Source: an uncultured Planctomycetaceae bacterium
GTDB lineage: Bacteria; Planctomycetota; Planctomycetia; Planctomycetales; Planctomycetaceae
Direction of reading: 5' to 3'
Length of the DNA stretch: 64,000 nt
NCBI GenBank assembly: GCA_963815195.1
Contig: CAWFGE010000023.1
Coordinates: 32,001-96,000 of the forward strand
Each line of letters begins with the position of its first letter. Position 1 is the first letter of the stretch. The notes below the pieces were generated by a model. That model was not told the origin of the DNA. It saw only the letters and a program-made list of their open reading frames with translations, and ran no database searches. The translations under genes were made by a program, and so were the position numbers. Positions 1 through 64,000 of the stretch are shown piece after piece.

Positions 1-128
1 ACAGCCAACAACCCCGCCCGCAAAATCCGCTTGCCCGCCCACTGGCATTTCAAATCGCGCATCGGGCCGAACCCCTCGCCAGAAAAAGTTTCGCTTCGTC
101 TTTAGCAACCTCGCGGCTCGCGGCGGAC

Positions 129-1472
129 TTATTCCCCGACCGCTTTGGGGCGATGCCGGGGGATTTGGGCTTTGAAGTCGCCCAGGCTTTGCCAATGCAG
201 CGGCTGCCCGAGTTCCACGTCCGCGACCGCGACCGTGCCCCATTCGCCGGCTTTGGAGAGTACTTTGCCGTCGCGGCCGTAGATCGCGGAGATCATCCAG
301 TTTTGCGTGGCATCGGTGTAGGTGCTGCTCGCGATATAGACGTGATTCTCCGCGGCTCGGGCTTGGGCCAACAGCGGATTGCAGCCCCACACCGGCCAGG
401 CGATGATCTCCGCGCCGCGGTTTCCGAGTTCGCGGGCGACTTCGGGGAAGAAGCCGTCGTAGCAGACCATCATCCCGACTTTGCCGAACCGCGTGTCGAA
501 CACGGGATAATCCTGGCCGGGCGTAATGCCGCCTTCGATCTCGCCGCGGGGCAGCGTGACCTTGCGGTATTTGCCGACGACCTCGCCGTCCGGACCGATG
601 AGCACCGCCACGTTATAAACCAGATGCCGATCCCGCTCCAACAGCCCCGCGACGATGTAGAGATCGTGCTGTTTCGCGAGTTCGCCGAAGTACTTCGTGG
701 ACGGACCGGGAACGGGCTCGGCACACTCCGCGTAGGTTTTTCCCGTGCCGTAAAAGGTCAGCGTTTCCGGCAGCACGACAAGTTCGGCCTTTTGCTTCGC
801 GGCATTCTCGATCAGCGGGCCGAACTGCTCGCGTTTTTCTTTGGGTGTGGAGCCGGGCTGCGGGCGATAGTGCACCGTCGCCACACGCACCGTGCGCGAG
901 GCGGGCGGTTCGGTTGGTTTGAGATTCACCTCGGCCCATTGCACTTCGCCGGCGGGCTCCCAGCGATACCACAGCTCGACCACGGCCTGCGTCGCGTCCG
1001 AGGGGGCGTGATAGATCCCCGAAACCTCGGTCCAACCGTTTTTGAGCAACTTCCCGTCGGCGGGAAATTCGGGTTCCGCGCGGGGCCGGTCTCCGGGGCG
1101 ATACGAGGCATACGAAGGCCGATCGCGGAGCACCTTTTGCCCCCGGTCGTTTTGCCAAAGGATCCGCGCGACGGCGACCCGGCGGGGCGTTTCCACGCCC
1201 ACCGTTCGCCGCAGGCTCGAAAACCGATAAAAATGCCCGCCTTGGACGGGAAGGGCTTTCTCCCAATATCCGACCAGACCTTCGCGGTCGTCGGCCCGAA
1301 TGACAAAACAGCCGCCCCCGTTCGGACCGCCCGCGGCGTCGAACTGAAACGCGGGCCGAACTTCGTCCCGCGGGGCTCTGGTCACCCATCCCTTGGGCAC
1401 CGGCTCTCCGGAATGCGCCAAAGCCGGAACGACAAGCAATACCGCGAGGCTCAAGAGACGGGAAACAGTCAT
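129..1472 (-). CDS. Secreted carbon-nitrogen hydrolase (nitrilase superfamily) with N-terminal beta-rich extension
   Basis: Glu-Lys-Cys triad motifs LPETL, YRKVTL, VCYDGFFPE; signal-peptide-like MTVSRLLSLAVLLVVPALAHS (start moved to ATG 1472). Confidence 0.85.
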   Translation of the reverse strand: MTVSRLLSLAVLLVVPALAHSGEPVPKGWVTRAPRDEVRPAFQFDAAGGPNGGGCFVIRADDREGLVGYWEKALPVQGGHFYRFSSLRRTVGVETPRRVAVARILWQNDRGQKVLRDRPSYASYRPGDRPRAEPEFPADGKLLKNGWTEVSGIYHAPSDATQAVVELWYRWEPAGEVQWAEVNLKPTEPPASRTVRVATVHYRPQPGSTPKEKREQFGPLIENAAKQKAELVVLPETLTFYGTGKTYAECAEPVPGPSTKYFGELAKQHDLYIVAGLLERDRHLVYNVAVLIGPDGEVVGKYRKVTLPRGEIEGGITPGQDYPVFDTRFGKVGMMVCYDGFFPEVARELGNRGAEIIAWPVWGCNPLLAQARAAENHVYIASSTYTDATQNWMISAIYGRDGKVLSKAGEWGTVAVADVELGQPLHWQSLGDFKAQIPRHRPKAVGE

Positions 1473-1599
1473 GCTTCGGCCCTTCCTCTGGTTCGGGTCA
1501 TGGGGCGATCGCATCACGAGCGAGATGCAACCCCTCTGTTGTACCCGACACCCGGCCCCATTTTCCAGCGATGGGGAATGCGCCTGTGCGCGACTCGAA

Positions 1600-2881
1600 T
1601 CAAAAGCGGGCGGCGACGCCGAAGCTGAGGAAGTGCGTGCTGATCGTGTTCGTCACCGAGGAGCCGGGGATCGTTCCCACGGGTAGAACGATGGGACCGG
1701 TGCGGCTGATTTGCGGCATGTAGGAATACGCGAAATTGAGGGCGAAACGCTCGTTGACGTTCCAGGTCGTTCCCGCGCTGATCATGTGCTGATAAATCAA
1801 AGGCGAGGCGGTGTTGAAGAAGGATTCGCTGTTCTTGATCGGGTTTTGGTTGTACGTGTAACCCGCCCGCACGGCCAGCCGGTCCGTCACCTGCCGCTGA
1901 ACCCCGAGCGCCGCGGCCATCACGCTGCTCCAATCCACTCCCTGAAGCGCTCCGGCGGCGTCATAAATCGCCCGGTCGCCGAAGCCGTCGGTGTGGCCGT
2001 AGTCAAAATAGCGAACATCGAGCGCGATCAGCCAATTGTCAAAGCCCGTGTAAGCCGTGCCCACGGACACGATCAAAGGCAGGTCGAGATCGGCGCGCAG
2101 GACGCGGGGCGCTCCCGTCGCCGTTTGCCCGAAAAAGCGGAAGGTCTCCATCCACATGGGGCTTTTGATCGACGCCCCGAACCGCCAATCGCTGGTGGGG
2201 ACATAATAGATCCCGGCTTGCGCTCCGCCGCCCCAGTGATAGCGCGTCTCCCGGCCGGGGGAATACACTCCGTTGGCGTTCGGCGAGTCGAACACGAACG
2301 GTTCGATGCCGACCTGCCCCATCGTGACCACCGGACCGGCGGCCACGGAGATCTGGTCGGTCAGCGCCACCGAAAGCACGGATGCGACCTCGGAGAACGC
2401 CGCTTCGGAACTTACCCGCCCCAATCCCAAAGGTGCGGGGGCCAAAACCGGGTTCGTCGGATCGGCCGGCAAACTCGTTTTGAACCCTGCCACGGAGTTC
2501 ACCGCCAGCCCGAAGGTGTAGGCGGAGTTCGGCCGTTTATAAACCCAGGCCGCGTTGGGAATAGGAAACACCCCCGGCTCAGCCTTCGTGGTTCCGCTGA
2601 AGGGGCCGACGGTGGAGGAGACCTTGTGGTTCGTCAGCAGCAGGTCGAGTCCGAAACCGAGTTCCGACTGCGGGAGGCCGCTGATCGTCGCCGGGTTCCA
2701 GTACATGGCCCCCAACGCATCGATCGGGGCCGCCGTGGACGCCCCGCCCATGCCGCGGTTCACCGGCCCGCCCGCCGAGACGTAGGCTCCCTGCCCGAAA
2801 CTTTGGTTCGCAAGCGAAATCAACGCGATCGCAGCAACACACGCGATGCGCAGCGTTCCCGATTCGACAGATACTCTTCAC
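1600..2881 (-). CDS. OmpP1/FadL/TodX-family outer-membrane transport protein (5' end probably frameshifted near 2855)
   Basis: GMGGASTA...AMYWNPATI hatch motif, alternating beta strands, C-terminal Phe (VAARF); signal peptide needs a frame change between GTG 2881 and the 1600..2823 ORF. Confidence 0.8.
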
Positions 2882-3285
2882 GTGGCCCCCCCGAGCAACA
2901 AATGTGATTCGGCAACCGCTTGAGGGATTTTCGACGGATATACCGATTTTCTTGAATCGATTGATAGGAAACGTTTTGCGATTCGTGCGAATCGTGCGGC
3001 CTCGCCCGATTCTTTTCGCATGCGGTTTTGCCTATGCGTCACCCGCCGGAATGTGTTAGACTGGCGTGACTCGAGATTTCCATATCGAATAAAAGTCCCC
3101 GGTTGTTCTCTGGCGGGATCTGCCGAACCGGGGCGGTTCCAATCGGAACTCAGGCGGCTCGTTCCATCTCTGGGCGGCGGGCCCCGGCCTCCGTTTCGTC
3201 GAGGCTGGACGTTTTTGCAATGCATTTGCGTTTTTACACCGGAGGGAGGAATCCGCTTCCTCCCGCGCACCGTGAGTTGGGAAGA

Positions 3286-5991
3286 ATGATGCTCCGAAAT
3301 ATCCTTTGTTTTGGCGGGTTCTTGGGAATTCTTTTGACGGAAGCTCAGGCGGCGGACCAGCCCGCTCCCGCCGTCGCCGAGCCTTCCACGTTTGCGTCCG
3401 ACCCACCGCCGGCTCCCGCGGTCGCCGAGCCTTCCACTTACCATGTGGATCCTTCCCCGGCGAAGGACGTGTTTCAATTCAGCTTTCGCGAAGCCCGCTG
3501 GGAGCGGGTCTTGACCTGGTTCGCCGAGAAAGCGGATCTCACGCTGGATTTGACCGACTTGCCGCCCGGCTCGTTCAACTATGTGGACGACCGCAAGCAC
3601 AGCGTGGCCGAGGCTTTGGATGTGCTCAACGGTTATTTGCTGCCCCGCGGTTACGTGGCGCTTCGGCGAAATCAATTCCTGGTCGTCTTGAAAACCGACA
3701 ACGCGATCCTCCCGAATCTGCTTCCCACCATTCCCGTCGAGAAGCTCGATGAATACGGCAACAACGAACTCTTGCGGGTCCTGGTCCCGGTCGAGGGGTT
3801 CAAGCCCAGCGAAGTCGCCGAGCAGCTGCAAACTTTCCTGGGAGCCTACGGGAAAGCCTCGCCGGTGGATGCGTCGCAGTCGGTGCTGTTGCAGGGCTTC
3901 GGGAAGAGCCTGCGGATCGCCGTCGCGATTCTCTCCCATGCCCGGGCCCCGGTGACGGAGAACGAACTCCAGTTCCGGGCATTTCCGCTCGAGCACATTC
4001 CCGCCGCCGATGCGGAACGGCAGATCCAAAAGCTGTTCGGCTTGGGCGGGGCGAACCCTTACGCCGCTTCGATGCAGAGGCGTCAATCGTATTACGACCG
4101 CCGCCGGGGCGATGACGACCGCAAGTCTTCCCAAAACCAAGGCCCGTCGCCTTTGATGCAAAACCTCTCCGCGAACATGAAAGTCTCTTCGTTGGGGCGG
4201 ACGAACAGTTTGCTCGTGGCGGCGACACCCTCGGCCGTGAAGCTCGTGGAGAATATCCTCCAATCGATCGACGTCGAGCAACCGGGGGGCAAGCAGGAAT
4301 TTCTCGACGACACCACGCCCGAGCTGCGGGTGTATATTGTCGACGAGGCGGACGAAGATGACGTCGCGGAGACCGTGAATGCGATTATGCCCGGCGTGGT
4401 CATCAACGAAGACGGCCGGCAGAATTCGATCCACATTTTCGCGACGCCCAAAGAGCACAAAGACGTCGAAAAGCTGATCAACATCATCGATCAGGGCGGC
4501 GGAGCGGGAGGCGGCGGCGTGGAAGTCATTCCGCTGGTTCGCTCCGATCCCTACATGATGGGCGATCTCTTGATGTCGCTGTTCGCCAACGAGGACCGCG
4601 ACGACCGCCCGGTCATCACGCCGGAACCCCGCACCCGCTCGCTCGCCGTGCGGGCCACCAGCAGCCAGATGGCCCAGATCAAACAGACGCTCGCCTCCTA
4701 CGGGGAGACGGGATCCTACCGCATGCAGACCGAGGGCGCTGCGAGCAGCCGGTTCCGCAAAGTCGCCGTGCCCGGCGGCCGGGCGGAATGGATCGCCCGC
4801 GCGGTCAAAGACCTGATGGCCGAGGACCGCGAGTTCGGAAATCCGATCCGCGTCGTCGTCCCCGCGGATGTCTCGGAGAAACCTTCGCCCGAAAGAAACT
4901 CCCTGCGGAGCGATCGGCGGTCCACCAGCAACAAAATCCGCATGGACCTGGGAGCCGGTCCCAGAAACGCCATCCCCGCGACGCAATTCGCCAGCGCAAA
5001 CGAAGCCCGAAGAGAAATCCGCTCGGGACAACAGCGACCCCGGCCGGCCGCGGGTGACGATTGAAGTCCAGAACGGCGAGTTGTTCATGTACTCGAGCGA
5101 CGGCCGGCGCTCGATCAGGTCGAAGAAACCGTCCGCGAGCTGATGCGGCACATGCCCGCGCGGACGAACTGGACCGTGTTCTATCTCCAAGCCGCCACCG
5201 CCGCGGAAACCGCCGAGCAGTTGGGGCAGCTACTCCAGGATGCAGCCAACCCCTACGTCGGCGTCGGCCTGCCGAGCGAAGCCGAAAGCACGCTGGGCTA
5301 CGGAGTGCAATCGGTGCGGCTGATTCCCGACTCCCGCACGAATGCGATTTTCATCAGCGGACCGGAATCCAAGATCAATCAGGCCGAGCGGTTCTTGAAG
5401 TTGCTGGACACGTCAGAATTGCCGCCGTCGATGCGGGAACGCATCCCGCGCACGATCGCCGTGGAGCACGCGGACGTGAACGCGGTCGCCGAGATGGTCC
5501 GCGAGCTTTACAAGGATTACATGGAAGACCCCAACGACCGCCGGCGGCAAATCCGCCGCGACGGCCGGCGAAGCGAAGAGGAAGAGCGGGCGATTCGCGT
5601 GGATGTCGAGCGGCAGGGCGACACCCCGCAGCCGGTGGGGATTCGCTTGACGCTCACCGTGGATGCCCGCGCGAACGAATTGATCGTGTCCTGCAACGAA
5701 TCTCTGTTCCAGCAGATTAAAGGTCTCGTCGAAAGCCGGGACCAGGCCGCGATGGAAACCCGGCCGCAGATTCAGATTCTGACGTTGGGCGAAGGCACGG
5801 GCGAGGCGTTGGTGGAATCGCTGGACACCCTGTCCCCGAAAATCAGCGTGGGCACGACCACGCCGACGGGTTCCAGGTCCTCATTTTCCAGCCGCACCAC
5901 CTCGCCCTCGCGATCCTCGTCCTCGCGAAGTTCCTCATCGCGTTCGCCCTCGTTCCGCTTCGACACCCGCAACAGCAACCGCCGCGATTGA
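3286..5991 (+). CDS. Secretin N-terminal-domain repeat protein (GspD-like N domains), split by two frameshifts (~4900-5040 and ~5100)
   Basis: FSFREARWERVL N0-like domain, repeated N-domain motifs (LGRTNSLLV, DGRQNSIHI, EPRTRSLAV, DSRTNAIFI, DARANELIV); ORFs 3103..5064, 4868..5143 and 5143..5991 read as one protein. Confidence 0.75.
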
Positions 5992-6048
5992 AGAACGCGA
6001 TTTCAAAAGCAATATCGAACCAGAAATTTGCTGGTGAAGACGGCTCTT

Positions 6049-6708
6049 TCATCCATTTCGCCATACATAGGCCCGTTGTTTGAATCGGTTCTCGGCCGCA
6101 TTCATTTGATCTACGTCCGAGGTCAAATTGCGTAGCATCTCAATGACATCTATATAAAATGCATCACAATGTATCGTCCAAACCTCAGATTCAATTGTTA
6201 TTCCTTGGTATGGAAACGAATAGGAGGAGAAAGGGTTTTCAAGATCTTCTAATTCCTTGTCATTCCACCCGACCCCGTCATGAGTGGGATCGAATATCCG
6301 TGTGAAGAATACCTGTTTTGGCGCGTGTTTATCGAGAACACCAAGCGAATGTGCCATAGGGTTTCTTGCGATTTTGTAAAGCTTTTTGGGGAAATCCGTT
6401 ATTCCTGAAGGAGTATACGGAAAATAATCGCGAACCAAATCTTGAAATGCTTGGCCGGAGCCGTACTTGGAGCGAACACTGCCCTCCAATAGACTTTTGG
6501 GTTTGAAAATAGTGACGGAAAGACCGCTGATCAAGTTGGTAAGAGATGATACGATCGAATAATTACAGGCTGGTTCAATCCCGACGTCCGGCCTAGGCAA
6601 TTGTAGCATTCCCCTCACATCCGCAAATTGGTTGTCCAGGATCTGCCTTATAAAGTCCTGTACATTGATATTTTCACCTTTCACTACGGCCAACCGGCTC
6701 ACCCGCAT
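6049..6708 (-). CDS. Hypothetical protein with HEPN-like RxxxxH motif, low GC
   Basis: 219-aa ORF, visibly AT-richer than flanks; LYKIARNPMAH motif. Confidence 0.65.
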   Translation of the reverse strand: MRVSRLAVVKGENINVQDFIRQILDNQFADVRGMLQLPRPDVGIEPACNYSIVSSLTNLISGLSVTIFKPKSLLEGSVRSKYGSGQAFQDLVRDYFPYTPSGITDFPKKLYKIARNPMAHSLGVLDKHAPKQVFFTRIFDPTHDGVGWNDKELEDLENPFSSYSFPYQGITIESEVWTIHCDAFYIDVIEMLRNLTSDVDQMNAAENRFKQRAYVWRNG

Positions 6709-6802
6709 AGCGTTGCTCCTTTTGAACGAAACCAGTCGTACGAGTTATAAGGCGGCTACGTTAGAATTGTACGACGGATGTGCTTTCATTCTTCATAAAT
6801 AT

Positions 6803-10728
<3,926 letters not shown>

Positions 10729-10794
10729 TTGGGGGAGAGGGTGGCACAAAGGGCGAATGGAGATTTGCTGTCTTCTTTTTCTATCAAATCATAC

Positions 10795-10980
10795 TGAAAC
10801 GCCGACGCCTTTGGCCATGCGGGAGCGGCGGATATCGGGGGCCGCGTTCAAGGCTAAGGTGGCGTCGGCGGCGGTCACGGGTGACAAGACGACGGCGTGG
10901 ACGCGACCCAAATCACGGTGTGGAAAAAGCCAACGGAAGGAGTGAGCGCGTGGCCGAAGGCGAGGTTTATGAACGGATGG
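10795..10980 (+). mobile_element. Degenerate IS3-family transposase orfA remnant (second copy 12056..12241)
   Basis: MRERRISGAAFKAKVASAAVTGDKTT then, in shifted frames, VDATQITVWKK and EVYERMG, matching IS3 OrfA HTH consensus; internal deletions and stops. Confidence 0.65.
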
Positions 10981-11136
10981 GTGGCATGCTCATGGCTTTG
11001 CATGAGCATGAGTTTTGACGAAACCCTGGTTTCTCGGCATCGAAGACACGGCCCCTCAATCCAATGACAAAGTCACGTCACGGACTCATCGAACCTGCAG
11101 AAGACATGCTCATGCAAAGCCATGAGCATGCCACCC
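10979..11136. repeat. REP doublet (REPIN-like): two inverted 32-bp palindromic units
   Basis: GGGTGGCATGCTCATGGCTTTGCATGAGCATG at 10979..11010 and its exact reverse complement at 11105..11136; each unit has a 10-bp stem CATGCTCATG/CATGAGCATG. Confidence 0.85.
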
Positions 11137-11141
11137 TGCCG

Positions 11142-11318
11142 CTGAAGCGTGAACAAGGTGGTCATCGCTTCCAAAGGAGAGAGATTCCATTCCCCCGTTT
11201 GGAAAAAGTCCTCGAGCGCCTGTTGATGATCAAACCCACTTTGCTCCAGATAGGCATACCCATCAAATCGCAGAGCACAATGCGTGAGAATGTCGTGTTC
11301 GTCAAATGGTCGGTTCAA
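11142..11318 (-). pseudogene. 5' fragment of a hypothetical gene truncated at the repeat junction
   Basis: TTG start overlaps the TGA of the upstream gene; protein-like LNRPFDEHDILTHCALRFDGYAYLEQ... runs into REP-derived sequence at 11141. Confidence 0.5.
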
Positions 11319-11752
11319 TGGACAACTCCCAGATGGTGTTCCGCGCAACCATGACAGACATGCTTCCCCTCCATCTCGTGGGCATGTTCAATGGGTGTCG
11401 GTCGCTGACAAAAGTGACAAGGCCGAATTTCCGCTTGCCGCGTCTGCCGGGCTTGATCGAGCAATTTTTGGAGTCGTTCATCCGAAAGCCGGGCGTGCGA
11501 AGCCCGTTTCCAAAATCGGCTGATCCCCACCGGACCGTGAGTTCCGTGCGTCCATTCCACGCTGGGAATACGAAACTCGATCGACTCGGGCGTGACCAAC
11601 ACAACCACACCCGGTTCGGTTTCCTGAATAATCTCAATGCAATCCCGCGTGCGAGTCACTTCGGGGGAGACAAGGAACGAAATCACACGAAGTGCGACAT
11701 CGGCAAAGGCCCGTTCATCGTTGTTGAGTTCGGAATAGAGATCAGTATCCAT
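11315..11752 (-). CDS. Hypothetical protein with C-terminal CxxC...CxxC zinc-ribbon-like motif
   Basis: 145 aa from ATG 11752; PCHFC...HVCHGCAEHHLGVVH. Confidence 0.7.
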   Translation of the reverse strand: MDTDLYSELNNDERAFADVALRVISFLVSPEVTRTRDCIEIIQETEPGVVVLVTPESIEFRIPSVEWTHGTHGPVGISRFWKRASHARLSDERLQKLLDQARQTRQAEIRPCHFCQRPTPIEHAHEMEGKHVCHGCAEHHLGVVH

Positions 11753-11786
11753 GAGTGAGCGCCCTTCATTATTCAAATCGCCCGGA

Positions 11787-11947
11787 TCATTTGCCGGGAT
11801 TGGGTTGGTCTTCGTTCGTAATAAGGCCCTTGGCCAACTCCGCAAAGCGGGACAGTCGCTTTTGCTCTTGCTCAATGGACTCCAAGGAGAGAAACGTTTT
11901 GTCCGTTTCGAGACTGCTCACGGCATATCCGACATTGTCCTGCACTT
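11787..11947 (-). pseudogene. 3' fragment of an unknown gene truncated at the repeat junction
   Basis: Open frame VQDNVGYAVSSLETDKTFLSLESIEQEQKRLSRFAELAKGLITNEDQPNPGK* running from the junction to TGA 11787. Confidence 0.45.
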
Positions 11948-12402
11948 GATGTCGCGTTCGAGTTGGGAGATGGAGGTTGTTTCAGACATTTGGGGGAGAG
12001 GGTGGCACAAAGGGCGAATGGAGATTTGCTGTCTTCTTTTTCTATCAAATCATACTGAAACGCCGACGCCTTTGGCCATGCGGGAGCGGCGGATATCGGG
12101 GGCCGCGTTCAAGGCTAAGGTGGCGTCGGCGGCGGTCACGGGTGACAAGACGACGGCGTGGACGCGACCCAAATCACGGTGTGGAAAAAGCCAACGGAAG
12201 GAGTGAGCGCGTGGCCGAAGGCGAGGTTTATGAACGGATGGGTGGCATGCTCATGGCTTTGCATGAGCATGAGTTTTGACGAAACCCTGGTTTCTCGGCA
12301 TCGAAGACACGGCCCCTCAATCCAATGACAAAGTCACGTCACGGACTCATCGAACCTGCAGAAGACATGCTCATGCAAAGCCATGAGCATGCCACCCTGC
12401 CG
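11948..12402. repeat. 455-bp direct repeat, copy 2 (contains truncated hrpA start [14 protein letters not shown] and REP doublet 12240..12397)
   Basis: Identical by eye to 10687..11141. Confidence 0.95.
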
Positions 12403-12529
12403 ACTCTGCGAATGACATCCTCAAGGGCCGGCACAAGGGACCTACGCTACTAAAAAACAGTCCTAACCTCAATCGAGTCGAGTAGCAGTAGGGCAGGCTC
12501 CCGCCGGCAGGAGATTGACCTATTGTCTA

Positions 12530-13534
12530 CTACTGGTCGATCCACTTGCGGAAGGCGTCTTCGTCCACGTTGCGGCCGCTCATGACGACCACGATGTCTC
12601 CCTCGCCGCTCAAATCGACTTGTCCCGACAACAGGGCGGCGGTGGTGATGGCACCGGAGGGTTCGGTTCGCAATCCGTGATGATCGTAGACCCATTTCAT
12701 CGCCCGCCGAGTTTCCCGATCGGGAACCGCGACCGATGTGCGAACCAGTCGGCTCAGAATCGGCCAGTTGTGCTCTCCCACGTCATAAGACAGCAAACCG
12801 TCGCAGATGCTCTGGGGATGCTCGATTCGCACCCGCTGTCCCGCCGCCAGCGATCTGGCAAAATCGTCGGCCCCGTCCGGTTCGACGCCGACGATTTGGG
12901 CCGCGGGAAAACCATCGGCAATCGCGAGCGCCTGCCCGGCCATCAAACCGCCGCCGCTGACCGGGCAGAGAAAATGCGAAATCGTCCGGTCCCCGGCCTT
13001 CAAATCGCGGACCACTTCCAATGCCCCCACGCCGTTCCCAGCGATCACGTGGGGATCATCATAGGGCGAAGCCTGAATCCCTTTCCCCTCCTCGGCAATC
13101 TCCCGCGTGATTTGGTCCCGCTGGCCGGTTTCGTGATCGGTGGAAATATCATAGGTGCGAATCTCCGCACCAAAGGACCGCGTGCGATCGAACTTCACCT
13201 GGGGCGCGGTCTCGGGCATCACGATGATCACCCGCTTGCCGAACCGCATCCCGGCATAGGAAATCCCCGACGCAAAATTCCCGGACGAGTGAGCCGCCAC
13301 CGGCCGATCCCCGATCTCATCCCGATGGAACGCCATCCAATTCAGCGCCCCGAGCAACTTAAACGACCCCACCGGCGTCCAACCATAATCCTTAATCCAG
13401 ACCCGCCGACCGTCCGCCAGCCCCAATGCCTTTTCCAATTCATAAGAGCGAATCAAAGGCACCGGAGAAACATGCGGCCGAACCCGCGCTTCGGCCTCGT
13501 GGACATCTTGGATCGTGGGAATGTATAAAGGCAT
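12530..13534 (-). CDS. PLP-dependent threonine/serine dehydratase family protein
   Basis: GSFK PLP lysine, SSGNFA, PVSGGGL, EPSGA motifs; start at ATG 13534. Confidence 0.88.
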   Translation of the reverse strand: MPLYIPTIQDVHEAEARVRPHVSPVPLIRSYELEKALGLADGRRVWIKDYGWTPVGSFKLLGALNWMAFHRDEIGDRPVAAHSSGNFASGISYAGMRFGKRVIIVMPETAPQVKFDRTRSFGAEIRTYDISTDHETGQRDQITREIAEEGKGIQASPYDDPHVIAGNGVGALEVVRDLKAGDRTISHFLCPVSGGGLMAGQALAIADGFPAAQIVGVEPDGADDFARSLAAGQRVRIEHPQSICDGLLSYDVGEHNWPILSRLVRTSVAVPDRETRRAMKWVYDHHGLRTEPSGAITTAALLSGQVDLSGEGDIVVVMSGRNVDEDAFRKWIDQ

Positions 13535-13623
13535 ATGGTGATTCAAATGAAAAGGTGTGGGGCGGGCTCTGCCGACTGCGAACGAGTTGCGACCTCGAAC
13601 TAAAAATTGGCCTACATCAATTG

Positions 13624-14475
13624 TTACCATTCCGGAAACTTGGACGTGTGAATGATAAATGCTCGGTCACCACGCTTTTTTCGATAAGGTTCATTGCGCT
13701 TGTAAAAGGCGAGTTGCTTCATCAAAAAAGGCTTCTCGAAGCCGCCGAATTTGAGAACAAAATCACTGTCCATCTCAAGAACCGCTTCTTGATAACGACC
13801 CAATTCCGCATAGACAGCCGCCCGAACGACTGCGTGCTGCCAACTGGCCCAACGGGCTTCGTAATCGCTTTGGGTCAGTTTCAACGCTCTGTCCCCATCC
13901 CGAAACTGCTCCTCGGGACACGTCGCAAGAAACCATGCGAGCGTCAGAACGGCCATTGGCTCCTTGGGATCGGCCTGGATCGCTTGCTCCAAACGTGTTT
14001 GTGCTTCTTCGTAGCGATCCAAGTAATACAATGCCTGCCCGGCAATTCCGTGAGCTAATCCCAAGCTATACTCTTTTGGCTCTTCGAAATCGCGTTTGAT
14101 AGTAATTCCCTCTCCTAACCGAATGGAGTCATTCGCCAGTTGGATTGCATCTTCATATCTCTGCTCCCCAATCGCCTCCATTGCCGTCCATAACATTGTC
14201 TCCGCTCTGGCATAGGCGTCTTCCAAGTGAAAGCGTCGGTTCTGCTTTTGCTGAAACTCCAAGTGAGTACCGAAGACACGGAGCGCCTGGACCATGGGCC
14301 ATGTTGACCCAACGGAAATTGCTATTCCCAAAATTGCACAAAGTCCACGCACTCCCGGATTGAGGGGTTTCCCGTTTTGCTCCTGTGTCCGTATTGCCTT
14401 GACCACCAAGACAATGCCCGCAATGAACATTGCAAGAAAGCCAAAGAATTTGAGCGTTTCCAGGAGAGCAACCAT
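13624..14475 (-). CDS. Membrane-anchored TPR protein, lower GC
   Basis: Two N-terminal hydrophobic helices; TPR-like AGQALYYLDRYEEAQTRLEQAIQADP and LAWFLATCPEEQFRDGDRAL. Confidence 0.75.
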   Translation of the reverse strand: MVALLETLKFFGFLAMFIAGIVLVVKAIRTQEQNGKPLNPGVRGLCAILGIAISVGSTWPMVQALRVFGTHLEFQQKQNRRFHLEDAYARAETMLWTAMEAIGEQRYEDAIQLANDSIRLGEGITIKRDFEEPKEYSLGLAHGIAGQALYYLDRYEEAQTRLEQAIQADPKEPMAVLTLAWFLATCPEEQFRDGDRALKLTQSDYEARWASWQHAVVRAAVYAELGRYQEAVLEMDSDFVLKFGGFEKPFLMKQLAFYKRNEPYRKKRGDRAFIIHTSKFPEW

Positions 14476-14487
14476 GAGGAGTCTCGC

Positions 14488-17115
14488 TTAGGTGGTAAGT
14501 CTCCCGCGGTAGAAGTCCGCGGCGGCTTTCATGGCGTCGGGGAGGCCGGCGGGGTTTTTGCCGCCGGCTTCGGCGAGGTCCGGGCGGCCGCCGCCTCCGC
14601 CGCCGACGGGTTTGGCGGCGGCTTTGATGCAGTCGTTGGCGGTGACGCCTCGTTTGATGAGGTCTTTGCTCACGGCGGCTAACAGCGCGACTTTGCCTTC
14701 GATTTCGCAGCCTAACAGAATCGCGGCGGGGCCGCCTTTACTGCGGAGTTGGTCGGCGAAGTCGCGGAGCGTCTCCCGCGTCGCACCCTTCGCGATGTGC
14801 GTGATGATCTTGACGCCGTCCACCTCCTCGGCCTCGGCGATCAACTCGTCCACCTCGCCGCTGACGGACTTCAGCGTCTGCTTCGCGAGTTCGCGTTTGG
14901 CGTCCTTGAGTTCGTTTTGCAGACTTTCCACCCGGCGGGGCAAATCCTGCGGCTGCGGGGTTTTTAAGAGGCCCACCAGTTCCTGGAGCAGTTCTTCCGT
15001 CTCGCGGATTTTGTGGAGGGCCTGTTTGCCGGTGAGGGCTTCGATCCGCCGCACGCCCTTGGCCACGGGTTCTTCGCTGATGATTTTGCAGAGGCCGACT
15101 TGCCCGGTGTTCGTGAGATGTGTGCCGCCGCAGAACTCCCGGCTGTATTCGCCCATCGTGACCACGCGGACGCGGTCGCCGTACTTCTCGCCGAACAGAG
15201 CCATCGCCCCGAGTTTCTTGGCTGCATCGAGATCCATCACGGCGGTGATGATCGGCGAACCCTCGGCAATCTTGCTGTTGATGATGTCCTCGACCCGTTC
15301 GATTTCCTCTTTGGTGAGCGAGCGGTTGTGGGCGAAGTCGAACCTGAGGCGGTCGTTCTCCACCTTGGAGCCGCGCTGCGTGGCTTTCTCGCCGACGACT
15401 TGGTGCAAGGCATGATGCAAGAGATGCGTGGCCGAGTGCGCCCGGCGAATCCCGGCCCGGCGGTCACATTCGACGACGGCTTTCACCTTGGCCCCGAGCT
15501 TTAAGCTGCCGGTTTTCAGATGCCCGACGTGTAGGACGAGATCGCCCTCTTTTTGCGTATCGAGAACCTGAAATTGAAAGCCCTCGCCCGACAGCGTGCC
15601 CACGTCGCCGACCTGCCCGCCGGCTTCGCCGTAAAACGGAGTGCGGTCCAACACCACGCCCACGGGCGAATCGTGGCCGACTTCGGTGAGTTCCTCGACG
15701 AGCCGTTTCTCGGCGATGATGCCCACGATTTCGGCCTCGGCTTCGGTGACATCGTAACCCAGAAACTCCGTGCCGCCGGAGGTCTTGCGAATCGCATCCA
15801 ACGGCCCCTCGGCCATCACCGAGTCCATATAGCCTTCGCTGCTGCTGATAGTTCGATGACCTTCGAGCAACTCCTTGAACTTTTTGCGATCGACGTCCAA
15901 GTTCCGCTTGGCGGCCATGGCTTCGGTGAGTTCGATCAAAAACCCTTCCTGGGTGTGCAGCGTGAAAGCATCCTCGCCGGAGATTTTGGAAACGCCCGAA
16001 GCCTGGGCTTTCTCCACGCATGTTTCGAAGCGGTCGAGGCCGCGCTCGATTGTGCCCAGGAACTGGGTTTCTTCTTCTTTGATCGTGCCTTGGACGGAAT
16101 CGATCGTCTCCGCGAGTTCGGGGTAGGCGGGTTTCATGACTTCGACCACGGCCGGGACGAGCGTGTATAAAAACGGATCCTTCTGGCCGAGCAGATAGCC
16201 TTCGAGCAAAGCCCGGCGGAGGAGTTGGCGGACGACGTAGTTTTCCTCCTGCTTGTCCGGGACGACGCCTTCGTGGATGCAGAACGTGATCGCCCGCACG
16301 TGGTCGGCAATTCGGCGGAGCGGTCGGCCTTCGGGGCTGTCGAATTGATACTTCACGCCCACGGCCTTCCCGGCCGCGATGCACACGGGTTTTAAGATAT
16401 CGATTTCGAAATTGCTTTGGACGCCTTGCATTACCGAGGCGGTGCGCTCGAGGCCCATGCCGGTGTCGATGTTTTTCTTGGGGAGCGGGCGGAGGTTGTC
16501 CGGCGGATCGCCCACGCGGTTATACTGCGTGAAGACGAGGTTCCAGATCTCGACCGCTTTGCCGCCGTTGGGGGGGTGGTAATAGATCTCGCTGCACGGG
16601 CCGCAGACGCCGTCGGGGCCTTGGGACGGAGCCGAGGCCGGCCAGAAGTTTTCTTCCTCGCCTTCGCGCTGGATGCGGTCGGCGGGAAGTTTGACCTCGT
16701 TATGCCAGATGTTGTAGGCCTCGTCATCGTCGAGATAGACGGTGACGGACAGTCGCTCGGGATCGAGGCCCAGCCATTTCTTGTCGGTGAGAAATTCCCA
16801 GGCCCAGTGGATGGCTTCTTTTTTGAAGTAGTCGCCGAAGGAAAAATTGCCGAGCATTTCGAAGAAGGTGTGGTGGTAGGCCGTCACGCCGACGTTGGAG
16901 ATGTCGCCGGTGCGGAGGCATTTCTGGCAGGTCGTGGCCCGGGAGAATTCCAGCTTGCCGATGCCTAGGAACTGGTTTTTGAACTGGTTCATCCCGGCGG
17001 GGGTGAACAGCACGGTCTTGTCGTCTTTGGGGACGAGCACATCGCTGGGCCGGCGGATGCAGCCTTTGGATTCAAAAAACGAAAGGTACTTTTCCCGCAG
17101 TTCGTCGGTTTTCAT
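14488..17115 (-). CDS. alaS: Alanine--tRNA ligase
   Basis: [58 protein letters not shown]. Confidence 0.98.
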
Positions 17116-17188
17116 GGTGAAGGCTTTCGAGGGGTGTTGAATACGTTTGCGTTGCGATTGGCGGGAACGATGATCCACTCCCATTCGG

Positions 17189-17228
17189 CCCCCTCACCCT
17201 AACCCTCTCCCCCAAGGGGAGAGGGGAC
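17189..17228. repeat. REP-like palindrome CCCCTCACCCTAACCCTCTCCC...GGGAGAGGGG
   Basis: Stem CCCTCTCCCC/GGGGAGAGGG upstream of alaS; widespread bacterial extragenic repeat type. Confidence 0.7.
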
Positions 17229-17417
17229 AAAGGCAAGAGCGTTCATTGATTCTTCGTTCCCGGCGATCGCGACTATTTGACACAAATTCCCTCCGGATAT
17301 GAAGGGAAGCCCAGGAGGCGGAACGGTCCGCGATCCTGGGCTATCGGATGTCACAGAAGATTCTTGCCAGATCGCCCCGTTGGATTCTTACGATTCGGGC
17401 CGGGGGATTCTTCAGAT

Positions 17418-18234
17418 TTAGTTCTGCGCGGGGGATGCCTTGGTGTCGGGGGTGACGATGTCTAACAATTCGACTTCAAACACGAGCACCTGGTTCGGGC
17501 CGATTTTGTTGCCGGCCCCGCTCAGGCCATAGGCTATTTTCGAGGGCACGACCAGCCGCCATTTGGAGCCGACGGGCATCATCTGCAGGGCTTCGGTCCA
17601 GCCGGCGATCACGCCATCGACCGGATACGTGGCGGGGGATTTGCGTTCCACGGGAGCTGTCGAAGACTTCGCCGTTGGGCAAGGTGCCGTGGTAATGCGT
17701 TTTCACGATGTCCGTTTTGGCGGGCTTCTTGCCGGTGCCCGCTTTCAGTACCTGATACTGCAGACCGCTTTCGGTGGTTTTCACGCCTTCTTTGGCTTTG
17801 TTTTCGTTAAGGAAGGCGGTTCCTTCTTGGGAGTTCTTGTCGGCCTGGGCTTTGAAGACGGGGTCGGTTTTCAGACGTTCGAGAGCCTGGTCCTCTTTGC
17901 GCTTTTTGGCCTTGGCAATCAATTCTTCCTGGAAGGCCTCGAAAGCCGCCTCCAAGTCCTTCTCGGGCACGCGGGATTCCTTGCCTGTCAAGGCATCTTG
18001 AAGGCCTTTCAACAACGCGGCCGAATCCACATCAATGTCTTGGGATTTCAAGCTGCGGGTGATGTTGTTGCCGAAGTTCATCCCCAAGCCGTAGCTGACT
18101 TTCTCTTGGGTGGTTTTGAACTCGCCGGATTTCGGGGCGGGATTGGTTTTGGCATCCTGGGCGTAGCCTTGGAACATAAACACCAGCAATCCGATGGCGG
18201 CCAACGAAGTCACGATCATCCCTGCACGTTTCAT
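17418..18234 (-). CDS. FKBP-type peptidyl-prolyl isomerase (FkpA/FklB-like), frameshift at ~17650
   Basis: [32 protein letters not shown] then [18 protein letters not shown]...LVFEVELL; one extra C in TCCC. Confidence 0.92.
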
Positions 18235-18538
18235 GGGGAAACCTTTCGCGTGTTTTACATGAGGACGGCGCGGCGACGGCCCACGCCGGTGAGTCGGGTC
18301 AATTCGGAATATAGCAATTTGACGGGGAGGCTGTCACTACCGCGTTCGATGGGGGAAAGGCGGGAAGGCGGGCGAAATGGGTCCAGACGGAGGAATCTTA
18401 GCGCGAAACGGCCGGCGAGGAAAGAGGTTTTTCCTATTCCTTTGAGATGACTGATGTTGCGCTTTGTCCGGGTGATGCGTCAGCCGCTTCAGGTGCCGAC
18501 GCGAAGAAACCGGTGCCGGCTGATGGGCATACGGATAT

Positions 18539-19584
18539 TCAACTCCAGCGTTTCAGAATTTCCTCAGCCACGATTTGGATGTAGCGGCTCTTTTGGGTGA
18601 GGCCCATGTGGCCGGTGGGATGCATCGTGAACCTGGCATCCCAGCGGTCGGCGAGTTCGCGAATCCGGTGCGTGGGGACGAAGCGGTCGAACTCGGCGGC
18701 GTAAAGAGAAATCCGCGCGGATCGAGCCGGGGCGTCCAATTCGAGGGGGTGACGGCTTTGACGGCTCGGCGAATGGTTTCCTCCGGCAGCGGGCCGGGCC
18801 CCAATCCCCGCCGCACCGCGCGGACGATCGTGCCGCCCTCGTCCAAAAGAGTTTCCAGATCGACGGGCGGAGCGACCGCTGTGACCCATTGCAGATCGGA
18901 CGCGACGACGCTGGTCATCAGCGACATCCAGCCGCCGAAGCTCACGCCGACCAGCCCCACCTCCCGGCCTTCCGCTTGGAGGTTTTTGACGAGCGTCCAT
19001 TGATCGAGCACTGCCTGGCGGGTCACGGAGAGTTGATGCTCCAAGTCGCCGCTTAGAATCAGTTGCCCGGGCCGATAGCCGGCGGGCGTCCGGCGGAAAT
19101 TGAACGGGGCATCCATCATGATCACATCGATGCCGGCGGGGTTGAGTTCATCCGCGAGTTGACCGAACCAGTTCGCATGGACCTGCACCACGCCGTCCAC
19201 CCCGACGATGCACCGCCGCGCCGGTTCTTTTCCGCGGGTCCACATCCGCGCTTGGACCTGGGCGTTCTCGGGGACGGACGTCAACACGGGGCTGGGAAAC
19301 GAAAAATCCCAAGCCGTCCGGCTGTCCCGCGAGGTGCGCTCCCGCAGGTTTTCCCACAAATTCAACCGCGGCGGCTCCGGGCGGAACACGGTTTCCAACT
19401 CGCCGCTGAACAGCCCGTCAAACGGTTCAAAAAACGGCTCGCCGGCCGCGAGGGAATGCTTGCGATAATGAAAGACCACCCGCAGGATCAACAGGCCGAC
19501 GGCTTCATCGACGAGGTTCGACCACACGCGTTGGCAAAGCTTTAAGGGCCAAGGCCGGTGTTGTTGCAGTTTGCGCGGGTTCAT
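18539..19584 (-). CDS. Alpha/beta hydrolase family protein, frameshift at ~18710
   Basis: GVSFGG nucleophile elbow; C-terminal AEFDRFVP...TGHM in second frame; ATGA overlap with upstream gene. Confidence 0.75.
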
Positions 19585-22283
19585 TCCAGTTCGTCGAGGT
19601 CGTCGTCATCGAAATCATCGTCCAGGTCGTCGTCAAAATCTTCGTCCTCGTCGTCGAGCGCGAAGAACGGCGGCTGATGCGCCCCTTGCCAGACGATGCC
19701 CGGCGAATCGCGGTAGCCCTCGTTCTGAAGCTGCACGTCGAGCACTTCCATCTCCAGCGGGTAGCACTGCGACTGCCATTTTCGCGCCCACTGCTCGGCT
19801 TCCTCTTCATCGCGGGCAAGCACACCCCAAGGACAAACGTACGCGGGCCATTGCTCCTGCCCGCTCAAACAGCCGGGATGATTGGGCCAATTCTCGTCGA
19901 GCGGCTGCCGGATGAGGACCACAAAATAATTGATGCCTTCCTCGGGCGGCTCGGCGGCGCGGTGCGGCTCGAACAGCGTCTCCGCCGCCAATCCCGACTG
20001 CAACGACAACTGTTGAAAGGCCCTTCGCGTTTCATCGTCGGGGGGCAGGCAAACCGCGGCCTTCGTCAATTTGTGGAACAGCCGCGTGAGATCCCGCTGC
20101 GAGAGAGACTCCGCCTCGGTCAACCGGTGTTCGAGCAACTTCGCGAGTTCCTTCCGGAACCGCGGGGGATCGTTCAAGCCTTCCGCTCCGCACAGGCACG
20201 CCCGCAATGCGTCCACGTGGTAACGGCATTCCTTGTTGCGGAGTGATTCGGAGTCCAAGGCTTTCAAGGCTTCGTCGTACTTGCCGCTCTCCATCAAAGC
20301 CCAGGCCAAAAAGAAAGGCACCCAGGGTTTCTCGGGCCAGATCGCTTCCAGGCGGTTGTAATAGGTCAGCACCCAGTCGTATTTTTCCTGCTCGAACGCG
20401 ATCTGCCCCGCCTGCCAGTAAACCGCCGGATCGTCGCAGCCTTCCCGCACGCACAAATCGAGCACCGCCATGGCATCGCGGGCGCGGTCGGTCTCGTTGT
20501 AAAGGTCCGCAAGCCGAAGGGCCACATCACTGCGGCTGCGGTCCAATCGAAAGCTCCGGGCGTAGCAGCGCTCGGCTTCGCCCATCTCGCCGTGCTGCAA
20601 AAAGAAGGCCCCCGCCCGCGCAAAGTTGCCCGCGTGGTGCGGGTCGAGATCCAGCGATTCCCGCAGCATGCGTTCGAGCTCTTCGACCGTGGCGATCGCG
20701 TCGGGATCCTCGTCGGTGGTTTCGCGGGCGGTGTCGCCCAGATCCGCGACGACGTTCATCACGACGGCATCCTGCGAAAACTTTTTGAGAAACTGCTGCG
20801 ACCATTCCCACACCTCGCCCGCGTTCTCGCTCAGACTGCTGAAGACATGGGCCATGTGAATCAGCCGGGCCGCATCGCGGGGATGCTCCACCATCTCGGC
20901 GGTGTAGGCCATCATCGCCTTTTGCACGGACCGGCAGACTTCTTCCTCGCCGCCGGATTCCTGGAGCCTCTTCACGTACTCGTCGAGTTTGGCTTTGAGC
21001 GGGGTGTCCTCTTCGTCGAGGTTTTTGGCGTTCCGGCTTTCGTGTTCGGTTTGCGATGCTTCCGTGCTGGACGAACTCGCCTGGGTCTTCGCGGCCATTG
21101 ATGCGGTCTCGGGGGCAGACTCGGCAAACAAGCCCGTTTCGAAAGTCCCCAGCGTGGCAATCGGATTCGGGCGGACTTCTCCCGACTTCAAGAGGTTCAG
21201 CCGGCGGAGCGTGAGCCAATCGCGGGCGGCTTGGGCTTTGGGTTCCAACTGGCGAACGAGGGCCGCCGATTTGTCTTCCAGCCCGGCGAGCCGATGCACC
21301 GCAATCAACCGCAGCCGAACTTCCAACCAATGGGACAAACACTTCTGTGAAAGCATTTTGCGGTCCCAATCGACCAAACGGGAAATCGCCCCTTCATATT
21401 CGCCCCGGCAACACGCGGCGACGGCTTCGTGCATCGCGCGGAGCAGATCGAGTTGCGGGTATTCGTCGGCTTCGATTTCGGGAAACGCCGACGCGTCGAC
21501 GCCGCACTCGGCGAGAATCGCCTCTAGCTTTTCGGGGCGGCCTTCGAGTTCCAGCACCGTCGCCAAAAATCCCGCCGACTCCATCTGAGCGGAGAGCACC
21601 GAGTGATACGTCTCCGCGAGCTTGAGCGCTTCGATCCCCGCGTCCCGGGCGGCGGCGAGTTGCCCACTGAGGAGCAACAGTTCCGCCGCGTCTTTCGCCC
21701 CCACCCAGCGGCGGTCGTTGTCGGAATCCGGCTGGGCGTTCCCGGCGATCATCCGCGCATAGTGCAGGGCCATGTCAATGTCGTCCGCGGCCCGGTACAC
21801 ATCGGTGGCGTATTCGCGAAAGCACGTCACGCATTCCAGCTTTCCCGTTCGCCGGCAGACCTGGATCCCCTCGTTGATGCAATCGTGCACGCCTTCGGAG
21901 TTGTAGCCTTCCTTCTCGGCGGTGTGCGTGGCGAGGTTGTCGTAAGCGCAGGACGACATCCAGTTCACGGTGTAATAATAATGGTCTTCGGGCAATTCCG
22001 GCTGGAGCTTGCGGGCTTTGTCTTCGCTCTCCAGAAACGCAATCGAATCCACCGCCGCCTCGAGGCCCGTCTCCACGTCCAGAAGAGACTGGGCATCGTT
22101 CATCAGGTAAAAATTCGCGTGCAGGTAGGGGATGATCTGCTTCTCGGCCTTGGCGAACCGCTTGAGTTCCCGGCTGAGCCGCGAGGAAGACCGATACCGG
22201 CATTGCTCGCGCATTTCGGAAATCCGGTCCATCAATTCGCCGATCTGCTGTTCGACATCGACATCGCGAAATTCATCAGTCAT
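19581..22283 (-). CDS. Large TPR-repeat protein with acidic C-terminal tail
   Basis: TPR-like helices (AGAFFLQHGEMGEAERCYARSFRLD); tail DDEDEDFDDDLDDDFDDDDLDELE. Confidence 0.75.
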   Translation of the reverse strand: MTDEFRDVDVEQQIGELMDRISEMREQCRYRSSSRLSRELKRFAKAEKQIIPYLHANFYLMNDAQSLLDVETGLEAAVDSIAFLESEDKARKLQPELPEDHYYYTVNWMSSCAYDNLATHTAEKEGYNSEGVHDCINEGIQVCRRTGKLECVTCFREYATDVYRAADDIDMALHYARMIAGNAQPDSDNDRRWVGAKDAAELLLLSGQLAAARDAGIEALKLAETYHSVLSAQMESAGFLATVLELEGRPEKLEAILAECGVDASAFPEIEADEYPQLDLLRAMHEAVAACCRGEYEGAISRLVDWDRKMLSQKCLSHWLEVRLRLIAVHRLAGLEDKSAALVRQLEPKAQAARDWLTLRRLNLLKSGEVRPNPIATLGTFETGLFAESAPETASMAAKTQASSSSTEASQTEHESRNAKNLDEEDTPLKAKLDEYVKRLQESGGEEEVCRSVQKAMMAYTAEMVEHPRDAARLIHMAHVFSSLSENAGEVWEWSQQFLKKFSQDAVVMNVVADLGDTARETTDEDPDAIATVEELERMLRESLDLDPHHAGNFARAGAFFLQHGEMGEAERCYARSFRLDRSRSDVALRLADLYNETDRARDAMAVLDLCVREGCDDPAVYWQAGQIAFEQEKYDWVLTYYNRLEAIWPEKPWVPFFLAWALMESGKYDEALKALDSESLRNKECRYHVDALRACLCGAEGLNDPPRFRKELAKLLEHRLTEAESLSQRDLTRLFHKLTKAAVCLPPDDETRRAFQQLSLQSGLAAETLFEPHRAAEPPEEGINYFVVLIRQPLDENWPNHPGCLSGQEQWPAYVCPWGVLARDEEEAEQWARKWQSQCYPLEMEVLDVQLQNEGYRDSPGIVWQGAHQPPFFALDDEDEDFDDDLDDDFDDDDLDELE

Positions 22284-22494
22284 GGTTCCGAGTCCCGCTG
22301 GAGAGATGGAAGGAGAAGGAGTCGAAAAGTGCAAAAATGAACGAGCCGCCTGGTATCAGCATCGACAATTGAAGATAGCAGGAATCCCGCCGCGGCGGAA
22401 ACATGGTTCATACCGTTTGGAGCAAATTGGGAAAACCTTCCGACATCATAAGGATCGCCAAGGAAGTAATTTAAACTCTTGAACGGCTCAACAT

Positions 22495-22523
22495 AACCAG
22501 GGGGCTTACGCCCCCCGCTCGCC
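22495..22523. repeat. REP-like palindrome AACCAGGGGGCTTACGCCCCCCGCTCGCC
   Basis: GGGGGC/GCCCCC hairpin; near-copy at 36845..36871. Confidence 0.7.
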
Positions 22524-22671
22524 TTTTTATCCCCATGTTGACGTGCTTTTCTTGACGTTCCCAACGCCTCGTTCGCTGGGAAAATTCGCGGGAAGGGATT
22601 ATGGTGCGGATAGGAAAACTGTCGATTCGACCCGCCAGAAAAAACTTTGACTTTTCACCCAGGAGTTTCAC

Positions 22672-23223
22672 ATGGATTATGCCGCGAAGTTTGCCGAGGG
22701 CTTGACGTACACGGGCTTTTTGGAGCGCTACGCGAACGCCGATCAGAAGAGCCGCTGGGCGGGCGTGTTTGAGAGCGTGAAGCTTTCAGATGCGCAGTCG
22801 GCCCTCCTCAAAACTTTCGTCCGCGAGATGAAGGTGCTGGTGACGGCGGGGGCCTGGTGCGGGGACTGCGTGAATCAGTGTCCGATCTTCGAGCATTTCG
22901 CCCAGGCGAACGAGAAGATTCAGGTTCGCTACTTCGATCGGGACGAGCATGCCGACCTTTCGAGGGACCTTGCAATTTGCGGTGCCCCGCGGGTGCCTTC
23001 GGTGCTGTTTTTGAGCGAAGACAACTGTGTCTGCGGGCGATACGGCGACCGCACCTTATCCAAGTATCGCCAGATGGCAAGGGCGCTGACCGGGGCCGCC
23101 TGCCCCAGCGGACACGGCGACACGCTGCTGGCGTCCGTGACAGAGGAATGGCTGGACGAGTTCGAGCGGATCCAATGGATGCTCCGCACCTCCGGCCGAT
23201 TGCGCGAACTGCATGGGGACTAA
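22672..23223 (+). CDS. Thioredoxin-family protein
   Basis: WCGDC motif, cis-Pro loop RVPSVLF, AGGAG RBS. Confidence 0.85.
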   Translation: MDYAAKFAEGLTYTGFLERYANADQKSRWAGVFESVKLSDAQSALLKTFVREMKVLVTAGAWCGDCVNQCPIFEHFAQANEKIQVRYFDRDEHADLSRDLAICGAPRVPSVLFLSEDNCVCGRYGDRTLSKYRQMARALTGAACPSGHGDTLLASVTEEWLDEFERIQWMLRTSGRLRELHGD

Positions 23224-23244
23224 CTAACAGACCTGTCGGTTGAT

Positions 23245-23311
23245 GTGAGCGGCACGGCGCTAGCCGCCGGTTCCTCGTGCGAAGACCGGCGGCCAAGGCC
23301 GTGCCGCTCAC
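23245..23311. repeat. REP-like inverted repeat between convergent genes
   Basis: GTGAGCGGCACGGC...GCCGTGCCGCTCAC outer arms and GCCGCCGGT/ACCGGCGGC inner arms. Confidence 0.75.
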
Positions 23312-23324
23312 GTGCGTGCGGACC

Positions 23325-26300
23325 TTACTTCCCGCGCGGCTGTTTTTCGGTCGTGTTGGGCTGTTGCGTTTCGTTGGGCTTCGGGGGTTCCGGTTTTTGG
23401 GGTTTCTCGGCGGGGTCGGGGGCGAACATGCCGGGCCAGGTGGGAATGAACGCCGACGGCGGCAAGAGGTCCACACTTTCTCCGGTCGCGTGGCCGATGT
23501 AGAGGGCGGCGAGCGGGCGATAAATGGATTCTGGATTGATGTCGAGGAGCCGCTTCAGCCGCTCGGCGGCCTTCTTTGGCCGGCCCCGCTCCAGGTCGCT
23601 GAGAGCCGCATTGAACAAAGGTCCGTCGGCCATCTGCGGCAATTGCTGCGTGAGCACGTATCCCATCTGCCAATTCGCGGAGGCCCAGTCGTCGCCCACG
23701 CGTCGAAACAGCGGCGGATCGATGGGCCGCTCGGCCATGGGCAGCGTGCCGAGCGTTGCGAACATCATCGCCTCCATCATCTCGTCCGCTTCGGTCGACC
23801 ACAGGTCGATGGCCCGCTCGTATTCTCCCACGACCAAGGCCGACATCGCGATCAAATCCTTTCCCTGGGCCGACGACCCCGCCGCGCCTTGCTCTTTCAT
23901 CACGCCTTCCAATCGTCCGAGCGATTGGTAGGCCTCTTCGATTTCGCCGGCCTCGAGCTCGAGCCCGGCCTGGATCATCGAGACCAGGGGGTTCGAGAGC
24001 TGAGATTCGTCCGCGGTCTCGAGAAGCTTCGAGCGCCAAGAGCACGCAGCCGCCCTCTTGGGCCATGTTGGCGAGTTGGATCGCAGAGGCTTTGTTCTCG
24101 GCCGCCTTGTCGATCTTCGTCTGAACCTGTTTGACCTGGTCTTTGAGGTTCTCGATGATTCGCAATCGGCGTTCGTAGGTTTCCTGGGCTTGCTTATCGT
24201 CTTCGTCCGGCATTTCCGTGAGTTCCAGGAATCGCTCGAACTCGCGGACGGCCAGGTCGTACCGATTGGAATTCGTGTAGAGCGTGCCCAAACCGCGGTG
24301 CAGGCCGGCATTGTCGGGGTCGGCGACGATCGCCTGGTTGTAAGCGGCAATCGCTTGCAGCAGCCGCCGCTTGGAATTTCCCAGCGGCTGGCCGTATAAC
24401 TGGCTGGTCTCCTGTTCCAGAGCACCAGTCTCAGGCAGCATTCCGCCAAGGCCCGGTAAGCCAGCGTGGAATTGGGATTTTTCTCGAGGGCCTTGTGAGC
24501 ATGACGAATCGCGAGATTGCCCATAGCCAGCCCGGTCTGGTTGATGATTTCCAGGGCCTGCACATCGCCTGGATTGCGGAAAGTCAACGTGCTCCGCTCG
24601 GGCAGCAAATAGTCGTTGATCAAGACCGTGTAATGCCAGGCGAGCAACGCGTCGGGCGGATTGGTCTGCCGGGATGGGGACGCAAACAGCTCATCGGTCC
24701 AGCCGGGCGGACGCGGGAAATAGCCGGGCGACTCGGCGTCCGCCTTTTCGCCGGTTTTCTCTTCCGTGCGAAACGCCAACTCGAAGAAATCGAGCCCGTG
24801 CTCGGCCAGGTAGGTTCGGTCGTTGAGGCCGGACTTCTCCGGATTGTAGCGATAGAACCAGGCCGCCATCGGCCCCAGGCGGATGGGCCGCCAATCGGAA
24901 TATCGAAACAGATTGAATAGCACGCCGTACTGCGGCACGTCCGGCCCCAGCGAGACCACGGCGTGGGTGATCTCGTATTCTTCAAATTGCTTTTTGCTCT
25001 TTTCCAGAAGTTCCGCCCGCGCGAGCCGCCGGGCTTGGAAGGCTTTTTGGGTTTCGTCCCGCTGGACCGCGAGAGGCGAGAGGGCTTCCGCGAACCGGCG
25101 ATACCGGGCGAAAACGCTGTCCGCCCCGTCTTGGGTGAACACGTTCAAGCGGGTGTCGATGAACGGCTTGCGATCGAGCCAAATCAAGACATCGCCTTGG
25201 CGAATGCTGAAGTTGAAGCCGTTCCCCGGGACTTCGGTCTCGTTGAGATCCTCCCGGATTCCCTCGATGAGGTTCGCCAACGAGGGCCGAAACCCAAAGC
25301 CGAGCCGGTTGGACCCCGGCCCGAGCAATCGTCCCGAGACCGCCAGGAACGCCAGCCCGAAAAACGCGAGGGCGGTGACGGCTCGCCCGCCCACGGAAAA
25401 CACCCGCTCGCTGAGTTCGACCGAATAACCCTGCCGAAAACTCTCCGCGTACCATTCCTGGGCGTTAAGCGCCGCAAGCGCTGCAAACACCAGGCTGGCG
25501 GCGGTGAGGTCGTGGCTGTTGGCGAGACCCAGGCCCGCCATCCCCAAAAACAAGAGCCCTTGGGCCGGCGCGATATTTCGCCAGTTGAGCGCGAACGTCA
25601 CCGGCACCGTGGCCGCCAAGACCAGGGCCGTGATGACCGGCAGCGTGAGATTCTGCCAGAACGCAGCCGCGGTCAGCGGGAGATAGCTGTGAAGCGAACC
25701 GCCCGCGAGTTCCATCAACTCCCGCCACGCCGGATATTCCCGGCCGTAGAGGCTCGCAGGCGAAATCAGGGAATGCCAGAAGAAGGGGTTGATAAAAAAC
25801 ACGCCGATCGAAACCGGCACCATCAGCCAAAGCTGCCGGCGTTTGGCTTCGTCGCTCTGAAAACACCGGCCGGCGAAGAGTCCCAGCCCCTCGCCGAGCG
25901 CGAGCAGAATCAGCACGATCAGACCGAAAAACGCGCGGGGGTCCATGTTGCACCACACGAGAAACACCGGCACGAGGGGCCACAACGATGCGGGGGAATC
26001 GGCGGGCTGCCAGCGGAAGATGATCCACAACGTCAGCGCCAGCCCCAACAGCGTGATGAGTTGCGGTTCAAAGGTCAGCTGCCCCGCGCAGACGATCAAC
26101 GCCAACGCGGCGCAGATCGAAGCCCACCAGGACGGGACCGGGCGTTTGACGGCTTTGAGCAAAAGGAAAAACGTCGCGCCGGCGATCAGGGCTTTGACGA
26201 TCGTCAGCGCGATCGCACCGCCCGCCGCATACACGCCCGCCGCGAACAAATCGAACAGCCACGACAGGTTGACCCAAGGCTGTTTGGCCGCGGTGTGGGT

Positions 26301-26714
26301 GAAGACATCGGTCCGCGGGGGCAAAACGCCGTGGCCGGCCATGTACGCGCCCGCTTTGACGTGCACCAACGTCGCCGTTTCGCCGATCTGCGTGCAGGCG
26401 AAGAGCACCGCCAACAGCACGACCGCGAACCGCAGCATGAAATCGTTCCGGAGCGCCTCGTCTTCGATGATTTCCGGCGTCAGCTCGATTTGCTGGGGAA
26501 GCTCCTCCGCCGGGGCGTTCTCGGCCGGTTTTTCCTCGCCGCTGGAAGGTTGATCCGCGGCGGATTCCTCGGCGGCCGGCTGATCCCCGGTCGTCGGTGT
26601 TTTCTCATCCTCCGTTTCCTCCGCGGATTGCATCGGGGAACCGGCGGAAGTATCGGAAGAGGTCATGGCATCGTCTGACTGGCGAGAAACAGTCTCATCG
26701 TGCGGAGCAATCAC
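23325..26714 (-). CDS. Multi-pass membrane protein (GT-C-like) with C-terminal TPRs; two compensating frameshifts (~24430, ~24030)
   Basis: About 12 hydrophobic segments; loop H..AG.......PP.TD.F..T....PW....WL; TPR segment LLQAIAAYNQAIVADPDNAG is read in ORF 23308..24441. Confidence 0.7.
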   Translation of the reverse strand: MIAPHDETVSRQSDDAMTSSDTSAGSPMQSAEETEDEKTPTTGDQPAAEESAADQPSSGEEKPAENAPAEELPQQIELTPEIIEDEALRNDFMLRFAVVLLAVLFACTQIGETATLVHVKAGAYMAGHGVLPPRTDVFTHTAAKQPWVNLSWLFDLFAAGVYAAGGAIALTIVKALIAGATFFLLLKAVKRPVPSWWASICAALALIVCAGQLTFEPQLITLLGLALTLWIIFRWQPADSPASLWPLVPVFLVWCNMDPRAFFGLIVLILLALGEGLGLFAGRCFQSDEAKRRQLWLMVPVSIGVFFINPFFWHSLISPASLYGREYPAWRELMELAGGSLHSYLPLTAAAFWQNLTLPVITALVLAATVPVTFALNWRNIAPAQGLLFLGMAGLGLANSHDLTAASLVFAALAALNAQEWYAESFRQGYSVELSERVFSVGGRAVTALAFFGLAFLAVSGRLLGPGSNRLGFGFRPSLANLIEGIREDLNETEVPGNGFNFSIRQGDVLIWLDRKPFIDTRLNVFTQDGADSVFARYRRFAEALSPLAVQRDETQKAFQARRLARAELLEKSKKQFEEYEITHAVVSLGPDVPQYGVLFNLFRYSDWRPIRLGPMAAWFYRYNPEKSGLNDRTYLAEHGLDFFELAFRTEEKTGEKADAESPGYFPRPPGWTDELFASPSRQTNPPDALLAWHYTVLINDYLLPERSTLTFRNPGDVQALEIINQTGLAMGNLAIRHAHKALEKNPNSTLAYRALAECCLRLVLWNRRPASYTASRWEIPSGGCCKRLPLTTRRSSPTPTMPACTAVWARSTRIPIGTTWPSASSSDSWNSRKCRTKTISKPRKPTNADCESSRTSKTRSNRFRRRSTRRPRTKPLRSNSPTWPKRAAACSWRSKLLETADESQLSNPLVSMIQAGLELEAGEIEEAYQSLGRLEGVMKEQGAAGSSAQGKDLIAMSALVVGEYERAIDLWSTEADEMMEAMMFATLGTLPMAERPIDPPLFRRVGDDWASANWQMGYVLTQQLPQMADGPLFNAALSDLERGRPKKAAERLKRLLDINPESIYRPLAALYIGHATGESVDLLPPSAFIPTWPGMFAPDPAEKPQKPEPPKPNETQQPNTTEKQPRGK

Positions 26715-26850
26715 GGGAGAACTCTGACTCCTGCGCGTTAGGATGTAAGATGGGTCGTCGAACGGGAAAGGCTCAGGTTTCCATCATACTGGAACGGCAA
26801 CCCCGTTGCCCAACCCAATGAGGGGTTCGGTTTTCAGTTTTTCGGTGTTT

Positions 26851-26922
26851 AGCCGCGAAGCGGAGGGCGCCTGGAAGCGAACCGTTTCCCCAGAAATCCG
26901 TTGCTGTCGCCGCTACGCGGCT
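26851..26922. repeat. REP-like inverted repeat AGCCGCGAAGCGG...CCGCTACGCGGCT
   Basis: Imperfect 13-bp arms in intergenic region. Confidence 0.6.
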
Positions 26923-27005
26923 GAGGAATAAAAAAAACGCTTACTTCGTGCGGCCCTCAAGATATAAACATCATTTTCCGAGTATTTGGGAACGGATGAA
27001 TTTCC

Positions 27006-28187
27006 ATGATGACCAGTCGATCAAACCTTCCCGCGCTTTTGGGTGGAGACGCCGTTCGTCCGCAGGGGCCGCCCGCTTGGCCGCCGGAGCGGGCGGATGT
27101 GCGTGCGGCCGTGGAGGCTGCGCTCGCGGATGGCAGTTGGGGACTCTACGACGGACCGCACACCAAGGCCCTCGAACAGCAATTGGCGGCGGATCATCAC
27201 TCCGAGCATGTCGTGCTGTGTTCCAGCGGCACGGTCGCCGTGGAACTCACTCTCCGGGGCGTGCCGGTGGGAAGCGACGACGAGGTGATCCTCGCCGATT
27301 ATGATTTCTCGGGGAACATGCAAAACATATTGGCGCTGGGTGCCAGGCCGGTGCTCGTCGATATCGATCCCCAGACCGGCACGCTCGACCCGATGGATTT
27401 TTCTAAAGCGATCACCCCGCAAACCAAAGCCGTGCTGGTGTCCCATCTCCACGGCGGGATGGCGAACTTGCCCGCGATTTTGGAAATGGCGCATCGGCAT
27501 TCGATCGCGGTGATTGAAGACGCCTGCCAGATGCCGGGGGCGAAACGGAACCATCGCTTGGCGGGAAGTTTTGGCGATGTTGGCGTGTTGAGCTTCGGCG
27601 GCAGCAAACTCGTCACCGCCGGGCGCGGCGGAGCGCTCATCACCAAGGACGCGGGCATCGCCCAGCGAATCCGGTTGTATCGCCTCCGCGGGAACAACGC
27701 CTATCCGCTTTCGGAACTCCAAGCCGCCGCGATTCTCCCGCAATGGCAGCGGTTGGAAATCGATAACGAAACCCGCACTTTGGCCGTGGACTCGTTAGTT
27801 GAACAACTGCCGAAAGACGGCGGCCTCGCCCCGTTTCAAAACCCGCCCGGCGACTTGCAGCCGGCGTTTTACAAACTGGGATTCTGGTACTCGCAGGAAT
27901 TCTTTGAAGGCCTGTCGCGCGAGACGTTTGCGCGGGCGATGCGGGCGGAGGGGCTTGCCCTCGATCCCGGTTTTCGGGCCTTGCATTTGACGCACAGCAA
28001 GCGCCGGTATCGATCCGTCGGCGATCTTCTCCACGCAACCCGCGCGGATGCCGAAGTCCTCACGCTGCATCATCCGATGTTATTGGAAGGCGAACCTGGC
28101 GTTGCCGAGTTCTTATCGGCCCTCGAAAAAATCCGCCAACACGCGAAGTCATTGCGCGAGTGGGAAGTGCAATCAGCCCCGGGATAG
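27006..28187 (+). CDS. DegT/DnrJ/EryC1/StrS-family aminotransferase
   Basis: SSGTVA, IEDACQ, SFGGSK PLP lysine motif. Confidence 0.9.
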   Translation: MMTSRSNLPALLGGDAVRPQGPPAWPPERADVRAAVEAALADGSWGLYDGPHTKALEQQLAADHHSEHVVLCSSGTVAVELTLRGVPVGSDDEVILADYDFSGNMQNILALGARPVLVDIDPQTGTLDPMDFSKAITPQTKAVLVSHLHGGMANLPAILEMAHRHSIAVIEDACQMPGAKRNHRLAGSFGDVGVLSFGGSKLVTAGRGGALITKDAGIAQRIRLYRLRGNNAYPLSELQAAAILPQWQRLEIDNETRTLAVDSLVEQLPKDGGLAPFQNPPGDLQPAFYKLGFWYSQEFFEGLSRETFARAMRAEGLALDPGFRALHLTHSKRRYRSVGDLLHATRADAEVLTLHHPMLLEGEPGVAEFLSALEKIRQHAKSLREWEVQSAPG

Positions 28188-28223
28188 CGCCGTGCCGCTC
28201 ACAGAATACGAACCGTTGCGGCA

Positions 28224-29969
28224 TCAGTTTGCGTTGGGCGTGCCGGGAGCGGTTTTGGCCGCCAGGCGGTGCGGGGTGAGTTTCACGAGCACCAGATCGC
28301 CTTCGAGGGGTTCCTGGTCGTGTTGGCCTTTGGGTAGTCGGGCCAGGGAGCGAGCTTCGCCGAGGGTTTGCAGTTCCCGCACAAAATGCGCGTAGCCCAG
28401 GACGTAAAGCCGGCCCTCTTCTTCCAAAGTCTGCCGGATCGAAGCCGGCGTTTCGCGGCGGAACACGGGCGACCCCAGGTGGTACACAATCGGGTCGAGT
28501 TCCATGCGATACACGCACACGGGCCGATTCGGCACGACCTCCTCGCGAATCTCCGCCGCGAACTCCTGGACCCTCATCCGGCGGTCGCAGTGCGGAAGAA
28601 TCCAGCCCGCGACCACCACGCCTCCGACCACGATCGTCAACACGTTGAGTGCCATCGCGGGAAATACCCGGCGGGAGTTGAGCAAAATCCAGCCCGCTCC
28701 CTCGGCGAACGTCAGGAGCACCGCCAGGATCACCGCGGGCCCCGTGAGTGCCGGCCATTGTTTCGCCATCGCCGCAACGAGAACCGCGCCCAATGCGAGA
28801 TTCATCCCGATCAACAGCCCGATCCAGTTCCAAGGCAGCCGCCAGCGGCCTTCCCGGAACTTGTGCAAAGACTCGGAAAGGCTCCGGGCCGCGAGCAGGG
28901 TCAACATCGGCATCATGGCCAGCAGATAATGCTTGTGCTTGCTGACGGAGAGCATCACGATGACCAACTGCGTCAAACACCACACCCAGAGAAACCGCTC
29001 CTTCGGGTCTTTTTCTTTCCAAGCGGCGCGCCAACTTCGGCGGACGGATGCGAACGCGAACAGCGTCCAGGGCATGGGCATCCACAGAAAAAACGGCAGG
29101 TAATACAACAGCGGATGCGATCCCATCTCGCCGAACGCCCGGCCGACCGTCTCCCGCCGCCAGATTTCCCAGGCGTCGGGCACATGCCGGAGCACCAACA
29201 TCGGCCACGCAAGGGCGGCCGCCAAAAAGCAAACCCAGCCCAGCGGGTGCACAAACTTTTTGAGCTGATCCCAGCGGCGTTCGATGAGCACAAACACCGC
29301 AGCGGGTGCGAGGACCATCGTCGGCCCGTAATGAAACTTCGCCAGCCACGCCAGCGAAAGCAATCCGTAAACCGCCAGCCAGCGAAAGAACGACCGCCGG
29401 GAAGATTCGCCCAGCGGCTCGTCGGCGATGAGGAACAGGGCGGTCGTCGTGAACAGGCACAAGGCCATGTCGATCTCGGCTTTGCGGGCGAAGATCACAA
29501 ACCAGGCTGAAGTCAGTTGCACAAACGCCGCCGCCCAGCCCACGCGCGGCCCGTACCAGCGCCAGGCCCATACGCCCATCAAACCCGCCAACAACAGCCC
29601 CGCGAACGCCGACGGCAGCCGGGCCGAGAGCGGCGAAAGTCCGCCGAGCATCCGGGCGGAGCCGGCTACAATCCAATAGGCGAGAGGCGGTTTTCGCAGG
29701 CGCTCGAGGCCGCCGAACTTGGGCAGGATCCAATCGCCGGTTTCGAGCATTTCCCGCGCGGGGACGACGGCGTAGACTTCGTGCGAGCTGAACGTGCGAA
29801 ACGATCCCAGCCGATAAAACAGCACCATCCCCGCCACGACGACGAACCCCGCCAAGGCCCACCGCCAGGAGCAAATCCGCCCCGGTTCCGGCGGTCGCGC
29901 GGACGCGGACGGTTCCCTATCGATTGACGCCCGCCGGCGCGATGAGGCCCGCGGAAGGGTGATTCTCAT
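28224..29969 (-). CDS. ArnT/PMT-like (GT39/GT83) membrane glycosyltransferase
   Basis: HEVYAVVPAREMLETGDWILP, KPPLAYW, ARLPSA, EIDMAL, KHKHYLL. Confidence 0.88.
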   Translation of the reverse strand: MRITLPRASSRRRASIDREPSASARPPEPGRICSWRWALAGFVVVAGMVLFYRLGSFRTFSSHEVYAVVPAREMLETGDWILPKFGGLERLRKPPLAYWIVAGSARMLGGLSPLSARLPSAFAGLLLAGLMGVWAWRWYGPRVGWAAAFVQLTSAWFVIFARKAEIDMALCLFTTTALFLIADEPLGESSRRSFFRWLAVYGLLSLAWLAKFHYGPTMVLAPAAVFVLIERRWDQLKKFVHPLGWVCFLAAALAWPMLVLRHVPDAWEIWRRETVGRAFGEMGSHPLLYYLPFFLWMPMPWTLFAFASVRRSWRAAWKEKDPKERFLWVWCLTQLVIVMLSVSKHKHYLLAMMPMLTLLAARSLSESLHKFREGRWRLPWNWIGLLIGMNLALGAVLVAAMAKQWPALTGPAVILAVLLTFAEGAGWILLNSRRVFPAMALNVLTIVVGGVVVAGWILPHCDRRMRVQEFAAEIREEVVPNRPVCVYRMELDPIVYHLGSPVFRRETPASIRQTLEEEGRLYVLGYAHFVRELQTLGEARSLARLPKGQHDQEPLEGDLVLVKLTPHRLAAKTAPGTPNAN

Positions 29970-30360
29970 TCTCGCATCCCTGCGAAAGACGGGTTCATCC
30001 AATGGTCAGCGTGAGGCAGGCCGGTTCGCCGTGGTCTAGTCTCACAATCCACAGACCGCCGCGATGATCGCTGCGTTCGCAGTGCGAAACGTCATGCCCA
30101 CCTCCGCTTTATGAAATCGCGGAGTTTTTAGTGCAAACTTGCTAACGACTCAAGGGCAAATGAGACGGGAAGGAAAGACGGGAAGGCAGGGAAAGATGGT
30201 AAGACGAAGCCCGGTAACGTTCCCGCTAGCGGAGCAATTCGGGTTCGGCCTGCCCTGACGGAACTGCCGATCAGGTTGGAAAAATCGCGAGATCCGGGTG
30301 CGCTTTTTGACGTTGCCCTGAACCAGACGGTCCCCATGTCTGGTTTGAGGAAGCCGGGTC

Positions 30361-31495
30361 ATGTTTCTGCCCATCGGCACCGATGCGCCCATTTATTATC
30401 GCCCCTTCGTCACCTCGGCGATTATCGTGGCCAACATCGTCGCGTTTGTCAAAACTGGCGGCGGCGAAATGGCCGAGGGCTGGCTGCTCAGTTTCGGGCG
30501 CGGCTTGCATCCAGGCGAATGGCTCGCTTCGGCCTTTCTGCACTTCGGCATCGCGCATCTTGTCGGCAATATGGTGTTTCTCTTCATCTTCGGCCTGGTG
30601 ATCGAAGGGAAAGTCGGCCCGCTACGGTTCGCGTTGCTGTACGTCGCATTGTGCCTCATGGACGGCTTCGCCGGCCAATTTCTGATGCTGAACTACACCG
30701 GCGAGTCGCTGGGAGCCGGCGGAGCTTCCGGCGTCATCTTTGCCATGCTCGTCATCGCCTGGCTTTGGGCGCCGCAAAACTGCATCGAGTTTGTGTTCAT
30801 CTTCCGCTACCACTGGATCAATACGTTCGAGCTGACCCTGCAAACGGTGGCTCTGTATTACCTCGGCACGAATATCCTCTTCGCCTGGGCGATCGGATTT
30901 GAAGTGAGCACGCCCGTGCTGCATCTGCTCGGAGCGGGCGTGGGATTGGGGGCCGGGCTGTGGATGCTCAAAAAGAAGTGGGTCGATTGCGAAGGCTGGG
31001 ACTTGCTTTCGCTGCGCGGCGGTGACTGTCCGCGGCAGGAATCGATGGACGCGCTGCCGACTCGCGCGACTCCCGAAGCGGCATCCGATCGGCCCGATCT
31101 CCGAAGGCGTCTGCGGGAGGTGGAAACCGCTGTCAGCGAAGGCCGATTTGACGAAGCCTGGGAATCGTACTCGGCCCTCCGGCATTCGCAACATCTCCCT
31201 AAGGATTTGCTGGAAAGGCTCCTTAAAGGTGTCGTGCGTGCGGGGAACTGGAGGGCCGCGGCCGAGTTGCTGCGGGAGTTTTTGGAGCGATTTGACGAAG
31301 AGACCGTTCGCCGCCGGCTCGCGCTTGCGTCCCTCTTGACCCGCCACCTCGAACGTCCGCGCGGCACTCAAGGTGCTCGAGGAAATCCAGCGATGGAGAT
31401 TGGAACCGCGGGACGCAGAGCGTTTTGAGCAAATTCAGGCCGAAGCGTGCCGGCGAATCGCGGACGGGGTGCTGGAACTCGGGGACTCCACCTGA
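30361..31495 (+). CDS. Rhomboid-family intramembrane serine protease with helical/TPR-like C-terminus, frameshift at ~31362
   Basis: FLHFGIAHLVGNM, GASG, HLLGAGVG motifs; shifted frame AALKVLEEIQ...DGVLELGDST* ends at 31495. Confidence 0.85.
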
Positions 31496-31557
31496 TCGCA
31501 AACGCGAACCGGATTCATCGGAAGAGCTCAGCCGGCTGACGCCGACCGCTCGCCGGG

Positions 31558-32973
31558 TTAGACGCGAAGGCGTCTCCAAGCGAAAACGCCGAGGAACAAT
31601 AATATCCCCGCGAAGGTGACGACCGGGAAAATCCAGCCGAACCAAAGTTCCTCGGGCGCCGGCGGCGGCGCTTCGTTCCAGCGCACGTTTTTGACGGGTG
31701 CCGGAGGCGAATCCAGGTTGGCCGAGCCCGCGTACAGGAAGCGGGGCGTCTCCACGGAGTTGGGCGGCGGCAACGGCGGCGCGGGCGTGGTCATCAGCGA
31801 GGGATCCGTCATCGCCAGTTCGACCGGGGGCAACGCGGATTCCTCCGCAGCCGGCGGAGCCAGCGGCAAGTCGGGAAGCGGCGGGTCGGCCGGCGGATTG
31901 AGCTGCCCCTCCACCGTCACCGTCGCCCCCTGATTGGCACTCACCCGCCGGGCATCGACTTTGAACGTTCGGCGGTGCCTTTGGCCGGGAGCAATCCGAG
32001 CCTCTGTGGGAGGGGCCGGGATCAATGTTTCCGGGGCGACCGCGGCTTCCTTCATTGCGGAGGTCGCATGGGCCTTGGACTCTGAACCGCTTTCGACGGG
32101 AGCCAACAACTCGGCGGCCGGCGGCTGTTTCTCCGTTGGAAATTCAATGCTGAGCTCGGGCGGCTGGGGGTTCTGATCGGAAGTCGAAGTGGATTCGGTT
32201 GGCAACGGGGGCGCGGGTGGCGGAGCGTAGGGCAGTTTCAGCCGATCCTGCAATGTCCGCACCAGGTCGCCGGGCAGATCTTCGTCCGGGCCAAAAAACA
32301 ATTCCGCCCCCTCCGCCAACTGCTCCGCCGCAATCGCCCAGCGGAGCGCGTCCTCGTATTCGCCGACCTGCATCTCGCGGCGGGCGGTTTGCATCATCGT
32401 CGCAACCCGCCGGCGAGCGGTCTTGGTTTGATCGAAGTCCTTCGGAGCCAATGGAGTTTTGGCATCGTGCCGAATCGCAATCTTGAGCCGCTCCAATTGA
32501 GACGGGCTTTGGAATTCCGGCGGCTCGGTCGGGACCCGCTCGATCGCCGGCTCCGAAGGGGCCGGCGGGGAAAGATCGTGGACGGCCGTCTGATGTTGCG
32601 CCAATCGCACTGGGTCGTCCGGGGGTTCCAGAACGGCAGGCAACGGGGGAACGGCGGCGGGATCGAAAGAGTTCCCAGCGTCGGAAAAACCGTCAGTCCC
32701 CGCAAGCTCTTGTTCTGAAATGGGTTCCGCGGATTTTAAGAAGGGATTCTCGGTCCAGTGCTCACCCCAGAACTTGGGCAGAATGTTTGTAAAGCGGGGT
32801 TCGACGTGTTGGCTGTCGAGGGTGTGGGACGGAGCGTGATCGAAGCCCCAAAACCTCCGGAACGCCGATTCGCCGCCCCGCTGGGCACACCCCAACGGAA
32901 GGACCATCCCCGCCACCAGAACGGCGAGAGCCCCGCCGCGGCGAAGCGTCGAATTGGGAACCCGGAAACGCAT
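31558..32973 (-). CDS. Proline-rich putative lipoprotein with C-terminal TM anchor
   Basis: LPLGC lipobox-like signal; Pro-rich linkers; C-terminal WIFPVVTFAGILLFLGVFAWRRLRV. Confidence 0.65.
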   Translation of the reverse strand: MRFRVPNSTLRRGGALAVLVAGMVLPLGCAQRGGESAFRRFWGFDHAPSHTLDSQHVEPRFTNILPKFWGEHWTENPFLKSAEPISEQELAGTDGFSDAGNSFDPAAVPPLPAVLEPPDDPVRLAQHQTAVHDLSPPAPSEPAIERVPTEPPEFQSPSQLERLKIAIRHDAKTPLAPKDFDQTKTARRRVATMMQTARREMQVGEYEDALRWAIAAEQLAEGAELFFGPDEDLPGDLVRTLQDRLKLPYAPPPAPPLPTESTSTSDQNPQPPELSIEFPTEKQPPAAELLAPVESGSESKAHATSAMKEAAVAPETLIPAPPTEARIAPGQRHRRTFKVDARRVSANQGATVTVEGQLNPPADPPLPDLPLAPPAAEESALPPVELAMTDPSLMTTPAPPLPPPNSVETPRFLYAGSANLDSPPAPVKNVRWNEAPPPAPEELWFGWIFPVVTFAGILLFLGVFAWRRLRV

Positions 32974-33301
32974 CCGTCGGACCTTGATGTTTGTTCAGAT
33001 TGGAAGCTCAGCGCAGCCGCGATGTTGTTCCTGTCTCTTCTTGATCGACGGATTCGATTTTTCGGCGTGAGGTCGATTGGGCGGAGTGGGCAAAAATCTC
33101 TCAATTTGCGGGAGCCCAAGAGCCGCGCACGAAGTAAGCGGTTTTTCTAGATTTACAGATCGCGATACCGCTTACTTCGTACGCGGCTCTGGCGTTTTTT
33201 AAGCATATGTTCAGTAACAGTTTGCTCTCGCTTGCGAGCCTTTGCTTGTGGTAGAACCCCGCGGTTGACTCAGAAGAACACAACACAAGGAGAGGGAACC
33301 G

Positions 33302-34063
33302 ATGCGAGTGGTGGGGATCATCCCGGCGAGAGGCGCGTCGAGCCGGCTGCCCGGGAAATTGTTGCTGGCCGACACCGGAAAGCCTTTGCTGCAATACACT
33401 TGGGAAGCGGCGTCGCGGTCGGGCCGGCTGGCGGACTTGATCGTCGCCACCGACAGCCCGGAGATTTTCGCGGCCGCCGAAGCCTTCGGCGGCCGGGCCG
33501 AGATGACGGGCGAACACGCCAGCGGCACCGACCGCATCGCCGAGGTCGCCCGCCGCTGCTGCCCGGAGGCGAAGATTCTCGTCAACGTCCAAGGCGACGA
33601 GCCGGAACTCGATCCGCGGCAGATCGATGTGCTCGTCGAGACGCTTTTGTCTCACCCCGAAACGGAAATGGCCACGCTCGCCGCGCCGATTCGCAGCCGG
33701 TCTGTGCTCGAAGATCCATCGTGCACGAAAGTAGTGTGTGCGGCGGACGGGCGGGCCCTGTATTTCAGCCGGGCCGCGATTCCGTTCTGCCGGGATGCGG
33801 GGCCCGAGCAAATCGAGGAACTCCTGGCTCACGAGTCCCCGTGGAAGCTGCATTTGGGGATTTACGCCTATCGCCGGGATTTTTTGCTGCGATTGACGAA
33901 ATTGCCGCCGTCGCCCTTGGAACGGCTGGAGAAATTGGAGCAATTGCGCGCATTGGAAGCCGGGGCGTCCATTCAGGTCGCGATTGTGGACCATTATGCA
34001 GTTGGCATCGACACGCCGGGCGATTATGCTCAGTTCGTCGCCCGGCAGTGCCGCGCCGCTTAA
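33302..34063 (+). CDS. kdsB: 3-deoxy-manno-octulosonate cytidylyltransferase
   Basis: IIPARGASSRLPGK, SGTDRIAE, NVQGDEP, ALYFSR, EKLEQLRALE. Confidence 0.96.
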   Translation: MRVVGIIPARGASSRLPGKLLLADTGKPLLQYTWEAASRSGRLADLIVATDSPEIFAAAEAFGGRAEMTGEHASGTDRIAEVARRCCPEAKILVNVQGDEPELDPRQIDVLVETLLSHPETEMATLAAPIRSRSVLEDPSCTKVVCAADGRALYFSRAAIPFCRDAGPEQIEELLAHESPWKLHLGIYAYRRDFLLRLTKLPPSPLERLEKLEQLRALEAGASIQVAIVDHYAVGIDTPGDYAQFVARQCRAA

Positions 34064-34081
34064 CCATCCATCAACAGATGA

Positions 34082-35809
<1,728 letters not shown>

Positions 35810-35895
35810 TCCTCCGCGCGAATACCCAGTGGTCGGGAACTTCGACCGAACAAACCAGTCGCACCCGAACCAAGACAATGCTGGATTTCCACCGG

Positions 35896-36789
35896 TCAAC
35901 GGGGCCAATCGAAACGCACGACGCGGCCGGTGTCGAAGCCGCACACAAAGCTTTGCCCCAACGGGTCCGCATGCACGCGGACGACGGGATCGGGGGCTTC
36001 CGCCGCCCAGTGCAGATGGCCCTGGGGGTTCATGCGGTACAGATAATTCTCCTGCGTGGCGACGATGATCGCCGAACCGTCGACGCTCGTGGAAAGCCGG
36101 CTGGGGGAACCCTTGAGGACGTAGGAAGCAAACGGGCAGCCTTCGCCGTCATAAACCTGAATGCCGTGGCTGTAGCTTGCGAGGAAGACATGCCGGCCGT
36201 CGCCCGTGATGGCGAGATCGCCCACGGTGTTCCAGAGTTTCTCGTCCCACACGGGTTCGCCGTCGAATTGCTGCCGTTGGAGCAATCCGTAATCCGCCGA
36301 TCCGATCAACGCGGGCTCGGTCATCACAAACCTCAAAAAATGCAGCGGGCGAAAGGAGTCGAACTCGCAGACTCGGCGTTTGTTTTCGCCGATGATCAAC
36401 GTCTCGCTCGTATCCAAAGCGGCGGCGATGTATTGGCCGAAGGGATCCATGGCGACGGCGTGGATCGTTCCGGGAAGTTGCATCGTCCAGCGGATCTGCA
36501 ATTGCCGGTCGAAGCGGCAGATCTCCGACTTGCCCAAGACCGCGGCCCCGTCGGTGCCGGTTTCGCTCCAGGCCAAAATTCGCAGCTGCTTAAATCCCCG
36601 CGTCATCAACTGAACGCGGCCCCGGCGGTCCAAGCGGTACAGGCCGCCCAGGACATCGGCCGCCAACGTGTCGCCGGTTTCGCGGGCGAATTGGACATCG
36701 GCGAGCGGCGCATCTGTCGCAAACGCCCATGTCTGCGCGGGAGGCGAACCGTTGCCCGAATGGAGCCAATCGGAATCTTCGCGGGGCAT
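35896..36789 (-). CDS. WD40/PQQ-like beta-propeller protein
   Basis: Repeated blade motifs (AVAMDPFGQYIAAA, LAITGDGRHVF); GGAGG RBS before ATG 36789. Confidence 0.7.
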   Translation of the reverse strand: MPREDSDWLHSGNGSPPAQTWAFATDAPLADVQFARETGDTLAADVLGGLYRLDRRGRVQLMTRGFKQLRILAWSETGTDGAAVLGKSEICRFDRQLQIRWTMQLPGTIHAVAMDPFGQYIAAALDTSETLIIGENKRRVCEFDSFRPLHFLRFVMTEPALIGSADYGLLQRQQFDGEPVWDEKLWNTVGDLAITGDGRHVFLASYSHGIQVYDGEGCPFASYVLKGSPSRLSTSVDGSAIIVATQENYLYRMNPQGHLHWAAEAPDPVVRVHADPLGQSFVCGFDTGRVVRFDWPR

Positions 36790-36844
36790 CAATTCCTCCA
36801 AAGTGGGTCGCGCGGAACATGCTAACGTCCATTTCGACCACGAG

Positions 36845-36871
36845 AACCGGGGCTTACGCCCCACGCTCGCC
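36845..36871. repeat. REP-like palindrome overlapping the histidine kinase stop codon
   Basis: AACCGGGGCTTACGCCCCACGCTCGCC, near-copy of 22495..22523. Confidence 0.65.
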
Positions 36872-37618
36872 GGGGGAATACACGGGCAGGGTAAAGCAGA
36901 AGTTGCAGCCCTGGCCGGGTTCGGTTTCGCACCAAAGTCTGCCGCCGTGCTGCTCGATATACGCCCGGCTGAAGGCCAGTCCCAAACCGAGGCCGTCCTC
37001 TTTCGTGGTGAAGAACTTCTCGAAAACCTTCTCGATCATTTCCGGCGGGATGCCCGGCCCCTGATCGCGGACGGAGACCTCCACGAATTCGGGCTCATCG
37101 TTCTGAAGCGAAATCGTAATTCTCCGCCCGTCGAGTCTCACCTTCAGCATTGCCTGCATCGCGTTGAGCATCAGGTTCACGAGCACCAGCGTGATTTGCG
37201 CGGGGTCGGCCAGCACGGGCGGAATGTCCGCTGTGTGGATCCTTTCGAGTTGCACGCACTTCTGGCGGAACTTGCTTCGCATCAAGAGTTCCGACTGCTC
37301 GATGATCGCCGGCAACCGCACCGGCACCCGCTCGCTGGTGCGGGTGCGGACGAACTGCTGAATCATCATCAGCACGTCCCGCATGTAGTGGGCTTGCTCT
37401 TCGATGTCTTGGATGCACTCGTACGCGTTTTCGACCGTCAACGTGCCCCGCTCCGCCCGGCGGTTGGCCCCGTGCGTGTATTGCAAAATCGCCGAGAGCC
37501 CGTTGGCCAAATCGTGCGCAAGGCTGGCGGCCATTTCCCCCATTCCAATCAACCGCGAGGCTTGCTTCAACCGGTTGTTGAGGTTCCGGATTTCCGCCTC
37601 GGCATCTGTGCGTCTCAT
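36854..37618 (-). CDS. Cytoplasmic histidine kinase lacking a sensor domain
   Basis: H box AHDLAN, N box NLMLNA, DQGPG, FFTTK, GLGLGL. Confidence 0.9.
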   Translation of the reverse strand: MRRTDAEAEIRNLNNRLKQASRLIGMGEMAASLAHDLANGLSAILQYTHGANRRAERGTLTVENAYECIQDIEEQAHYMRDVLMMIQQFVRTRTSERVPVRLPAIIEQSELLMRSKFRQKCVQLERIHTADIPPVLADPAQITLVLVNLMLNAMQAMLKVRLDGRRITISLQNDEPEFVEVSVRDQGPGIPPEMIEKVFEKFFTTKEDGLGLGLAFSRAYIEQHGGRLWCETEPGQGCNFCFTLPVYSPGERGA

Positions 37619-37801
37619 GGAAATGTGCTCTCCCAATTCTCAGCAAACGGCATCGGGCAGGACGTGCGAATTCCGAAGAACTCCCGCCCAGCTAAAACCG
37701 GAAATGCTGATAGGCAACTCCAGTATAGCAGGAACGGTCCTCATCCGCAGAGAACTAATCCCAGATTCTAGGGATTATACTAAGGAGAAAACCTGAAGGT
37801 T

Positions 37802-39040
37802 TCAGCCTATACCAACTAAACAGGAAGAATCGCGGTGATCGAGCACCGGCAGGCCCGCGGGCGGGAAGAGATGGTTGTATTTGAGCCCGCTTCCCGTGTT
37901 GAAAAGCACGATGGTTTCGTCCGGCGACAGCCAGCCCTGTTCGGCCAACTGCCGGCAGGCCACCCACACGGCCCCGCCTTCAGGACAGGCGTAGATTCCC
38001 TGTTCGCGGGCGAGTTGCTTCACGCCGTCCAGAAGGTCGGCATCGCTGACCGCAACCGCGGTCCCGTTGCTTTTCCTCAGGGCCTCGAGCATCAGAAAAT
38101 CGCCGATCGCCGCCGGCACCCGCAGTCCGGAGGCGACGGTCGAAGCATTGGGGAACATCTCGGCATGGTCGGCCCCCTCTTTGAACGCCTTGACGATCGG
38201 GGCGCAGTTCTCCGCCTGCACCGAGACCATCCTCGGCCGTTCGGAGCCGATCCAGCCCAGCCGCTCCATTTCGTCGAAGGCTTTCCACATCCCGATCAGC
38301 CCGGTGCCGCCGCCGGTGGGATAGAAAATCACGTCCGGCAGTTGGAGTTCGCCGGTTCCGCGAGCGTCGGCGAGATCGAAGGCCAGTTCGTAGCCCATCG
38401 TTTTTTTGCCTTCGATGCGGAAGGGCTCTTTCAACGTGGACAGATCGAACCAGCCGAACCGCTCCACGCCTTGCCGGACGAGCTTGCCGCAATCGCTGAT
38501 GAGGCCGTTGACCAGGTACACGTTCGCCCCGCCGACGACGGATTCGGTGATGTTCGCGGGCGGGGTGTCCTCGGGCATAAAGAGATAGCATTGCATCCCG
38601 GCGCGTGCGGCATAATAGGTCGCCGCTCCCGCCGCGTTCCCCGCGGAAGGGAGCGCCACGACTTTCGCCCCGAGCGCCTTGGCCCGCGTGATCGCCGCCG
38701 ACATTCCCCGCGATTTGAAGCTCCCCGTGGGATTGAGGGCCTCATCTTTCACGAAGAGGTTCGGATACTCGGCGAACGCTCCCTGCCGTTCGCAGCGAAG
38801 CAGCGGGGTCAAGCCTTCGCCCAGGGACACCGCTTCCTCCGGGGCGTTCACGGGGAGCACGTCCCAAAACCGCCACATCGAACGCACCGTCCGCCGCCGC
38901 ACCGCCTCCGGCGTGAATTTCGACTTGATGGAATCCAGGTCGTATTCCGCCAACAACGGTTTTCCGGCCTCGCTGAGATTCCACAACCGATCCACCGGAT
39001 ACGTCTTCCCCGTCGCCGAGCAAACAAGCTGCGTATGCAC
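37802..39040 (-). CDS. thrC: Threonine synthase
   Basis: SLGEGLTPL, NPTGSFKSRG, SAGNA, EGKKTM, PTGGGTG, FNTGSGLKY. Confidence 0.88.
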   Translation of the reverse strand: MHTQLVCSATGKTYPVDRLWNLSEAGKPLLAEYDLDSIKSKFTPEAVRRRTVRSMWRFWDVLPVNAPEEAVSLGEGLTPLLRCERQGAFAEYPNLFVKDEALNPTGSFKSRGMSAAITRAKALGAKVVALPSAGNAAGAATYYAARAGMQCYLFMPEDTPPANITESVVGGANVYLVNGLISDCGKLVRQGVERFGWFDLSTLKEPFRIEGKKTMGYELAFDLADARGTGELQLPDVIFYPTGGGTGLIGMWKAFDEMERLGWIGSERPRMVSVQAENCAPIVKAFKEGADHAEMFPNASTVASGLRVPAAIGDFLMLEALRKSNGTAVAVSDADLLDGVKQLAREQGIYACPEGGAVWVACRQLAEQGWLSPDETIVLFNTGSGLKYNHLFPPAGLPVLDHRDSSCLVGIG

Positions 39041-39097
39041 GAGATGTCCTTCGTTAAAAGCTTCGCGTTAACAACAGACAATAAACCCCGCGAGAAA

Positions 39098-40282
39098 TCA
39101 GGCTTCCAGTTCAATCTCGCGCGGCCATTGCTGGTAGGCTTCCCAGTAGGTTTTTTTGAGGGCGATCTCGTCATCGTCGTCGGCCGGTTGAATGTGGCCG
39201 TTGACGTTGATGGCTCGGGAAACGATGGTGTGCTTGCCGGGCGAGAGGCGGCCCAAATCGATCGAGAAAAACACCCAGGAATACTGCGACCGCGGCTCCT
39301 TGTCGAGCGTCGCCGGCTGCCATTTGCCGCCATCGACCTGCACTTCCACCTGCTTGATGCCCGTGCCATCGTCCCAGGCGGCTCCGTACGCTTTGACGGG
39401 AATGCCTGCTTCGGTCTTGGAGGGCAGCCGGGTCACGCGGGCGATGATGGATTTCAGATTCATCCGGCTCACGGAGGATTCGACGAACACGACTTCGCCG
39501 TCTTTCCGCTCGCCGCGGACGGTGACATAATCCCGGCCCATGAACCGCCCCATATACCGGCTGTCGCGGACCTCGATCCGCTTGAGCCATTTGACATTGG
39601 CGATGCCGTACCAGCCGGGGATGATCAGCCGCAAAGGCGCGCCGGTCCGTTTTTCCAGCGGCTCGCCGTTTCGCTCATAGGCGATGAGGGCATTGAGGTT
39701 CGACGCATCTTCCACCGACAAGCTTCTCCCGAAGGGGACTTCGACGGTAAGTTCCCGGTTCGTGCCTTTCCGCAGCGTTTCCTTCTGGCGATCCACGCCG
39801 AAGAACACGACCTCTTCCGCCCCGGTCTTGAGGCCGCAGTCTTTCAAAATCGGAGCGAGCGGCGTGCCGGTCCAGCGGCTGTTGTAGATGGCATTCATAA
39901 ACCCTTTGCCCGCCCCGTTGCCGGAGCATTCGAGCGTCATCAACTGCTCTTTTTTGGGAAGGGCTTTGATGTCTTCGAGGGTGAGCTTCACCGGCTTCTC
40001 GACAAGGCCGGTGATTTCCAACTGGAAATCCTCCGCTTTGAAATCCGGGATCCCATAATGCTGCACGCTGAAGACCTGATCCTGCGGCGTCAGCCATTCG
40101 TCGAGCGTTTCCCAATCCAACCGGTTCGGAGCGGTGCGGGGCATGTTCAAAAACGGCACGAGTTCCTCGTCTTCCCGCTGGTCGGAAAACACAAACCCCG
40201 GCACCGCCATGTGTGCCAACGCAAACGCCAACGCGCCGGAACCCGCCTTTAGAACATCGCGTCGGTTGGGGGCATACGTCAT
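39098..40282 (-). CDS. Tat-exported sulfite-oxidase-family molybdoenzyme
   Basis: NRRDVLK twin-Arg signal; LECSGN Mo-ligand Cys; GAPLRLIIPGWYGIANVKWL; C-terminal dimerisation-type domain. Confidence 0.9.
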   Translation of the reverse strand: MTYAPNRRDVLKAGSGALAFALAHMAVPGFVFSDQREDEELVPFLNMPRTAPNRLDWETLDEWLTPQDQVFSVQHYGIPDFKAEDFQLEITGLVEKPVKLTLEDIKALPKKEQLMTLECSGNGAGKGFMNAIYNSRWTGTPLAPILKDCGLKTGAEEVVFFGVDRQKETLRKGTNRELTVEVPFGRSLSVEDASNLNALIAYERNGEPLEKRTGAPLRLIIPGWYGIANVKWLKRIEVRDSRYMGRFMGRDYVTVRGERKDGEVVFVESSVSRMNLKSIIARVTRLPSKTEAGIPVKAYGAAWDDGTGIKQVEVQVDGGKWQPATLDKEPRSQYSWVFFSIDLGRLSPGKHTIVSRAINVNGHIQPADDDDEIALKKTYWEAYQQWPREIELEA

Positions 40283-40335
40283 GATGAACCTCCTCGGTCT
40301 AAAAGAACTCGTGCGAACAAATCGGCCCCATTCTG

Positions 40336-41121
40336 TCACGAACCGGCCTTTTTCGGCAAGTTATCGGGCGAAACGCTGATGTCGATGGTCTCGGTTTCGT
40401 CCGCTTTGACTTCGATCTTTTGGGACCATTTCAACTCGCCCGCCGGGTGGACCATCTCGAGTTCGTATTCGCCGGGCGGGACGTTTTTCAGCTCGAAGCG
40501 GCCGTCGGCTTTGGTGATTTGATAATGCGGATGGTCGAAGACGAAAATCCAGGCCCGCATCGCGCTGTGATACACGCAGCCGACGCGGTAAGGCCGGCGG
40601 AGGTTGCCGGCTTTCTCGAAGCTCTCGACGTGCTCGCCGCCCGCGGGCATGGTCACATTGAACGAATGCAGAATGTGAAACGCCTGCACGTTGTGCACGG
40701 CTTTGTCGCTGTTGAGAAACTTGACCCGATCGCCCGCCCGGACCGCGATCGTCTCCGGCGTGAACTGGAAATCCTTCTGGTCCACCGTGACCGTGGCCGG
40801 CGTGTTGGACGGCTCGGGTTTCTGCGGAGCCAGCGGCTTGAGCGCGACCACCGCTTCGGCCAGTTCGCCGGTCTTTTTGTTTTTGACATAATACCGCGCA
40901 TACCGCCAAGGGCGTTTGGCGTCGGCGTGATAGAGGACGGTCCCTTTCACCGTGCCGGTGTGCGGGGTTTCGCCCTGGGTTTGGGCTTCTTCTTTCGATG
41001 CCGGCGGCTCGACCGCGTGGAGAGCCGAGAACCCAAGTCCCAACCCCATTATCGCCGCCACGATCGGCAGCAGGCCCGTCGCTTTCGGAAACGTTCGATG
41101 TTCTTGTTTCATCAATTCCAT
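40336..41121 (-). CDS. Exported cupredoxin-domain protein with carboxypeptidase-regulatory-like domain
   Basis: FTPETIAVRAGDRVKFLNSDKAVHNV and GCVYHSAM type-1 copper ligands; DGRFELKNVPPGEY. Confidence 0.8.
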   Translation of the reverse strand: MELMKQEHRTFPKATGLLPIVAAIMGLGLGFSALHAVEPPASKEEAQTQGETPHTGTVKGTVLYHADAKRPWRYARYYVKNKKTGELAEAVVALKPLAPQKPEPSNTPATVTVDQKDFQFTPETIAVRAGDRVKFLNSDKAVHNVQAFHILHSFNVTMPAGGEHVESFEKAGNLRRPYRVGCVYHSAMRAWIFVFDHPHYQITKADGRFELKNVPPGEYELEMVHPAGELKWSQKIEVKADETETIDISVSPDNLPKKAGS

Positions 41122-41123
41122 GC

Positions 41124-42893
<1,770 letters not shown>

Positions 42894-43145
42894 CGGGGAT
42901 TACCCTCATCAAAAGATTATCACGCCTTATCGGCCGGCCATCGGCTCGAAAGGCCGTCAATTATAGAAGACACGCCGCCCGCCGCAATGTTCATCGAACG
43001 AGTTCCGCCGCGAACGCGCCGCCCCCCGCATCGTACAAGGCGAGGGAAATCTTCGCCAAGCGAACCGTGGTTCCAGTATGGGATCCGGGTTATAAAGGGG
43101 GAAAGATTTTGTTCCGGCCGCCCAATGCTTTCGAGGAAGTCCCCA

Positions 43146-44637
43146 ATGCGACTGCAAAACCTGCGATATTTCGTCTCTCTGGCGTTGGCCGTTTTTTGGA
43201 TCGGATCGATACCCGTCGCGGCGGCAGAGGCGAAGACTTCGAAACCGAACGTCCTGATCGTGCTCTCGGATGACCTGGGGTACGGCGACCTGGCCTGCTA
43301 TGGGAACGAAGTCGTTCTGACCCCGAATCTGGACCGCTTCGCCCGCGAGGGGCTGCGACTGACGAGTTGCTACGCGGCGGCACCGAACTGCTCGCCCGCG
43401 CGGACCGGCCTGATGACCGGCCGGACCCCTTACCGCGTGGGAATTTACAATTGGATCCCCATGTTCTCGCCGATGCACGTCCCGAAATCGGAAATCACCA
43501 TCGCCACGCTCTTGCGAAAAGCCGGTTATGCGACGGCCCATTGCGGGAAATGGCATCTGAACGGGCGCTTCAATCTACCCGAGCAGCCGCAGCCTTCCGA
43601 GCATGGCTTCGATCACTGGTTCTCGACGCAAAATAACGCCCTCCCCAATCATCACGATCCCGACAACTTCGTGCGGAACGGCGAGCCCGTGGGCAAGCTC
43701 GCAGGTTATTCCGCCGATCTGGTTTCGAACGAGGCGATCGATTGGCTGACCGAAAAGCGCGACAAAGCGAAGCCGTTTTTCCTGTTCGTCTGTTTTCACG
43801 AACCGCACGAGCCGATCGCGTCCGCTCCGAAATTTGCGAAGAAGTACGCGAAGTTTGACGATCCCGCGCGGGAGGCCCATCATGGAAATATCACGCAGAT
43901 GGACGCCGCGTTCGGCCGGCTGATGGCGGCCCTCGACCAACAAAACCTGCGGGACGAGACGCTGGTGGTGTTCACGAGCGACAACGGGCCGGCGATCACG
44001 GCGATCCATCCGTACGGCTCGGCGGGGCCGCTCCGGTCCAAGAAAGGGTTCTTGTATGAAGGCGGAATCCGCGTGCCGGGCATGATCCGCTGGCCCGGCC
44101 GCATCGAACCGGGCCGCGAATCGGACGAGCCGATCTGCGGCGTAGATTGGCTGCCGACGCTTTGCGCCGTCACCGGAATTCAGCCGCCCGAGGATCGCAA
44201 GATCGACGGCAGCGACATCCGCCCGCTGTTCGACGGCCGGCCCGTAAAGCGCAAAACCCCGCTGTACTGGCAATTTGATTACGTCCAGAGCGGCCCGCAA
44301 GTCGCGATGCGGGAGGGAGACTGGAAGATCGTCGGCTTCACCAGCGGCCGGCATCCTGCCGCCCACCGCCGACCTCACCGAAGCGGCGCTAGAGCACATT
44401 AACTCCGCGACGCTCGAATCGTTCGAACTTTATAACCTCAAAACCGACATCGGCGAGACGACCAATCTCGCGGAGCAAGAACCCGCGCGCCTCAAGAAAA
44501 TGTCGGAGCAGTTGGCAAATCTGTATCAGGAAATCCAGCGGGAGAACCCGGCGTGGCCGAGTTGGACTTCGCCGCGGTACGAAGGCCAACGCATCCTCTG
44601 GGAGACCGACGCCCGCAAACAAACGAAAGCCCCATGA
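43146..44637 (+). CDS. Secreted Cys-type sulfatase, frameshift at ~44345
   Basis: SDDLGYGD, CSPAR (CxPxR), GKWHL, TSDNG, YEGGIRVP; ELYNLKTDIGE in second frame. Confidence 0.93.
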
Positions 44638-44750
44638 CCCCACGGACAATCTGCGAAAAACGGAGAATTTGGGCTAAGCGCGTTTTGCACATTTTGCTAG
44701 CATCCGCCGGCTTTGGATGGATTTTCGGTTTTCGGGAAGGAGCCTGACGG

Positions 44751-45731
44751 ATGCCCCGCGCGCGACAAAACGCTTTGATTTCTAAAGTTTTCCTCTTCTC
44801 GGTTCTCGCCGTCGCGAGTGCGGCGGAGGCGGCCAACAACAAGACGGACTCCGCCAAAGCGGCCGACCCCGACGCCTACACGCTCCGCTACCAGTTCAAA
44901 AAAGATGAGGTGCTCCATTACCGGGTGGACCACGAGTCCACCCTCATTGCCTCAAAGCCCGAACTCAGCCAACGGACGAAAAACGAGGTGCATTCCAAGA
45001 AGAACCAGCGGGTGGTGGCGACGGACTCCGCCGGGAATGCGACGTTGGAACTGGCGATCGACTGGGTGAAGATGTCGGCCCAGTTCGACGATTCCGAGGC
45101 GCGCGTCTTTGACAGCAAACACCCCGACGACTGCCCCGATTGTTACAAAGGCGTGCGGCAGGTCATCGGGCAGCCCCTGGCCCGCGTGCGGGTGTCGCCG
45201 CGCGGGACGCTGCTGTCCTCGACGCCGCTGTTAAGCCCCGCGGTGTTGGCCCGCGCCCGCATGCTGCCGCCGGACCCGTCCAGCGAGTCGAACGACCCCA
45301 TGCGGAATTTTCTGGTCGAGTTCCCGGAAGAACCGCTCAAAATCGGCGAAGGCTGGACGAACACCTACAAAGTCAAAGTCCAGGTGACCCGCCGGCTGTC
45401 GCAAGATGTGACCATGCAGCGGAGCTACGAACTCACGGAAGTGAAAGACCAACGCGCCACAATCAAAATGCGGACCGCGCTGATCACCCCCATCCGCGAC
45501 GGCCAGATTCTGGGCCAGCTCATCCAGATGACGCCCAGCGGCACGATCGTGTTCGATCTGGAGCACGGCCGGATCGTCTCCCGCACGCTGGCCATCGACA
45601 AAACCGAAGTCGGCGTGATCGGCGGTAACGGCTCGATGCAGGCCAAGAGCAAACGCGTGGAATGCTGGATCGACCCCGCCAAAGAGAAAGCCGACAGCGA
45701 ACCCAAACCGAAAGCGGATGAGCAATCATGA
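44751..45731 (+). CDS. Exported hypothetical protein (DUF6263-like)
   Basis: Signal peptide; YTLRYQFKK, FPEEPLKIGEGW, GTIVFDLEHG motifs. Confidence 0.6.
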   Translation: MPRARQNALISKVFLFSVLAVASAAEAANNKTDSAKAADPDAYTLRYQFKKDEVLHYRVDHESTLIASKPELSQRTKNEVHSKKNQRVVATDSAGNATLELAIDWVKMSAQFDDSEARVFDSKHPDDCPDCYKGVRQVIGQPLARVRVSPRGTLLSSTPLLSPAVLARARMLPPDPSSESNDPMRNFLVEFPEEPLKIGEGWTNTYKVKVQVTRRLSQDVTMQRSYELTEVKDQRATIKMRTALITPIRDGQILGQLIQMTPSGTIVFDLEHGRIVSRTLAIDKTEVGVIGGNGSMQAKSKRVECWIDPAKEKADSEPKPKADEQS

Positions 45732-45844
45732 CGAACCGACCGCCGGGCGTTGTGGGGGTTTTGTTTTTCGTCTGGTTGAACGTCGGGGCGCTCTTTCCCA
45801 ACGAGGGTGATCCGCCGACGGGAATGCTGGACTGACCCAAAATC

Positions 45845-45866
45845 GCACTGGCAGAGCCAGTGGCAC
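45845..45866. repeat. REP-like palindrome GCACTGGCAGAGCCAGTGGCAC
   Basis: CACTGGC/GCCAGTG stem between convergent genes. Confidence 0.65.
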
Positions 45867-45883
45867 ACAGCGAGTCCGCCCGC

Positions 45884-46324
45884 TCAATCCTTTGCGGCGG
45901 CGGGGAATTCGCAGAGGGGCACGCTGTCAGTCGGCTCGGCGAGGATTTCCGCGAGCGTCGATTGCCGGAACGCGTCTTCCACCAGCGCCATCGCGCGGTC
46001 CATCCGAAAATGCAGCGGGCACAAGCGAACGCCGTGGCTCTTGAGTTCCAACGGGCAGGTGCGGATTCGCTGGATGGGTTCGACCGCGTTGACCACGTCC
46101 AAGACGGTGATCTCTTCGGGCGATTGGGCCAGCGAAAACCCGCCGCGCACGCCGCGATGCGATCGCACCAAGCCTTTGCGGGTCAGGTTTTGGAGCACCT
46201 TGGACAAATAAGCCGGGGGGACCTTCGTCTTCTCGGCGATTTGCTCGGTGGGCTGCGGCTCGTCCGAAAACCCCGCCAAATAAACCATTGCCCGCAGGGC
46301 ATACTCCACGGTTTGAGAGAGCAT
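45884..46324 (-). CDS. Rrf2-family transcriptional regulator
   Basis: EYALRAM, YLSKVLQNL, RGVRGGFSLA, ITVLDVVNAVE; three Cys in the C-terminal half. Confidence 0.92.
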   Translation of the reverse strand: MLSQTVEYALRAMVYLAGFSDEPQPTEQIAEKTKVPPAYLSKVLQNLTRKGLVRSHRGVRGGFSLAQSPEEITVLDVVNAVEPIQRIRTCPLELKSHGVRLCPLHFRMDRAMALVEDAFRQSTLAEILAEPTDSVPLCEFPAAAKD

Positions 46325-46484
46325 CTATGAAAAAACTCCTGGAAATGATGTTCACGCTGTTCCTATCCATCATAGGCGGCCAGGCCAACGGGGAACAGCC
46401 GAAAGGTCGCGAGCTTTGGCGGGGCGTGCTAAACTGCGAGGACGAAAATCACCCGCATTTCGCGAATTTGATGAAGGATGCCTC

Positions 46485-47927
46485 ATGCCCCTGCCGATTT
46501 TTGCCCGCCTGGTTTGTTTGGCCTGTCTGATTTTTGGAACAACGTCGCTCACCGCCGCGGAGCCGGCCGTGAAGGGGCAGGATTGGCCCCGGTTTTTGGG
46601 GCCGCATCAAAACAACGTCGCCGACGAGACCGACGTGCTCAAAGCCTGGCCCCAAGGCGGACCCAAGGTGCTGTGGCAGAAGCGGGTCGGCACCGGCTAC
46701 AGCGCTCCCTCCGTGCGCGGGGATCGGTTGGTGATTCATCACCGCGTGGACGATGAGGAATTGATCGAATGCCGGGACGCCATCACCGGCGACGTGGTGT
46801 GGACCGATAAATATCCCACGACCTACGAAGACCCTTACGGCTACAACAACGGCCCGCGGGCAACGCCCATCCTCACCCAGGACCGCACTTACACCTACGG
46901 AGCCGAGGGCAAACTCACCTGTGTGGACCTCAAGACCGGCAAAAGAATCTGGCAGCGGGACGTCAAGAAGGACTTCAATCTGCCCCAGTGGTTCTTTGGC
47001 ATCGGCTGCACGCCGATCTTGGAAGGCGATCTGTTGATTGCCCACGTCGGCGGGCAGCCCAACTCCGGCGTGGTCGCGTTCAATGCGAAAACCGGCGAAA
47101 CCGTCTGGGAAAGCGTGGGCAAGAAGACCTGGGACGGCGTCAAAACCGGCTTTTCTCCCGACGACACCTACGAATGGACCGGCAAAGAGCAGATCATCAG
47201 TTATTCCTCGCCGATCGCCGTCACCATCCACGGCAAGCGGCACGTGCTGTGCTTGCTTCGGCACGGGCTGGTCTCGCTCGATCCCAAAGACGGCAGCGAA
47301 CGTTTTAAATACTGGTTCCGCTCGCGGGCTTTCGAATCCGTCAACGCCGCCCGCCCCGTGGTGATGGGCGATAAAATTTTCCTCTCCGCGGCTTACAAAG
47401 TCGGCTCGGCGCTACTTCAGGTCCATCCCGATTCCAAAGGCGTCAAGGAGATTTGGCGGGACAATGAGAACCTGCTCACGCACTGGTCCACCGCGATTCC
47501 GGTGGACGGCTCCATTTACGGCTTCAGTGGCCGGCACGAGCAGGAAGGCGAACTCCGCTGCCTCGATCTGAAAACCGGCAAAGTCCTGTGGAAGACCACC
47601 GGCTTCGACGGCGACCTGTCCGACCTCGATCAGGACCCGATGACCGGCGTCATCAAGGACAAGAAAACCGGCAAAGCCGTGCCCTGGCCGTTCTTCGGCC
47701 GCGGTTCGAAAATCCGCATCGGCGACCGCTTCTTGATCCTCGGCGAACGCGGCACCCTGGCCCTCGCCCGCATCAGCCAGACCAAGTACGAAGAACTCGG
47801 CCGCTGCTCCTACAAACAAATCCACCACCCCGCCTGGACCGCCCCGGTCCTCGCCCACGGCCTCATCTATCTCCGCGGCGAAGACGCGCTGATCTGCTTG
47901 GACACGCGGCCAAAGGCGGCGAAGTGA
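46485..47927 (+). CDS. PQQ-binding-like beta-propeller protein (planctomycete BamB-like family)
   Basis: DWPRFLGP, GYSAPSV, GPRATP, YSSP, WTAPVLAHG. Confidence 0.88.
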   Translation: MPLPIFARLVCLACLIFGTTSLTAAEPAVKGQDWPRFLGPHQNNVADETDVLKAWPQGGPKVLWQKRVGTGYSAPSVRGDRLVIHHRVDDEELIECRDAITGDVVWTDKYPTTYEDPYGYNNGPRATPILTQDRTYTYGAEGKLTCVDLKTGKRIWQRDVKKDFNLPQWFFGIGCTPILEGDLLIAHVGGQPNSGVVAFNAKTGETVWESVGKKTWDGVKTGFSPDDTYEWTGKEQIISYSSPIAVTIHGKRHVLCLLRHGLVSLDPKDGSERFKYWFRSRAFESVNAARPVVMGDKIFLSAAYKVGSALLQVHPDSKGVKEIWRDNENLLTHWSTAIPVDGSIYGFSGRHEQEGELRCLDLKTGKVLWKTTGFDGDLSDLDQDPMTGVIKDKKTGKAVPWPFFGRGSKIRIGDRFLILGERGTLALARISQTKYEELGRCSYKQIHHPAWTAPVLAHGLIYLRGEDALICLDTRPKAAK

Positions 47928-47962
47928 GGGTGGAGCGAGGAAAAAGGGCGTAACCTATCGCC

Positions 47963-48033
47963 TGGTTCCCAAGCTCCACAGTGTGTGGATTTAATCGGGA
48001 CAACCACACAGGCCGTCCAGGTTGGGAACGAGC
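47963..48033. repeat. Degenerate REP-like inverted repeat at left edge of the R-M island
   Basis: GTTCCCAA...TTGGGAAC arms. Confidence 0.45.
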
Positions 48034-48072
48034 GGTGGAAGGTCGTGAGACATGGGAGAACCGATTTCGCTC

Positions 48073-49098
48073 TCAGCTGATATATGCCGTCGGCCACTGC
48101 CGGGAACGCAACCCTAATGCGAGATACTCTGGATTCGGACGCGCATCGATCACGTTCGGCAATGCGATATGTTCCGGAAGCCGCCCTCGGAATTCGTCCA
48201 AACCCATGTCAAGCTGCAAAACGACAAGCTGCGAAGCCTTGTCGGGATTGACCACAATCTTATAACTCGACTGCACCCCCAAAAGCCCATTGTCGTAGGC
48301 TCCGTGGTGCAACCGGCACAGAGCTAGGCCATTGGTGACATCGTCGGTGGATTGAGGGTCGGACACCGGCACGATATGCGCCGCATCGACAAGCTTCAAA
48401 GCCGTTCCGCAGACCGCACAGCAATACCGGTAGGCCCTGAGCACCTTCGGCCGGAACTGCGCTTCCCGATACGCCCGCATTGTTTGAACCAGGTCGTATC
48501 GGCGCGCGGCTTGGATTTCATCTTCCGACTCATCCAAAAAGTTCCGTTCGTCGTCGTAGGCGGCGTCGGCCAGATCGGCGACGGCGGATGAATCCTCTTC
48601 GGAATTATGCAGCGGCAATCCCCGCTCGACATACCACAGGAGAGAATCCGGCTGAACCGCGACGACCACTTCTCGGCCCATTTCCGTGGGACGGAGATAC
48701 GTTGCGATTCCAGCGTGGAAGGCGGTTTCAAGCGTTTGCCGATTGACTTGAAGACTGTTTGACCGGCTTCGAAACCTCGTGTGCCGGCGGGGATCCCAAA
48801 AGACATACACGCCATGCTCGGCATTCCAGCCGCCCAACAACGTCCGCACGCCGGGCTGAAGCGGAATGCCTCTCAAACCGGTGGCCTGAATCCGCATTTC
48901 ATTCTCGGGCCGATTGCGTCCGCCCGGCGTAACAGCCCACAGGAAGAGGATACAATCCGTGGTCCCTTCGGAAGTGATGACTCGCAATCGTGCCGGTCGT
49001 TCCGGATCCGTTTCGCGTTCCCGGATGACCGTGGCGCTGGATCGTTCCAACGTCGCGACAAACTCATCGACCAATCGAGAGAAAGGAATCCCCGGCAT
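48073..49098 (-). CDS. HNH endonuclease with N-terminal putative DNA-recognition domain
   Basis: CAVCG...DAAHIVP...DDVTNGLALCRLHHGAYD; 12 bp downstream of the methyltransferase. Confidence 0.88.
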   Translation of the reverse strand: MPGIPFSRLVDEFVATLERSSATVIRERETDPERPARLRVITSEGTTDCILFLWAVTPGGRNRPENEMRIQATGLRGIPLQPGVRTLLGGWNAEHGVYVFWDPRRHTRFRSRSNSLQVNRQTLETAFHAGIATYLRPTEMGREVVVAVQPDSLLWYVERGLPLHNSEEDSSAVADLADAAYDDERNFLDESEDEIQAARRYDLVQTMRAYREAQFRPKVLRAYRYCCAVCGTALKLVDAAHIVPVSDPQSTDDVTNGLALCRLHHGAYDNGLLGVQSSYKIVVNPDKASQLVVLQLDMGLDEFRGRLPEHIALPNVIDARPNPEYLALGLRSRQWPTAYIS

Positions 49099-49110
49099 TC
49101 CATTGCACCT

Positions 49111-50118
49111 TTAGTCCTTGGAAGGTTTGCGTTTTCCCGTCGAATGGCCTTGTTTCGCGGACAACTCATTGCCCGGTGCATCATCGAAAAGCGGTCCTGT
49201 TTCAAACCGAATCATGGAGCCTGCGACGTAGTTTGGTTCGAGTTCGGAAGCGATCCAACGACGATTGGTTTGATTGCAAACCGATCCCGTTACGTTGCTG
49301 CCGGCAAATGGGTCGATCACCAAATCCCCCGGTTTCGTGAGAAAGTCGATAAAAAACTTAACCAGTTGTTCGGGATAGCGCGCGGGATGGGGCTTTATGC
49401 CGCGCTTCCTGCATTCCCGGAGATAGGTGCTGTTGGATTCCGTGTTCGCGATCTGAATCAAATTCGGGGGAATCGCACCGCCGTTATCCTTTTGAAACTT
49501 TGTCGAGATGTCATGTCCGGACGGACGCTTCTTGGCTTTATACCCGTTTTTGATGAGGTTCTTCATGCTGTCGCTATATGGCTGAAGCACGCGGCGGTTG
49601 TCAGCGTTTGGGTATTCCGTCTTGCCGAACCACCAAACCATATTGACCGCATCCTTAACACGAATCCGGCGGACCGTCACCCACTCGGCGGGCGTCGGCA
49701 AACGGGCGGGGTTATACCAATAAAATTCCTGCGCCAGATGAAATTCTTTCGCCAAACGAACGGCAAGCTCAAAGTGATAGATGCTTCGGACCGGCGCTCC
49801 GGGAACCCAAGCCCCGCCGATGTCGAGTACGAAGCTCCCCTCCGCCTTCAAGATGCGCTTGATTTCAAGACAAAAAGGCATGAACCATTCCAGATATTTA
49901 TCCAGAGGCTCGTTGCCGTACTCTTTCTTGCGCGTTAAGGCGAAAGGCGGGGACGTGATGACAAGATCGACGCTTTCACTCGGAAGCGTAGTCAGCAATT
50001 CCAGAGCGTCCATTTCAAACATCGCCCCCAAGGGAGTGCTATAGGCCGGGGTGAGATCTGAGATTCTATAGGTTTTGGTCCAACCTAGGTCTTTATCAAA
50101 TCCGCCGCGGGTGAGCAT
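49111..50118 (-). CDS. Beta-class N4-cytosine DNA methyltransferase, M.PvuII-like
   Basis: TSPPFAL-RKKEYGN, RIRVKDAVN, RPSGHDI, KDNGG-IPPNL, HPAR, DPFAGS; these match my recollection of the M.PvuII sequence. Confidence 0.92.
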   Translation of the reverse strand: MLTRGGFDKDLGWTKTYRISDLTPAYSTPLGAMFEMDALELLTTLPSESVDLVITSPPFALTRKKEYGNEPLDKYLEWFMPFCLEIKRILKAEGSFVLDIGGAWVPGAPVRSIYHFELAVRLAKEFHLAQEFYWYNPARLPTPAEWVTVRRIRVKDAVNMVWWFGKTEYPNADNRRVLQPYSDSMKNLIKNGYKAKKRPSGHDISTKFQKDNGGAIPPNLIQIANTESNSTYLRECRKRGIKPHPARYPEQLVKFFIDFLTKPGDLVIDPFAGSNVTGSVCNQTNRRWIASELEPNYVAGSMIRFETGPLFDDAPGNELSAKQGHSTGKRKPSKD

Positions 50119-51172
50119 CGTGCATCATCCAAAAAGTGTTGAGTTCACTCCAACCCGGAATGTGGAAACGTCTCGCTGGTGAGTATGACCGTTTCCGAAA
50201 TCAAAATCAAATGGTCTGATGCAGATGGACCACTTTCAGACCGCTAATCCCGCGCGTTTTTGTTTCGCATCCATTGTTCGGGGAAGTCGGCGGGTTCGGA
50301 GCCGGACTTTAACCTGAGGTTCGCGCCCATGTTGCGTTTGTGGCTGAAGGGGACGCGGTTGGCGCTGGCTTCTTCCACGATCTTGTGGAGGTCCGCCCGC
50401 ATTTGGCGTGCGTTGCTGCTCCTTGGGATCGAAGTTTTCGTAGGGCAGGCAGGACGGCAATGTCAATTATGAACTTATGTTCCGTGCTACCGCACATCGA
50501 TCGATTCGTGTTATTTCCCTTTCTCGACGCATCGGATCGAAAACGCATTCAACGAACCTGCAGCAGCATAGATCGCGAGACGAATACGGCGCGAAAGGAT
50601 TGGTGAGGATTTCCACCGCACGGCGTGGCAATCGGTGAAAACGGCGGGGGCGACCTATTGATCTTGATTCCAATGCCCGACCATCCCGACACGCTGCAAT
50701 ACACGGCATATTGGTGGGATCATGAAATCGGCGAGATCGAACCAGTTGCCGATGACTTCCGCGACCTGCCGAAATCGTCAGGGGCATGTACCTCGTAGGC
50801 TCCGCTCTGCGAAGCATCTCGATGTCTGAAATCGTTCGGCCTCCATTTCAGAACTCGTTCCTTCGCCAAGCAAAAGTTGTTGTCCCGCCAAGAATTGACG
50901 GATGAATTCCAAGCCAGGCGGCGGGATGGCGCGTGCTTTAAGCCCGCCGCGGGATCGAGTCCCAGAAGAGTGGGTGCGCCGGTAAGCGCGTTCGATGCGC
51001 GCCGCTCAATGCTTGGGTGATTGGGCGTGTGGACCCGTGTGCGACCGTGGGCGGGTGTATCGATGGGAAAAATCGCCTTTTTCGCCAGCGCATCGACTTG
51101 GGCTAGGATTTCGTCTCGCGAAACGGGTAGTATGGGGAAACTGGAAAAAATGTAGGCTGGGTCTCGCAACTT

Positions 51173-54100
51173 ATGAACGTTGATGAACTGCTGAGGATTC
51201 TTGGTGAGCGCCGTATCACCTTATGGGTGGATGGGAAGGCCTTGCACTTTCGCGGGGAAGCGGGTGTTCTCGATTCCGAGTTGCTGTCAGAACTACGCCG
51301 GAATAAAAAAGACCTCATCGCCAAACTGCTGGAAGAACAGAATTCGCCCCCAACCAAGTCAATTGAGGGCGAATACTGTTCGCTGTCGCTGGGGCAGCAG
51401 GCGTTGTATTACTTGCACGTCGCGCATCCGCAGAGTGCCGCTTACAACGTCGCCTCCGCCGCACGGATTTGTTCGCCAATCGAACTGGATGCGATGCGAG
51501 AATCCTTCCGGGCGCTGATTGCCCGGCACGACGCGTTGCGGACCACGTTCGAAATCCGCCACGGCCAGCCTTGGGCCCACGTCCATCCGCACGGCGAGTT
51601 GGATTTCGAGCAGCGAATGGTGCCCGAGGGGAATGAAGACGAACTCGAAGCCGAAATCCGCCGGGAGTATCAGCGGCCGTTCGATCTCGCACGCGGTCCG
51701 CTATTGCGGGTTCGGGTTTGGACCCAGTCGCCCGCGAAGCATGTGTTTTTGATGACGCTGCATCACATCATCTTTGATGCCTGGTCGTTGTGGCTGATTC
51801 AAGACGAATTCCGGCAACTCTATCGGCAGTACACGGGCGGTTCACCGGCGCTATTTCCCACATTGGACCAGCGGTATCAAACGTTTGCCGAGGACCAGAA
51901 CGCACTGCGAACCAGCGAACAAGGCGAGAAGCTGTGGACATATTGGCGGGAACGCCTGGCCGGGGAACTGAGCCCCACGGATTTGCGGTTCGATCGGCCG
52001 CGGCGGATCGGCGCGGAACTCCAAGGTGACACGCACCACTTTCGGATTTCCAAAGACCTCTCCTCCCGGCTCCGCGCGTTGGGCCGATCGCAAGGGGCAA
52101 CGCCGTTCGTGGTGCTGCTGGCGATTTTCAAAGTCTTACTGTCGCGGTACACGGGCCAGACGGATCAAATTGTGGGAACGAGCACTTGGGGGCGGTCGAA
52201 TCCCAAATACCGCCGGGTCGTGGGATATTTCGTCAACACCGTCCCGATTCGGAGTGACACTTCGGGCGATCCCACGTTTTCCCAATTTCTGGGGCACATT
52301 AAAACGCGGACATTGGAGGCCCTCGAGCATCAGGATTTTCCGTTTCCGCTGTTGGTGGACCGTTTGAATCCCCGCCGGGAATCCGGGCAGTCGCCGATCT
52401 GCAACGTGATGTTCGGCGTGCAAAAGCCCCAGCAGTTCAGCGAAGTCATGCGGTTGTTCGACGAAGACGCCGAGGCCATCGATTGGGGCGGTTTGGAGGT
52501 GCATCCTTTCCAACTGAACCAGCAAGAAGGTCAATTTGATCTGACGATGGACCTGTTTGAGACGACCGATTCGTTCTGGGGTGCGCTGAAATACGATCCG
52601 GAGCTTTTCGATCGCGAGACGGTGGAACGCATGGCCCGGCATTTTGTGCATTTGGCCGAGGGAATTGCCCAAGACCCCAGCCGGGCGATTACGGATTATG
52701 ATCTTTCGCCGGCGGAAGAACGGTTCGCCATCCAGGCGTTTTGCGAATCCGGTCCGCGAGTCGCGGTGTCCAACGAGCGAGTGCACCGCCTGTTCGAGCA
52801 GCAAGCCGCCCGCTCGCCCCGCCAAATCGCCCTCGTCTGTGGCCGGCTCGCATTGACGTACGAGGAAGTCAATCACCGGGCGAATCAGGCTGCCTGCTTG
52901 CTGCGCGAAGAAAGCGTAAAACAAGGCACGCTCGTCGCCTGCCGGTTGGAACGCGGTCTGGATTCGGCCGTGTGGCTGCTCGCGATCTGGAAGGCCGGCG
53001 GCGTGTATCTCCCCTTGGATGCCGCGGATCCCCACGCCCGCTGCGCACAAATCCTGGAAAACTCCCGAGCGGAACTGCTCATCACCCAATCATCGCTGGA
53101 CTGGAACAGCGGCCAAAATTCATCGGCCGGTTCGCATCGGACGCTGCTTTTGGACGAACTCTCGGACCGGCTCAGTCAATACGCAGGCGACGAATTTGAC
53201 GGAGGAAATCTCCCCGCGAAGTTTGGCGTATATCCTGCACACCTCCGGTTCCACCGGCACCCCGAAGGGGGTTTGCGTTTCGCATGCGGCCTTGGCGGAG
53301 CATCTGCTTTCGATCCGCGAGGTCTATCAGCTCAAACCGGAAGACCGGGTGCTGCACTTCCATAATTTTACGTTCGACCCCTCGCTGGAAGAGTTGCTCG
53401 CTCCCTGGAGCGTGGGAGCAACGGTGCTGCTCAGGGGCGAGGACCTGTGGACGCCGGACACGTTTTGGGAAATCGTGCAAGATCAAAACGTGACGGTCGT
53501 GGATTTGCCGCCCGCGTATTTTCGGCAGTGCAATGAAGTGCTGGAACGAACCGGTGGAATTCCGGCGTCGCTTCGGCTGTTGATTATCGGCGGGGATGTT
53601 TTTCCCGCCGAGATGCTGAGCACATGGAAGGATTCCGGCGTGCGGATTCTCAATGCTTACGGGCCGACCGAAGCGGTGATCACGGCCACCGTCTATGATG
53701 CGACAGAGCATGACGTCGCGGTTCACCCTCGTGCGCCCATCGGCCGGCCCAAGCGGGGCCTGCGGGCGTATGTGCTCGACTCGCGGGGCCGGCCTTCACC
53801 GGTGGGCGTGCCGGGCGAACTCTATCTCGCCGGCCCGATGCTCGCCGACGGCTATTGGCGGGATCCGGAATTGACAGCCCGAAAGTTTCCCGCAAATCCC
53901 TTTGCCGAGGGCGGAATGTACCGCACCGGCGATCGCGCGGCCTGGCGGGCGGATGGAATGTTGGAGTTCCTCGGCCGGCGGGATCGGCAATTCAAAATCC
54001 ACGGCTTCCGCGTAGAAACGGCAGAAGTTGAGAGTCTCTTGAACCGCTCTCCGGGCGTTCGGCAGTCGTGTGTTCTCCCGCGGCGCGATTCCCAAGACGA

Positions 54101-54551
54101 ACCGTATCTCGTGGCCTGGATCGAAAGTGATGCCGACGCGGCAACTTTCGAGGCGGACGTCCGAACCGCTCTCAAACAACGCCTGCCGCAGTACATGCTG
54201 CCCCGGTATTTCGTCGTGCTGCCGCGATTGCCGGTCAAGGCCTCCGGGAAGATTGATGAGCACGCCTTGCCGGAACCGGAATCCTCTCCGCGTGTGCAGG
54301 CCGAATACATTGCCCCGCAATCACCCTGCGAGAAAAAGCTCGCGCGAATTTGGTCGGAGGTTTTGGAAGTGGAGGCCGTCGGAATCCATGATAACTTTTT
54401 CGATCTCGGCGGCGGATCTTTGACCAGTCTGCGAGTTGTCGCCTTAGCCCGGGACGAAGGCTTACTCGTCCAAGGCCTGCCGATGGGGCCCGAACTCTTG
54501 TTTGAATATCCCACCATCGCCGAACTCGCCGCCCTCTTGGACCCGTACTGA
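51173..54551 (+). CDS. Single-module NRPS (TubC_N docking-C-A-PCP, no TE), frameshift at ~53190
   Basis: Docking-like N-terminus; HHIIFDAWS; TSGSTGTPKG, YGPTE, YRTGD, SGKID; FFDLGGGSL. Confidence 0.93.
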
Positions 54552-54572
54552 AATTTCCACGCTGAAGCACAA

Positions 54573-54754
54573 TAAAATCCGAAATCCGAATCTCGAAATC
54601 CGAAACAAATCCAAATGTCCAAAACTCCAAGTCGCAAAACTTTGAGCGACAAAGCACGAAAATTGGGAACGAATCCGCACAGTTTCGTTTGAGACATTCG
54701 GATTTGAGATTTTGAATTTGTTTCGGATTTTCGGATTTCGATATTCGAATTTTA
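54573..54754. repeat. Inverted arrays of degenerate heptamer repeats (AAATCCG-like)
   Basis: AAATCCG AAATCCG AATCTCG AAATCCG AAACAAAT.. on the left and the reverse-complement array on the right. Confidence 0.85.
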
Positions 54755-54790
54755 ATCCTGCAGAATGCCACTCGATCAAGGCAAACAATC

Positions 54791-56791
54791 ATGCGCCATT
54801 CCAAATCCTACATTGCCGGCCTCGGCGTCTATCTTCCTCCCAAACAGGTGAGCACCGAGGAAATCATCAAAGGCTGTCGGAATCCGGTGCGCATTCCTTT
54901 GGAGCGGCTGACCGGGATCCGCAGCCGGCACATGGCCGGCGAGGATGAGTTCGCCATTGATCTTGCGGCCAAAGCCGTCGAGGATTGCCTGGACCGCACG
55001 GACACCGCCCCCGAAGAGTTCGACATTTTGATCTGCTGCAACATCTCGCGCTATGACGGGCCGCGGCTCGTCTCTTATGAACCCTCGACCGCTGCCGTCT
55101 TGAAAAAGCGCTTCGGCCTGACGAATGCCGTGGCGATGGACCTTTCGAATGCCTGCGCCGGCCTGTGGACCGGAGTGTATCTGGTCGATGCTTTGATTCG
55201 GACCGGAGCCATCCGCCGGGGTCTGGTGGTCAGCGGGGAATACATCAGCTATCTGGCGACGACGGCCCAGAAGGAGATCGTCGACTATCTCGATCCGCAA
55301 ATCGCTTCGCTCACGCTGGGGGATGCGGGCGTGGCCGTCGAGTTGCGGTTGTCGCCGTCGCCCGCGATCGGGTTTCATGACATCGAGCTTTACACGCTCG
55401 CGCAATACTCCCGCGACTGCATCGCCAAGCCCAGCGATAAAACCCACGGCGGCGCCGCGATGTATACGGACGCCGTCAAAGTCTCCTCGGCCGTCGTGCC
55501 CCATGCGGCGAAGCACGCGGAACAAATCCTCCGCAAGAACGGGCAGTCGGTCGAGCAGTTTCAGCACATCATTCCGCACCAGACATCCCGATTGACGATG
55601 AACGATGCGATCAAATCGGTGGCCGGCGAATTTCCGATCGACCTCGAGCACCGGCTCATTAACAATCTGACCCTTCGCGGGAACACCGCGACGACCAGCC
55701 ATTTTCTCGCGCTCCGGGACACAATGCTCGAAGGGCGGATTCAAGCGGGCGATGAGGTGCTGTTCCTGATTTCGGGTTCGGGGCAGACCACCGGCACGGC
55801 ACTCTACACGTGCGACGATCTGCCCGATCGCCTTCGCTCGAAAACTCCCCGCACGGGCGAAACCGCTTCGCCCAGCGTGCCCGGGGAAACGTTGGCCGTT
55901 CCCCTGCAATTCGAGTCCTTCGCCCAGGTCGCCCGGAATGAAATCGAGCCGAATGACACGCTGACGATGCTGGAGCACGTCGCCGAAACCTGCCTCGAAA
56001 AATCCCGGTACGCCAAGGAAGAGATGGAAGTTTTGATTTCCGTGGGGGTTTATCGCAGCGAGTTTTTGACCGAGCCTGCCATCGCGGCACTCCTCGCAGG
56101 CGATCTCAAGATGAACGACCGCCGCGAGCCCGACGAGGCGCACAAAACTTTCGCGTTTGATCTCTTAAACGGGTCGCTGGGGTTTTTGAACGCGTGCTAT
56201 CTCGCCGCCGAGCTTTCGCGGGCCGGCGGTCTCGAACGGGCGATGGTCGTCGCCTCGGAAATCGAAAACAACAAAGAGGTCATGCCCGGCCATTTGCTGG
56301 GCTTGCGGGAGATGGCGTCGGCGGCGATTTTGCACGAATCCGACGACGGCGAAACCGGCTTTCTCGCCTTTTCGTTCGATCAGTATCCCGAACATGCCGA
56401 CGCCCTGAGGGTGACCGGCACCTGGAGCGAACAGGGAAAACCGCATCTCATCCGGTCGGCGAGCGATGACCGCTATCTTTGGTACGTGGAAGACATCGAG
56501 AAGAGCGTTTCCCGGTTCCTCTGCGAACAGGGCGTGAGCCGGGACGAAATCCGGTTTCTCATCCCGCCGCAGATTTCCCCTGCGTTCGTGCGGGCCGTCA
56601 GCCAGGAACTTGGCATGCCCCATGCGGAGACGATCGACGTGTCCTTCGACGGGCAGGACCTCGCAACGTCCTCAACGCCCGCCGCCATGCAGGCCGTTGT
56701 GGAAAACAATCTCGCCCAGAAAGGCGAACTGGGGCTGATCATCAACATCGCGTCCGGTGGCCAGGTCGGATGCGCGCTGTACCAGTTTTAG
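54791..56791 (+). CDS. Tandem di-domain 3-oxoacyl-ACP synthase III (FabH/OleA-like)
   Basis: Domain 1: SNACAG, IIPHQ, RGNTA (Cys-His-Asn); domain 2: LNGSLG, IPPQ, DLATSS (triad lost). Confidence 0.88.
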   Translation: MRHSKSYIAGLGVYLPPKQVSTEEIIKGCRNPVRIPLERLTGIRSRHMAGEDEFAIDLAAKAVEDCLDRTDTAPEEFDILICCNISRYDGPRLVSYEPSTAAVLKKRFGLTNAVAMDLSNACAGLWTGVYLVDALIRTGAIRRGLVVSGEYISYLATTAQKEIVDYLDPQIASLTLGDAGVAVELRLSPSPAIGFHDIELYTLAQYSRDCIAKPSDKTHGGAAMYTDAVKVSSAVVPHAAKHAEQILRKNGQSVEQFQHIIPHQTSRLTMNDAIKSVAGEFPIDLEHRLINNLTLRGNTATTSHFLALRDTMLEGRIQAGDEVLFLISGSGQTTGTALYTCDDLPDRLRSKTPRTGETASPSVPGETLAVPLQFESFAQVARNEIEPNDTLTMLEHVAETCLEKSRYAKEEMEVLISVGVYRSEFLTEPAIAALLAGDLKMNDRREPDEAHKTFAFDLLNGSLGFLNACYLAAELSRAGGLERAMVVASEIENNKEVMPGHLLGLREMASAAILHESDDGETGFLAFSFDQYPEHADALRVTGTWSEQGKPHLIRSASDDRYLWYVEDIEKSVSRFLCEQGVSRDEIRFLIPPQISPAFVRAVSQELGMPHAETIDVSFDGQDLATSSTPAAMQAVVENNLAQKGELGLIINIASGGQVGCALYQF

Positions 56792-56797
56792 CCGAAC

Positions 56798-57754
56798 TCA
56801 GTCGTGTCGGCCCACGAGAATTCGCAATTGCTCCTCCAGTTGGCGGGCGGTTCTCTTGGTATACCGGCGCGGACTGATGATCTTTTTCAATCGGTCCGTC
56901 AAGAGGATCGGCGTCCCTTGGGCGAGCCGGAGCTGCGCAAACGCCCCCTCCCTGGGCAAGCCGAGAAAGAACTTGTCCGCATCGACATCCAGCACCCGGT
57001 CCTCTTGATCGTTTGGCGGCAAGGATTGAATCGGCTGATCGACCAATTCGTAGTCGGGATCGAACAGCCAAACCAACGTATGCAGCTCGCCCGTCTTGGG
57101 GGAAACGAGGATCGCATACCGGGTCATCATTTTTTTGTGTTGGCCGTCGATCAGCAGGATGGCATCGCTGTCAAAGACCAGCATTGTTGGCGTGCGGACA
57201 ATCTGCAGAAAGCCGGTTCGAAAATCCGTCTCGCATTGCGAAAGCACCTGGCGGGCGATGATGTCGAGATCGGCCCCAAGTTTTTTCTGAGTGGCGGAAG
57301 TTATGATTGTGTTCTTCCCGTCGATCTCCGTTCCAATGCCGATCGCCACTTGCTCCAGAGAGTATTCTTCGATTGCTCCCGTCCGATGCCGCTCCACGTC
57401 GGCCAGGCAGTTGACGGTATACACCGCGGCATAATACAGGACGGATCGGGGGACCTCTTTCACATTGCCGCTGCCAATTCGCGGATGGGCCGCATACACC
57501 AGATGAGACCAGCCTTTGGGAGGGGTCTTGCCGACGACCGTTCCGGGGGGAATCCAATCCAAAGGCTTTTCCTCAAGAACCACGCGTCCCGCTTCCGGAG
57601 GCGGGGAAACCGGAGGTTTCTTTGGGGGAGGCGGTTCCGCGACACGGCCCCAGAAGAACCACGACGCCAACAAGACCGGCAATAACGCCGCGAGGATCGT
57701 CAGCGGTCGAAAGGCGCGGGCACGTTTTTTCGTCTCGAACACAGGTTCAGGCAT
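56798..57754 (-). CDS. Hypothetical membrane-anchored protein
   Basis: 318-aa ORF with N-terminal TM helix and Pro-rich linker. Confidence 0.65.
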   Translation of the reverse strand: MPEPVFETKKRARAFRPLTILAALLPVLLASWFFWGRVAEPPPPKKPPVSPPPEAGRVVLEEKPLDWIPPGTVVGKTPPKGWSHLVYAAHPRIGSGNVKEVPRSVLYYAAVYTVNCLADVERHRTGAIEEYSLEQVAIGIGTEIDGKNTIITSATQKKLGADLDIIARQVLSQCETDFRTGFLQIVRTPTMLVFDSDAILLIDGQHKKMMTRYAILVSPKTGELHTLVWLFDPDYELVDQPIQSLPPNDQEDRVLDVDADKFFLGLPREGAFAQLRLAQGTPILLTDRLKKIISPRRYTKRTARQLEEQLRILVGRHD

Positions 57755-57873
57755 AGCGGGGGGACGGATTCACCTTGGAAAGTCTGCAAAATGCAATTGT
57801 CGCGAATCCCGCGGAAGCCTGCCAGAGAAGTTTGAAATAGGACGCGCTTATCCACACGCGCTGCCTCGAATCC

Positions 57874-58878
57874 TTACAGCCATTGATGCTCAATATACCA
57901 GTCATATGTCTGACGTAGTTGCGTTTCGAGAGTCGCTTTGGAAGCGGCCTCGAGTTCCCGAGCGGCTCGTTCCGCCCGGCAGACCCAGGAACCCGCCCGG
58001 GCTTCCCGGATTTTGTCGAGGTTCAAAAATGTGGGCCGGCCCGTGATGCGTCCCCAGGCTTCCCACACGCCGGCCGCCATCCAGCATAGCGCCGACGGCA
58101 AAACCACGTTTCGCACCGATGCTCTCCCGAAGAACGGTCCCGACAACTCCGCCAGCTTGGCGAATGTCACCGGCTGAGGATGGGCCAGATAATAGATGCC
58201 TTGGTTCATAGGGTCGTCGCACGTTTTGATGGGTTTTCCCCTCTTCATGGCCGCCAGCATGCCGTCGATTAAATCGTGAACTTCCAAGAATGAGTAACGA
58301 GGCCTCACAGAGATCGCACAGACGTTAAGACCGCGTTTTATCGATTGAAAGAACAACAACAAATTACGATCCCCCGGACCGAAGACGCAAGGCGGCCGAA
58401 GAATGGTGATCGGCATCTGTGGAGAAATCTCTCTCAAGTAATCCTCCGCTTCCAGCTTCGTCCGTCCATAGTAGGAAACCGGCCGGCAGACATCCTGTTC
58501 CGTGACGCCTCCCTCCGAACTCGGCCCGGCTGCCGCGAGCGACGAGACATGGACGAGCTTTGGAGGGTTCGGCAGGTCGAGAACCGCATCCGCAAGGGTT
58601 TTCACTCCCCCGACATTGACCGACCGATAATACTTCAACGAAAAAGCCCCCGCGGCGGCCGCGAGATGGAAAATGCCATCCACCCCCCGGACGGCGGATT
58701 TCATCGCAACCGGATCGCGAATGTCGCCTTCCACGACTTCAACCGACTTGACGATCGAGTCAGGCAGACGCGAGGCACGTCGGACCAAGGCGACGGTTTC
58801 AATGCCCAGGTCCAACAGGGCAGGAACCAGCGATTTTCCGATGAATCCGGAAGCCCCGGTGACGAGCACGCGATTCAT
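57874..58878 (-). CDS. NAD-dependent epimerase/dehydratase (extended SDR)
   Basis: TGASGFIG, HLAA, HVSS, YGRTK, VFGPGD. Confidence 0.92.
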   Translation of the reverse strand: MNRVLVTGASGFIGKSLVPALLDLGIETVALVRRASRLPDSIVKSVEVVEGDIRDPVAMKSAVRGVDGIFHLAAAAGAFSLKYYRSVNVGGVKTLADAVLDLPNPPKLVHVSSLAAAGPSSEGGVTEQDVCRPVSYYGRTKLEAEDYLREISPQMPITILRPPCVFGPGDRNLLLFFQSIKRGLNVCAISVRPRYSFLEVHDLIDGMLAAMKRGKPIKTCDDPMNQGIYYLAHPQPVTFAKLAELSGPFFGRASVRNVVLPSALCWMAAGVWEAWGRITGRPTFLNLDKIREARAGSWVCRAERAARELEAASKATLETQLRQTYDWYIEHQWL

Positions 58879-58935
58879 AGGCAGACAGACGCCAAGATCC
58901 CAACAGCTTGAGACAATGGAAATCCTCCATCAACC

Positions 58936-60195
58936 TCACTTTGCTCCGTTCTGGTTTGGTTCCTTCATCAGCTTGTACATCGCTTCGGCGAAGCCCTTGC
59001 CGATCTGGGCCATGATCTTTCCGGAGCCCATGTAGTGAAAATCAAAGTTGGACGTGCTGTCCCTGAGGATCACCAGTTCGCGCGGCGAGAAGGTCTTGGC
59101 ATAGAGTTCGTCGATGGCGGCCTTGCCTTCCTGGCGATTTAACTTGCCCTCTTTCACTTCTCGATTGAGTAGCTCGACCTTCGGCTTGATCTCCTTTTCT
59201 TTTTCCCGCAGTTTGACCACGTCCATGTCCCAGTACTTTTCCGTCAGCACGGCGGCAACGTTGCCCTTAAACTCGGGCCGCGAAGCGGCGGCGGCCATCG
59301 CCGAGCGAAAGTTTTGATGAACGCCCTTGTAACGTTGCTGATCCGATCCATATTTATCGACCGGGCCGCCCACGCCCAGGACGCCGATCACGACAGGCAA
59401 CTTCGGAGCGGAAAGGTCCTTACGGACATCGCGAATCAGGTCGTCCATGAGTTCGCTGTATTTGCCATAGCCCCCTGTGTTATCGCGATCGGGATAGGTG
59501 CCGCGGTCCACCATATCGTTCCAGCCTTGGAACCAGACAAAGCCCGCCAGCTCGTAGCCCTGCTGAGGATCGTAATCCGGATTCACCCGTTTGATGTCGG
59601 CTAAGACTTTTCGCACGTGCTCGATCATCAGCCGGTAGTAGCGGCCGGTGGCTTTTGCCTTCTCGGGTTTGATCGCGTCGATGTCCTTTCCCTGCTTCTT
59701 GAAGTTTTCCAACTGCGTCTCGCTAAATTCGTAGGGGCCGGCGCTCGGCGGGCGGAAATCCGTGTTGAGACTCTTCCCGCCCCAGGCGGTTTTGATAATC
59801 AAGATCGGCTCTTCCAGCAGCTTCTCCATGTAGATCCCGAACGTGAACTCCGGTCCGATCTTCGGCCCGCGGACTTTCGCCCCGAACCCGGCGGTCAACT
59901 TGCCGATCTGCTCCTCGTCGGCGGAACCAATCGAAGAGATCCAAACCTTCTCGCAAGCTCGCGGGGAGCCGTCGGCGCTTCGCATTTCCTTGAGGATCGG
60001 GGCCGTCTTGGGATCCAAGTCCATCGCATCGAACGTGCGAACGTGCGCATGCCCCTGCATATTCGACTGGCCGGCAAGAATGAACACCTTGAGCGGCTTC
60101 TTGTTGCCGTTCGCGCGGGGAGCTTCCGCAGCGGCGGGCAGAACGGCGAGCGCCGCGAAGAGGATTGCAAGTAAACAGACCATTGCACGGATCAT
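58936..60195 (-). CDS. Secreted sialate O-acetylesterase / DUF303 SGNH-type esterase
   Basis: FILAGQSNM, GPEFTFG, KTAWGG, WFQGWND, FHY. Confidence 0.85.
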   Translation of the reverse strand: MIRAMVCLLAILFAALAVLPAAAEAPRANGNKKPLKVFILAGQSNMQGHAHVRTFDAMDLDPKTAPILKEMRSADGSPRACEKVWISSIGSADEEQIGKLTAGFGAKVRGPKIGPEFTFGIYMEKLLEEPILIIKTAWGGKSLNTDFRPPSAGPYEFSETQLENFKKQGKDIDAIKPEKAKATGRYYRLMIEHVRKVLADIKRVNPDYDPQQGYELAGFVWFQGWNDMVDRGTYPDRDNTGGYGKYSELMDDLIRDVRKDLSAPKLPVVIGVLGVGGPVDKYGSDQQRYKGVHQNFRSAMAAAASRPEFKGNVAAVLTEKYWDMDVVKLREKEKEIKPKVELLNREVKEGKLNRQEGKAAIDELYAKTFSPRELVILRDSTSNFDFHYMGSGKIMAQIGKGFAEAMYKLMKEPNQNGAK

Positions 60196-60270
60196 AGTAA
60201 TACCTTTCGTATGTCGTGGGGGATGATTCTTTTGGGAAGTTTGGCCGATCGTCGTGCTCGCAGGATGCAG

Positions 60271-60986
60271 CTACTTGATCTTGACGATCTTGACATCATC
60301 GACCCAGGCGGATTTGTTGACCGCCAATCGCAAGCGGCTCTTGGTGGCATGGGCGATTCCAGGGGATTGAAACGCCCCGGCCTTTTTACCGTCGATCGAC
60401 ACCGACATCAACTCGCCGAGGATCGCGACTTCAAGCTGATGCCATTCGTCCGGAGCCATTTCGACCTTGAAGGTTTTTGCTGTGCTCTTCAGCCGCTGCT
60501 GATCGTCGCTGGTCAGCTTGCCGGCCAGCCGCCGCTCCCGTGTTTCCAGATTCATGCGGCCCGTTTTCAAGTCGGCGATTTCCACTTGCCCAGAGCGAAT
60601 TCTCGCCATGCAAATGTGTCCCGCATGGACCGACGTTTCTTTCATGTCCGCGATATTGATGCCCAGGTCGTCTTTGGCTCCCAATTTGAACCGCAAGCGG
60701 ATCACCGCATCTTGAAACGCGGCTTCGTGCGTGACGGACACGCCATGATCCGCCACGTCCGCCCGCGTGATGTGCATGGTCCCATCGACCATGTCCACCT
60801 GCTTGACTCCTTTCGCCCGGCTCCGGCTATTCGTGCCCCAGCCATTGCCAACCTGCTCTTTCGCCGGTTCGTCCTCTTCGCGGTTAAAGTCATCCTCCAG
60901 GATGACCGTCCCGGGCGTGTTCTGGCGCGGCTCGATGAGACGAGCGTGAAAAACAATAGGAACATCAGAGGCCAGGCGGTCTTCAT
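60271..60986 (-). CDS. Exported beta-sandwich (LamG/DUF1080-like) protein, frameshift at ~60930
   Basis: Signal peptide MKTAWPLMFLLFFTL is in a different frame from ILEDDFNR...WVDDVKIVK. Confidence 0.65.
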
Positions 60987-61131
60987 GTGGGTCCAGCTTT
61001 CGAAAAAGATTCGGGAACACAGGCGGCACAATCGTTTTTGGAAGGAGGCTCTCCCATTTGACACGCTCGGGACGCCGTTCGCAATGCCGCCGAACGCGAT
61101 CCAGTCGCCTGACCGCCTTGCGTCACTTTTC

Positions 61132-61494
61132 TCAGCCGGTGCGGGCTTCTTGGCCACGTTGCCTGAGCATGAAATCGTAAAGGCGCTTGGCGGCGGGTTC
61201 CCAGTTTCCGTCGCGGGCCTCTTGGATGATCGAATCCAAAAACTCGCCGGCCTCCGCCGACAGCCGGCCTTCTTGACGGTAGGATTTCAGCCGGCGGTCG
61301 CAGGCCTCCAAACGATTCGGGTCCCGCGAAGTCAAAGCGGTAAACAGCGCATCCACGGTGTTGAAGACGCGTTCGTCGGGTTTCAACTGCGGCGGCGGGC
61401 GGCGGATCCAGAGCCACATTCCAAGCACAAGCACAATCGCGATGGCACACGCGACGAAGCCCCACCGGCGTTTGGCTTCTGAATCACGGACCAT
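61132..61494 (-). CDS. Small membrane-anchored protein coupled to the DUF1559 gene
   Basis: 120 aa, TM helix then [14 protein letters not shown]; overlaps upstream stop. Confidence 0.7.
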
Positions 61495-62590
61495 GATTCG
61501 CTTCTCCGCCGTTGCGGGTCGATAACGCCACCCACACGTTTCCGTTTGTGAACGCGGTGTAAAACCGGACCGAGCCATCGCCGAAAAGCACGTTGCAACC
61601 GGGGCCGTGTTCGCCCCACATTTCGTCCGTGTGCCCGAAGGGATTGTTCGGGGCGTGGATGATGACCTCGGGATGGTCATGCACATCGGGTCCGCTGTGG
61701 CAGCCGACGAGGTCCGTCGCCAGGTTGTTTTCGGAAGGCCAGTCGTACAAATCCATCCGCGGAATGACGCCTGCTCCCGGAACCACGCCCACCCAGGTGT
61801 TGTTGCTGAGATAAGAACTGCGTTCGCCGACGAAAACGGTGTTCGACAGCCCGTCCGTCACATCGCGGACGCGGGTGTGCGAGTTGGGATAGAAGGGGCC
61901 GTCGATCACGCAATCGGGCGCACCGTTCGGGAGCGGTTCGGGAATATCAAAGTTGTAGCAATACGCGGGAGCCCGGCCCCACGGCTGATTGATCCCCGCA
62001 TTCGTCACGTAATGCGAATGCGCGAAGAAAATCTTGCTGCCGTCGGAGCGGAGCATCTCGGTTCCGGTGTTTCCCGCCCCCGTGATCGTGGGACCGGGAA
62101 CGGGAGCCTGGACGTTAAATCCCAAACTCCCGCCGGTCGCGGAGGGACAGAGAAAAACCGGGACCGGCGTGCCCGCGGGTTTCGCATTGGCAATCGACCA
62201 ACAGGTCAGGTGGAAATTGAATTGGCGATAAAGCGGTGCCTGATCGAGAAAAGGCAACAGCATGGCCCCCCAACCAAAACCGGGCGGACCGACTTGGATT
62301 TCATCGGGAAAACCGATGCCGTCGATCGAGCCGCTGACGTAGGGATTGACAACACAAGCCGGCGGAAACAGACCATGCGTGCCCTCGTAATTCTGGAGAG
62401 CCAGCCCCAACTGTTTGAGGTTGTTTTTGCACTGCGACCGCCGGGCCGCTTCGCGGGCTTGTTGAACGGCCGGGAGCAAGATCGAAATCAAAATTCCGAT
62501 GATGGCGATCACGACCAACAGTTCAATCAGCGTAAACCCGCGCCGGAATGCGCGACGATTGGAATGTCGGAGCGTAACAAGATTCCACAT
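61484..62590 (-). CDS. DUF1559 prepilin-type N-terminal cleavage/methylation protein with H-X9-DG motif
   Basis: [56 protein letters not shown]. Confidence 0.95.
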
Positions 62591-62844
62591 CGCGGTGGGC
62601 CTTCTTCGTCGGCAAAGTTTTCCTTGGGCAAACGCCCCTCCCACGTTCAGTCCATGCGATATTAACAATCGGAAAACAATTTATCAATACTATCAAAAAA
62701 TAAGTTTTGAATAGCAAAACTTTTTCTCTTGAGCTGCCGATTTGCGATCGTCCTGGATCAGCGGTTATAGTACGGATAACGAAATCTGCTGATGTTGATG
62801 AGTGCGAGACCTCCATTCCTACAGAATTTCAAAGCGATTGATTG

Positions 62845-64000
<1,156 letters not shown>

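Follow-up and report, generated by a model that had tools for sequence, protein, structure and literature searches.

A predicted LstAB-type KAS III di-domain as candidate release unit of a split planctomycete PKS–NRPS assembly line

How a product leaves an assembly line that has no thioesterase is a persistent gap in annotation. In TAS1 (C-A-PCP-KS, tenuazonic acid) and the Dictyostelium Steely hybrids a condensing domain occupies the thioesterase's place at the end of the line; it is a type I KS in the former and a type III PKS in the latter, and neither is an LstAB-type pseudo-heterodimer. Ceramides are usually made by serine palmitoyltransferase, an N-acyltransferase and a ketoreductase. 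The KAS pair of lipstatin-type clusters carries C128, H271 and N305 together with E60, matching the numbering of LstA–LstB in PMC12141560 (section 5), where the E60A substitution in LstB is reported to abolish activity.

The window analysed here is a 64,000-nucleotide stretch of DNA from an uncultured Planctomycetaceae bacterium, in which a KAS III di-domain fills the terminal position behind a single-module NRPS. The features of the locus are as follows.

51173–54551, + strand: single-module NRPS, TubC_N-C-A-PCP (Pfam profiles; about 1125 aa once the probably erroneous extra base is removed)
51179–51328, + strand: TubC_N docking domain (PF18563 above cut-off; predicted taker of the PKS tail on contig C10)
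53191, + strand: a single additional base that puts the two parts of the A domain in different frames (read contig and same-genus orthologue)
54565–54760, no strand: AT-rich (39% GC) inverted-repeat element between the NRPS and KAS genes, with about 93 genome copies; not part of the pathway
54791–55825, + strand: KAS III half 1, LstA-like, with Glu97, Cys122, His263 and Asn298 (alignments, tree)
55880–56791, + strand: KAS III half 2, LstB-like, without Cys, His or Asn and with Glu428-Pro429 invariant (alignments, tree)
56798–57754, − strand: 318-aa protein of no known family, with homologues in 6 related loci, window counted
57874–58878, − strand: extended SDR (epimerase/3-beta-HSD type), candidate ketoreductase (family profiles and synteny)

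Pfam profiles place TubC_N at residues 3–52 and Condensation at residues 70–517 of the 51173–54551 product, followed by AMP-binding across two frames, AMP-binding_C and PP-binding. The HHxxxD motif of the C domain (residue 197) is intact and the GGGS serine of the PCP is kept. The whole genome contains one condensation domain in total and, genome-wide, no thioesterase above cut-off; the window's contig has no PF00109 KS. The domain calls of a first-pass annotation for the NRPS and the di-domain, along with its statements that thioesterase and PKS are missing from the window, are thus reproduced. So is its approximate A-domain code, re-derived as DPEDIGAITK, for which it had suggested Lys, Arg or Orn. 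The code equals that of ApnA A1 (DVEDIGAIEK), an Arg-only A domain, at 8 of 10 positions, in a table where close codes also take Lys or Tyr (PMC5311044, Table 2). The exact code found no match in the literature, and the A domain is predicted, with good likelihood, to load arginine.

The di-domain is encoded by a 666-aa ORF (54791–56791) made of two KAS III halves. In the structure model (pLDDT 92.9, pTM 0.94) both halves adopt the FabH fold, the best solved chain covering TMq 0.45 only, and the top matches by sequence and fold are FabH. Residues C122, H263, N298 and E428 are present in 231/231 homologues and in 116/116 diverse representatives, Glu97 of half 1 being less fixed (111/116); the nucleophile position in half 2 is occupied by A, G, S, P and others among relatives. 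The spacing between E97 and C122 is 25 residues, the same as between E100 and C125 of NocG.

The two halves share 37% and 32% identity (E 1e-69) with the paired KAS proteins encoded in lipstatin-type plasmid clusters; C122, H263 and N298 align with C128, H271 and N305, and E428 with E60 of the LstB-like subunit. In a quick tree, which includes one 56-aa junk row and uses lipstatin-type homologues rather than the S. toxytricini proteins as references, half 1 joins the LstA-like rows (93) and half 2 the LstB-like ones, with an A/B split of 100. Judged by these alignments and the tree, the di-domain is an LstA–LstB heterodimer homologue fused into one chain; the tree does not favour an origin of the halves by recent duplication of a single KAS III. 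Other assignments fit less well. The protein scores 167.2 bits against the FabH cut-off of 292.1 (TIGR00747) and has Glu in both halves, and it scores 168.6 against the OleA cut-off of 285 (NF006720), with two domains as against a single-domain homodimer. The source genome has its own OleA elsewhere. The active PqsBC subunit presumably works with a Cys-His dyad without Asn, whereas Asn298 is invariant here and PqsC matches at merely E 5e-11. The PqsBC and DpsC/CerJ types named at first pass give way to LstAB and OleA (Glu-assisted, non-decarboxylative Claisen) as the closest ones.

The first-pass annotation had described a minimal locus. Contig C10 carries a FAAL-PKS-PKS head (310319–323242), organized as FAAL-ACP-KS-AT(degenerate)-DH-MT-ER-KR-ACP and then KS-AT(degenerate)-DH-ACP, which ends in a docking tail, and this head rules out a stand-alone minimal pathway. 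In three planctomycete relatives (G302, G303 and G304) orthologues of this head are the best matches and lie directly upstream of the NRPS–KAS genes; in the same-genus genomes G000 and G307 (the latter sharing identical coordinates with G301 and counted once with it) head and tail are on separate contigs. Head and tail are co-present or co-absent in 4/4 same-genus genomes, and with the queries used, neither head, NRPS, KAS nor SDR was found in G305 and G306 (94% and 90% complete). The C10 PKS ends in the motif W-x-E-G-x-[LI], which we take to mark the partner of TubC_N, and W-x-E-G ends all 7 of the aligned PKS tails, C10 included; the tail and TubC_N are predicted to form a β-hairpin docking pair. 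The first AT is intact in G302 and G303 and lost in G000 and G307. With two degenerate AT domains in the C10 head, malonyl loading would require a stand-alone AT, of which one was found in the genome. On this gene-level evidence the window genes are almost certainly the tail of a split FAAL-PKS-PKS-NRPS-KAS line, and a cluster that looks 'minimal' within a window can prove to be one half of a line that operates in trans.

The SDR lies beside the cluster in 5/5 planctomycete genomes examined, and in G307 its orthologue (53%) directly follows the PKS head. It is 31% identical to an LstD-like protein and reaches 72–75 of 580 bits, below cut-off, with the OleD/LstD profiles NF042422 and NF042423. 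By these scores it is an extended SDR of the same kind as OleD/LstD, and not a member of that group. For the 318-aa neighbour, the ESM Atlas gave no usable match.

Grouped at 50% identity, the di-domain family falls into no fewer than 116 sequence clusters, and 118 of the 120 long matches listed cover both halves. It is fused to a larger protein in 45 of 116 representatives, always C-terminally, with a carrier motif just upstream in 42. Of the 58 metagenome loci whose upstream sequence reaches 900 nt or more, 57 have thiotemplate genes adjoining the KAS; locus counts overstate independence throughout because loci are mutually related. KAS genes lacking such a neighbour occur on a 12.7-kb contig of G314 and in locus L074. 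A reductase is found in 28/80 loci, and in 26 of the 56 that extend 1.2 kb or more downstream; it is mostly missing from P450 subtypes. In other subtypes the neighbouring genes serve lipid head-group formation and export (GT28 in 9/80, CDP-alcohol phosphotransferase, MmpL). In Planctomycetota the family is sparse, since a single-protein query matched 1 of 300 other genomes of a random phylum sample at E 1e-60, and among 60 relatives 2 had matches. Ser-type codes account for 93 of 155 A domains in a redundant set but for 5/36 among 50%-identity representatives, where Gly-type codes make up 13/36; the Ser, Gly and Asn labels of relatives' codes are our presumed assignments. A ceramide reading for the whole family is weakened by the low Ser-type share among representatives. 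A literature search, whose reach stopped short of the primary LstAB report, found no description of an NRPS-terminal LstAB fusion, and as far as it covered, the earlier suggestion of an undescribed pathway stands.

As the best reading overall, to which we give a probability of about 0.5, an N-acyl-aminoacyl chain would be released by being joined to a second acyl chain in a Claisen reaction, and a linked reductase would finish a two-tailed amide lipid. The role of the di-domain as release unit is very likely, in line with the condensing or release function proposed at first pass. For the fusion being intermolecular, with a second acyl chain, the balance is modestly favourable. A fatty acid would be loaded and extended twice, one unit being methyl-branched and fully reduced, and the C domain would amidate the fatty chain with arginine. 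The N-acyl-arginyl group would then pass from the PCP to Cys122, while Glu428 of the Cys-less half would complete the one active site and deprotonate C2 of a second acyl thioester, which would attack that group in a non-decarboxylative Claisen reaction, as in LstAB and OleA. This step would free the chain, in the thioesterase's place, as a 2-alkyl-3-oxo-4-acylamino acid, which the SDR would turn into the 3-hydroxy acid or which would decarboxylate to an aminoketone and then be reduced to an amino alcohol. The end product would be a two-tailed, arginine-headed amide lipid. The cluster contains no gene for the second acyl substrate. A starter-making role for the KAS III, as in lipstatin synthesis, is unlikely because a FAAL loading module is present and the fusions are always C-terminal.

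With a Cys relay and with Glu428 acting as base, the KAS III could instead cyclise a β-ketoacyl-Arg-S-PCP intramolecularly, forming a 3-acyl tetramic acid in the manner of the terminal KS of fungal TAS1 or of FabH-like tetronate synthases. Such a Dieckmann release is unlikely. It would be possible directly from a β-ketoamide, since the last PKS module (PKS2, KS-AT*-DH-ACP) has no KR in 5/5 planctomycete copies examined, and it would suit a terminal KAS III without a thioesterase; FabH-like enzymes form tetronates at chain termination (PMC12304814). The module before the KAS varies, however: most other members have KR+DH or FAAL-ACP alone before the NRPS, or carry a PKS module ahead of the KAS without an intervening NRPS, and yet retain the same invariant residues, a variability that a general chain-fusion unit would tolerate and a β-ketoamide cyclase would not. 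The nearest characterised relative joins two separate chains, and the conserved SDR could act in trans as reductase of the keto group.

Decarboxylative extension, in which the Cys-His-Asn half would add malonyl to the N-acyl amino acid to give an N-acyl tetramate (of which reutericyclin is an example) or, on CO2 loss, a methyl ketone, is decidedly unlikely. The FabH-type triad is complete, FabH is the top match, and enoyl-forming KR+DH modules precede many members, but FabH has no Glu at this position in the alignments and the invariant Glu of the Cys-less half would be left unexplained. Moreover, OleA, NocG, PpyS and LstA keep Cys-His-Asn and are non-decarboxylative (PMC9486936, Table 1; PMC12141560).

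That the locus is recently dead in the source genome, with a real frameshift, a separated head and lost AT domains, is improbable. Two further frameshifts in the C10 head, the AT loss in G000 and G307, and a restriction-modification cassette at the position that the head occupies in relatives would fit such decay. Against this, a 266-nt contig from the reads of run X1 (depth about 2.6, otherwise identical) has no base 53191, which is good evidence but not independent proof, as it is a single contig and X1 may be the source sample. A same-genus orthologue runs through the site in a single frame, and without the base the NRPS has 1125 aa, compared with 1127–1148 aa for orthologues; the frameshift at 53191 is probably an assembly error. 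Frameshift positions differ in other assemblies, G302 and G303 are intact, every catalytic motif is intact, and dN/dS is 0.12–0.22 in all ten segments tested across head and tail. Of the earlier proviso that this might be the decayed tail of a larger known cluster, the larger cluster has been borne out, whereas these ratios speak against decay and the literature search turned up no description of such a cluster. Transfer of the acyl-amino acid in the manner of CerJ, DpsC or ChlB3, yielding an amide with an amine acceptor or an ester with a hydroxyl one, is highly improbable: KAS III acyltransferases exist, ChlB3 is a weak PDB match (E 5e-7) and glycosyltransferases lie near some members, but the LstAB pair (E 1e-69) is far closer than any transferase and the whole condensing triad and Glu are retained.

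We tentatively extend the Claisen reading to the family, as a possibility that is less likely than not. LstAB-type di-domains may be an unrecognised, widespread NRPS/PKS termination class joining an N-acyl amino acid and a second fatty chain into two-tailed amide membrane lipids. Ser-loading members with reductase and glycosyltransferase (FAAL-ACP, C-A-PCP-KAS-KAS, SDR, GT28) could make (glycosyl)ceramide-like lipids without serine palmitoyltransferase in groups such as Ktedonobacteria and mycobacteria, and the planctomycete version an arginine-headed cationic or zwitterionic analogue from a line divided between two genomic sites. If true, a C–C bond-forming release mode would be added to NRPS/PKS logic, with a tool for branched or two-tailed lipids; for the Ser members it would mean an independent origin of the ceramide scaffold in bacteria from which it is not known. 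The proposed chemistry is borrowed from lipstatin synthesis and testable now, because cultured, named carriers are among the matches (Ktedonosporobacter, Thermosporothrix, Rosistilla, Pirellulimonas and Mycobacterium).

With the ceramide route, the Ser-loading relatives share the predicted product skeleton (N-acyl, 3-keto and then 3-hydroxy long-chain base) and adjacent SDR and glycosyl- or phosphotransferases; unlike that route, a window-type line would use no PLP enzyme and would form the amide first and the C–C bond last, on a carrier protein; the SDR falls short of the KdsR cut-off (161 of 400 bits), and for the window copy Arg is predicted instead of Ser. The chain-fusing CorB/MxnB and the FabH-like tetronate synthases (RK-682) are likewise KAS III homologues that end assembly lines by joining chains (PMC12304814), but they are single-domain, only weakly similar (CorB, E 6e-7) and act on β-ketoacyl polyketides rather than aminoacyl-PCP. 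OleA, NocG and PpyS have the Glu-Cys-His-Asn set and spacing of half 1, and NocG likewise uses carrier-bound substrates (PMC9486936), whereas all three are stand-alone homodimers joining two fatty chains. The lipstatin system has a reductase and an NRPS as well; in contrast to the β-lactone clusters (lstABCDEF, oleACD), no LstC/OleC-type ligase or formyltransferase was seen beside the planctomycete clusters by ORF clustering and listings, and a β-lactone product was rejected for the missing LstC/OleC. Streptomyces LstA–LstB similarly combines a Cys-His-Asn subunit with one giving the essential Glu, but it acts first, on acyl-CoAs, whereas the window enzyme is fused into a single chain and stands last, behind a carrier protein, with an N-acyl amino acid as its predicted electrophile.

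Following the NRPS in the window is a KAS III di-domain, and on contig C10 of the same genome lies a pair of PKS genes that, judged from sequence, make up one divided assembly line with them.

51173–54551: NRPS, TubC_N-C-A-PCP, read in two frames
54791–56791: KAS III di-domain, 666 aa, two KAS III halves
57874–58878: extended SDR
Contig C10, 310319–323242: PKS head, orthologues of the PKS genes at L002–L004

The first-pass annotation had described an NRPS monomodule followed by a di-domain KAS III, and this anatomy was recovered as TubC_N-C-A-PCP and two KAS III halves. The frame break in the NRPS is a single base, position 53191, absent from an otherwise identical 266-nt contig of read run X1 (one contig, depth about 2.6, possibly from the source sample); across this site the same-genus orthologue keeps one uninterrupted frame, and without the extra base the protein has 1125 aa, fitting the orthologue lengths. 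Its condensation domain is the sole one in the genome (94.6% complete at 8.87 Mb), in which not one thioesterase passes the Pfam cut-off. The A-domain code, DPEDIGAITK, matches that of the Arg-only ApnA A1 domain, as tabulated in Table 2 of PMC5311044, at 8 of 10 positions. An AT-rich inverted-repeat element (54565–54760) with ~93 genomic copies falls precisely on the PCP/KAS boundary, a joint fused in other lineages; it probably arrived after the PCP/KAS split, because relatives with separate genes have no need of it.

The locus had also been taken to be minimal and self-standing, which is not borne out: the window genes are half of a line with its PKS head on C10. At L002–L004, in three planctomycete genomes, two PKS genes are followed directly by the corresponding NRPS and KAS genes, and when the C10 proteins were searched back into three planctomycete relatives (G302, G303 and G304), the best matches were the PKSs immediately 5′ of the NRPS. 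The first C10 gene encodes FAAL-ACP-KS-AT*-DH-MT-ER-KR-ACP (AT*, degenerate AT), with two frameshifts relative to an intact 3254-aa orthologue, and the second KS-AT*-DH-ACP. All 7 aligned last-PKS tails, C10 among them, end in W-x-E-G-x-[LI]; tails of this type dock on TubC_N domains. Neither head nor tail lies near a contig end that could account for the split, which recurs in G307, of the same genus; two other genomes of the genus, G305 and G306, gave no match to head, NRPS, KAS or SDR queries. Occupying the relatives' PKS-head site in the window are a DNA methyltransferase and MTaX1-HNH nuclease cassette (48073–50118, reverse strand; 55% GC versus 60% for the genome) and an SMI1/KNR4-like fragment (50607–50795); at locus L001 a transposase-like ORF is found there instead.

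A point against the half-of-a-line reading is the degeneracy of both AT domains of the head, owing to which the line would depend on an AT acting in trans; a single stand-alone AT turned up. The first AT is intact in G302 and G303 and lost identically in the window's genome and G307, where the heads on C10 (L013) and C20 (L109) both lack its active site and ~130 residues. Between these two genomes, dN/dS is 0.12–0.22 over ten head and tail segments (simple counting, with synonymous sites near saturation). AT loss in this genus, with the remainder under purifying selection, is a possible cis-AT to trans-AT transition.

By sequence comparison, the di-domain qualifies as a homologue of the lipstatin KAS III heterodimer, LstA-LstB. 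Its first, LstA-like half carries Cys122, His263 and Asn298, and its second, LstB-like half Glu428. A tblastn search of plasmids located the split version on 14 records; two of these, from Streptomyces, were inspected and carry clusters of lipstatin type that combine KAS III, a hypothetical protein, an acyl-CoA ligase, an epimerase-type reductase, an NRPS and a formyltransferase. The first protein of the plasmid locus L101 carries C128, H271 and N305 and the second E60, and in LstA and LstB, respectively, each of these is reported as required for activity or complex formation (PMC12141560). Half 1 is 37% identical to the first L101 protein and half 2 32% to the second over 139 aa, E428 aligning with E60. 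On a Rhodococcus plasmid (NZ_AP023173.1) the split LstA/LstB-like pair has no lipstatin genes with it; a trehalose phosphatase and a wax ester/TAG synthase are nearby.

The EP motifs of both halves align with the Glu of OleA, which acts across the dimer. In a quick tree, all first halves together with the LstA-like sequences separate from all second halves together with the LstB-like ones. All 231 full-length matches (among 240 listed) and all 116 representatives clustered at 50% identity (among 150 listed) retain C122, H263, N298 and E428; across the representatives the nucleophile, His and Asn positions of the second half are degenerate, and Glu97 of half 1 is Asp in 5 of 116. This is the pattern expected for one composite active site, its base presumably coming from the dead half. 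The same Glu-Cys-His-Asn set is described for non-decarboxylative condensation in OleA, NocG and PpyS (PMC9486936).

In G307 the SDR orthologue comes immediately after the PKS head; G302 and G303 have it upstream of the head in divergent orientation, and G304 has it downstream. As it adjoins the cluster in all four, the SDR belongs to the system. Building on the observed parts, their order and linkage, the conserved residues and the homology, we give a probability of roughly 0.5 to the fusion of an N-acyl-Arg chain with a second acyl chain, giving a two-tailed arginine lipid. The FAAL would load a fatty acid, two PKS extensions would follow, and Arg would be amidated with the extended chain, which would then move to Cys122; a second acyl thioester, activated at C2 by Glu428, would attack it there, freeing a branched beta-keto acid that SDR reduction, or decarboxylation and reduction, would convert to the two-tailed lipid. 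An improbable alternative is Dieckmann cyclisation to a 3-acyl tetramate, which this clade would allow, its last PKS having no KR. Malonyl extension is quite unlikely, recent decay of the locus more so, and acyl transfer is the least credible. In Ser-loading members the chemistry of the two-chain fusion, after decarboxylation, might yield a 3-keto-ceramide skeleton, and minimal Ser-type clusters contain only an SDR and GT28 besides the core genes; since lactone or tetramate closure is also conceivable for them, the ceramide-skeleton reading stays tentative.

A search for longer proteins gave 409 matches; of the 120 listed, 118 cover both KAS halves, nearly all of them as C-A-PCP-KAS-KAS proteins of ~1800 aa. 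Their sources are Ktedonobacteria, mycobacteria, planctomycetes and metagenomes. The di-domain is fused in 45 of 116 representatives, C-terminal in every fusion, with a carrier motif at most ~170 aa away in 42. From 249 metagenome loci 80 were kept, which share kinship, so that their counts are not independent; 58 extend 900 nt or more upstream of the KAS, and there a carrier motif occurs in 46, an A domain in 3 more, a divergent FAAL-LLM-PKS(-NRPS) operon (LLM, luciferase-like monooxygenase) in 8 and nothing in 1. Upstream modules vary: FAAL-ACP alone at L029, KR and DH at L052, L073 and L076, some with a monooxygenase embedded, and at L023, L041, L088 and L092 a PKS module that immediately precedes the KAS. 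At L088 the di-domain (9773–11986), with its own N-terminal docking-like extension, is directly 3′ of a KS-AT-KR-ACP module, no NRPS intervening. At L028, L032, L052, L081 and L084 the PKS module preceding the NRPS-KAS protein has an LLM inserted in its DH region, which could give a 2-hydroxy acyl chain.

A-domain codes (n=155), by our labelling, are Ser-type in 93, Gly-type in 27, the window's type in 8, Asn/Asp-type in 5 and other in 22; after redundancy removal, Gly accounts for 13/36 and Ser for 5/36. Neighbours at the 80 loci include classical SDR (22), extended SDR (6), P450 (16), GT28 (9), PPTase (28) and stand-alone TE (8), and further CDP-alcohol phosphotransferase, MmpL and LolCE-like permease. 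Adjoining the KAS at four Gly-type loci (L073, L076, L077, L082) are a P450 and a phosphatidylinositol-phosphate-synthase-like gene, joined at L073 by an MmpL exporter.

A second lipid cluster in the window's genome (contig C13, 395568–412386; L009, L010) comprises iterative PKS pieces and an alpha/beta hydrolase. It is flanked by paralogues of two proteins of no known function and an ABC ATPase/permease, the same set that accompanies the NRPS-KAS cluster in relatives; this set may be a module for lipid export or chaperoning that the two clusters share.

Much natural-product enzymology is published in subscription journals; in the literature searched, mainly at abstract level with such journals thinly covered, no account was found of an LstAB-type unit terminating a PKS-NRPS line. 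LstA-LstB fusions as such were probably already noted in the LstAB paper, to which the phrase 'naturally occurring fusion chimeras' is attributed (PMC12141560, section 11), and that paper or its supplement might mention NRPS-fused forms. The KAS III di-domain is possibly a new termination mode for PKS-NRPS lines. The locus is not a lipstatin or olefin cluster, and the di-domain is neither FabH nor OleA nor PqsBC; it would work in the manner of LstAB.
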